DNA of 64,000 nucleotides from Yuukianura sp. NJ FZ-2021 (GCA_046563655.1 CM102284.1:7068001-7132000); one strand, 5' to 3'. Positions 1 to 64,000 are shown, numbered from the stretch's first letter. Program-made: numbers and translations. The notes: generated by a model from the sequence alone, not told the origin.

Positions 1-2942
1 GATTTCGGACGAATCAGGCCCAACCGCAGCATTCGAGCATAATTTATGCTCAACCTAGCCCGAGGCCACCCGCTAGGACTTCAGTAGCTCCAGTAGTGCT
101 GGAGCGGTATCCACCAGCATCGACGCAAGCACAATCAAATTATGTCCAAAACGGACAGCAGCCGGGTTCCAGGAAGTTTGGCTCTGCGCAGCCTCCGCCA
201 CTGTCTCCATCTTTTTACTACAGAGAAAATGTCCAACCGACTGGAAGAAACTTTTTGACGCTGCCGATCAACCGCCAAACCTCGAGAACACCGCTTTCGG
301 GGAATTCAAACTTCCGAAGTGCTCCGAACTCTCCGCAACCCGTGAAAGTTCCAACATCTTACTACCGAACTTACTCCCATTCACCATTCGGAGCTGCCCA
401 GCGAGCCAGTACAGTGCTGGACAAGTATCCGTCAGTACTTACACTAAATGATGTTACGGTAACTCCTATCTCAAGCCTATCTGGACGACATTCTATTTCA
501 GCAGCTCCGTCTGTTCTGGACAGATATCCTCCAGCGGCTGAAGACGCTTACTACCAAAAGACCACAAGAAATTCAGCGCCAGCGCGAAATTCAGCGCCAT
601 TCCAGAATTCAGTTCCGCCGTCATCTCTGTTCGGACCGAAAGTCGCGCTCAGACGAACTCCGCCAGTGGATAACAACTATGTACCGAATCGGTTTCGGTA
701 TCCCACGGTATCTCCCGGTATTCCACCGAACCGAACCACCCCACCACCTACACCTTCAGAATATGCCATTCCACAGGTCAAAATGCCCACGGAACAATCG
801 GCACGACGTAGAGGAATGGTTCTGGAGTATGCTTCTCCAGCAACAGTACGAACTCCACAACCACCGCCGCCCCCACCAGTAATCCAGCCGACTCAAATTC
901 ACGTTCCAGCGTCAATTCCAGCCCCACCAAAACGAACTCCATCAAACGCTTCCACTTTTGTTAGAAAACCGTCGCTGAAAGTTAAGCGCAATGGATCTAC
1001 TGCAGCGTCTTTCAAAGTCACGCAGCCTCCCGTTCCAAGAAGAAAAGGACCGCCACCGAATCATCCTTCCAGGCTTTTGACTGATGATGAAAATCAACTC
1101 GTTTTTCAAATTTTGGGACACGGAAGACAAGTTAGTAGCAAATTTTGTTTAAAATTTTAAATTTTAAACATTGAAACATTGAGGAAATTCCAAAATTTTG
1201 AATTTATACGAAAGATACAACTGCGTAATCATTTAATTTAAGTTGTTGTGAACTCTTGATTTTTTCAGACGCTGTCCACCGCGGTAGTCCAACTACTGTT
1301 TCCATTTGATGACGAAGGGGGGTGGACCCTTGAAGGGGTCACGATTTTATGTTTTGTACGTGACGCTGCTAAGAAGTCGTACTTTTTGGAATTCATTTGG
1401 CCAGAATCTGGAGCTTGCGTCTTCTCTTGCGAAATTTACGAAGAATTTACATACAAAGCTTACAGAAATTCGAGATTCATCACATTCGAAGCTGAGGTAA
1501 GAAAGTTATAAAATTTTGAAAGAAAAAATTTCCCGAAACGTCTGAAGAACTATTAAATTTTGATTTTACAATCAAAAATTTTGGAAAAAAAACGAAAAGT
1601 GATTTCGGATTTTTTTTTCAGATTTCACAAGTTGGGGTCAATTTTGCTGACCATGCGGAGTATTTAGCTTTCACGGACACTTTGGACAAGAAAATTGAAG
1701 CAAAAAGACAACGCCGGGAGGGTGAGAATCTTGTTCGTCAAAATTTTTCCAGGAATTGAAAATTTTGATATTTTGATAAAATTTTGAAATTCTATGTTAC
1801 TAGATCGTGAATCCAGAACTTATGAATTGAATGGATCCTACCCTATGACGAACGGAGTGAAAAATGTACATGGGTTCACAACTTCCGAAAGAACCTATGT
1901 TTCAAAGGAAGAGAAGAAATCAAAATTTACGTTTGGCAGAAAAACGTCCAAAAAAGACAAAAAAGCCAAAAAATTTGAAAAACGGGACATTGGAGTTCCG
2001 ACGGCTTTTACGCATGTGTCACACGCAGGATTTGATGCAAAACATGGTTTTCAGGCATACGGCGACATTGACTTTTCAAAATATCAAGCAGTGTTTGAAG
2101 AAGCCAACATTTCTGCTAGGGAACTCAACGATCCAGCTACACGGAGATTCATTTACCAGTAAAATCCAAAATTTCAAATTTAAATTCGAATTTTCAAAAG
2201 TTTTTGCCAATTCTTTTTTCTATCTTTCTTAGATTTGTTACAAATTATGAAAAAGAGGCAACTCCAGATCGAAAAATGGCTCCGTCTCCCCCACCACCTC
2301 CCCCGCCAATGCCAATTCAAAACCACCACCAGCATCCTTCACCACCGATCCCTCAGCGCAACTTTACGCCTCAACCAGAACCTGAACCAGACTACCACCA
2401 TGTTGCTGAAAAACAAAAGGCCCCACCACCTCCACCTGTAAGGGCCCACGCATCACCAAGAGTTGCCCCACCACCTCCACCACCTACTCGTCAGCAACCA
2501 CCAGCAGCCACCATGCCACCAGCCCCACCACCACCACCACCAATGCCACCATTGGAGCCACCACGGAGTGCAGCATACACAAGCGCTACCTCAACGACAA
2601 AGGAGAAGGGCCCTGTTATTCCAGACGCTGATTACGATGTGAGATCAAATCTGATGAAGCAGATTCAAGAAGGGGTCAAGGGCAAGTTGAAGGTTAGAAA
2701 ACCTGATTTTTCAAATAAGAAACTTGAATTTTCTAAAAATCTCATCTTTTGTTTTGAATTTGTTTTAGCCTGTTGACGAAACCCAACGCGTAGGAACAAT
2801 TTCGAAAGGCAGCGCCATTGACGGAATGGCTGAAGCGCTGCAGAAGGCGCTTGCGTCGAGGTCACGAGCAATCAACCCCGACTCTTCTGACAGTGACACT
2901 GATTCAGATGCTTTTGACTCCGGAGAATGGGAAGATGATTGA
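1..2942 (+). CDS. WASp: Wiskott-Aldrich syndrome protein (WASP/N-WASP) family actin nucleation-promoting factor, 5'-partial, with long low-complexity N-terminal extension
   Basis: Exons <1-1130, 1269-1496, 1622-1721, 1804-2158, 2233-2692, 2769-2942 join in frame at GT-AG sites. They give WH1 (PSRLLTDDENQLVFQILG..TLSTAVVQL..CFVRDAAKKSYF..FEAE..GVNFAD), a basic region, CRIB (DIGVPTAFTHVSHAGFD), polyproline, WH2 (RSNLMKQIQEG..LKPV), central helix (MAEALQKALASR) and acidic tail ending GEWEDD*. Confidence 0.93.
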
Positions 2943-4890
2943 GATTCAATTTGACCTTGACCTTGGCCTCAACTTTCAGAAATTTTGAAAAACCCGTTTT
3001 TGAAAAAGTTTTGTACAACATCTTTACATTTCTGTCACTTCTACTCATAAAACCAACTTCTCTGTTCCGTAATTTCTGAAATGAAATCTTGGATTCAGAG
3101 AATCACATTCCCCAGGTTCCGAAATTTCAAAATTGGTTAATATTTTTCAAATTTTCACCAACCATCTTTTGTTGCATAAAACGTTAAATATTTTCACAAT
3201 TACAGCAAAGTTTTGATCATTTTAATAAAGGTAAAAAGACAGAGAGAGAGACAGACACACTTTTTTCTTTCCAAAAATTTGCAACGTCCAAGGCACATGC
3301 TGACATGCTGTCTTCCAATTTTGCTCCAACTACGCACAAATTACAACATTTGCAAAAAGTTTGCGAATCGTGCACCGTTCGCTCTTCGCTGGCTTTTCCA
3401 ATGTCAAGTGTGCCAAAAACCAGTTCCTTCCTGGAAGGTACGCCAAATGAATACATAACTTTTTTGCTTAGCAAAAAATTTATTTTGAATTCCTGCCAAT
3501 TACACTAAATCCAGGTATTATTTTGATGTAATTTTTTACTTGCTTGCTGGTTCGTTGCATTAAATTCAATTTTTGTGAGGAACAATTGAAACTGCTCCAA
3601 GGTCAACCTTTTTATAATCATTGTCTAAGTATTTGACATTCACAACAGCAGCTATCCAAGTTTCCATAACTTCATGGAACTAACTGGAAAGTCATAGAGT
3701 CAAAAATCATCTTGAATTGAGACCGCATCATCACAAGAGATCAGAAATAACTGTTCAACATGTGCCTCCACTTGGTCCACTTAACTCTGATAGGAAACAA
3801 TTGAAATACTGCTATTATATCTTAATGTGCTCCAAATTACTTTCTTGGAACTACTTGCAACTTTCCTTTTTGAGTGACCTCTGAACTATCATTGTGTTTT
3901 GGATTTGCAAAGTTGTCAGTTCCGCAACACATGCAGGACGAAAATTGGAGAAGCTGAAAATTAAAAATTGCAAATTCCGCCTTCGTAAAGGTGTGTGTCT
4001 TACGTTGCATTTTTGTTGCAATTTTGGAAATTTTGGTTGAAACGGAAAAACCGAAGGTAAGTTTGGAAAAAAGAGTTAAAGGAGAACAATAACATAACTT
4101 AACAGCATAACGTAATGAAAACATAACTTAATTCGCGAAAAATTCGAAAACAGTGAGTGTCGGTTGCTAAAAAGTCAGAGTGTGATGTGTGTTGAATTTT
4201 TCAAGTCGTGCGGACTGTTAATCCAAAAAGTGGACCCTCAATTTTGGCCGGATGCTATGCGGATATTATGCGAAGCAAAAAGGTTGACCCATTTTTTTCA
4301 ATTTTTTTGTGACATCACTTACTCTGACTTTGTGATGTCATCATTTCTTAGGATAAATGGCGGGAAAATTTTGAATTTGCAAATGTAAACAAACAATTTC
4401 AAATGTCAAAGTTCTAAAGTCAAAAATACGAATTTAAAATTGCGCGATTATCTGTAGTTTAGTTGTGAATCTCCCGAAAATTTTAATGCCTAATAATTGT
4501 TAATCAATTGTCATTTCATAAGAAGTCCGTCCGTCGTGCATCATTTTGGAATTTTGTGATTTGGTAGCTAATTTTTACTACAGTTTCCAGAATCCGGAGG
4601 TTTTCAGTTTCTGGAGCTAAGTCGGAACAAAAAGTTCAAAAAGACTGATTTACTAAAAATTCCAATTCCAGAGCACGTTCATGCTCAACTTCACAAAAGG
4701 TTTACAAACTTGGTAAACTATAAAGTAAAATGTGAATTTGAATTGTAAATTTGGAGCATATCTACTTAGATAGACAAAAATCAGAGTGAAACTAACTTTG
4801 TAGAAATTGAATTTGATCGTTTTCCACCTTTTCCAGGAATTTCGGACCGTCCAATTTGATTCACTTCGAATCCGGAGCTTATAAGAAGAA

Positions 4891-6757
4891 ATGGCATTGA
4901 CAAGTGAACTTTCCATAAATGTCGCCGGTGACTCAGCGGAATCCAAGGCCTGGACAATGTCATTTTCACCTCCAGCGGCCCTTGCAAGTTCAGCAACCCT
5001 CCGAAGACAGAATTACAGTCCTAAGGAACACTGGCGTATTCTTGGAAATCTTCTGGCAATGGGCTTTGCATTTGCTCTACTTTTCACAGCATTTATGGCA
5101 ACCGCAAATCTCCAGAGTTCCGTCAATACGGAGGTTAGTTGAGTTGACCTAGATCTTTGACCATAGAATCATAGAAAACTAAACCGTGTTCATTTTAGGG
5201 TAACCTGGGCGTCTACTCCTTGGCGACGATGTACGGAGCTTTCCTAGTCTCATCCCTGTTTCTTCCGCCGCTACTTTTAGCACACCTAAAAACGAAAGGA
5301 ACTCTAATTGCGTCAATAGCCGGTTACGTTACGTACATTGCCGCACAGTTTCATCCGACATTCTACACCCTGATTCCAGCAAGTCTTTTCATTGGAGTTT
5401 CAGCGTCAGGACTTTGGACATCACAGTCCAACTATGTCACAAAGGTCAGCTTCAAAATGAATTTTTGAAATTGTATAAAGATAAATGAATTTTGTTTGTT
5501 TTTAGATTTCCGAAGAGTATGCCATAGTCAAAGGGCTTTCTGGAGAAATCGTATCGCAGCGGTTCTTTGGTTTCTTCTTTCTGTGTTTCCACTCGTCCCA
5601 AGTTTGGGGAAATCTCATATCGTCGTTCATCCTATCCAGCGATTCCACGATCATTCCGACTAGTTTTGGACATTGTGGGGCCAACTCTTGTCCAGCCGAG
5701 GGGCCACATGAGCAACCAGTTGCTTCAGCACTGACGACGAATACTTCGGAATTCAATTTGAGCTCTACTACTGAATACTTGCTTCTGGAAAAAGAAGGAG
5801 GAAAACCGTCTAAACACAATCTGGAAATTCTTACTGGAATTTTTCTTGGATGCTCCATCGTTGCTGCTCTTGTGATCATTCTCGGCCTTGATTCACTCAA
5901 GAGGTAAAAAGACCTTATTTTTGATTTTGATTCTACTAACCAAGCATAATCTGAAACTTTTAACATATTTTCTTAAATGTTTAGGTATGGCGAAGACGAA
6001 GCAAGATTGCACACCCGGAAGTGGTACTCTTTACTTCTAGCAACGATTCAGCACTGGCGAAATCCCAAACAAGCACTTCTAATTCCCTTGGCCGCCTGGG
6101 TGGGTATCCAAGAAGCTTTTTTGGGAGCCGAGTTCACACGAGTAAGACCGCAATTTCGAAATTTTCGAAAACAATGAAATATTTTCATAGTTTTTCTTTC
6201 TGTCAGACCTTCGTGTCTTGTGCCCTAGGAATTCATAAAATAGGATTTGTGATGGCTTCTTTCGGAGTATCCGCTGCAGTAGCATCTCTAGTTCTGGGGA
6301 AAGCTACTGCCTACACTGGCAGAACATTTGTATTCTCCCTGGCTGCCACTTTGAACGCAACTTGCTTCTTCATTATGCTCTTCTGGCAACCGCATCCAGA
6401 CCAAACCTGGTGCTTCTTCCTCATCGCTGTTCTGTGGGGAGTCGCTGACGGAATTTGGTCACCTCAAGTCAGATGTAAGATATTTGTATTAATTTTCTAA
6501 CTAAATTGATCAATTGTTAAAATATCTATCTGATTTTAGCTCTCTATGGATCAACCTTCGTAGAAACAAGAGAAGCCGCCTTTAGTAACGCCGGACTTTG
6601 GTTGTCAATTGGTTTCATTATAGTCTACGTCAACGCAGCACTGCTCTGCATGACACTCAAAATTTCCATTTACTTGGTATTTCTTGCTTTAACACTTTCC
6701 ACTTTTCTCGTAGTTGAATTTAAATTCAAAGGTGTCAAAGCTAACACCAAAATTTGA
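4891..6757 (+). CDS. UNC-93-like MFS membrane protein (UNC93A-like)
   Basis: About six exons (4891-5133, 5199-5443, 5507-5903, ~5987-6141, ~6208-6474, 6540-6757). Motifs NLLAMGFAFALLFTAFMATANLQSSVN, YIAAQFHPTFYTLIPAS, FFGFFFLCFHSSQVWGNLISS, FVSCALGIHKIGFVM and EAAFSN are characteristic of the UNC-93 family. Confidence 0.9.
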
Positions 6758-7798
6758 AAATTGAAAAAATCAAAATTTAACACCAGAGAAATAAATCAGT
6801 CAAAATGAAATGTGTTTGACATTGTCTCAGTCTCCAATTTATGTGCTCTTCGGCAGTCCAAAACGCAACCGTTTTGACCTTTTTTAATCTGCTGAATAGA
6901 TTTTGATTTATTATTAGAATACAATAATTATAGTAAAAATAAATTTCCATAATTTTGAATGGAAAATGAAATATAAAATTTTGGAATTGTACTGAACATG
7001 CAGATTTTAACCTTGGTTTTGTTCGGAGAAATTGCAAACGTAAAAAAATAAACTGAAATTTTCATTGCTAGAACTCAAACGCCAGTTAAAAATTAATAAA
7101 GATTCTTATGGATTTCTATTAGGGGTGCCTTGAGAAAAATTTACATTGCGAGAGATAGGGGATGAGATAGGAAAAATACACAAGAAAACAATTCTCCTGC
7201 TGCACGTGCAACATTAAAACCATTGTTAAAAAACTTTATTTTTTACGTGGCGTCGAGACCAAGCTAAAAAATAAAAAAAATATAAACTTTTTTTTTTGCC
7301 TACCTCGAAGAATTTATAATTTTTGAATCTGGAACTTCAGAATTGAAAATCCTTTGTAATAATTTATTATTAGTAATTCACTTTGGGTAACATTTTTACA
7401 CTTTAATTGATTTGTATCAATTGATGCAAATCAATTCAAGTGTCAAAATTTATAACCAACCGTGTGAAGCTTAAATCATGTTTGTAACCTTCAACTTTTA
7501 AAATTTTTAAAATCATTCGAATTGAAATGAATATCTTCCATGCCACTACATTTTCTCTTCGTTTCTGGAAGAACCAAAAAATCAAATTTTTAGGTTTCTA
7601 TGGGACCCAGTATCCATGGTTGTATCAAGCTTTCTCAAAATACAGAAATTTGCAAGGTATCTTCAAGTAAACATAGAACAAGAAACCAAGCGTTTGAAAA
7701 CGAGCAGCTACTTATTACAGCAAAGCATCTGAAATTTTGAAACCAAAATTTTTTAGAACTTCTAAATTTTTATTTTGTGTTTGCTTTTTGGTTACACT

Positions 7799-8885
7799 AT
7801 GTCGGGGTCGCGCAGTGGACTGGTGACTGGAGCTGATGTGAACTACGGTCAAAGGTCACCCAGCAAAGATCCAATTCCATTTGGAAGGCGGATGGGAGCC
7901 AACTTTTACCAGGACGAATCCGGTAATGGATTCGGCAGAACTCAAGCATTACCAATCAAAGTCAGCGGAGGTCGTGAGCAGACGCCAATATTTAAAACGG
8001 AAGTACTCCAGAAGTGCGATACTGGACGGGAGAGTAGCCCTGGAATTCAGTATCGCAAGAAATCCATTAAAGATCTCCCCGTAACAAACCAACTTACATA
8101 ACTTTTTGTTGTAATTTTTAACATTTTCGTAAAATTTTGAAAATTTTGGATCAGATCGACAAGGAACCTCGGCCTGGAAGTGTGTCCAATGCTTTTGGAC
8201 ATGGGCTGGAAGAAGAAGCAGAAGATGACATTGATGTTGTAGCGAATCAACTGAAATGGATTCAAAATACGCAAGATAACATTCTGGACTCTCTGCGACA
8301 TGACATTGACCTCATCCAAACAGAAAACACGATTCTGCGTCAAAACAATTCTCGATTGCAGTAAGTCAACATTGAAAACATTTTTGAATTTTAGAAATTT
8401 ATCAAAAGTTTGTATTTTCTAATCGCAGAGCCCAAGTGAGCCAACTGAACCAACTGGTTTCTGACCTGTCCTTTGACCTTCGTCAAATGCGAGATCTGAT
8501 CAGCTCCAATCAAAAAATGGGAATGAACATGCGCGTGCCAATGGCAGACGTTGATTCGTCAAAACGATACGAGAGTCGAACAAGCACTCGAAGGAAGCAT
8601 GTTCCAAACGAAGTGTCCAGTACTTCTACGACTGCTAGTTTGGAGGCCTCTGACGGCAGTGTGAGCGCTCGCAGTCAAACGCGTCGGCAACACAAATCTC
8701 CAAGCAATGCTGTTCCAGCAGCCAATCAGAAACAGTCAAGGACTAAAGAAAGCAGTGCTGACGCTGCTATCAAGCGTGCTAAGCGGAGTTCAAAAGAAGT
8801 TAACTCCGCTCCGTCCCACACTCCACCACCCAAAAAGTCAAGCTGCTTTGGCGGAATGTTTGGTCGTCGCAAGACCACGGAGTGA
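7799..8885 (+). CDS. Hypothetical protein with central coiled coil and Ser/Lys-rich tail (orphan)
   Basis: Three exons (7799-8080, 8155-8360, 8429-8885) splice in frame at GT-AG sites. Heptad-like segment LRHDIDLIQTENTILRQNNSRLQAQVSQLNQLVSDLSFDLRQM. No family recognised. Confidence 0.65.
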
Positions 8886-9955
8886 CCTTTGACCTTGTCG
8901 AAGTCTCAAATTTGTGTGTTCTTCCGCTGTCTAAATTAATAAACTGCAACCGTGTTGACTTTTTCATCTGCTGAATAGATTTTGAATTACTATTACACTC
9001 CAATAAGTTTCAACAATTTTGAATCGAAAATGAATTATAAAATTTTGGATTTGTTCAGAAACCATGCAAAATCTGTATATCCAGGTTTTAACCATGATTT
9101 GGTTGGAGGAAATTTGGAAGGTGAAAAAAAAACTGAAATTTTCGTTGTTACAACTTAACCGCCAAATAAAAGGAGGAGAAAAATTCTCCTCCTCCACATG
9201 CAGCATGACAATGGTTGAAAAACTCAATATTATATACGGCGTCGATACTAAAAAACCTCAGATTTTTTTTTCAATCAATGCACAATTTCAAAATTTCAAA
9301 ATTTTTCTTTTAAAATTTTCAAAATTTCAAAAAATGCGTTTCAAACGCAAGGCAAACCTGTTGATATGCATGGACTGAATTAGTTTAAATTTTAACTCGC
9401 GTCTAAACCTAATCAGGAAAAACATTGATTTCTTTTAAACAAAACTTTGAATTTTCAACTTTACAGCGACTTATGCGAATAACCACTCTGTCCATTGTTC
9501 CACGACAGTACTTCTTGTAATTTGCTGCAAAACTTTTGCCAAAAAAAAAACGCAGCTTCAAAATTTTGCAAAATTTTGGAAAAAAAACCATGGAAGATGG
9601 TTCACGGATTTTGGAAAAAATTATTCGCGAAACAGAACTCGGTCGGTACGAATGAAGGTGAAGATGACGCTGAATAAGGCGAAGAGGTATGTTTAAGATC
9701 AATTTTGAGCCTTGCTTCGGCTGAGATTTAGTTACGAGTTAGATTATAGATTCTTATTCCAAATTTATGTATTATTACATTATAGTTAAGTTACTATATA
9801 TTATTATTCTACATGTAAAGTTATGAGTTTAAAAGTATAAATTCTTATAATAATTTTAACCGAAATCAGTAGGTTGTTTCAAAATTGATTTTTAATTTTT
9901 TGTCCTGGCAACAATTTCAAATTTGTGAGGTACAAATGTTGCTAAAAGTTACAAG

Positions 9956-10025
9956 CAAGGTAACTAAACATAAATACACAAGCGCTTTCTAGAAAGCTCG
10001 TGTGTATTTATGTTTAGTTACCTTG
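9956..10025. mobile_element. 70-bp miniature inverted-repeat element (P/hAT-type, 8-bp TSD)
   Basis: Perfect 25-bp inverted arms CAAGGTAACTAAACATAAATACACA / TGTGTATTTATGTTTAGTTACCTTG. Flanked by GTTACAAG direct repeats at 9948-9955 and 10026-10033. Confidence 0.8.
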
Positions 10026-10187
10026 GTTACAAGCAAGTTGCAGGCTCTAAGGGCAGCCATTCTCCGTAATCAGTCAGTAATTTCAGAGTTGTATCACAGG
10101 ACGACAGCAGCAGTTCTTTGGAAGCATTTCAATTTCGAAATTTCGGAACATTTCAATCCAAGTCAAATTCTAGATTAATCAACGAAC

Positions 10188-12832
10188 ATGGAGTCCAAGA
10201 GCAAATACTACCTGAAACAGTTGCAGCGTCTTAAAGTTGGAATTGTGGCAAGAGATAGCCTACTTAAGGAACTTGGAGACAAAATTCACGTAGGGATATC
10301 ATTAAACTGATTGTTACTTTATGATTCTGGGTTTACTTCTAAAATTTTTGTTGTGTTTTCTTTCAGAAAGCGAAGAAGATCTTTGGAAAGTATGATCCAA
10401 CACTTATGGATCCAGAAGCATACTACAAGTCGCATGAGACGTTCATGAATTGGTTTGATCGATACGCGAAGAACGCGATTGCGAAGATCAACGAACTGGA
10501 GAAGTGCGTTGCTGCTGGAGACACCAAATTGTACTACAAAGCGAAGCTTGTCACTGGCCAAGACAAACCGATTCCAGGCATCTTCATTCCAATTCCTCCA
10601 GTGATCTTCAGTGAAGTCCCTCAAGAATTTCCGGGCTTCAACGTCAAGGAATCAGAAGCTGCTGAGAAGCATGGTGGCCAAGCTCCGTCTGTACCCGGCT
10701 CGTCAGCATACAGTCAAAATAGTGCACCTAACAACACTGGAGGAATCGCTGATGTCAGCTCTTCGGCATTCAGACGCTCAAGCAGTTGCTTATTGGTCCA
10801 TTTGGACTCTGCTGAAGCAGGTTGGAAGCCAAGCGAGGACGCTCATGTAGTAGAAGTTGGTCCGACCGAACCCGAAGCTCATGCCTTATCGACAGTGTCG
10901 TCTGATGACCTTGGAATTTCCACTGGAGCTGGGGACCGTCAACCGCGGTCGAGAGCAGCATCACGTCCAGAAATGTACTTTACGAGTTCCGAGTCGTTCC
11001 CAGAACTTCCAGAAACCTTCCAAGTTTCTTCCGGAAGCAGTCGAGTGGACTCAGCCTGGAATTTGCAATCAAGCAGCGGCTGCATTCCACGTCCAAAGAC
11101 AGCAATGCCTTCAGAACCAGAAGATTTGGATCGCGATGACTTTGAAGTTGCCATCTCCAATTCTACCGTACGAATTCGGACCTCCATTACCGACTTTCTA
11201 CAGTTTGCGGATGTGATTGGCTCAGAGAGTGAACTCAACCTTGGTAGCAGACGCCCTTCTCACGTGAGATCACTGGAAAGTTTAGATTCACAACAGTACT
11301 TCGGATGTGAAGAAGATACTGAGCAACTCGGAGACATGAATGACATGCACAAGAGCTCCTCGGACACTTCAGTTGTTTTTGCTTATCAAGGTCATGGTCA
11401 ACCTCAGCCGGATCGCGAATCACTTTGTCCAATAGAATTCTGTGACTGGCCAGTCCTGCCTTCAACATCGTCCAACCTTGCATACAGAACTTCCAGCGAT
11501 TCTTTCTTTCAAGATGCAGTCAACGAACTTCGAAAGGAACTTTCAAACCCGGGCCTCAAAAAACTCTCGGCGAAGCGGGTGATGTCAACTTCTGCTATTA
11601 ATGGAAACGAAAATACAACGCCTGCCGGTTCCGGAAAAGTAAATGATGTTTCTGGACAAGTCAAATCTCCGCAAGTATCAAAATTGCCTGTACTGATTGG
11701 AAACAGTCTCGGTACCAAACCATTGGAAGGTGCTGTGCAGCATTTATCAAAACTTGGCGTTGAAGCGGTTCGTCAGCAGTCAGAAGTCAGCGGTTCCTGG
11801 AGACTTGATGGACGAATTCGACGAAAACCGAAACTTGGAACTCGTCGAAATCCTTGGCAGCCGAAAGCACCGTGGCGGTTTGGTACGAAAAAGGAGCGAT
11901 CGAAGGAACTTCTGGAACGGAAAGGTTTGAGTGAAATGGGGAAATGGAAAAACCGACTCCATAAAATTGTTACTCCAAGGGACACCGCCGACCCTGACCT
12001 TCCAGTGGAACGCCCTCAGCTTGGTAACTGGAACAATCGACTACAGAAAATCGTCACCCCGAGAGAGGCTCCAGAAGCCGAAGTTCCAGCAGACAGGCCT
12101 CAAGTTGGGACTTGGAGCAATCGGATGCAACGAATCGTCTTGCCACGAGAAAATTCCAGAGTTCAATCGGAGCAACCCCAACCACCACCATGCTGGGGAA
12201 CTTGGAATCAACTTCATCTAAAAGTTCCGAAAACTCCGGAGCCGATTCCACCTCGTCCAAAACCTGTTGCAGCGAAGGTTGGTGGAACATGGAAGCCTAG
12301 AACACCAAGAGTTCAACCAGCTCCAGCACCGCGAGGACCGTTGATAGAATTCAAAGAACCGTTTCCGAAACCGTATGGACCGAAACCCGAGGTGACATAT
12401 GCGGCACTTCGAAAAAGACTTGTTGAAGCCGGACAGCGACCAGCCGAAATTGAAAAAACAATTGGTCTTGAGAAAATCAAAATGCAACCACATTTTGACG
12501 TGCAAATTAGCGTTCCTTCCCACGTCGTGTCACCCCGCAATCGTGTTGTTGGTCCTCGGAAGGGAAATGTGGGAAATCCTGCAAGTACTCCGCGAAAATC
12601 GTTGTCTCTAATTCGAAAACGAAGTCGTTCGGCTCCAAATCTTCCTGGACATGGGCAACATTCTACCAATCAACGGCCAGGATCATCCCGCCTGGAGGAT
12701 TTTCGTGAAATGTATCACGACGGACGCCTTCACGTTTCGCAGCTGAACTCAGGACGTCGTGAGCACCGCGGCGGTGGAAACGCTCCATTCGCAACTGAGT
12801 ACCAATCGTCCTTTAACGCATCAAAAGCTTAA
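10188..12832 (+). CDS. Hypothetical ~855-aa largely disordered protein with internal 28-aa repeats (orphan)
   Basis: Exon 10188-10289 (MESKSKYYLKQLQRLK...) splices GT-AG to 10367, in frame with the 808-aa ORF ending at 12832. Repeats of form GxWxNRLxKIVTPR. No family recognised. Confidence 0.8.
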
Positions 12833-13166
12833 CAGTTAAAATTCGAAACTAATCCTAAAATTTCTGCTCGCAATGTCAAAATTTTGTAAAATTCATAGCG
12901 CTGCTATATTAGTCTATCAAATCTTACGCGTTTCCAACAATTTCTTTGCAATAAATTATCAGTACTTCACTTTCTGTAAAATTTTAACACTGTAGGTCAC
13001 TTGTATCAATGATGCAAATCAATTGGAGTGTCAAACTGCTGTAACCGTGTGAAAGTTTAATCAAATTCACCACTTTCCACTTGGAAAATCAAATCGCAAT
13101 TTTCATTGTTCTTGGAAAGATTGAACTAGATTTGATTAATTATTAATTGAACTAATTATATTTTTG

Positions 13167-14565
13167 TTAATCTTCCTTGTAGTATATTGACTCTGACTCG
13201 GAGCGTGGATGCTGTGGGGCCAAGGCTGTCGTTACTCCCAAAACATCTCCCACAGTTTCAGTTAGCTGGCCAAGCACTACTTCCAAGCGCTCCTGTCACA
13301 TGTTTTGAACACGTTCAAATACTTTCTAAAGAAATTCAGTACAATTCAGCATCATTCGCATACCTGTATCAATCCAAGGACACCAGCAGTTAAGGCCAGG
13401 CCAAACAGAAAGTACAGTGAAAATAGAATCACTATCAACGGAGACTTGGAATAAACAAGAAAATTCATTACTCACATTTCAAAAATTACTTGAATGTTCG
13501 ACTTTTTCAAAATTTTGAATTTAAAAATTTACCTGAGGTACCAAATCCCCAAAACCAATTGTCGAAGTTGTGACGAAGACAAAGTAGAAGCTTCCGATCA
13601 AGTCCCAGTCGCTTTCCCACAAATAGAAAAACAGCGTTCCCGGTAGAGCGTACAGCAGAAGCGCTCCGAAAGCCGTTTTCAGTGGCATGTAAAATTCATC
13701 GTCAACTATCATACCTGAACCAAGCATTTCAAAATTTCTAAAATTTCCAAGAATTATTCCAAATTCAAAAGAAGTTTCAAAAGTAAAAGCATACTGTCGT
13801 GGTCTTTTCGCGTCAGAAACAATTTCATGCCCCTCGCCAAAACTTTTGTCGTATCGCCCAAAATGATTGTGAAAATTGGAATTCCAACTAAAGCGTACAG
13901 GACAGTCAGCAGTCTCCCGAGAGTTGTAATAGGCGTGATGTGACCATATCCTATGAAAAGCATATGTCAAAGGTCATTGACCTCAACTGTTTTAAATAGT
14001 AAACCTTACCTATTGTTGTCATGATTGTCACGGCATAGAAGATTGCATTGAAAAACGACCATGACTTTTGACCCGAGTAGGAATTGATTCCGGCTTCAAA
14101 GGCTCCTTGCAGTTCCTCTTCAAATTTTAGCAGACGTCTCCTGGCCAGTGACTTCCAGTCGTCTTCTTTCATGTACGAACTTTGACTTCCTTGCCACAAC
14201 GAATCTAGGAAGTCACGACGAACTTTTTTGACGCCACATTTGAACTCCAGTTCCCGCATTCCCTCGGCCCACTTTCAAATCAGCAATATATAAATCGTTA
14301 AGTTAGACTGACGCCTGAGAGTTAGAGACGATGTTAGGCAATTTGAATTCCAATTCAAAGATATTCGTGTGAAATTCAGGAATTTTTTCTGAAAAACTTT
14401 TTTTTAGTTTTTAGAATTTGGAAAACTTACTCGAAATAGAAACGCTCCAGCTACAACAAAAAAGTAGAGAATGAATAGTCGAAGGCACAATTTACGAATT
14501 GAGGCTCGAAATAAAAATTGTTGATGCGCTCTTTCCGCCTTCGCTGCGTCAATTTCCAGCGACAT
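13167..14565 (-). CDS. Two-pore-domain potassium channel (K2P/TWK family)
   Basis: Multi-exon, with four predicted TM segments and two P-loops: SWSFFNAIFYAVTIMTTIG|YGHITP (split by an intron) and WDLIGSFYFVFVTTSTIGFGDLVP. Last exon ERLEVVLGQL...YYKED*. The start ATG is inferred. Confidence 0.9.
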
Positions 14566-15978
14566 TTTTAACGCCAAATTCCTACGCAAAGGTGTGAGGA
14601 TTTAACTTTGAATTTCCTATAAGCACCGGATGTTCTACATGGAATTCTATGATTGACTTCAATATTTAAAAAAAATTGCAGAAAAGTGTTAAATTTTCGT
14701 TTTGACTAAACTTTTTAAAAATATACTCATTTCGAACCAGAAGAAGAGGATAGCACTTTCCACGGTGAGGTTCGTGCAAAGATTGCTCGAATTTTTAAAA
14801 ATAGGATTCTAATTTTAGTTTGTCTTTTCGTATGCTATATTACACGTTTTAAAATTGAGTCGTGTGTGTGCTTTTGGCAGCGGATTTTCTGCATTTTGGA
14901 CAACAGCAGTTGTTTTAACCAAAAGATTTATTAGACGCAAAAGCCTAAGGAGAAATTGTGCTCTGTTTTTGCCAATTAATCTACTGCAAAGGAACTTCTC
15001 ACATTCATTAACTAAAGTTAATTAAAAAAAGCAAACCTAGAGCAAAACCGCAAATATGGAAGATGGAACACACCCCATTCGTTTCCTTCTTTTTTTACAA
15101 AACACTTTTTTCTTTTTTTCTGAAAACCTGATTTACCTGTTTAATTTTCTTTTTATTTTGTGCTGTTTGCTCACGCCGAGTAAACATAATTTTAGATTTC
15201 CAGTAGAATTTGCTTTTTTAAGACCTTGAAAAAAATAAATTAACTTTTATGCGGCGTTTAACTGGAGCAATCAGAACTCAATTGCACTTTTGGATTTTGA
15301 TTTCGGGCTTATACAAATCAAATGACTACCAAAATGTATGAATGCAAAGTCTGCAAAAAGCCATCCTTCGTTTCAATTTGCAAATTTTTCAAAATTGGCA
15401 AACTAAGAACTTGCCATTTCGAAGAATCATCACCATCAAAGGAAACAAAGCAAAAAATTTAACAATTTTTTTTTAATTTAAGTGAATTTTTCATTGTTAG
15501 CTAACGAAAGTGCTAATTTCCACCGGCATTTGGCGAAGACCAGAATAACTTACTCGCAATACTTACCATTCTCAAATCTTACACTTCTTTGCATAAAGTT
15601 TTAGGAAGGAAAACCACAAAACCCGAAGAAATTACTAGGAATTAAGAAAAAATTCCAAAACAAAAGTTCAATTTTAGTTTCAATTCATTCAAGCTTCGTT
15701 TTAAGCAGAGTGGAAAGTCCGCGTTTGAAACTCTATTGATTTTTGCTGATGTTTTAGCATTTGGTTTTGGCAGTAGGCGCATGGCACTGTATTAAAGGTC
15801 AGATTGAAGAAAGTAGAAAGTTCTTTTTGTCATTCTTTTCTTACCCGTATGTTGACGCAACAAATTCTAAAATTAATCCAAATTGGTTTGTTTTTTCAAA
15901 GGCCAAATTGTCAGTAACAGCATAAGGTGACAAATTTAACTCATTTCTGACAGCTCATCCAAACAATTTGTGTAAAAA

Positions 15979-18900
15979 ATGGAGTTTGCCAAATCTCTGT
16001 TTCACAACAATCCACACGAAAAGGAAGGATACTTTGGCGTGGATACAGTTCATGTAAGATTTCATAATTCATATTTGTTGGAAACCGAATTTTATGTTTT
16101 GTTTTAAGTTCAGGTCACCTCGAGGTCAATTCTAAGCAAAAACCGAAGCTAACCACCCAAATATGACAAAATTTAGTTAATCCTTACGTGGTTGTCAACT
16201 ATAGGCCTGGAATTAGCATTCTAAGTGCTAAGAGCTTCATTTCAATTGAATTTATTAGAAACCGCAAGTGGATATGCATATTCATAACCGCGCAAGATTA
16301 ATCTTCATCTGTTCGAATTAGTTTCTAATCCGTCCCACTTCCCCTTCTGTTCATTTTTCGTTACTTTCTAAAAGTCTATTGTCATCTGAACTAATATTGT
16401 GGTTTTAAAACAGAACTAAAAACTCCAGGCATCATAGTAGTTACAATTAGGACACCTTTAGATTCTAGAACGAGGTCATTGTCAGCTAGGATTAGGCTTC
16501 TGGAGTATCATTTGAGGCTTCTTTTGAAAGATTGGTTCATAAACTAAATCTTTGTTTTTGAAATGGATTTACAGAAATTGGCTCTCGTGGAATCTGCAAG
16601 TGACGATCCAGATGGAGAAGTATTGATTTGTTCTTCGGAGAGATCCGGACTGTGCCAACCGCTGAGTCCGAAGCCGGGAATTGCTTTTAGTGCTGTCACA
16701 TCGTCAATGTGGCCACAAGAAGTTAGTTCACCGGTTGCCAATGGCGGTGGATCACTTACCGGGAAGGTTTTGACCAATGGCAGCGCTTCTGTCTTGACCA
16801 ATGGGAGTTCAGCAACTGGCGGAGAAGACGTAACTTATGACGAATTTGGATTCAGAGTGGACGAAGAGGATGGACCAGAACAAAGTTCAAACAAATTACT
16901 CGGAATACCGTTTTCGGAGGATCCGTCGCTACGGTACGTCGGTATTACCGGTTTGCAAGTACATGGTGACAAGTTACCAAGGTCAAACTGATTGATCTCT
17001 GTTTATTTTCTTTGAACAGGTTGCAGTGGACAGCACAACTGGAATTTGCCCACAGTCGTGACGAAGTTGTTGACCTCTCTTGGGAATCCATTCCGCGCCG
17101 AATCGTCTTGAATCAAAAACTGTGGGAAATGATGACCGAAAATGGCGGAATTCCTCACTCGCTTCGACCGCACCTCTGGCCTCGTCTGGCCAAGAAAACG
17201 GAAGAGCGCTTCCTCCCATATTGGCGTGTCGTCAAAGAATCTTCAGCCAATGAGTACTTCTCCTATGCCAAACATATTGAAAAAGATTTAGCTCGAATTC
17301 TACCCGGAAACGGATGTTTTGCCAAACTCAATTCTCCAGGAATCCCAAGACTCCGGAGACAACTTCGTGCTTTGGCATGGCTCTACCCGGATATGGGCTA
17401 CTGTCAAGGTCTAGCAATTGTTGTGGCTCATCTGCTTCTGTTTCTGGAAGAAGAAAGTTCATATGAGGTCATGTGCTCCATTGTCCAAGAAATCCTACCG
17501 CCGACATACTTCCTTTCGGATTTTGTCGGAATTCGACTTGACTGTTTGGTCATTTCCAATTTAGTGGCTAAAAATTTTCCGGAAGTGGCCAATCTTCTGA
17601 AAACTTTTGATATTGACATTACATTGATCGTCTTCCCGTGGATCCTGACGCTCTTCAGTTCAGTATTCCATGTGAAGATTCTATTAAGGATTTGGGATCT
17701 GTTCTTTTCAGAAGGAGATGTCATCATTTTCAGAGTTGTTTTGGCACTGATCAAGTACGCTGGTAAGAATTCACCAAATGATCAAGTATCCAGCATATTT
17801 TTCTAAAACTGATCAAGTTTTTGAATTTGTGAATCTTTTTTGAAATTGCAGAAAAGGAGCTTCTGGAACTCAAAAGCTCTCCAGACATTTTCAATTTTTT
17901 GTCTACTCTGCCCTCAAGTATCGAAGAATTCGATTCCCTGGAAATCGCAAGTTACGATGATGTTAGTAAAAATATGGTGGACACGGCACGGAAGGAACTA
18001 CGTTCCAAAGTACTCACTGATGGCACAGCCCTGACAGTTAAAAACGGCGCAAGGAAAATCAAGAGACGTACAATTCCTTCGCCAAGAAAATCCGCCAGGG
18101 GAAGTCTTCTGTCAAACATTTTCGGTGACCTCCGTGACCCCGATTCAGGAAAAAACAAAAACGTTAGACAAACGGGTGAGTTTGAAACTTAAAATTTGAA
18201 AATTAACATAAAAACCTAAAAATTGCTGGAAATTCAAACGTGACTTTTGATGATTGACCTCCAGAGTTAATGGTTGACCTCCACGATGCAATTCATCAAA
18301 TCGGACGTCACTTCATGTCGAACGACCCTCGCTTCGTGTCCACCAGCCTCGAAGCAGATTTTTCAATTGAAAGTCATGCCAAGGATCACGAACGATTTTC
18401 TCAAGGGTACTCAATCAGGGTCAAGAGGGCAAAGGCCTTAGTTGGTAACGTTGAAATTTCAAATTTAGACCAGCCCACACCATAACCTGTTTTTCAAAAA
18501 AAAAATGCAATTTCTAAAACATTTTAGATTTTGAACGGCGTGATGACGATGAGCTCGGATTTCGACGAAACGACATCATAGTCATCATCAATTGCAAAGA
18601 TGAGCACTGTTGGGTTGGAGAACTGGACGGAGTGAGGTAATTTGAAACAGTCCATGTCCTTTGACACAAAAAGTTTTGACCTTTGACCTGTTGCAGAGGC
18701 TGGTTTCCTGCAAAGTTTGTAAGTTTACTGGACGAACGTTCCAAAGAGTACAGTCCTGCTGGAGATGACTCCGTGACTGAAGGGATCGCTGACCTGGTTC
18801 GTGGCATTCTATGTCCAGCACTCAAACGTATTTTTGAACATGGACTGAGGAATCCCGGAGTGGGTCCAGTCCATCCATGGCTCTTTGTAGAAGAAGTCGC

Positions 18901-19497
18901 TTCCAAGGAAATCGAGCGTGACTATCGCTCTGTCCATTCTCGACTGGTTCTCTGTAACACCTACAAATTAGACGAAGATGGAAAGGTTTTGAGTCCTGAA
19001 GAGGTATCAAAAATTGATTAACGCAAGGATATGTGTCGAAATTTTCTTCGCCCAAATTTTCAAGTTTTCAAAATTTTTGTTACAGATTTTGTATCGATGT
19101 GTGGAATTGGTCAATCGATCCCACGAGAAGGTTCAGATGGACGTCAAATTGCGATCTCTCATTTGCCTTGGCCTTAACGAGCAAGTTTTGCATCTCTGGA
19201 TCGAAATCTTTTGTTCCTCGGCCGAAGTTGTGTCAAAATGGTAAGAGACGTAGCTTCACCTTGCCAAAATCCGAATGACCTTTGACCTTTGGCCATTTTA
19301 GGTACTATCCATGGAGTTTCCTCAACAGTCCAGGATGGGTTGGGCTCAAATGTGAGCTTCGTGTTCTATCCAACTTCTCGTTTATGCTCAGCCTCGACTG
19401 GGAACTGCGACCTCTCAAGGAAGAAAAGCTAGAGGTCAAGAACGGACTAAGGGATATGCTCGTCAAGCACCACCTTTTCTCTTGGAATCTCAACTAA
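15979..19497 (+). CDS. SGSM3: Small G protein signaling modulator 3 (TBC + SH3 + RUN domains)
   Basis: [21 protein letters not shown] domain ([23 protein letters not shown]); SH3 ([44 protein letters not shown]); RUN domain (VMSRLVLC-type [41 protein letters not shown]); ends [10 protein letters not shown]. First exon 15979-16053 is inferred. Confidence 0.93.
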
Positions 19498-20219
19498 ATT
19501 TTCAGTACTTCTCTTTCAAAGTTAAAAAAATGTTTAAAAGCATGCTGTTATAAAATGTAATTATGATTGTTACATTTCAGAACTTTATTTTACTCCAACT
19601 TTGTTCAGAAACATTCCGAAATTATGTTCTGTATAAATACGTACCTGATTAAACTCATACGATCAATTCTTCACTTAAGCTGAATCACCTTTTCCTGTAA
19701 AAATGTTTTCAAAATGCGTAATTACACAGTTTTTCAAAATTTTGAAAACTCAACTAAAAATTCAAAAATTTTATTGCTACTATAATTAAACGCCGTCTGA
19801 AAATTAATTATTTTCTTCTGTGTATGCTGCAGAATGCTTAGATAAGGGAATGCCTTGATGCGTGACGTCACTGACTGCGTGACGTCACAAAAAATTTGAA
19901 AAAGGCGGGAACCTTTTTGTTTCGCATAACATCCGGACAGCTCCGGCCAAAAACCGGAGGTGTACTTTTAGCCCGAATTTTTACTACATTGTTAAAATGT
20001 TGTTAAAATTTAATTATAGGAAGTTTATTAGTTAAATTTTTAATTGTTCCACTATTATGATTATTGGAATGGAGGACGCGAAGTAGCCGGTAGGCGATGC
20101 TAAGAATTGAACTTGTATGTGTAGCTTAACTAAAATTTTAATGTATTGTTATTCATTGTAACTAAAAAGTTATTTTAAGTTCATTTAAAGTTAACTTTGT
20201 TTAAGGTTAACATTGAACA

Positions 20220-21101
20220 ATGGATTCCAAAAGTGTTGTAATTGCAATTTTAATTTTTTGTCTTTCATACGAAATTTTGATTTCTGACGGAAAGAGGAAA
20301 AGGAAAACGCAAACGATATACAAATCAGCAGATCCAGCCTTGATGTCAATGCTCACCTACTTAGATTTCGGTACATTTTTACAAAAAGCATTCGAGTTTG
20401 GAATTTTGAAAATTTTTTGAAATTTTAGAAAGAATTTATTAACATTTAAAAACTATTTTGAAAACAGGCGAAGTCATGGATATGGAAGGAACCTTTTTTG
20501 TTCGAATTTCAGCTACAAGATATTCCGTTTCGGTTGTTCCCGTAAGATTTTTGTTCCATAAATTCAAAAATTTCAAATTCAAGTGAGTTTTTAAAATTTG
20601 TTGTTGCTTCTTTAGATGAACTTTTTCAAGGCCTATCACATGTGTCGTCTCAAAGGCGGGTACTTGATGGACTCCAAAAAGAAGTTCCAGGAAGCTGCTG
20701 CTCATATGTCCAGAGCTGGTGAATTTTTATTCGAAATGTTTCAAATTTTGAAATTTTGATTTTGAATTTTTTGAAAAGATTGGCCAACTACACTTCGATA
20801 TTGGATTGCCGCAACATCTCTAAGCAGAGACAAAGTATATAATTTTCGGTGGTTCAGTACTGGACGAGAGTTGGGTCCATCGGACACAATGTGGGCTCCC
20901 GGTGAACCCAAGAACACTTCGGATTGTTGCGTTTTGATGGAAAAGTCAGAAAAGTCGTTTTTTATGAAAACTGCTAACTGTACGCAAAGGGCTTTAGCGC
21001 TTTGTGAAATCGCTGAAATTCATATTCACAGCCACGCAGGGGTCATGACCCGCAAGAAAAACAGTACAATCAAAATGAAATCCATGTTTACTTTTACCTA
21101 A
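20220..21101 (+). CDS. Secreted C-type lectin domain protein
   Basis: Signal peptide MDSKSVVIAILIFCLSYEILISDG. Spliced exons encode MNFFKAYHMCRLKGGYL, IGLPQHL..FRW and WAPGEPKNTSDCCV..ANCTQRALALCE, a typical CTLD Cys/Trp pattern. Confidence 0.75.
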
Positions 21102-21502
21102 TTTGTATCGAAGTTCTCAACTTCACAAAATTTTCACCTACAATTTCAGATTTTGAAATAGAATTGAGTATTTTAGGAATAAAACAAAACAAAAAATGTA
21201 ATAAGTTAACACATTAATTTTTAGCGTTCAACGCTTTCACTTTGGGAAAATATAAAACGTTTCTTTATGATTACGACTTTTTGTATTTGTTGTTCCTTTG
21301 CAGGTACCCTGAGCACCATGAGTTCAAAAATTTTGAAATTCTTGACTAGATCACAAATGATTTAAATCACGCCTTGACACATCGGTTAACTTCAGCCTAA
21401 CCTAACAACATAGATGTTAACCTAAAATAATTTAAGTTTGTAGCACCCTGGTTAACCCAGTGAATTGACCCACACATTTTTGAAGTAATTGATATGAACC
21501 CC

Positions 21503-24500
21503 TTAGTTAAAATGAGTCAGGGGTATTGACCTTTGACCCCGGGGGGACGAGGAACATGACGAAACCAATTCCGTTTGCAATGTGTTAGGTCGCTTCAGCG
21601 GAGCATTACAATCAATTTCAGGGTCACTCCAAGAATCATCAAGGTCACGCGGACCCCCAGCTTCTGATTCGCTTCTCGGATTACCCGAATCGGGACTTAC
21701 GGCAGATTCCGAACTGCCACCGAATTTAAACGATCGTTTTTCGTGCAAACTTTCGTTTAGTGGCATTCTGGAATTAGAATTAGATCGGAGGGGTTGGGAT
21801 TGAGTTCGTCTGAAACTCGGATGAGATCGGATAGGAATTGTAGAATTTGTTGAACTGCCCAGTAGTGGATGAGAGCTGCCGTCGGCAATGCCAAGCGTAT
21901 TTTCAGTCCTACCTAGTTGACCAATCGCTGCAGTCGAGGAGCTCGTCTCTGATTGGTTGCTGAGCAACTGACTACTGGCACTGCCTAAATCAGGAACAGA
22001 GGGAATGCTCGGCGTTTGTTTTGAGGTCACCGAAGCTCGTTTTGAGCGAACTCTTTTGGAAACGAGATTGGAACTGTCCTGATTGCTTGCATTGTTGGTA
22101 AGTTGAGGTCTCGTTGGGCCATCACTGACCAGTCCTCCAGAATTCTCCGTCAAGGGACTGTCGTCAGTCAATTTGCCAGGGATTAGATCAGACCTATAAG
22201 CATGACCGAGATTGACGTTGAAGCTAACTTAGGTCAAAATTTTCTTGGAGAAAGTTAATTTACATAAGAGAAAGTTTTGGTCAACTGTTAGTTTTACCTT
22301 GAGCTCAAATGAAAATAGTCTACTGGAATGTCTGCCATGAGACTTAGATATAAACTGGGTTCGGCTGCCTCTAACATTGTTTCCAGGAAACATCTAAGCT
22401 CCGTAAAATTTGGTCGAGACACTGGAGAAGTTCTCCAGCACTTTTTCATCAGGGCGTATCTACAAATAAAATAAAATATATAAACAAATAAATATAATAA
22501 ATACATCAAATAACTTTTAGTAAATATAGCGTTACATTTCCTCTGAGCAATTGTCAGGTCTCTCCATCCTGTAGCCCGATTTGAGTAAATTGAAAAGTTC
22601 GGTATTTCCCAGACCAGGGTAGGGCGTCCCACCTAGCGTCACCAACTCCCACAACAGAATTCCAAAGGACCACCTATTGAATCATGTCAAATTTCCATTT
22701 TTAGAACTAAAATTTCAAAATTTCGAAAATTTTCAACTTACACATCGGACTTGGACGTAAAAACATGTGTAAAGATGGATTCTATGGCCATCCACTTGAT
22801 AGGTAGCTTCCCATTGGACTTTTGGTGATAAACATTCCAAGTATAAATGTCCCGACTGAGTCCAAAGTCTGAGATCTTCACTTGCTTGTAATCCCCGAGC
22901 AGAAGCACGTTTCTACCCGCCAAGTCACGGTGAACTACCCGATTTTTTTCAAGAAACTCCATCCCCATTGCAATTTGTCTCGCATAAGACAGAATGTCTT
23001 TTTCATCGATAGGACGACAGTCATCTTCTGGTTCAGCGACTGGGATCTTTCCATCTGCAACACAAATGTCGTTACTCAGGAAAAATGCAACGTTTGTTGA
23101 TTTTATTTGCCTTAAGAGGTTGCGCAATACCTCATCTTGTTTCAAAATTTTACAAAAAAAAAGTTCAGTTGCATTTCTAGTCATCGTTGATCGTAACCAC
23201 AACATTATAAACGATTCTTACAAATTTTACATAGGAAATCGGTACCCGAAATTTTATTTTTTGAAAGTGGTTCTAATGGTACTCCAGTTCTTTGTTATTT
23301 TCATTTTCTTGATAAACAATTGTGGTATTGCGCAACCTGGTAGAAAGAGTAAATGGTTGTCAGAGAACCTTGGGAAAAATGGATTTCATGAGGTGTAAAA
23401 AATGCACATGATGCCTTTCTCTGTTTTTTTGTCGCAGGTCACATGATGAACTTACATTGATGATTGATGACAGTATCAGCAGGAGATACCAACTCGTGTG
23501 GAGAGCCGGAAGATCCATAAGAGGGAATCATGCCACCGTAATTGATATGTGAAGTGTCATTGCTTCGACGACTTGAATTGTGAGAGTCTCCGCTGTTGCA
23601 ACCACTTTCACCGCTTGTCGTATTCTTCATGAGATCCTGTTTTTCAAAGCTCCTTTCACTCCAACTTTGACGGTTATTTGAAAAACCAAGAGTAGGCCAA
23701 TACTTGGCTCTGACCTAGAAAACATCAAAAAATTACAATTAGTTGTTCAGTAGACGGTAAATTTGGTGCGCTAATTAAGCTAAAATTGACTAGCTAATCA
23801 AAGTTTTGAAATTTGAAACTTTACAAAGAAAGCAACAGCTTTGAAAAAACTGTAATATGAGTCTAGCACCCTATTAGCGCTCATGTCTAATCAAAAAGTT
23901 ATGAGAAACATGACGCACGAAGAGAATAAGTGAAAGTTAGCCTAGGTTTATTTTAGATGAAAACAAAATTTGGCGAAATTTGAATATATTAAGCCGAATT
24001 CCCAAATTGGAGAAAAGTGGGCCACTAAATTACTGTTTCCTGTTCTAAATTTTTGGAAAAGTGAAAACATTGAAAAATTCAAAGTTAGATTTTGAAAAGT
24101 CTGATATGAAATTGGAGTACAATGTTAGTATTTACATTTTTTAAAAAGCAAATTACCCTTCCAAAATTTGAAAAGCCGTAATAAAAAACAAAGAAACACG
24201 GAGAAAGCGTACCTAGGAACGATCGATTGATCTAATTTTTGACAAAATTTTGAAACTTTCTCTTTTGCATAACTTCCTCCAGCCCCAAGATTTCAAACTT
24301 TAACTCGATTTAAAGTAGGTGAGGTGCACTTAAAGTTTGCGCATGTCAGGAAAAATGGCTTACTTTTCTTAGAAAAGAGAGGAGGTCACCTCCAGGGCAA
24401 AATTCAAGGACGAGACAAAGGGAGCGTCCTTTCGTACATGCTCCAAGTAGACTAACAATCTGCGGATGTCCGCCAAGGTGTTGCATAGTAACAATTTCCT

Positions 24501-27500
24501 TAATTAGCTGTTCCCGGTCATCTCGAGTTGCAGAAACTGAAAGTCATGAGAAATCTAATGGTCACCAGGTCAAAATGAAATTAGCCAATGTTGTTAGTCA
24601 CCTTTGAGCATCTTGACAGCAACAGTTTCCATTCCATTCTCATCAACTTCTCCGTTTTCACACATCGGAGAGTACTTGGGCCCATTACCCGGGTTCTTTC
24701 TTCGTGCCATCTTAGCCCTTCGGACGACACCAAAAGCCCCTTGACCTATGACCTCCCCCATGATGAGATTGTCGTAACTAATTTCCCATTTCTCCCTGGG
24801 TCCATCATGTAAGGACTTGTGTGTTGAGTAATCATCATTGAGCGGAACAATTGACCAATCTGGAGACATGGCGTCCCTTTCATCCATCGACTGTTGACAC
24901 AAAATTATAGTTTTTGAGAAAAATGGGAGATAATTGGATAAAATTATCCTAATTTAGTCAAAATCGATAGTTTGAGAGCCGAGGTAGTTTGAAAAATAGA
25001 GAGTAGATAGTTTGAAAATTGTTTACTTGAAAGTATTGATTTCTGGCTTGCTTCACTTGTCTTTTCTGAACCAAGAGGCGAAGAAAATGGCAACCAACAA
25101 TGGCCAAGATCATGAGTGAGATTGGAATACAAAGGTAAATCCAGCTCGTAACGAGAGACTCTGATTCGTCTTCTTTGGCTACAAACAGAAAAAGTTAGAA
25201 TTTGACCTTTGAGTGCTAAGTTGACCTTTGAAGTCACAAATCTTACCAGCATAAGTTGAGATTTTGTGGTAAATTGGAGTCGAATCTCCTTTGATCGATG
25301 TGGCAATGAGGGCAATTTGGTAGTGATGATTGAGTAACAAGTCTTTCAGGACAAATTGTGTTACATCCTGAAATAACAATACATAATTAATTGAAACAGT
25401 GCTCAAGTATGTTCACCTTCGGCTGAAATACTCACGCCAGGGATGATATACTTCGCAAGAGATTCAGTAAGCGCAGCGATTCCAAACGCTGAATGTGCCA
25501 CCATTGAGTTGTTATTGTTCCTATCAGGCTCCGGCTTCCCCAGAATCAGCGTATAGCTCTTGAGCCTATTTTGTTCCGAAGTATGCAGAGGTGGATCCCA
25601 GTTGACCTTGACCTGACCTCTTCTGACTTCATCTTCATTTGCAGAATCTTCAGTAATAACGACATGCTCAAAGCTCAAGTTTCTTGGTGGACTTGGCACT
25701 AAAAGTTTTAGCAAAGTTAGATTTCAATGGAACAATTATTCAAGACAAAACAAAGCTGGATTTCGTCATAGTTGGACGCTCATGTTACCGCATTTGTCAA
25801 ACCGGTGATTGTGAGCCATGAGACAAGAGGGCATTATGAAAACTTCGGATTTTAGACCGCTTTGCATTCCGGATCCTCCTTCGTAGTTTCCTCGGCGTGA
25901 AGTGATGCTAACTTCATAAGTTTGTTTAAATTTGAGATCATAGAACCACGTCTGGAGACCATACTCCAAATCCTACCAAATCAACAAAGCGCCAAAACTT
26001 AAAAACTTGCAAACTTGAAGCATCTTGGCCAAAGTCAAAGCAGAATGACGCACTGTGATGGGCCGAAATCCTGGAGAATCTGTCTCCAGGATTTTCCAGT
26101 AACAAATTATGTGTAACAAATTATGTTTACATTTCCAGAAATCATGTACAGATACTACGTAAACCACAGCGGTGTCATTCTGCAGTGATTCATTCGAGTG
26201 ACTAATGATTTTACAGTAGCAAATCACAGGGTCGTGTCAAGTGCATTCGGAGAAGGCTTTACCGTGGCTGTGAAACGTTGAATGATTGATTTCCCTTCAT
26301 CGTCTTGCCTGTTCTGAATAACTTTGTAGTCACAAGGCTTATCTGGAAGTAAAACAAAAACAAATTCATTGAGCTATGCTGTACTTACTAATTAATTTAC
26401 ACAAAATTTAGCAATCAATGTCTGTGACATGGAGACATGTCAAAACAGAGTGGATTTACCTTCTGGAGGATCCCATCCCACTAGAATGTCAATCGAATCG
26501 TCATGTACAATTTCCTTTAGTTTGTAGATCCGCACAGGAGGATTTGCTTCTGTGATTTCTAAAACAGTAATTAAAATGGGCAAAGCTTAAGTTAACTACA
26601 ATTTTAAAGCATTAATTAATATTAATGATTTTATATCTAAATTATTTTTTGCATGGACATTTTACCTTGAAGGGTTCTAATTTCTCCGGATGCTGCTCTT
26701 CCTACAGGTCCATCCGGACTTACCGCAGTAATCCTGTAGCGGTAGGTTTTGCTAGCGTAGGGGCTGTTCAAGGGCTGAATAAGACTTAGCGTCTGCAAAA
26801 TATGTTCAAAAATGTATTTTAATACATATATTTTATACATTTTAACACATCTTATTCAATTTTCATTAATGTGTGTTTACTTCAATTTCAAAAGAAAGTC
26901 GAGATTTACTGGTCAAATTCTAAATTTCATAGCATTTCACCATTTTTCATCAAATTTCGAGTACAAGTCTGAATTTTATTTTTAAAGTTTTTAATTTTCA
27001 AGTTAACATCTCGAAAAGTTTAGAAAGTGTTGGACAGGAGATTGGGCTGAAGTGTCGTCAGTGGCGACATTTTGTAATGAAGCGTTAAAGTGAAAGTATT
27101 TTGAATTACAGTAGGCTGTGACAATGTCAGTGTCAGAGTGACTCTTGAGGCTTACTTTTCCTCGTGTCTCCCACCGGGGCAACGCGGCATTCATATCCAT
27201 TCGCTGGAGAACGAAGACGTAGGGTGTAGGAGTGGCTTTAGAAGACCCGGATGCAATTCCAGCCGTTTCGTTCCTGGAGAAATTAAGTTCCAGCGACCAT
27301 TTGAGAACGACGATGTGAAACTGAGACTTGGCTTCTGGAAGGGACATGTCTTCACACAGAACTTCGGGCGGATTTAGCTTAACTCTGGAAGGAGTCAGGG
27401 TCAAGTCATCCAGCGTCTCAATAACGCTAAGCCATTTTGTTGCTTGTTCCACTTTTTCAACCAAAGCCAAACATTTGTTCAAACAGGAGTCGTCGGAGAG

Positions 27501-30500
27501 CTGAACAAGTGAAACCCCCAATTACTGTTTCGGTTTTGCGAAATTCCAAGAAATGTAAGGCCCTCAGTTTTGAAACTTTGGGATTTTGGAAATTTGAAAT
27601 CATTTGTGGGTTAAGTAAGCCCCATTTGAGGTAAGGAACATAAGAGTTTGGAATTCGGCGAATTTCATTGGTTTAGACTTCAGAGCAAACTTTTTTTTTA
27701 TGAGGTTGTACTTACACAGACTTCTTCACAGCGACTGGCAGTTGGAATCCCGCTGGAGTAATTTCGGCACTAAAATCGAAGAAAATGAAAACTTTAGATC
27801 TTTTTTTTTCAAAATCTTATTTAGCAAGCTTCTGAAGATGTCGGGAGTCTCGTTTTTCCAATTTGAGACCTTTGGGAATTCGAGTTCGTGAGATCCAAAA
27901 CATGCTCTTGAAATCTAGTTTCTCGAGTTTCACAATTTCGAATTAGAAAAAAAGACTTGTTGAAAGACAAGTCATTAGGACAAGTTCAGGAGAATTTCAG
28001 CACAGATTTTCAGGAAACTTTAGAAACTTCGCTTCAGGAAAGAAATCAACTTAAAATGGAAAATCAAGATTGTGAGTTTAAATTTAGGAGAAAAAAGTGT
28101 GTTAAGAAAGTATGAAAAAAAAAAGTATTTTGGTACATAAAAAAAAATGGCACATAAAAAAACAATTGGTACAAATAAAAGTTGTGGCTTTCAATAACAA
28201 AAGCCACAATATACAATAAGAAGAAAGGCTGAGCCACCTAATCCGTTCAAGAAATTTAAGATTTACAATGCTGATGAAAAATTTGTGCAATGAAATCCAA
28301 GGGTTGTTGTCAGCTTTACTTTTCAGAATTTCATTTAAGCTAAATCTTGTTTGTTCAGCTTTCATTGAAAAAAATTCAGTTCGTACAAGAAATCAAAATG
28401 TGAAAGTCGTATCATGAGTTTTCATGAGTTTCATTTTTCCATTTAAGTCTTTGTTCACGCTATTTTGTGACAAACAGAAACAAAAGGAAAAAAGAGAAAG
28501 ACTCAAAACAAAAGTGAAAGCAAAAATGCATTCTCCGCTCTTTCTTTTTTGTAAAATGACACTTCAATTCTCTGTCAGTGGTAGATGCGAGACATATTTA
28601 ATCTTCTACGATTTTACAAATTGTTCAACCATTTTTCCATTTTCACTTTCTCTTTTTCACAATTTTTTCCTGTCACAACCAACTTTCACCTCTACAAAAC
28701 TAACTTTCACGCAAGGGCTTTAAACGTCACAAGTTTTGACAGAAAGTCTTTTTGTTTGCGACTCACAAACAAAAAAGTCTTTCTCAGCTGAAAACAAAGT
28801 CCTGACAATCATTTTTTTGGTTCGATTCATCCATGGATCGGTTTCAATTTAATTTTTGGCAGAAATGCTTTCAGAAGTTCTTAAGTGGTGGACTAAAATG
28901 TCACCAGGTGACAAGACGACTATGTCAACTTGGTTGACATTAAAATCATGGCCATCCTGACATGTCAACCCACTCTCTCATGCTCCAGCTCGTAATAAAT
29001 TTAGTAAATTAAAGTGTTTCCTGGTTTCACTTAAGCAAACCTACTTAAAACCCAAAGGAAACGACGAGCTTCAAAGGCTTCCAACTATTAACGAAGCGTG
29101 CGGTTAGGTTGAAATATTAGGTTACGTTAGGCTGAAATGCTACTCTGGTTAGGTTAAAATATTAAGTTAGGTTAGGCTGAAATGCTACGTTAGTTAGGTT
29201 GAAATATTAATTATTCTAGAGAGGAGGACTCACTTGTTCACATTGGCCAAACGTTGGTAAGCCTTTGATGCATCTGAAGTTTGCAAATGGACTTGACTTG
29301 TTCGGCTGCTCATTTTCTCCGTCCTCTCCTCCCTCACCGCCCTGATAAAGTTAATTTTAATTAAACAACTTTAATTAACAATTATGCGAAAATTCTACTT
29401 TTTAAATTTAAAACACGACAATTTTTGGTTCGGATAACAACAAATAATAACAAAAACCAAAAAATTGGAAAAAATCCTTCGGTGACAATTAAAGACAAAA
29501 ATAAAGGGTGCGAACCTAAAACTAAGCTCAAAACGATTTGGCACCGATGAGGCTCTTAACCCATAACAAAGTTTAGGTTAATTGAAATTGTATAAGTACA
29601 AATATAGCAAACTTCAGCATCTAAGAGAACCCCTAACGGTAATAGAACTTCTTCGTTCGTTTAGAGCGAATCAACGCTTTGGTTGAAGTGATGATGGAGG
29701 CTATTGTTCTGTACACCAGCGCTGGTGTTGCTGTCGCGTCCAGCCATAAATGTTGAGTATCCTTGTCTTGACCTTATCAAAGTTCCGCCACATTTGACCT
29801 CCTCCCACTGTCTGCGTGTTCGGCACTTCCCTGTCCACCATTCTGAATGTCAATGCCAGGCAGATGTGAGGAGGTTACTCCCTCTCCCGTCCGAAATTCA
29901 TTTCTTTTTAGTCTTGGTTTCTAATGAAACCTAGACTCCTCCCCAAGTCCAGTATTTTCCCCCACTAGCCCTTGCCATGCTCCTGCAAAGGAACATGACA
30001 AGGCGTTTTTCCCACTCCGCCGTGTGTTTTTCCCCCATCGCCGAATCCCCCAAACCACCTTCCAGAACATTCGAGAACTTTCTGCCTGTGAACAGGCAGA
30101 ATCCCACATCCCACTTCCTCCTGGCAGTCCACTTCCAACAGCAAAGCAGTCCAGTCCTCGTCACTCGTCTCTCCGTCCTCCGCCATCTTCGTTTTCTGGC
30201 CCGTTGGCCACGCCGTGACCCCAACCATCACTGGACAAGACCCACCAAGCACTGGACAAGACCCACCAAGCACTGGACAAGACCCGCAACCACTGGACAG
30301 ACCCACATATTGGTTCTTGTTTCGTTTTTTCATTTATTTGTTCAAATAAACGTTCATTTATTCTATTCCCCATTTTCCGCCCTGTTTTTCCTCTGATTCA
30401 TTTGGTCAGGTCACTTCCGTGACCTGTCCTGACCTCTCATTCCGGGTGCCCTTTGTGGCGGCCCGTGAGGAGCCTACCTCCTCATATGTGGGGCCTCAGA

Positions 30501-33500
30501 CGGGCTATATTTGACCTTTGACCCCAATTTGACCCCATCCCATACCTCACTCCCACATCCTAATTCATTTTTGTTTTTTCAGCTTATTTTTTGGTTCATT
30601 TTTATTTATTTTTTTCGATTTTTTTCAGCTCCCAATTGAGCCAAAGAAGCGAGAGCCACCGATTTTTCTCCTGAGCCACCGTATCTCTTCTGAGCCACCG
30701 ACTTTCTTCTGAACAACCGCCCTCCGAGCGACTACTGAGCCACCGAAGAGCCACCAAGGTCAAATCAAAGGTCAGGTTGTTGTTTATTGCGTTGTAGCGC
30801 CCCACCCCCCGGCGTTTATCCCCCTGCTCCCTTAAAGTGACCCCATTTTTCGCGCTAAATCGCTTTCCCTAAACCTCCCCCGCGCAAAATTTTTTCAAAA
30901 GTTAAAAACTTAGCGTTTTTTTTTACCCCACCCGCCCCACCAAAGCCTAAAACAAGCCCCACCATCCATTAAAGGTTATTAACCTCCCATACGTGGCCTT
31001 CCCCTTCCCTGAACCTTACCTAAAATTGAAATTTCGAAATCCTAACTAATCCCTGTCCAAAATTTTCCAAACTTTCAAACCCTTAGCCGATTTTTCAAAA
31101 TTCAGTATCCCCCCACTGAACAGTACCTAAATTGGCTTTCCCTCACCCTGTAACAGAACTCTGCCCAAATTTTTCTCAAATCCAAAAACTTAGCAAATTT
31201 CGGTTTGTTTATCCCCCCCCCCCCTATTGAAACATAACCCAATTTGGAATTCCCTCACTTCGTACCAAAACGCTGCCCGATTTTTCCCCAAATCAAAACA
31301 CTTAGCAGTTTTTGGCCCAAGTCCCACTGGTTATCCCCCCAACTGCCACATCCAACAACTACAGTCTGCGCCGATCGCAGTCACTTGCGACTTGGGCGCA
31401 ACCAGGTGCGACCATTCCCCAGACTCATCGGATATTTCCCCTATTGCGATTTCTCGCATCCGCACGTCGCAGTACCCTATCTAATCGTCGGAATTCTTCG
31501 GATTTCTCGGATTTTTGAATCCGTAAGCCCCTACCCACCCCAAATTTTCTCAAAGTCGGTGTGTTATGGTTCAACCCTCCCCTCTTTTGGTTGAATTCTT
31601 TCTTTGGTTTTGCGGTGTGTTGGTTTGGCTCTCGTTAGCCAAAGTGACTACTGCACTTTTGGTTTTCGCGTGTTTTTGGCTCATTCTTCATCGGATTTAA
31701 AGGGTTTTGGTGGAATTTGGTGCAAACCATAGCCCCATAGCCTTTCGTCGTTTCTTTAATCCATTTCTCTTTTGTTTCTAGGTTTTTGGTATTAAAATTT
31801 AAAAATAATTTAGTCCCTTAATTAAGAAAACAATTAATTTTTTTTGTCCAAATTCTAATTCTCCCTATATTCCAGAAAAGTATCCCCGCTCCCCCCCGAA
31901 TGATTGAAACGATCGTGTGGCTAATCCTGGTCCTGGTACTCACTGTCGTCTACGAAGTCCTACGAACCATTTTGGAACGATTCCTCCTCCGACAACTGAG
32001 ACGGCTGTTCCCCCAGTAGCAAGTTACTTCGAGTAATTGTTGAAAACCCCCCGCCCCTGACCCCCACCCATGTGGAACTTTCTCTACTGGTTGCGATTGT
32101 CCCTGATCTTAGTCCTTTCCCTGGTTGGCATCTATTTGGGTGCTCATCTCATTTTTGGCTGTTACTTCGTCCTAACCTCAGCAACTAAGAGTTGTTTTTA
32201 CGGAACCCTAGCCACTGTCATTGACTTTCTGGTTCTCCACCTGTTCCCCATTTACCGATTGCGACAATACCCAAACGAATACCAGATCTTTCTGAAAGTC
32301 CTACCCTATACCGAAGCCTACTATTACATTGCCCTAATAGTACGGTTAAACCACTACCATTGGAGTTGGTTCGGTCCCTGGTTCAGAACCCTTCTCGTCA
32401 TCTTTGCCCGCTACCAAGGACTACTTGTCATTGACGAGTATTAACCCCCCCCTTCCCAAAAATGGTGTGGTTTAGTACCCACTACGCTCCGGAGATCCAA
32501 CCCCAACCCCGCCAAAGACGAAACAGTCAGACAAACACTGTTTCTATCCCAGTCCCAGCCCCCTCAACCCAATGTACGTCGATTCCAGTACCCACGAGCA
32601 TTCCCCGCCCAATAACCCCTACGCCCAATGCATCCCCCAGAGCAGCAGGAAGTTTCCCCAATGCAGCCCAAATGGTGTCCCCTCCCCAAGCTCATGCCAA
32701 TCAACAAGATTCCCGCCCTGACATCAAAGTTTTCAAATACATTCGAAAATATGATGGGAGCAGTGATCCAGCTGAATTCCTTGCCCGTTACAAGTACGAT
32801 CTAGCTGACTCTGGGTTTGGTCCCAAAGGAGCCCTTTGCCATTTCGACCGAGTAGTAACTGGAGTTGCTCAGTCTTGGTTTGCATCCGTGTGGCCAAGAC
32901 TACGCGAACGAATCGAAACTCCCAATGTCAACTACGAAGAAATCTGGAACGACTTCGAATTGCGGTTCGTCGCCCACTTTTCCCTACGAGAACGAGCTGA
33001 AGAGCTTCGTAACATCAACAAAGCCCTACGCTACAAACTGGGTGACAACATCGACAAGTACGTCGCAGAAAAGCTGGAACTAATGTCCAAGATCAACCCC
33101 TACATGAGCGAAGAATCCAAAGTCAAGCGTCTTGTCCGTGGTTTACCCCCAGATTTAGAACAATCTTTCGTTCTCCAGTCCATCCCCACCACTGCTGATT
33201 TCCAAAAGCTTCTGCGTAGAGTCGCAGAAGTTCATACCCGCCCCAAAGAAGTTTCAGCCCAAGTCCTTACCCTCCATGCGCTGGAATCTGGAAATAACCC
33301 CCCACCCCAGCCCTATTACCCCCCAGTTGGTACACAACCAGCTCCCCAGTACCCAGTACAGCAGCCAGTCTCTCAGTACCAAACCCAGACCCTAATTCCC
33401 GCAGCACAAGCAGCCGGACAGACACAGCCACAACGTAGACGTGCAGAAGACGGACGTCCTATTTGCGACTTTTGTAGTCGCACAGGCCACATCCAACGTT

Positions 33501-36500
33501 ATTGCCACAACTGGTGGAGAAGCCAAGGCAAGGATCCACTCGCAAACGGATGTCACCCCCTCAAACCCCGTCCCACACAGCCGCAAGGTTATGGTCAGTT
33601 CCCACAGCAGCCTGTGTCCTATGCTCAGGCTGTTGCCCCCCAGACTTCTGTGGTCTTTAAACCATCCCCTGGACCCTCCAATGCCCCGCAAGCTGCTCCA
33701 ATCCCACAAAACCCAGATGACCATTGGGGTCCCCGGATTATCCAAGGCTTTTCAGCCATGACCGATCTCCTCAAGAAGATTGGAGATGCCATTGTTCCCA
33801 AGCCCCCGGAAAACTAATAGCGCTGTCGTTGCAGGGACGACAGCCGCTTCCAGTCCCCACCCCTACCATGACTTTACCACCAAATAATGCCCAACCAAGA
33901 ACCAAAAGACGTAAAAACAAAGAACCAACTTTCCCCATTTACAAGAACTTGTCGGCTTTTGGCAGAAAGCCCAGTTCTCAAAGTCCAGTTATTCCCCAAG
34001 AGTTGTACAACAAACTCCAACTAGCCCTAGACCAAAAATTGTCCTGTCCCAAATGTTGTTCCCACAATGACCGTACTTTACCCTTAGTCGTTGGGGAGGC
34101 AAGTCCACCCTCTCCACACGATTTTCCCGCCGTTTCCAGACCCAAATCCCGTTGTGTGCCTTCCGATGTTTCCGTAAAGCCTGTCGTTTCCGTAGCCATT
34201 GGTACTTCAGACCTTTGTGTTTTCCCCCCATTGAACCCCCCAGCCGTTATGCCCCCTCCATGCCCCGAGTTTTCGTTGACCTCCAGATTTGGGATCCATC
34301 CGAACAATGTGAGCCGAGTTGATGATTGGGTTGCTACAGCCAGTCCAGACGCAGACGCAGTTTCCCCCGTATTTCCGCCCCAAGCCCCAATGTCCCCAGA
34401 CCCAGACTCTGACCTACCCTGTGGTGTTTCCGCCGCGAATGTAATAGCCGCCCTCAATGCCCCAAAGTATTCCACATTCCACATTGACGTCGTCTTTGCC
34501 TCAACCACCATCCCAGTCCTTTGCGATAGCGGAGCATCGCTCTGTTGTGTCCATCCCAGTTTTCTGACCAAATTCCCCAGCGTTGTTTCCAATGTGAGCA
34601 ATGTTCAACCCGTAAGGGTTAAGCTGTCTTTTGGAAGTTACATTCCGTGCGATTCCCTCCAATCAGTCGACATTGAGTTTTCCATTGCTGGCGTCCCCTT
34701 CAAATATCCCTTCCATATTTTCCCCCATTTGTCTAACGACATAGTCATCGGTTCGGATTTTCTCCGTTCCGAGCGGCTTCTCCTTGACCCCCTTAACGAA
34801 CGCCTTGTACGAGGTGAACTCCCATGCACTGATCTCAGAAATGAGTACGTGCTAGTAAAGAAGTCCGAATTTAATGCCCTCCACAAGCTGTCTCTGTCCG
34901 ATCCGTCGGATAGAGATGGTTCAGATCCCTCCAGTTCACCCCCCGAACCCCCAGTCCCCAAACCCAGAAAAGTAAAGCCCAAACCCCCTAAAGATTCTCC
35001 CAAGTGTCAGCCCAAACCCCAGAGTTCGTCCGAAAATTCCGATTCTTCCAACCCCAGTACTCTACAGGACTCTGAAGCATCCTTCGTCGATAATTCCAAT
35101 TTGTCCCAAAGTGCCACTTCGCCTGACTTTCTCCGGTTGGCTCGTTCCTACATCATCAATCCACGGACCATGAAACGCGTCAGCGTTCGGTCAGATACTC
35201 CGTTTACCGGGGATATCCTAATTTCTCCCAGAAAAGAGCTGCAATATGCTCGTCACGTCGCCATAGGAAATTCAATTTCCCACTTACACGATGGCACAGG
35301 AGTTACCTATCTCTGGAACTTGAGCGACCGGCCAGTCAAACTTCTACAAAATATCTCCATTGGCACCTTCGAACCCTTTGCAGAATCCTCTGTGATCTGT
35401 AACCTTGACGAATTCGACCCTGTACATAACAAATCCTCCCAGTCTTCCCTCCCAGCGCATTCGATCTGTAATTTTGTCGTCAATGATGACGACGATGCCG
35501 AAATAACGGCTCTGAGACTTCAAAAACGGATCGATGCGTTCCAAATTTCCAAAACCCTAACCCCCGAACAGCAAGAGAAAATGAAAAATTTCCTTGTTTC
35601 CAACATGGATGTTTTCAACTTTGACCCCAAAACCCTAGGACGAACTCATCTCGTTACCCACAAGATAGACACTGGAGATGCCCCGCCCATTCGTACCCAT
35701 CCCCACAGAACTGGTTTCACTGAAAGACGTGAAATCCAGAAAGAAGTTGAAAGACTTCTAGACCTTGGAGCGATTACCCCTAGTGACAGTCCCTGGTGTT
35801 CCCCCGTCCTTCTGGTTAAAAAGCCAGACAATAGCTGGAGGTTCTGCGTGGATTTCCGAAAACTTAACGAAGTTACCCGAAAAGACTCCTACCCCCTCCC
35901 CAGAATAGACGATACCCTTGATCGTCTCAACGGCGCCAAGTACTTCTCTTCGATGGACTGCGACCAAGCCTACTACCAAATCGAGGTTGACCCCCAAGAT
36001 CGCGAAAAGACAAGTTTCGTAACCCCCGACGGACAATATGAGTTTGTCGTCATGCCCTTTGGTCTGTGTAATGCCCCCAGTACTTGGCAGCGTCTCATAG
36101 ACAATGTCTTGGGACGTTTAAAATGGACAGTTGCCCTAATCTACCTAGACGACATTACCTGTTTTTCCCGGACATTTGAGGAGCACCTTGACCACCTTTC
36201 CCAAATCTTCTCTTGCCTTCGACGTGCTGGACTCAGTCTAAAGCCGAAGAAGTGCAATTTTGGAGAAGATTCCCTCAAATTCCTTGGCCATATTATTTCC
36301 CGCGACGGAATTTCTGTTGACCCCGCCAAAACCCAAGCAGTTCGAGAGTTTCCCACCCCCAAAAATTCCCGAGGTGTAAGATCGTTCGTGAGTCTGTGTA
36401 GTTACTACCGCAGATTTGTAGAGAATTTTGCGAACATTGCCCGTCCCCTCCATGTTCTCTGCGCAAAAACCCGAACTGACCCCTTTACTTGGCCCCCAGA

Positions 36501-39500
36501 AGCTGAAAAGGCTTTCCAAACCCTCAAAGACAAATTGACCTCAGCCCCTGTCTTAGCGTTTCCTGATGAGGAAGCGGAGACAGCGGTTCATTGCGACGCG
36601 TCAGGACTTGGTTTTGGTGCTACGTTGACCCAGATGCAAGATGGACAAGAAAGAGTTGTTGCCTATGCGTCCCGTGCCCTTTCCCCCTCCGAATCCAAAT
36701 TTGGTACTCCCCAGCTCGAAATGAAAGCGTTCGTTTGGGCAGTTGAAAAATTCCGTCCCTATCTCTACGGCCGACACTTCAAAGTTGTTACAGACCACCA
36801 TTCCCTCTGTAACATGCTAAAATTCAAAGATCCGTATGGACAAATCTCCCGTTGGTCCCTAGCCCTCCAACCCTACGACTTTACGGTGATACATAGAAAC
36901 GGAAGAGTTCACACAGACGCGGATCCCCTTTCCCGTAACCCCGTTGACCCAGCCCCATCCGACACTGACCATTTAGCGATTGAGCACCATTTGTTGGCGC
37001 TCAACGTTTCCCCAGATGCCCCCCGAAGAGTTCGTGACACCAAACTTCGTGAGCTCCAACTTAAAGAGCCGGATTGGTCACCGATAATCGAGTATCTTAA
37101 AGCCGAGCAGTCTGGTAAACAACATTCCCTTAAAGAGCCGAAATACGTACGTGAGTATAGCCTACGAAATGGTGTCTTATACAGAATTAATTATTCCGAG
37201 TTTGGTAACTTGTGGCGTTTAGTTCTTCCTAAGTCCCTTAGAAAATCCACCATGGAATCGGCGCATACAGACTCCCTAAGTCACCTCGGACTCCACAAAA
37301 CTTGGCATTTACTCCGTTCCCGCTTCTTCTGGCCTCGGATGTACCGTGACGTTGTCAAATTCGTCAATTCGTGTCACGAATGCCAAATCCACAATCGTCG
37401 GTACTTTCCCCTTCCCCCAAATAGCGTCGGTCTTGACGTTCCCTCTGTCCCCTTCCAATCCCTAGCGCTGGACTACATTGGCCCCTTCCCCTTAACGGCG
37501 AGAAGAAACACGTACATCTTGACCATTGTTGACCTCCACACCCGCTATGTGGAAGCCTGGCCAGTCCCCGCAGCAACTTCTGCTCACGCCATCAAGGTCC
37601 TGACGAAACATGTCCTCTACCGACACGGAGTCCCCAAAATCCTTCTCTCCGATCGTGGTTCGGTTTTCCAGTCGGAAGAATTCGCTGAATTCTGTAACCA
37701 CCACGCCATTGAACACCGCAGTACGACTTCCTATCATCCCCAGTCAAATGGCGTTTGTGAGCGTCACAACGGCACTGTCAAATCCGTCATAGCGAAATTC
37801 GTTTCCGACAATCACAAAGATTGGGACCTCCACGTTCCCCGTGCCGTCTTCTCCCTGAATTGTTCCGTCCACAAAACTACGACTTTCTCTGCGTACTTCT
37901 TGGTTTACGGTCGTGAGCCTGTTCTTCCTGTTGACAAGCTCTTCCTTTTGCCCCCTGACGAGTTACCCCAAGACGATTATTTAGATCGTTTATTTGAGGC
38001 AAATAATGTCGCTCATGAGCTGTCTCGAGAACAACAAATCTTTCGTGCCCAAGCCCAAACGCAAGTCCACTACCCTAAATATGTCGTCGGGATGAAAGTC
38101 CTTGTCAGAAATTTCCAAAGGAAAAAGTCCCATGTCAAAAAGTTCACCCGCAAATGGAATGGTCCCTACAAAATTTTAGAAGTCTACGCAAACTCCACCG
38201 TTCGTATCACTTCCCTTGTCCCCCATAAGCCCTACGAGACAGTTGTCAACATCCAGCGTTTAAAACCCTATAGGACGCGTGAGGAAAGCTCCTCTGCGTC
38301 AGCGGTCCGGGTGCCCTTTGTGGCGGCCCGTGAGGAGCCTACCTCCTCATACAGAGTGATAATGTACATCCATCTTTCATGCTAAAACAGAGTATGGTTT
38401 CGGAATTTGGAAGGAATAGGAAGTTGAAAACAGTTTAGGGTAAATACGTACGAATCAATGGTGACGAGGATTGGTTTAGGAAAGGTCAAGGAGGTCAATG
38501 GGGTACAGGACTTCTCAATCCACCTTCGTACAGCTTGGTAAAGCGTCTTCAAGGAATTCTGTGAATGTTCGAATCTCAATTAATCAAGGTGAAGAGTACG
38601 CTGGATATTTGAACAAATACCCAGGTAAAATTATAAGCATAAATATGTATAAAATCAACTGTTCCCTATGTAATAATAATATGCTTAAGTTTGCTATATT
38701 TGTACTTATACAATTTCTATAAGAATTAAACTTTGTTATGGGTTAAGAGCCTCATCGGTGCCAAATCGTTTTGAGCTTTGTTTTAGGTTCGCACCCTTTA
38801 TTTTTGTCTTTAATTGTCACCGAAGGATTTTTTCCAATTTTTTGGTTTTTGTTATTTTATAATTTTTTTTTCTTCGTGTAAGTTTTTTTTTACTTGACTT
38901 CTTTAAGTTTGAAAAAATGGCGCTGTCACTTCAATTAATAATCCATACCAGCATAAATATGTATAAAATCAACTGTTACCTGTGTAAGAAACTTCGTTTT
39001 AATTAATGATTTAGATTTTAACATTTTTATTTTATTTTGCTTAGTTTAGTGTTAGTGTTTAACGATAAAGTTTGTACTCTATGCACTATCTAAGCTAGCA
39101 TTTACGTGACTCAATAACTTCCTGACATCGTTTGAGTTCGTCGAGTGCTTCCAGATGGCATGGAGTGAATGTTGCCGTTGTGAGTAGCTTGGTTATATCC
39201 AAACTGGAAATCGCCACGCCATTAAGAGTTTTGCCTCTGCTAAGTAACACGTAAGCTATTGCCTTCGCGAACAACGACTTGCCCAAGTTAGTGACAGCCT
39301 TTTCGCAAGTTACACCCTGCATCTTGTGGGTATTTATGGACCAGGCTGCAATGATTGGAAGCTGCTTTCGTTGAATCTTGGTCTGATGATTGGCAAAAAA
39401 CTCAACCCTTGCTGGTGTAATAGTGCATTCATTGTTACTTGAACCACGGATTTCATGATCAAATTTAATTGTGATTGATTCTGGCATATCGTCCTCCGTC

Positions 39501-41198
39501 AGTGGCTTTTCACGAAGTGCTGGCCAACGAATTCTAGTAATAGTTCCCGTAGCTCCATGGACGATGTGATTTGGAAATCGAATTCACCACGCAGAGTTTG
39601 GATTTGATGAGTCATTTCGTACCGCTTGCCCTGTTTCGGGTGCATCGTCTTGTCACAAAAGTTGCAAGGAGTGGTGGAAAAGACACTGATTTGCTTTTCA
39701 TAAGATTGGCGTAGTGTTATTCCAATTCTTGCATCATTTGTTCCCTCCATGGTCGCCTTTAAAATTCCGAATTGTAAGTTTCCAAACAATTTAAGCTATA
39801 TTTGTTGTTACGTTTTCAGTTGCTCTTTGGTCCTGGTTATGAGAGGTTGCATTGTCTTGAAGTGGGGCACATTTTTTGTTTAACTTCGCTCGTTTTAGAT
39901 TTGTATGGCGGAGATTTGCATCAACTTGCATATCTGCAAACCAAAATATTAAACGACGATACCCGTAGTTTCAAATTTGAAACATTACCTGTTCCATTAT
40001 TTCTTCGTTTTAATGCCCGATAACACTTGTCACAAACTCTGGTCGCTTGGAATTAAAACGGCTTGGACCGTTCGGAATTATTTTTCCATTGGTTGCAAGC
40101 TCCGCATTTCCAGTTGAGCATATTACATTGTGAGCTTTCGACAGCATCCATGGTGCACAATTGCATTCTAAGTTATCCGAACTGTACTAATTTAACTTAT
40201 TCGAACTGTAGTAACCTAACTTTGTAATTTATCTTTATGGCAATGGGGCTGTTGGTACGATATAGACAAAAACTGCATATAACAGGTATGAATGTTGCCA
40301 AACATATTGCAGCGAAAGGAAGTGGCAACTTGTTACTCAGAAATGTTAAAATGGTTGCAGAAGAATGCTTCGTTGTTATAGTGAATTTTAAAAATATCGG
40401 TTCCATTACAAAATTTTGAAATGCAATTTTCCGAAATACTTATCCGAGTTTGTGTATTTAAATACTGCAATCCTATAGGAAATTTGCTGCTGATTCATAT
40501 TTTCGTGGTCTCTAGTTGGGTCGAGCCGTATTTCCCTTAGCAACGGGCCGTAAAACCCTGTTGCGATGGAATTTGATCATTGGAAACATCACCAATCGAT
40601 TCAGAACCCTCGAAATATGTCAGATCCAAATTTTCAGATTTTTGTTAATTAAATTGCCTGAGTTATTAATTAAAAACCGGAAAAGTCGACGTTCAAATTC
40701 CATTCCTGAGGTTTACCTCATAGTAGGTTGCTAAGGGCAACCAACTAATTCGTGTTTGTTGTCACCTCAGGAAAAACAAAGCACATTTTGGAGTGACCTA
40801 GTTGTGAGTAAGGCTTGAATAATTTAAAACGCAATTGTTTTGATTGTAGAAAGTCAAAAACTAAAGCGCAGAGCATCGATTATGTTAAAAATTAATACAT
40901 ATAAAGATATGAATCATATATGAATTGTAGAAGTGAATTTATATGAAAACAACAACAGTGGGGGACTTACGTAATCTCGGAGACATTTGGCTTCTTCCTG
41001 TGCTAAGACCAGATGAACTCGGTAATTCGCATCTGAACTTGAGTTTATCTCCAGTCCTGGGGAGGTTGTGTCAAGGTCACGGTCAGAGCTGTAAGCTCTA
41101 CCGTGAGCCCTTGATGAAAAATGGCCAAGCGAAAGGAGAAAGTAAATAAAAATCGAAACTCGGACAACTTGTTGAAAAAATTCCAACTTTCTCCTCAT
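21503..41198 (-). CDS. Receptor tyrosine kinase with Cys-rich N-terminus, FN3-like ectodomain and split kinase domain (Torso-like)
   Basis: Signal-peptide exon 41198-40971 ([14 protein letters not shown]) splices in phase 0 to 27769-27716 (CRNYSSG..CEEVC). FN3-like exons ([25 protein letters not shown]); [23 protein letters not shown] at ~25150-25090; [15 protein letters not shown], ~100-aa kinase insert, [39 protein letters not shown]; Ser-rich tail. RTK identity is secure; the Torso subfamily call is inference. Confidence 0.85.
29069..29271. repeat. TTAGG-rich tandem segment bounded by short inverted repeats (MITE-like)
   Basis: About 2.5 copies of GGTTAGGTTRAAATATTARGTTASGTTAGGCTGAAATGCTAC (29102-29210). 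Bounded by GCTTCAAAGGCTTCCAAC and GTTGGTAAGCCTTTGATGC, which are near reverse complements. Confidence 0.5.
29446..29620. repeat. Left copy of ~175-bp inverted repeat
   Basis: Near-identical reverse complement of 38681-38856 (e.g. CCTTCGGTGACAATTAAAGACAAAAATAAAGGGTGCGAACC, GATTTGGCACCGATGAGGCTCTTAACCCATAACAAAGTTTA). Confidence 0.9.
29865..30486 (+). repeat. 5' LTR (622 bp, TG...TA termini)
   Basis: Begins after the TSD and ends at the sequence shared with the element's 3' end. Contains AATAAA (30345-30350), a 21-bp tandem repeat and two terminal hairpins. Followed by a PBS-like TGG. Confidence 0.85.
30229..30306 (+). repeat. 21-bp tandem repeat in LTR (CACTGGACAAGACCCACCAAG x ~3.7)
   Basis: Two exact units and two variant units read directly from the sequence. 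Confidence 0.9.
30489..30504 (+). other. Putative primer-binding site (imperfect tRNA-Pro type)
   Basis: TGGGGCCTCAGACGGG lies 2 nt after the LTR end and matches 12/16 to TGGGGGCTCGTCCGGG, the complement of the eukaryotic tRNA-Pro 3' end. Confidence 0.45.
31566..31700 (+). CDS. Retroelement leader sORF-1, 44-aa hydrophobic peptide (not in ORF track)
   Basis: [44 protein letters not shown]. Opened by the only ATG between 30489 and 31899, in strong context (gttATGg). Confidence 0.45.
   Translation: MVQPSPLLVEFFLWFCGVLVWLSLAKVTTALLVFACFWLILHRI
31900..32019 (+). CDS. Retroelement leader sORF-2, 39-aa single-TM peptide with Arg-rich amphipathic tail (not in ORF track)
   Basis: [39 protein letters not shown]. 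Preceded by a C-tract and a strong acceptor-like site (CTAAT..CTCCCTATATTCCAG, 31875). Confidence 0.65.
   Translation: MIETIVWLILVLVLTVVYEVLRTILERFLLRQLRRLFPQ
32070..32444 (+). CDS. Retroelement leader ORF-3, 124-aa multi-pass membrane protein of unknown family
   Basis: Uninterrupted ATG ORF with several hydrophobic/aromatic segments. Ends 17 nt before the gag ATG and has no internal ATG in any + frame. Confidence 0.7.
   Translation: MWNFLYWLRLSLILVLSLVGIYLGAHLIFGCYFVLTSATKSCFYGTLATVIDFLVLHLFPIYRLRQYPNEYQIFLKVLPYTEAYYYIALIVRLNHYHWSWFGPWFRTLLVIFARYQGLLVIDEY
32462..33817 (+). CDS. gag: Gag (capsid + CCHC zinc knuckle)
   Basis: [15 protein letters not shown] / GVAQSWF capsid-like region, LVRGLPP, and zinc knuckle [14 protein letters not shown]. 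Strong start context aaaATGg. Confidence 0.92.
   Translation: MVWFSTHYAPEIQPQPRQRRNSQTNTVSIPVPAPSTQCTSIPVPTSIPRPITPTPNASPRAAGSFPNAAQMVSPPQAHANQQDSRPDIKVFKYIRKYDGSSDPAEFLARYKYDLADSGFGPKGALCHFDRVVTGVAQSWFASVWPRLRERIETPNVNYEEIWNDFELRFVAHFSLRERAEELRNINKALRYKLGDNIDKYVAEKLELMSKINPYMSEESKVKRLVRGLPPDLEQSFVLQSIPTTADFQKLLRRVAEVHTRPKEVSAQVLTLHALESGNNPPPQPYYPPVGTQPAPQYPVQQPVSQYQTQTLIPAAQAAGQTQPQRRRAEDGRPICDFCSRTGHIQRYCHNWWRSQGKDPLANGCHPLKPRPTQPQGYGQFPQQPVSYAQAVAPQTSVVFKPSPGPSNAPQAAPIPQNPDDHWGPRIIQGFSAMTDLLKKIGDAIVPKPPEN
33724..38385 (+). CDS. pol: Pol polyprotein (aspartic protease, RT, RNase H, integrase with GPY/F motif)
   Basis: LCDSGAS protease; [20 protein letters not shown] and [18 protein letters not shown]ase H; H-x5-H...CHEC zinc finger, LDYIGP, SDRGSVF, SNGVCER and KWNGPY integrase. 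No internal stops. The ORF runs through the LTR remnant and stops in flanking DNA. Confidence 0.95.
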   Translation: MGSPDYPRLFSHDRSPQEDWRCHCSQAPGKLIALSLQGRQPLPVPTPTMTLPPNNAQPRTKRRKNKEPTFPIYKNLSAFGRKPSSQSPVIPQELYNKLQLALDQKLSCPKCCSHNDRTLPLVVGEASPPSPHDFPAVSRPKSRCVPSDVSVKPVVSVAIGTSDLCVFPPLNPPAVMPPPCPEFSLTSRFGIHPNNVSRVDDWVATASPDADAVSPVFPPQAPMSPDPDSDLPCGVSAANVIAALNAPKYSTFHIDVVFASTTIPVLCDSGASLCCVHPSFLTKFPSVVSNVSNVQPVRVKLSFGSYIPCDSLQSVDIEFSIAGVPFKYPFHIFPHLSNDIVIGSDFLRSERLLLDPLNERLVRGELPCTDLRNEYVLVKKSEFNALHKLSLSDPSDRDGSDPSSSPPEPPVPKPRKVKPKPPKDSPKCQPKPQSSSENSDSSNPSTLQDSEASFVDNSNLSQSATSPDFLRLARSYIINPRTMKRVSVRSDTPFTGDILISPRKELQYARHVAIGNSISHLHDGTGVTYLWNLSDRPVKLLQNISIGTFEPFAESSVICNLDEFDPVHNKSSQSSLPAHSICNFVVNDDDDAEITALRLQKRIDAFQISKTLTPEQQEKMKNFLVSNMDVFNFDPKTLGRTHLVTHKIDTGDAPPIRTHPHRTGFTERREIQKEVERLLDLGAITPSDSPWCSPVLLVKKPDNSWRFCVDFRKLNEVTRKDSYPLPRIDDTLDRLNGAKYFSSMDCDQAYYQIEVDPQDREKTSFVTPDGQYEFVVMPFGLCNAPSTWQRLIDNVLGRLKWTVALIYLDDITCFSRTFEEHLDHLSQIFSCLRRAGLSLKPKKCNFGEDSLKFLGHIISRDGISVDPAKTQAVREFPTPKNSRGVRSFVSLCSYYRRFVENFANIARPLHVLCAKTRTDPFTWPPEAEKAFQTLKDKLTSAPVLAFPDEEAETAVHCDASGLGFGATLTQMQDGQERVVAYASRALSPSESKFGTPQLEMKAFVWAVEKFRPYLYGRHFKVVTDHHSLCNMLKFKDPYGQISRWSLALQPYDFTVIHRNGRVHTDADPLSRNPVDPAPSDTDHLAIEHHLLALNVSPDAPRRVRDTKLRELQLKEPDWSPIIEYLKAEQSGKQHSLKEPKYVREYSLRNGVLYRINYSEFGNLWRLVLPKSLRKSTMESAHTDSLSHLGLHKTWHLLRSRFFWPRMYRDVVKFVNSCHECQIHNRRYFPLPPNSVGLDVPSVPFQSLALDYIGPFPLTARRNTYILTIVDLHTRYVEAWPVPAATSAHAIKVLTKHVLYRHGVPKILLSDRGSVFQSEEFAEFCNHHAIEHRSTTSYHPQSNGVCERHNGTVKSVIAKFVSDNHKDWDLHVPRAVFSLNCSVHKTTTFSAYFLVYGREPVLPVDKLFLLPPDELPQDDYLDRLFEANNVAHELSREQQIFRAQAQTQVHYPKYVVGMKVLVRNFQRKKSHVKKFTRKWNGPYKILEVYANSTVRITSLVPHKPYETVVNIQRLKPYRTREESSSASAVRVPFVAAREEPTSSYRVIMYIHLSC
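33808..33844 (+). promoter_or_regulatory. Putative -1 ribosomal frameshift signal (G_GAA_AAC + stem-loop)
   Basis: Heptamer 33808-33814 directly precedes the gag TAA. After a 7-nt spacer comes a perfect 8-bp stem GCTGTCGT/ACGACAGC. pol is in the -1 frame relative to gag. Confidence 0.75.
38306..38351 (+). repeat. 3' LTR remnant (46 bp, identical to end of 5' LTR)
   Basis: TCCGGGTGCCCTTTGTGGCGGCCCGTGAGGAGCCTACCTCCTCATA is identical to 30441-30486 and is followed by the CAGA TSD. Confidence 0.9.
38681..38856. repeat. Right copy of ~175-bp inverted repeat
   Basis: Reverse complement of 29446-29620 with few differences. Confidence 0.9.
39095..40151 (-). mobile_element. Internally deleted Helitron-like RepHel remnant (N-terminal Cys motifs + PIF1 helicase C-terminus)
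   Basis: ~39563-39095 encodes [60 protein letters not shown] (PIF1 motifs V-VI). Upstream are broken Cys motifs (KCGAC, VCDKC, PCNFC) with stops or frameshift, fused directly to the helicase tail. Rep and helicase motifs I-IV are missing. Confidence 0.7.
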
Positions 41199-44100
41199 GG
41201 TCAATTGATTGTCAAATCTGAAACACAAACACAAAGCAAATTGAGAGCAAAGGTTAAAAAACAAAAAGAAACGATGATTGAAAAGAAATCGACATTTTGA
41301 CAGAAAGATCTTTCGGCTTTGGTAACTTTTGTTTTTAGAAAATTGGAAAAGATCTTCCATTTCTAAAAATACCGCCGTCGGCAGCGCTAGACAAAATGAT
41401 AACTGTGAAATATGGAACGCTTCAGTGAAAAAGTTCTTCTTCTTTTTAAACATCACTGTCAATTTTTGCAAACCTTGCAACTCGTCGTGACCTATGACCT
41501 CCTTTACACTTTTAGCCTATTTGGATTCATTCAGCGGAAACCTATCTCTGGCCAACGTCCAAAACAAGCAACAAATAATATTTTTCATGTCAAAATCCAC
41601 TCTTAACCTGGTCTGAATTTTAAATCTTTACATCTCGTGATTAGATCTTCGCCGGTTGAGAAGCAGCTGCCTTTCACCTTACACTTTGAAAAAATGAAAT
41701 AGAAATGCAAATTGTACAATGTGAAAAAGAAATTCCCTTATGAAATTCGGTATCATCAGTTTTCGCTCTTAAATTTTTTAGAACCTCGACTCATTCAACT
41801 AAGGAAACCCACCTTTCTCCTAATTCACTTTTTCTTTAACTTTTCTTAGAACTCTGCTCTGACGTTCGTACTTTCTCTTCAATTTTTTAAAGTAAATTGT
41901 GTTCCCTCGCGCCTTGACTTACTCCCACGTTAGGTGTTATTATATGACATCGAAATATGGATTTCACGTGTGACGAGGCGTTTGGAGGTCAAAGGTCATT
42001 TTTACTTTATGTCATATAATTCCAGGGTTTCTGTTTTTTTTTTTTTGAAAAAAAAGAAGAAAAAACATGTTTTTTTTGGTTTAAACCAAAACTCAGTTTT
42101 AATGCTCCAAATGCCCATAAGCCACTAACTATAGTTAGTTAGATCTATGATTAGATGTAACTACCATCATCATCATCAGCTGGATAACAAGAGGGAACAA
42201 TCAGTAGAATACCTAACGCAAATCATTTTCAAGTGCTTGGTCATGGACATTATGAGCAATTTGAAATTTTCGAAATTTGGAATTGCACAATATCTAATTT
42301 GAGATAGAAATCAAGCGAACAACAGGTTATGTGGAAGTGGTTCAATCGAAATGTGATCACTTCAGTTCTAAAATGTGATTTTGAACAAAGGAACATCATT
42401 TGGGAGTACAAGGAAAAACAAATAATGGAAAATGACATAACCCGAGACGGAGCATAATTGAATTTTGGAGAAAGTGGAGGTTTTATATTGGAAAGTGAAC
42501 AAAGCAGTTCTAAAAGGAATCAAATTAAATTCAAAACCTCCATTTCCGAAGGCTGTTCTAAGGTCAACAGTGCGTCGTGTTGTTTAAAATTTCGCTCGAA
42601 CTTACTCAATTCAAGCAATGTCTCTTAAAGCACCCTTAAGGGAGCAAGTTTAATTGAGGAGAAAGTACTTTGATGAACGTACAGTTTTGATTCAAGAACA
42701 CTTCTCACTTTTTTATGCAGAGAAAGTTCAAATTCAAACGTGAACTGCTCAAGTGTAATTTCCTTTACTAACGTCAAATAAAGACAATTATTGCTACCAA
42801 ATTTTTTTACAAAAACTCATTTTTTTTGAAAGTTCCAAAAAAAAGTTGTTTTAAAAATCTGTTCAGGCGAATATTTTTTCGGGGAAAGCTAAATTTGTGT
42901 GAAAATTGAGAATAAAAAGGAAAAGACAAAGATAATGAGTCAAACCCAACATGAGTTGGCGGGATCCCGGAACCAACTTTAGTGTTTTTCCGTTCTTGTG
43001 TTAATTAGTTTTTTTCAAAAAACGAGAAAGCAAAGTTAGGTTTGGAAAAGGAAAGTTCTGGTGAAACAAAAAGGAGTGACAAAAAAAAATTAAAAGCAGA
43101 AGTTTAGTAAAAAGCGAAGCTTTTAATCAAAGTTTAAAGACAACGAAAGGTAAAGGATAATTAATTACAACATTTGAAACAAAAGAGTTGGATTTGCTAT
43201 TCCAAAAAACGCTGCCTTTTTCGGAGAAAGTTCAATTTTTGAAAAACGAAATTTTAGTCCTTGTTTTTAGATTCTATGAAATGTGAAGTTTTTTCCTCCA
43301 TCAAAAGTGAAAATTCAGTTTATTTTCCGAGTGAATGCATGGTGTGAGTAACTTTCGTAGGAACTTTTACTCTTAATGGTAAATTTTTTTGAAGACATGG
43401 GAATCAAACGAGGCAGAATAGTTAATGAGGTTCATAACCCGACATCAGGCATAACGAGTATGTTTTAAGTTTGGGACGTCACAGGGGTGGGGAAAAAACG
43501 TAGTTTTTGACTTAAAATATTACCAAAAAATATTTTAGCACAGAATTGCACAGATCGTGAAGAACTTGTATGGGAGTTGCAGGGAGATTGGAAGTAACTA
43601 TCGCAAGCTAGAGTTATAGTTGTGCTTTGTGCTAATTCGTTATTTGTGGAATCATGAGCCTGATTATTCCTGTACTACTTTTGTAAGTCAAGGTCAATTT
43701 AAATAAAAGTGAAGTACGAAATAAGTTTGGTTCTATTATCACGAAAATTAAATTTTGGCAAAAGTTGCAATGTACAGCCCGACGCTACAATTCATTAGAA
43801 AATGTACAGTTTTGTACATTTTTGTACAGACACACGTGTATTCTGGCACTTACAATAGGTAATTATATTGTAACCTACTAGAACCACTTTCTCCACACTA
43901 CGACTCTTAATTATGGCCTGAACAATGGATTTGTCAACGTCAAAACTCTTACTTACAGCCTTCAAATTTTATTGTTTTTCAAAGTTTCGATTGTTTTCAG
44001 TTGCGAATTTCGGTGTTGAAGTTGTTTTGTTAATTAACGGTTGGCGAAATTTGAAGAAACAAGAAATTCTTAATCTTAAATCGTCAACCGTTTTACTTCT

Positions 44101-46568
44101 AAATTGCGTTGAGGTGGATGAAAGGTTGTAAAAGGTTTGGAAAATTTATTTTCGAACAATGTTGAACCAGGATTGTTCTAAATTTTGAGAAAATTTGAAA
44201 AAAAAACGAGAAAACTACGTCACTAAAATTTTTGTAAATCCAACATGACACCACCGTAGAATGTAAGGCGAGAATCGTAAACATGCAAAGTCGTCTTCCT
44301 TTGCTGGAATGAATTTTTGATGACTCTTTGGGGAACAACAGCGGTGGAACAAATTTCAATTTGAAATTCGCAAAAATTTTTACGAAACTTTTGAGATAAT
44401 TCGTAACTAAGTATAGACAGACGGTAAAGACACAGCTGAATTTTGAAATTCCTTGTGATTAGGCGTGTTTTCGAAAAAGAAATTACTTTCTGCTACTTTC
44501 TCACATAACCCACCCACGCGTTCTACCATTTCCTGTCAATTTTTTACAAATAGTGTTTTTAGAACAAATTTTTTTTTGAAAAGTTCTTACCTTTCGATTT
44601 CCAAAATTTGGGAATTCCAGCATTCCGTCGGATTCGCATTATTTCGAAATTTTCAAAAATATGAAGCTATTGTTCAACTTTTCAAACTCACTGTCACTTG
44701 AATTTCAAGTTACTACAAACAAATTGAGTTTATTTTCGAAGTGAGCTCACCAAGGTCCACATAATATCATAAAAAATCTGAAATTTGGAAACTTTTGGTC
44801 CAAAATCCAAACTTTCTCTTCACAAATTCTTCGGCTGAGTTGCTTTTCTTTGGGTTTTATTTCAGAGTTTCATCAGAGTTTCAAATTTGCAAAAAATGTA
44901 AAAGTTCAGATGTTTTCCAAAACTTTTTCGAGTGTCAAAACCAACTGACAACTGTGATTAAAAAAGTTGCACAAACGAGTGCGACAAGGATAGATCCAGT
45001 CCCTGGAGGTTCTGGAGTGTTTCTCTGGACGTAATCAGTAAACAACTGATTTGAGTTAGGCTAGTAAAGCAGTAGTAATTTTTTAAACCCCCTCTAGTGT
45101 TCTCAAACACGTATTCAAGCTCCTACCAAGTCCCACTACGAACTAGAACTACAAAATTGCAAAACGGGGCTACTAAGATCCCACACGCTTGCTGAGTTTG
45201 TGTCTAGGTCGAAGCAGAAGTAAGTTTGCACTACTCGCAACCTAAATTCCGCTTTATGGGAACTCTGGAGTCGGTGGGAGAAATTTCCTTCCAGAACTTT
45301 GTCCAGAAACTACTTAAGAACAAAGACTTTCTCCAGCACGCAACCAGTTGAATAAGAGAACTCACACTTATGCCATCAAAGTTATGATATCCCAAACCAC
45401 TATTGCTCCAAAAACCCACTTAAGCTTCGGCTGTTGAGAACAAACAAACAAACACTTCTCAAATTTTCTTTTCAAATCCAAAAGATTTGCTGCTAAAAAG
45501 CAAAGGCAAGCTGAAACCGAAATAAAAAAAAAGCTCAAAATAACAAAATGTTTGCAATTTTCGACTTTAACATTGGGATAGGTGGGCTGAATAGCAGTTT
45601 ATGAATTTTCAAAACGCAAAAGGTATTTTTTTTTTTTGAAAATTTGAAAATTTCGGTTTTGTATATGTGATAAACTCTCAGGACTGCAAGTGCTTTGCAA
45701 CTTAAACTTGTAATTAATTCGATTAAATAAGTAGTACAATATTGTTTGAGTAAAACCTTTAAATCCCTGAAGAATGAAAAATTGGAGAGACACAGTTGTG
45801 CAAGTTTCGAAGGAATTAGAGTTGGGTCTAATTCTTTAAGACAGTAATTGTTTAGGCTTTGTGAATTACATAAGTCTGGAAGTTCCAGCTAATCACATGG
45901 CAGGTAGACAGGTGAAAGTTGTGTTCAAATGTGACAGGAGAAATGGAAAAGTTAACAATACGGGGATTATGGAAGTTATTACAAATGTTGTTACGGTGAT
46001 TACTGACACCGGGAACGCAAGTTCACTGACGCAAAGCTGATTCGAGTCGTTAGTTCCCTCAGTCGTGATATTTTTTTTGTGTATTTTTTTTTAGTTGGGG
46101 AAAGTCAATGTTAATCAAAAGAAGAGTTGAAGCACGTGCGTAGAAAAAAAACACGCCTGCTGATGCCACGCTTTCACTCCAGGAAGTTACAATTGTGTAG
46201 GCAAAATTACCCAAATTGGATTAAGTAACTAGTAGTTCAGTTTTTTTCTTCTGTTTTTTGTTAAGTGTTAATTAAAAAAAGCCAGCAAAGCGAAATTTTG
46301 AACTCAGTTGAGTTGCAGTTAAATGGACGTTAAATTGGAGAAAAATTTCAAAATTTTCAATTATGAAAATTGAAAATTTGAAAATTAGGAAAAATAAAAA
46401 TCAACAAAGTTTGATTTTCCAAATGCCATTGTGTTTGGATATTCGCGACGACCAAATTTTAAACGAAGCTTTAGATAACAAGCTTGACAGTATTATATGA
46501 AAAACTAAAGATTTTTTAAATGGAGTTTTACTCCTTTGAAAAATTTAGACTAAACAAAATTTTCAGTT

Positions 46569-49779
<3,211 letters not shown>

Positions 49780-50883
49780 CGCAAGAAAAACAAAAGTCAA
49801 ACGGTTAACCTTTAATAATAAAAAGGTACTAAACGCTTAAAGCTTGGAATTAATCAACAGAAACATATTTTATACTATAAACAACTAGAAGTTAATTGAA
49901 TCAAATATAATGAATACATCTTACAATTAAATAAACACGAATAAGAAGGATTTCACTCGTGTGCTTTCTCCTTAGGAATTTCCGAAGTGAAAAGTGAAAG
50001 TAAATCTAAGAAAAGCGGGAGTGAAAGCGTGAGAATTTCTTGTGGCGGTAAAACAGAAATTCAAATTTTAAGTGGACGGAGGTAAACACGGGTTTGAATT
50101 TACATGTCATGTGTTTTTTTCCGGTTCCAATCTTTTAAGTGGTGGGGTAGTTAAGCAACTCTTCAACGTTTATTTGCTAATTGTTGTGCCATTTAGTGTT
50201 AATTGATCAATTAAAGTTGAAATCGAAGTAGCTACAGTGCAGTTTTAGTTGGGTTGTGGCAGACAACGGAAAAGCCAGTGGTTTTCGTTATCTGAACGTT
50301 TGGGAAGGATCTTTTAGCGTTTCATCGTTTCATCTGCTGCGCCCGCTAAGGTAAGGATCGTTGTACGTTAACTTTAGAGGTCAATAGTTCAGCGATACAC
50401 TAAGTTTAATACTTAATAGAGATTAACGATTTCAGCTGTGTAGAGCATAATACTGTTCGTTTGTTCAGTTGCGCATAGATTTATGAACTGTACCCCCCGT
50501 CCTTTGTTAGGTTAGGTTAACCTAACCTAACATAGCCAACAATAGAGGGTGCGATTTGTTGCTTTTTTGAATTTGCCGCCACGGATTATAATGTGGGGGT
50601 ACAATACAATGCAATTTGGGGGGTACAACGGACAGAGTCAAAGTTTACTTCAACCAGGTAAAGGATAGTTGTCCGAGATTAACGATTTCAGCTGTGTAGA
50701 GCATACTGTTCGTTCTTTTTGAGTCTGACAGTCAGACTCTGACTCTATGTGGGTTAAAAGGTTAAGTAATATTAGCCAGTTCCTAATTTTTAGCAGTTAG
50801 CCAAAATGTCAAAAGCAAAGGATTCAGTGACTTTTCCAAGGGTCACTGATTCAATTATTAGCCGTTAGCCAGTGTAACACTAA

Positions 50884-51131
50884 TGGCCAGTTCGACCATT
50901 GCAGGTTAAAGTTAAACGGAGTTTAGTGCAAACTAGTTCCACCTTTAAACTCAATTAACTTAATTATGCGTCAATTAATCTTGGCATACAAGGTATCAAA
51001 ATTCTTGTATTCCTCCGCCGGTTAAAGTCTGGTTAAATTTAACCGACCGATTTTCTCCAGTTAAATTTTTTAATCTCCGGTTAAATATTTAAACTCCGTT
51101 AAAATTTAACCTGCAATGGACGAACCGGGCA
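50884..51131. mobile_element. PIF/Harbinger (Tourist-like) MITE, 248 bp
   Basis: ~42-bp imperfect TIRs (TGGCCAGTTCGACCATTGCAGGTTAAAGTTAAACGGAGTTTA vs reverse complement TGCCCGGTTCGTCCATTGCAGGTTAAATTTTAACGGAGTTTA). TAA target duplication at 50881-50883 and 51132-51134. Confidence 0.8.
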
Positions 51132-51871
51132 TAAGGGCAGGAACGTAAAAGAAAGAACTTAGCTAACGAAGTACGAAGTACCATACCATACAGTCCGAAA
51201 TACACTTGACCTGTTACCTACCTGGATGTTCCTTATGGTGAGTTTGATACCGTTAATGTTAATTCTGGCTAGAAATCGATGGAACCTATTGAATCGATTG
51301 AAATACTTGTGCAATTGAATCAAATACTGGCTAAACTCTACGGAAGAGGTTGTTTATCAGCTGTTCCAGGATCCCGGCTGAGTATGACAACGGCGTTTGT
51401 TTGTCCGCATAAACTTTTTGCATTTGTCTCATTTTTGCTGTGGGATGGTCCAATGTTATGCTCCTGTTCTAAGTTTTTGTGCGTTAGCGTTGTCCTTGTC
51501 GTATCGGACCTTGGACTTTTAATCTTTGACAAGAAGCTTTTCAAGTTAAAAAGTTTGCCTTTTTGGTGTCAATTTGCCAAAAACAGAGCTTTGTTTACAG
51601 TTAATTGAGTATGACAGTAGTGAAATTTGAACAATTTTGGAAAACGAATGTTGAAACGATACAAAATCAAGATATAGGAAATAAGCATTGATTCGATGGA
51701 TGGTGATGGTTTCCAGTTAATTTTCGGCCAGGATACTGGATACTGTAGAGATCAGCTAAAATTCAGTTATTTGTTACTTCTTGTTTAGTCAATATTTCAT
51801 AACTAATCTTTAACATTTACTTCCTCTTATTCACTTTTTACTAATAATAATCTATAAATTGTTTGTAGATC

Positions 51872-54800
51872 ATGGATTTGTCAAAATTGATTGAAGAAGT
51901 GTACAACAGTGAAACTGAAGCCGAACGAGAGGAGTACGGAAAACGAATTGCAAACGGTGAGCAACGTTTTTTTCGTTTTACACAGAACAGCCAATTTTCA
52001 TACACTGATTGACTAACATTGATTTATGTTTTTCAGGAATCATGGAAGATGAAGTCAAATTGGTACAAGTTGTGGAAGCATTGGGATCTCGACTGACAAG
52101 TACTGCTGTTGATGATCGAATTCTTGGAATGGGTCTTCTTGGACACATTTTAGAAAACCTGAAATCTGACTTCCTCTCTGAAACGGAACTGGATTTCATT
52201 GTGGAATTTTTACACGATCGACTTAAAGATCAGCAGCTCGTAATTCCCAAAGTTATTCGCTGTATCTTGCCTGTCGTAAGTTTACCAGAATTTAACAAAA
52301 ATTTCGAAGTTAATTAAATTTTATTAATTTTTGCTTAATTACTAGGTTCAATGCTCCAACTTGCCAGAAGGGTGCTGTTCGAAACTACTTCTGCAACTGT
52401 TCCAGGAAGCCAATATCCAGTCTCACAGTCAACGTCATCGTAGAGCCTTCTTTCTCATAGTACAACATCTTCTACAGAAACGATTAGACGGTAAACATTT
52501 TCTGATACTTTTGTATACTTTCTCTCGTCATTTGATTTCTAAGATTCTATGAAAGTTTTGTCTTTTCAGAAATTAAGCAACTCGGATCCGAATTTGTGAT
52601 GAACTTTCTCCAAGCAATGGACGGAGAAAAAGACCCGCGTAATCTTCTGCTCCTGTTCGACATGATTCCGACCATTTTGACTCACTTCCCGCTGGGTCCT
52701 TTTGTTGAAGACTTTTTCGAAATTCTCTCAATGTATTTTCCCATCGATTTTAGTCCGGTAAGTTAAACAAGATTGATCCCTTGCTCTTTCTTCCTTCTAA
52801 GCAACCTATAATTAGATTACTTAACGAGCATGGAGACGTGTCGGACCACTGGCATGTCTGTCATCACCGCGCACTAAATGACAGTGTCCGATTCACTATT
52901 ACTTGATATAATTGGATTTCGAACGATATACTATTGGTTAGCTAACGCTCCGAAGAGTCAAAATAGGTTGTAACATAGCCACCCACTAAACCTTGAGCCA
53001 AGGAACCACACTAATTCGTTTTTGATTAGACTGTAGGCGGACCTGATGCCGAGGTCACTACGAGAGCTGAACTGGCGAAGCGTCTCCATACCTGTATGTC
53101 TCAGACGAATCAATTTTCTGAATACCTCGTCCCACTCACGCTTGAAAAGTTGGAATCCAGCATCATTGAAGCAAAATTGGACGCGCTCAATCTTCTCGTA
53201 TGTCTATCTCAAAATTTTATTTCTCGGAAAGAGTTTGTTTACCTAGTATAAAGTTCTAAGAAACTTCAATTTCAGCCAAGTTATTTAGTTTTGCACTTCA
53301 AAATCCACAAAACACGTGCTCACAAACCATTTTCCTTATGAGAACGTGGTTATGTGATGCTGATACTGCTTCAAAACTCTTCCTGCCTACTTATAAAACT
53401 TTCGCTTCGTTTGGAATAATTAGATATGCCTTTCCACTTGGTTGAAGTTCCCATTTATTACAGTTGCTTGCTTCTTGTTCTGCCCACGACACAATGAAAG
53501 GGCACCAGGGATGAATGCGTTATGAAAAGACTAATTGAAATTCTTGTTCGTTTTTCCTAGGAAATGTGTTGCGAGCGGAGTTATTTGGCGGAAGATCTAC
53601 AACCTCATTTACCATCCATTTGGCACGCACTCAGGAGAGAAATTTTCATGTCGAAGAACGAAGACGTGGAGAAAGCGGCTAATGCTTTTCTGCGCTCTGC
53701 CTTCAAGCGTCTTTCTCAAAATGAAGAAATCCTGGAAGAGAGTCTCAAGCTAATCTTCTCAGGTTCGTTTTTGTATATTTACGAATCAACTCGAATCTCA
53801 ACCACTTTTTGGTAAGCGGAGCTTGACACTCCGAATTCTCATGGTTTTCCAATGAAATTTAAGTTTAAAACTTATAAGAAAACGGGGTTTATGATGCTCT
53901 GATGGCGTATTGGATCTGGGTTTAGTTGGAAGTATTCTGAATTGCTGTTTTTATTTTTTCAGAATGTCGACATCATTTGTCAGAACCAGAATTAAGACTG
54001 AGTCAACCGGCAAGTAAGATCCTGTGCTCAGCGGCAGCTGGAAGTGAAGTTTCATGTGCTCGTGTCATTTCAATGACACTTCCATTTCTTTACGAACAGT
54101 TTACCACGAAAACGTCAAATCCAGAACGCAGGGGAGTACTCGGCATAATGATTACCATGATGGCCGCTATTCGTCCGTTTCCAACATGTAAGTTTTCAAA
54201 AACTTATGCTTTTAAATTAGAGTGGATTCAATTTTTTTTAGAAAGATTTGTTTCCGGTTCGCGGAAGATACAGAGTTTCAAAATAATTTTTGTGGTTGAT
54301 GAAGGTCTTTTGAAACTAAAAGCCAAAAGTTGTTGTTAAAGCTTTTAGCTTTTCCAGTGCGATTTTGTGTATAAGTGAAAGCGGAAGTGAAAGAAAACTT
54401 TCGAGTTAGTTTTAAGCTGGTGGTTGTGATGGTTGTCATCCTGAATTTATGTTTTCTGTAATTTTCAGTAAGCCTGTCTGTGCTGCTTAGCAACTGGGAT
54501 GAAGTTCTGTGGATGTGGTTTTCTCTACTGAGTCATTCCCACGATCACTTTGTTCTGCTTTCTCTTCACGCCTTTCTGACACTTCTGGATAATGAAAGTG
54601 AAAAGACACGTCTTACTGGAACGGAAGATCAGCATCCGGATATCGATGAAAAGAACAGAGAGTTACTACAGGCCCACATGCTCAGCATTTTACAAAAAGA
54701 TCAAAGGGAGGAACAAGATGAAGACGGAAATCAAAGCCTTCTACCCCAAATTACGTAAATTACTTTGACTTCTTTTTGAAGTGAAAGGGTGTACTTTTTT

Positions 54801-57772
54801 CATCCATTGATTTGGTGAAATCAAATCCACTTTCCAAATCTCTTTTGTTTGAAATTTGAATTTGGGCTTACAGAGCTGGATTTGTGGCTTTTTAGTCTTT
54901 TCGGAGGAGATTTTGGTTTTTCTATTGAAATCCTCGTTTCGCGTAAAAAGATTTCATTAATTCTGTTTTTTTTTAAAATTGTATTCCAGATCCCAAGTAA
55001 TCAGAACAATGCGTGTCCTGGCGTTGAAGTTTCCTGATGAGTTTTTGAAAAGTTCTGTTCCGAAGATGTTGGATCTCGTTGGGCAGGATAATCTTAGTGC
55101 GGATGAGATTAGTGGAACTAAAATGAAAAAATACTTGCTGTCGCTGTCTTCCGTTTCCGCCTCCGTTCCAGTAGCAAAAGTCGTAATTCCGAATTTGATG
55201 AAGATACTTGTCCAGAGGAAAACGAGAAACGAAAGTTACGACCTCATCATAGAAACTGTGTTGTCCATTGTTGACTCTCCGCGAGAAAAAGTCGAAGAAA
55301 TGCGGGACTTAATGAATTGTGTTGCAGCGCATTTGACTACTCTCGTGGGAGCTGGACTTGAGGCTAGAAAAAACAACAAGGCTGTTTTATATGGCCAGAT
55401 CGCTGGAATCGTACGAACGCTGATTCAAAATTCTGGGAGAGAAAAGCAACAGGAACTAATCAACTCCTACTGGAATCAGCAACCGCCTGAGGATAATAAG
55501 CGGATCGATGTGAGTGTTTTTATTTTGATTTGTGAGCCTTTGATCAAAAGTGGACGTGCGAAGTGTTTACAATTGGATCAAATGATGAACTACTTTCTAT
55601 GTTTGGATTTTCAGGGAATGTTGCGGGAAGCGTTTCTGGCCTCAGTCCATCCGTCTGTGGACATAGCTGACAAGGATGACTTGATAAAGAGTTTGGTGGA
55701 GAAAGTATTTTCACCACCCCCAGAAGACGGAATGAATGAAGAGATCAAGGGAAACAGCACGCCTAACGGAACTGAAAGTCCACAAGACATGGATTCCCTG
55801 GCTGACATTCGTCTTTTCGCCTCTTTTCTCAACAAAGCTGAAGGTTCGTAAAGACTTTTCAAGTTCAAAAACTAAATTATAAACCTGATGATATGAATTT
55901 TAAACGCAAATAATCTAATTCGATTCGTCAAAAATTTGAACCTTCTCTTCCTCCGAAGCGAAAAATTTGAAAGGATTGCTAGATTGTTAAATTATGCTAA
56001 AAAGTGAAGAGACAATTTTGCTGAGGAGGAAGAAAAAGTGAAACTTCAATTTCGAAGATAGAAGGAAAATGATGTTAAAACGTAATGCAAACGCTGTTTC
56101 GAGTATTGATTGATGTGCTTTTTTCTGTGTTTTAGAAAACGAGTTTTCCATGTTATTGGCAAAAGTGGAAGGATTACTGACAGAGGAGCTTCCAGTTCCA
56201 GCAGCACAACCGGAAACTGAACCTAAATCAATGAATTTGGACGACGCTGGAGATAGAATTTCTCCAGCAGAAGAGGCGACGAGCCTAAATATAGAACAAA
56301 TTAGCAATGAACTTCCCACGCTTACTCCGCCCGCGTCGAACCGAATACGAAATATTGTCACGTTTTTTAGTTGGACCGTGAAGGCTTTGGCTGTAAGAGG
56401 CTATGAGAACTTGGACGACTGGGTTCAAGTGAAGGTAAAAAAAAATCGGTTTGTTTAATCAACCAATACAACGTTTTTGCTGTAATGGAACTGTGGATTC
56501 TGAATGCAACACAGATTTCTAAAGTGGAATTATTTTATAGAAGTGTTTCTGTTTGGGAGGAAATTACAAAGAAAAAGGGAAAATTTTGAATTGAAAACAC
56601 GTTTTTATTATAAAATGGTTTATAATTTCCGTTTTTCATTTCAGATGATTCGTATGCTCAACAGTCCTGTTTACGGAAAATGGATTGCAGAAGGATTTTC
56701 AGTGCTGATGTCAGACTCCCCGGAGTCACTTAATGCAAAATCATTTTGTAATTTTAGGTAAGATGACGGGAAGGATGCTGAGTTGAGCACAATGTGCTCA
56801 GCACATCTTGGTGTGAAAATATTCTCTCCAGCATGTGCTTTCTACTAACAAGTTTAGAAAAAATCAACTTTTCAAAAAATTCACGTTTCTTTTCATATTT
56901 TTTCTCAGGTTCTTGTATAAACAAAGAGTGTTTCAGCTCTCCATTCCAAAGTTGGTTGAAGGTTACCGGCAAGCAAGACAAGAAGTGAAACCTAACTTCA
57001 TTCGAGCTCTTACGGGACAACTGACTCATGTCCCTGAAGTTGTACTCAAGATGGAGTTGAACAATGTGAGAACATTGAAATTGAATTTACGTTGAAGTAA
57101 AAAAAAGATTGAATCAAAGAACTTAGTTTTTATTCAAACTTTGTGAGATTGCAGGTCGTACCTTTACTTGTTGGGAGTCTGGAGTACCAACTTCCAGAAG
57201 AAGAAGAGAAAGATGAAGTAGTCATTTCCAGAAATGCTGGGAATGCTCCACTCCTCTTGTCTTCATTGACTGCTCTCCAAGAACTTTTGAATCCAGCATC
57301 TTCATCATCGAATGCTGGAAGTCCGGCAAATGGAAATGCAAAATCATCGCCACTTTTAGAGTACTATGCAGATTTAGTTCCAAGACTCCTGCGACTTTCT
57401 CGATATCTAGGATTTATGGTAAGTAAAAAGAAAGTTACGATTTTAACATATTCGGTTTTACTTTTGTTTTGAAAATTTTACTTTTGCAGAAAGTAAGAAT
57501 CTTGGCACTAAAATGTCTCCAGCGATGTGCCAAATTTCCAATTCACATGATGGTTCCGATCAAAGAACAAGTAAGAAACTGAAACAATGAACATCTTCAA
57601 GAAAAATTGTTAACGTTTTTGTGCTATATTCTAAATTTTTTGAAATTTTGAACATGTCTAGGTCATATTTGAACTCCGACCTTGCCTAGATGATCCCAAG
57701 CGTTTGGTGCGGAAAGACGCCGTGTTGTGCAAAAATATTTGGACGCTGACCAACGCTCCGGGAGGAATGTAA
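51872..57772 (+). CDS. MMS19: MMS19 nucleotide excision repair / cytosolic Fe-S assembly factor (HEAT-like)
   Basis: LVQVVEALGSRLTS, FLQAMDGEKDPRNLLLLF, EDFFEILSMYFPIDFSP, KALAVRG, FLYKQRVF, MKVRILALKCL and LRPCLDDPKRLVRKDAV match MMS19 N- and C-terminal signatures. Many GT-AG introns. Confidence 0.93.
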
Positions 57773-58617
57773 AGGTGCGTCTCTGACAATCCATTCGGTA
57801 AGAAGTTAACTTACAGTTTGCAAATATGAAAAGCTGTAAGTTAACTTAATTGGTTCCAGGTTTTTGGAAATAAATGGAGCGTAGCTTTACTTGAGTTGCC
57901 TTTATTTAATTACATTACATCACAAAATAATTATTGGATTGAGTAAAAGTGTGTAAAACTTGGATTGGAGCTTGGGATGAAACGGAGCGTTTCCTGCCTC
58001 TCCTAAGCTTACAGTTTAACTACTAAATTCATTACAAAATTACTCGGAACTTACACGCACTAAACCTAAAGAGCCTACACTTAAAACCTAAGTTGAATTA
58101 ATTTTAAACTAAGTTTAAAAAAAAAACCGATGATCTCACTTTGGTGTAGCAATTGGTAGTATACAAAAAAGGCAAACTTACAAGGACTTAAAATTTCTCA
58201 AGTACTGGAAGCAAACCTCTAAGGTATAATTCTCAATGATTAGTACTTTTAAGTTAATTGGCTAACCAAGTTAGTTAATTAGTTAATTATCAATTGGTGG
58301 TAGTACTGGTATGTTTCAAATGAGGAAGAAAGGAATCAATCAATTACTTTCACAACACGACGATGACGACTAAATCCTTAATCACAATTGAATGAACACA
58401 TTAGAAGTGTATAAATTATTAACCTTAAAAAGTATAAGTATTATTACTCAAATGAGGGCAATTGCGGTGACAGTCCAGCAGAAAAAACGAATTTAACTCG
58501 TTTTTCAAATTAATTTCTGAAAAACGAATGTCGTGTTTTCTCTCTTTTTTAAAAATACTCGTACAAGCTGCTTAAAATTTTAAGAGCTGCTAGATATTAC
58601 GTCGTTAGCTGCATTTT

Positions 58618-62593
<3,976 letters not shown>

Positions 62594-64000
62594 CTCTTCA
62601 GCCAAGCTGAACAAGGTAACCACCACTTCTTTTCTTCCCTAACCTTGCTTAAACTCTACTCTGCTGTCTTAAGCCACTTTCGCACTTCTGGAAGAGGTTG
62701 AGTTGCGGAAGGTCATGACTCATTGGAATGAATCAGTTTGGTCACTCTTAATTCGGTTTTTCCCTGGACCAATACTGGCAGTAGTAAGTTAGTAAGCAGC
62801 AGCAGTAAAGAATTCTACCCGTTTGATTAATATTCCGAAGAAGGGAGTCTCGTAGTGATAGTGGTGGTAGTGAATAATAAAAATCTAAAGGGGAGATCCG
62901 ACGCATGGAAGGTACACTGCACAGAGGCTACACTAAAGTAAACGGGCTTAGCTAAGCCTCTGATGCTGCTGAACTGCAAAGAACAAGGAAAATTTTCCCC
63001 TTTTCATGAATTTTTTCTTCAAACTTTTGGTTTTTTCTTCAAACTAAAAGCTATACGGTCCATGGCTTCTTCGCTTCGGGTAAAAGTTTTTGTTCCGTCG
63101 AAATTTTTTTTCCTTCTGGTGTAGCCGGCCCTGATCTTTAGGGAAAATCTTTTTTTCAAGTCATAAACTTAAACCTGAACTCGGAGGTTGAGGACCAGAG
63201 AGAGGCTGTGATCTCTGAGAGAGTTTTAGAGAGGAGATACATCGAACAGTGTTAAGGTTTTGAACGATGTTGGAAGATGAGAATCCTTGAGAAAAAGCAG
63301 TTTAGTCCCAGTTCTATTGACCTCAGGAAAGGAAATCTCGATTGTCTTGTTGCAATTCAAAAGCAGGAGGCCCTTATTGTCCCAGCAAAAAGGCTCCCTC
63401 TTTTTTTCGAAAAGAGCTTTCAAAATTTGTTGAGAAAATTCAAGGGTCCCTGTGTCCTGGAAGATGCTTTGGCTAGGGCTAATACCTCTTCAAGCCTCCT
63501 CGAAGTCCCCTCTTGCTCTCTTTTTGCTAACCTTTTTTTGAAAATGGATTGCAGTGATTTAAATTTCAAAATTTCTTTGAGATTTCGAAAACCCTCTTCT
63601 TCGGGTATTCTCTGACTGAACGGCGTTTACCGTTGGTAGACCGTGATTTTAAAAAGCGGGCAACTGCCAACCGGTTCTAAATTTTTTGAAGATACGGTGT
63701 GGACCGCCGCGGTGGAGTAAGGGTGGGCCTGGAAGGAGCAACATTTGGATTGTATTTGATATTTGTTCCATGGGAGGCAGGTTGTGCCAAACGGAGAATC
63801 GATGGGAAAGGCAAAGGGAGGGAGAAGCCTCTCCTAATCATAAAACTTAATTGAACGAAATTGATCTCCGTTGGGCCCACGGTCATGCAAAGATCCTGGA
63901 AGGACTAGGGACAGGAGGAGTGTGGAGTAGAATGCTGGAAGTGGAACTGGAAGAACCGATTTTGAAATGCATTTCGAATGGGAGCGGCTTTTTTAAAATT

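Follow-up and report, generated by a model that had tools for sequence, protein, structure and literature searches.

In a Ty3/gypsy LTR retrotransposon of an animal genome, the region upstream of gag is strongly depleted of ATG, and the few ATGs that are retained include the starts of three small hydrophobic ORFs (ORF1, ORF2 and ORF3). Judged by its homologue, ORF3 is a member of a protein family that is conserved, hydrophobic and helical, and the element probably makes additional membrane proteins from its genomic RNA. The explanation that we lean towards, and consider moderately probable, is an AUG-purged polycistronic genomic RNA that is read by leaky scanning, as in rice tungro bacilliform virus (RTBV), with ORF3 and perhaps ORF2 encoding accessory membrane proteins.

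Accessory ORFs before gag are known from other Ty3/gypsy elements, and the arrangement described here is a new form of them. A more far-reaching proposal, which we think rather doubtful, is that this is a previously unrecognised module, made up of the conserved multi-helix ORF3, which belongs to no known family, and one or two membrane micropeptides, and expressed by RTBV-style leaky scanning. It would let a gypsy element of a non-model animal reshape membranes without Env for particle exit or transfer between cells, and would have arisen independently of the FAST-like sORF2 of insect MDG1 elements. The cassette would be a second pre-gag membrane cassette, structurally unlike that of the MDG1 group and with one protein traceable by sequence, and its AUG-purged design predicts that several proteins share one RNA with Gag. 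Confirmation would add to the kinds of membrane protein known in retrotransposons, carry leaky-scanning polycistrons beyond plant pararetroviruses into the Metaviridae of animals, and supply a search signature, namely an AUG-free stretch that ends at gag and has few retained starts.

The element and its borders

The window analysed is a stretch of 64,000 nt, one strand, 5' to 3', from Yuukianura sp. NJ FZ-2021 (GCA_046563655.1 CM102284.1:7068001-7132000), and all positions are counted within it. The element has LTRs and a short target-site duplication (TSD), and gag is followed by protease (PR), reverse transcriptase (RT), RNase H (RH) and integrase (IN), the organisation of a Ty3/gypsy element. 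Its features are as follows.

29861..29864, + strand: TSD CAGA, 5' copy, matching CAGA at 38352..38355
29865..30486, + strand: 5' LTR, 622 bp, starting TGTGAGGAGGT and ending ACCTCCTCATA (terminal inverted repeat)
32462..33817, + strand: gag, 451 aa, Pfam Retrotrans_gag (E 8e-8), one CCHC knuckle
33868..38385, + strand: pol (PR-RT-RNase H-IN), frame -1 relative to gag, natural 3' end lost at the deletion after 38305
38306..38351, + strand: 3' LTR remnant, last 46 bp, a 100% repeat of 30441-30486
38352..38355, + strand: TSD CAGA, 3' copy, matching CAGA at 29861..29864

The 5' LTR includes AATAAA at 30345 and a tandem repeat of a 21-nt unit at 30229-30306. Pfam matches in pol were RVT_1 (residues 650-810), RT_RNaseH (875-1003), Integrase_H2C2 (1121-1177) and rve (1195-1291), and a match to RVP_2 (residues 209-310) was only weak (E 0.035). 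The best of 4061 matches to Pol are at most 56% identical, and the named ones are from arachnids, a nematode and others.

An earlier note on this DNA had described a gypsy element with a 3' deletion, and this is borne out by the LTR, the TSD, gag, the PR-RT-RH-IN order and the 3' LTR remnant. The joint of the empty site, 29860 to 38352, was found in all four sequencing runs, with four ambiguous letters shared at the joint each time. The element is multi-copy, and the sequencing-run data place its related copies in a multi-copy family in two organisms. In one run (X2), there is a loose end behind 38305.

Depletion of ATG upstream of gag

[quoted passage not shown]

30486..30521, + strand: mini-uORF, 11 codons, start context catATGt (weak), overlaps the putative primer-binding site
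30489..31565, + strand: ATG-free leader (trinucleotide count), 1077 nt, C-rich and G-poor
31566..31700, + strand: ORF1, 44 aa, hydrophobic along its whole length, start context gttATGg, uncertain whether coding
31701..31899, + strand: ORF1-ORF2 spacer, 199 nt, AT-rich core (76-82% AT), ATTAAA at 31791, oligo-C tract at its end
31900..32019, + strand: ORF2, 39 aa, hydrophobic helix at the N terminus (residues ~4-17) followed by Tyr18 and a tail rich in Arg, weak context cgaATGa
32070..32444, + strand: ORF3, 124 aa, predicted all-helical, hydrophobic, homologue P0002, weak context cccATGt

The earlier note had counted only four + strand ATGs in 30489-32464, at 31566, 31900, 32070 and 32462, opening ORFs of 44, 39 and 124 aa without overlap and then gag, and both the count and the ORFs are correct. 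A further ATG, at 30486, straddles the LTR end three bases upstream of the point where that count began, and was absent from it. For 30489-32464, base composition predicts 22.5 ATGs and a first-order Markov model 18.3. In dinucleotide shuffles, the check that the note had proposed, the mean was 18.3 (sd 3.6) and four or fewer ATGs were found in none of 2000. The leader (30489-31565) has 0 ATGs, relative to a shuffle mean of 7.8, and 0/2000 shuffles were ATG-free. Over the wider span from the last ATG within the LTR (29999-32461, 2463 nt), there are 4 ATGs where 22.3 are expected.

Among the 64 trinucleotides, ATG has the lowest observed/expected ratio upstream of gag (0.17, followed by GGG at 0.49), and CAT, which is the ATG of the opposite strand, is not depleted (1.06). 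Base composition, which would have undermined the case made in the note, does not explain the scarcity. The depletion is specific to the strand and to ATG. It ends exactly at gag, and neither gag (19 ATGs observed, 15.7 expected) nor pol (60 observed, 52.1 expected) is depleted. The leader also contains about four degenerate copies of ~110 nt at 30887-31315, and GAGCCACCG repeats at 30653-30749.

Depletion extends into the small ORFs. ORF1-ORF3 have no internal Met (~2.1 expected at the Met frequency of gag/pol) and no out-of-frame ATG, where synonymous resampling with gag/pol codon usage yielded 3.2 on average (P(0) = 0.023); by the same procedure, avoidance of out-of-frame ATGs is absent from gag and pol. 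Given the amino acids, synonymous avoidance is only moderate, and for ORF3 alone P was 0.06 by resampling and 0.20 by own-codon permutation. The three spacers separating ORF1, ORF2, ORF3 and gag contain no ATG, and 31569-32461 has start codons alone.

However, an ATG-free leader does not by itself imply additional genes. Among 23 loci in which the first long ORF is preceded by 800 nt or more, three have ATG-poor leaders (L012, 0 observed and 7.9 expected; L014, 1 and 8.2; L006, 4 and 13.1). No sORF cassette is present in the related gypsy contigs L012 and L014, whose last 1 kb before gag has 0 and 1 ATG, respectively. Such sORF-less leaders in other gypsy contigs would be expected if the AUG purge serves scanning to gag only, in which case ORF3 would be a real accessory gene and ORF1 and ORF2 incidental or regulatory uORFs with functionless peptides, either tolerated or used to throttle gag. 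We consider this somewhat unlikely. Exactly these ATGs have been retained while 2.4 kb has been cleared of all others, and because all others were removed, the retained ones are suggested to have a purpose.

ORF3

A phmmer search of 1,835,955,588 proteins gave three matches to ORF3 at E <= 0.001. P0002 (112 aa), the sole ORF3 homologue in the libraries searched and itself known from protein sequence alone, aligns to ORF3 residues 4-104 (E 6.1e-8, phmmer), and 31 of 65 residues (48%) are identical by BLASTP. The Smith-Waterman score of the pair is 170, and shuffles (n=2000) had a mean of 40.9 and a maximum of 70. In P0002, Met is found at position 1 alone, with none internal. The GRAVY of ORF3 is 0.73 (0.11 and 0.09 in the other two + frames), and its third-codon-position composition (C 0.41, G 0.15) is like that of gag and pol (C 0.34-0.36, G 0.14-0.15).

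Sister copies that are ~87% identical span ORF3 without gaps at 32064-32452 (49 differences) and 32125-32420 (37 differences), and a sister contig of similar divergence in the leader (31004-31356, 45 differences) has 9 gaps. The differences listed within ORF3 (32291, 32294 and 32300) are all at third positions and synonymous by manual reading. The hydropathy profile and an AlphaFold2 model, which has three helices and a mean pLDDT of 71, agree in giving ORF3 several hydrophobic helices. The pre-gag ORFs had no match in Pfam or PDB, and, judged from hydropathy alone, they may have a membrane role.

Whether the whole pre-gag region might be non-functional, with ORFs that opened by chance in non-coding sequence rich in T and C, can be assessed from these data. 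The window has a single, 3'-deleted copy and T-rich sequence readily yields hydrophobic frames, but the ORF3 homologue is far beyond compositional expectation (z 17.7; E 6e-8 in 1.84 billion proteins), by a hand estimate a frame of this composition would stay open for 124 codons with a chance of ~0.5%, there are no gaps where diverged sister copies span ORF3, and the depletion is specific to strand and to ATG. We regard this explanation as very improbable, and for ORF3 it is strongly disfavoured.

ORF1 and ORF2

ORF1 and ORF2 are without independent support, as no homologue was found for either, and open frames of 44 and 39 codons are unremarkable for an ATG here (rough hand estimate from base composition). 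The GRAVY of ORF1 is 1.60. However, its hydrophobicity is partly compositional, because the other two + frames reach 0.66 and 0.78, and its third-codon-position composition differs from that of gag and pol. For the ORF2 tail, 39% of shuffles reach the observed amphipathic moment, so that it is not significant. All of these observations favour incidental or regulatory uORFs over functional peptides. Against this, ORF2 has a GRAVY of 1.10 and the other two + frames only -1.05 and -0.93, with T at 59% of second codon positions. For both ORF2 and ORF3, hydrophobicity is frame-specific, because the other + frames are far lower in GRAVY. The sister-copy indels listed here (31762, 31783, 31837 and 31891) also spare the ORFs, lying in the spacer between ORF1 and ORF2. 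One sister contig (31473-31760) spans ORF1 with no gaps.

Start contexts and expression

The contexts reported earlier for ORF2 (cgaATGa, weak), ORF3 (cccATGt, weak) and gag (aaaATGg, strong) are right, and this series, together with ORFs that lack internal ATGs, fits the leaky scanning proposed from it (cf. PMC5902531). The context of ORF1 (gttATGg) had been missed. With its purine at -3 and its G at +4 it is not weak, and ORF1 is therefore a poor fit to simple leaky scanning. The oligo-C tracts that had been pointed out are also present. Compared with the leader as a whole, the 25-nt segments immediately upstream of the start codons of ORF2, ORF3 and gag rank at the 91st, 99.8th and 85th percentile of C content, respectively.

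The strong ORF1 context, which speaks against simple leakiness, and the C-rich tracts upstream of the ORF2, ORF3 and gag starts would suit expression of the small ORFs by another route, either a short transcript from an internal poly(A) site, a spliced or subgenomic RNA, reinitiation, or internal entry at oligo-C. The gag AUG lies only 17 nt downstream of the ORF3 stop, which points in the same direction, as does ATTAAA at 31791 in the AT-rich spacer, which recalls the premature poly(A) site described between sORF1 and sORF2 of 412 (10.1101/2025.03.14.642691). However, none of these routes needs ORFs and spacers that are AUG-free in all frames, the most striking feature of the region, and we judge them unlikely.

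Under leaky scanning, the explanation that we prefer, the full-length RNA would have a very long 5' region purged of AUGs by selection, and the AUGs retained would be the starts of the mini-uORF, the three small hydrophobic ORFs and gag. The 40S subunits would scan linearly from the cap. Some ribosomes would initiate at each of ORF2 and ORF3, because the contexts are weak and the ORFs and spacers are AUG-free in any frame, and the remainder would scan on and start at gag, whose AUG context is optimal. ORF1 might be translated efficiently, with reinitiation across the 199-nt spacer, or might be a gatekeeper uORF. ORF3, and perhaps ORF2 with its single N-terminal membrane helix, Tyr and Arg-rich tail, would be accessory membrane proteins of the element. 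By analogy, they may act at cell membranes in particle assembly, exit or cell-to-cell transfer; the part in budding, fusion or host antagonism suggested earlier may apply, as pure conjecture.

We note that two properties count against leaky scanning. The good Kozak context at ORF1 would trap most scanning ribosomes, and more than 2 kb is an unusually long scanning distance.

Comparison with the MDG1 group

The Drosophila precedent invoked in the earlier note exists (Voichek et al., bioRxiv 10.1101/2025.03.14.642691). As described there, elements of the MDG1 group (412, mdg1, Stalker, Blood and Tabor) carry pre-gag sORF1 (~110 aa, helix-turn-helix, nuclear) and sORF2 (~70 aa, single-pass membrane protein), both translated from full-length RNA, and these accessory ORFs serve passage from soma to oocyte in Drosophila without an envelope protein. 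The same source reports 105 sORF2/FAST-like ORFs in arthropod gypsy consensus sequences, from a screen limited to single-pass, myristoylated proteins in such sequences, and the term leaky scanning does not occur in its main text.

According to the Methods of that work, an sORF2/FAST-like protein has 60-210 aa, a single transmembrane domain, an ectodomain of 10-50 aa with MGxxxS/T, at least three K/R within 15 residues past the membrane helix, and a Tyr just after the helix. ORF1-ORF3 were rejected as proteins of this type, as none of the three conforms to this definition. With 44 and 39 aa, ORF1 and ORF2 fall below the lower size limit, ORF3 is multi-helix, and all three lack MGxxxS/T and the 10-50 aa ectodomain (the N termini are MVQPSP, MIETIV and MWNFLY, respectively, and the ORF2 hydrophobic helix begins at about residue 4). 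The polybasic patch and Tyr were found in ORF2 only (Y18, R22, R27 and R31).

Like MDG1 sORF2, ORF2 has a Tyr that immediately follows the membrane helix, with three Arg in the next 15 residues. The element also resembles the MDG1 group in having at least one pre-gag membrane-type protein and, in this copy at least, no env. However, it has three ORFs (44, 39 and 124 aa, all hydrophobic) rather than two (~110 and ~70 aa), and ORF3 is set apart from sORF2, by the published descriptions, by its several hydrophobic helices. For both ORF3 and ORF2 the relationship to MDG1 sORF2 is one of analogy only, and neither belongs to the sORF2 protein class.

Comparison with other polycistronic systems

In RTBV and the badnaviruses (Caulimoviridae), which are also reverse-transcribing, consecutive ORFs likewise precede the capsid-polymerase ORF, and for RTBV ORFs I-III leaky scanning over 900 AUG-free nt has been shown by experiment (PMC5902531). 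A shared feature is upstream ORFs without internal AUG (~900 nt in RTBV). In RTBV these have suboptimal starts and the main ORF a better one (PMC5902531), and the gypsy element resembles it in the weak ORF2 and ORF3 and strong gag contexts but not in that of ORF1. As in RTBV, the ORFs and spacers here are AUG-free in all frames apart from the start codons. RTBV differs in being a plant pararetrovirus with AUU as the ORF I start, and its long leader contains many sORFs that are bypassed by ribosome shunting, whereas the gypsy leader is AUG-free. The RTBV upstream proteins are not known to be small hydrophobic ones. The RTBV polycistron is established by experiment, whereas that of the gypsy element is putative.

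The first product of the avian reovirus S1 mRNA is a small membrane fusogen. This mRNA is tricistronic (p10, p17 and sigmaC) and uses leaky scanning and related routes (PMC2978376). It differs in belonging to a dsRNA virus and in having ORFs that overlap in part, and in the reovirus FAST proteins a single membrane pass goes with an acylated ectodomain, features that ORF1-ORF3 lack.

Vpu of HIV-1 is a membrane protein. The vpu and env genes are translated from a dicistronic mRNA (PMC5902531). As proposed for the gypsy element, the reading frame of a small accessory protein of membranes precedes that of a structural gene, which is reached past the upstream AUG, but the HIV-1 mRNA is spliced and subgenomic, the downstream gene is env and not gag, and the sequences are unrelated.

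Element structure

Apart from its tricistronic leader, which is unusual in being purged of AUGs, the element is an ordinary gypsy retrotransposon. Its features in window coordinates are:

29865-38351, + strand, Ty3/gypsy LTR retrotransposon
29865-30486, + strand, 5' LTR, starts TGTGAGGAGGT, ends ACCTCCTCATA
31566-31700, + strand, ORF1, 44 aa
31900-32019, + strand, ORF2, 39 aa
32070-32444, + strand, ORF3, 124 aa
32462-33817, + strand, gag, 451 aa, Retrotrans_gag by Pfam
33868-38385, + strand, pol, 1505 aa, RT, RNase H and integrase in this order by Pfam
38306-38351, + strand, 3' LTR remnant of 46 bp, repeating the final 46 nt of the 5' LTR

A 4-bp duplication, CAGA, is found directly beyond both element ends. 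The only sign of a protease in the pol ORF is a weak Pfam match (E 0.035) ahead of RT, and Pol shares at most 56 % identity with any entry of the protein collection. As the 3' LTR is reduced to its final 46 bp, the deletion took everything from pol codon 1480 to the remnant. The deletion at 38305 in the window copy was confirmed by a contig from X2, one of four public DNA sequencing runs, that continues beyond this position into different sequence. The 64-kb window contains no second copy of the element and no tRNA gene, and its neighbouring genes are of animal type (a tyrosine kinase, a RabGAP-TBC gene and a potassium-channel pore).

ATG depletion of the leader

Between 30489 and 32464, + strand ATGs are found at 31566, 31900, 32070 and 32462 and nowhere else, while a first-order model predicts 18.3. 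Shuffles of this interval that preserved dinucleotides gave 18.3 ± 3.6 ATGs, and none of 2000 contained four or fewer; hence, the scarcity reported in the earlier note is real when set against shuffled sequence. The count of four given there is correct for this interval but missed an additional ATG at 30486, on the LTR edge, which has a weak context and starts a mini-uORF of 11 codons. The first 1077 nt of the leader have no ATG (7.8 expected; 0 of 2000 shuffles ATG-free), and the 2463 nt from the last LTR ATG (29995) to gag have 4 compared with 22.3 expected. The observed/expected ratio for ATG, 0.17, is the lowest among the 64 trinucleotides, the second lowest being 0.49, whereas that for CAT is 1.06, making the depletion strand-specific. 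It stops at gag, where there are 19 ATGs (15.7 expected), and pol has 60 (52.1 expected). GC skew is -0.13 to -0.46 along the whole element (29865-38351), with C exceeding G on the coding strand, and the flanks differ; such a skew lowers the ATG expectation, and was taken into account in the shuffles. The depletion is statistically strong.

The ATG-free part of the leader includes about four degenerate tandem units of about 110 nt each (30887-31315), every one of which carries at its end a motif like AAATTTTT..AAAACTTAGC, and GAGCCACCG is repeated three times at 30653-30749. These repeats may serve as enhancers or as sites for packaging or protein binding.

A set of 41 distantly related gypsy contigs from public assemblies was used for comparison. 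The first long ORF was chosen by an automated, unverified step, and 23 loci had at least 800 nt upstream of it. In three of these 23, the upstream kilobase held no more than 0.35 of the expected ATGs (L012, 0 of 7.9; L014, 1 of 8.2; L006, 4 of 13.1), and none of the three has an ORF cassette comparable to ORF1-3. L012 and L014 come from the same public assembly; their leaders, each about 1 kb long (L012:234-1239 and L014:288-1317), contain 0 and 1 ATG, respectively, and no small ORFs, and gag starts in a good context in both. Judged from these sequences, long AUG-purged leaders appear to recur among Ty3/gypsy elements. As they are found in other members of the superfamily, a leader of this type by itself indicates only scanning to gag, and the special feature of the window element is the kept AUGs that open ORFs.

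ORF3 encodes a conserved protein

The sequence comparisons identify ORF3 as a gene. Three matches at E <= 0.001 came from an exhaustive phmmer run against 1.84 billion representative proteins. One, P0002 (112 aa; E 6.1e-8), a cluster with a single member, aligns with ORF3 residues 4-104. BLASTP identities are 31/65, and the motifs LAT..D.LVL, RLR, LKVL and E.YYY are common to both proteins, as is the absence of internal Met. Scores for 2000 ORF3 shuffles averaged 40.9 and reached at most 70, compared with a Smith-Waterman score of 170 for ORF3 itself, so composition does not account for the match. The other two, P0001 and P0003, were rejected as spurious; they are repetitive receptor-like proteins of 2496-3171 aa in which ORF3 residues 68-103 alone were matched, in 6-7 repeated stretches.

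Two sister contigs, about 87 % identical, span ORF3 without a gap, differing from it at 49 and 37 positions, while a leader contig of similar divergence has 9 gaps. Among the differences listed, the three within ORF3 are all third-position and synonymous. The third-codon-position composition of ORF3 is similar to that of gag and pol. Of the ORFs whose conservation the earlier note had left to be checked, ORF3 is thus conserved, on the evidence of P0002 and the gap-free sister contigs, and ORF1 and ORF2 yielded no homologue. By sequence, ORF3 is the one ORF of the three that is a conserved orphan protein, predicted to be of membrane type. The AlphaFold2 model has three helices (mean pLDDT 71, pTM 0.35).

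ORF3 has no relative in Pfam or the PDB, and a word-indexed search gave seven candidates, none at E <= 1. An ORF3+P0002 profile matched P0002 alone among 217 candidates in a word-indexed search, and found no relatives among viral or prokaryote-genome contigs; ORF3 and Gag had none among viral contigs. An ESM Atlas search with ORF3 gave nothing usable. MARVEL-domain clusters found there with P0002 (0.77-0.78) were dropped, as shuffled proteins often attain this score and both Pfam and the PDB were empty at E <= 10. When ORF1-3 and P0002 were compared with 42 fetched loci by tblastn, nothing fell below E 0.8 apart from L001. This sole metagenome-contig match of ORF3 (26 residues, 62 %) was rejected as chance; the contig is GC-rich, unrelated and eukaryotic, and the surroundings lack retroelement genes.

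ORF1 and ORF2

Reading of the sequence bore out three ORFs of 44, 39 and 124 aa without overlap. The strong hydrophobicity attributed to all three is frame-specific for ORF2 and ORF3, and for ORF1 is due in part to composition. The frame-specificity is strong for ORF2. The indications that ORF1 and ORF2 are coding consist only of the kept ATGs, frame-specific hydrophobicity and the absence of indels among the differences listed. All six gap letters of one sister contig lie in the ORF1-ORF2 spacer, at four places.

An AT-rich island (76-82 % AT) lies in this spacer at 31750-31850, with ATTAAA at 31791, and small indels in it distinguish sister copies. By analogy with 412, for which a poly(A) site between sORF1 and sORF2 is reported (10.1101/2025.03.14.642691), polyadenylation might take place internally at this island, and a short transcript terminating at ATTAAA may be formed.

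Proposed translation of the leader

Leaky scanning through the AUG-cleared leader would give ORF2, ORF3 and gag, and would require ORFs and spacers free of AUGs in all frames. The clearing of AUGs from all frames, within and between ORFs, fits this requirement. When the codons of ORF1-3 are resampled synonymously at the codon usage of gag and pol, 3.2 out-of-frame ATGs are expected, and there are none (P = 0.023); internal Met are also absent (about 2.1 expected). The same resampling detected no such avoidance in gag and pol. Evidence for avoidance within the ORFs is moderate, the non-coding leader contributing most of the signal. Start contexts are weak for ORF2 and ORF3 (C at -3, no G at +4) and strong for gag (aaaATGg), as the earlier note had described. 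ORF1 starts in a good context (gttATGg), which is the weak point of a leaky-scanning design; either reinitiation over the 199-nt spacer or a role for ORF1 as a gatekeeper uORF would be needed. Splicing, or ribosome entry at the oligo-C tracts, may instead be the route to expression of the small ORFs. We infer that ORF1-3 are translated, and likewise a membrane location and function.

There is a precedent for this design in rice tungro bacilliform virus, where experiments showed that ribosomes arrive at ORF III after crossing ORFs I and II, over 900 AUG-free nt (PMC5902531). Of our literature searches on leaky scanning in LTR retrotransposons, one listed nothing on pre-gag ORFs of LTR elements, another found the Voichek paper and its relatives only, and neither gave a description of leaky scanning through such ORFs.

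Comparison with pre-gag ORFs of Drosophila elements

The Drosophila precedent cited earlier exists. According to that study (10.1101/2025.03.14.642691), the MDG1 group has pre-gag accessory ORFs, sORF2 is a single-pass FAST-like membrane protein linked to Env-independent capsid transfer from follicle cells to the oocyte, and consensus sequences of arthropod gypsy elements contain 105 similar ORFs. Pre-gag accessory ORFs are already known, and ORF1-3 with their AUG-purged leader would be a variant of this kind. By the sORF2/FAST-like criteria of the study, none of ORF1-3 qualifies. All three lack the MGxxxS/T motif, ORF1 and ORF2 are shorter than 60 aa, ORF2 is almost without an ectodomain, and ORF3 carries several hydrophobic helices. 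ORF2 does resemble these proteins in having a Tyr past the helix and three Arg in 15 residues; amphipathicity of its tail was not significant.

Family copies and insertion site

Contigs from the four public runs (two organisms, two studies) were compared with 29600-38700, and 245, 606, 837 and 144 matched. Their identities to the element range from >99 % down to <90 %, and this spread shows that the gypsy family is multi-copy. In one X2 contig, 32440 is joined to 32845 with 3 foreign letters between, and this copy lacks the gag start and first 128 codons.

All four runs include an empty site, in which 29860 is joined to 38352 with 4 letters common to both sides. This represents either a polymorphic insertion or uninterrupted copies of a flanking repeat. 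An inverted repeat of 176 bp, 96 % identical, flanks the retrotransposon (29446-29620 and 38681-38856), with the arms 245 and 329 bp away from it. Given this bracketing repeat and the high depth, in four of four runs, of contigs in which the flanks are joined without the element, the gypsy copy seems to sit inside a repeated host element having terminal inverted repeats. Immediately downstream of the element, a 162-aa open frame (39098-39583, - strand) resembles by eye the C-terminal part of a rolling-circle transposon helicase, but has no Pfam match at E <= 0.001.
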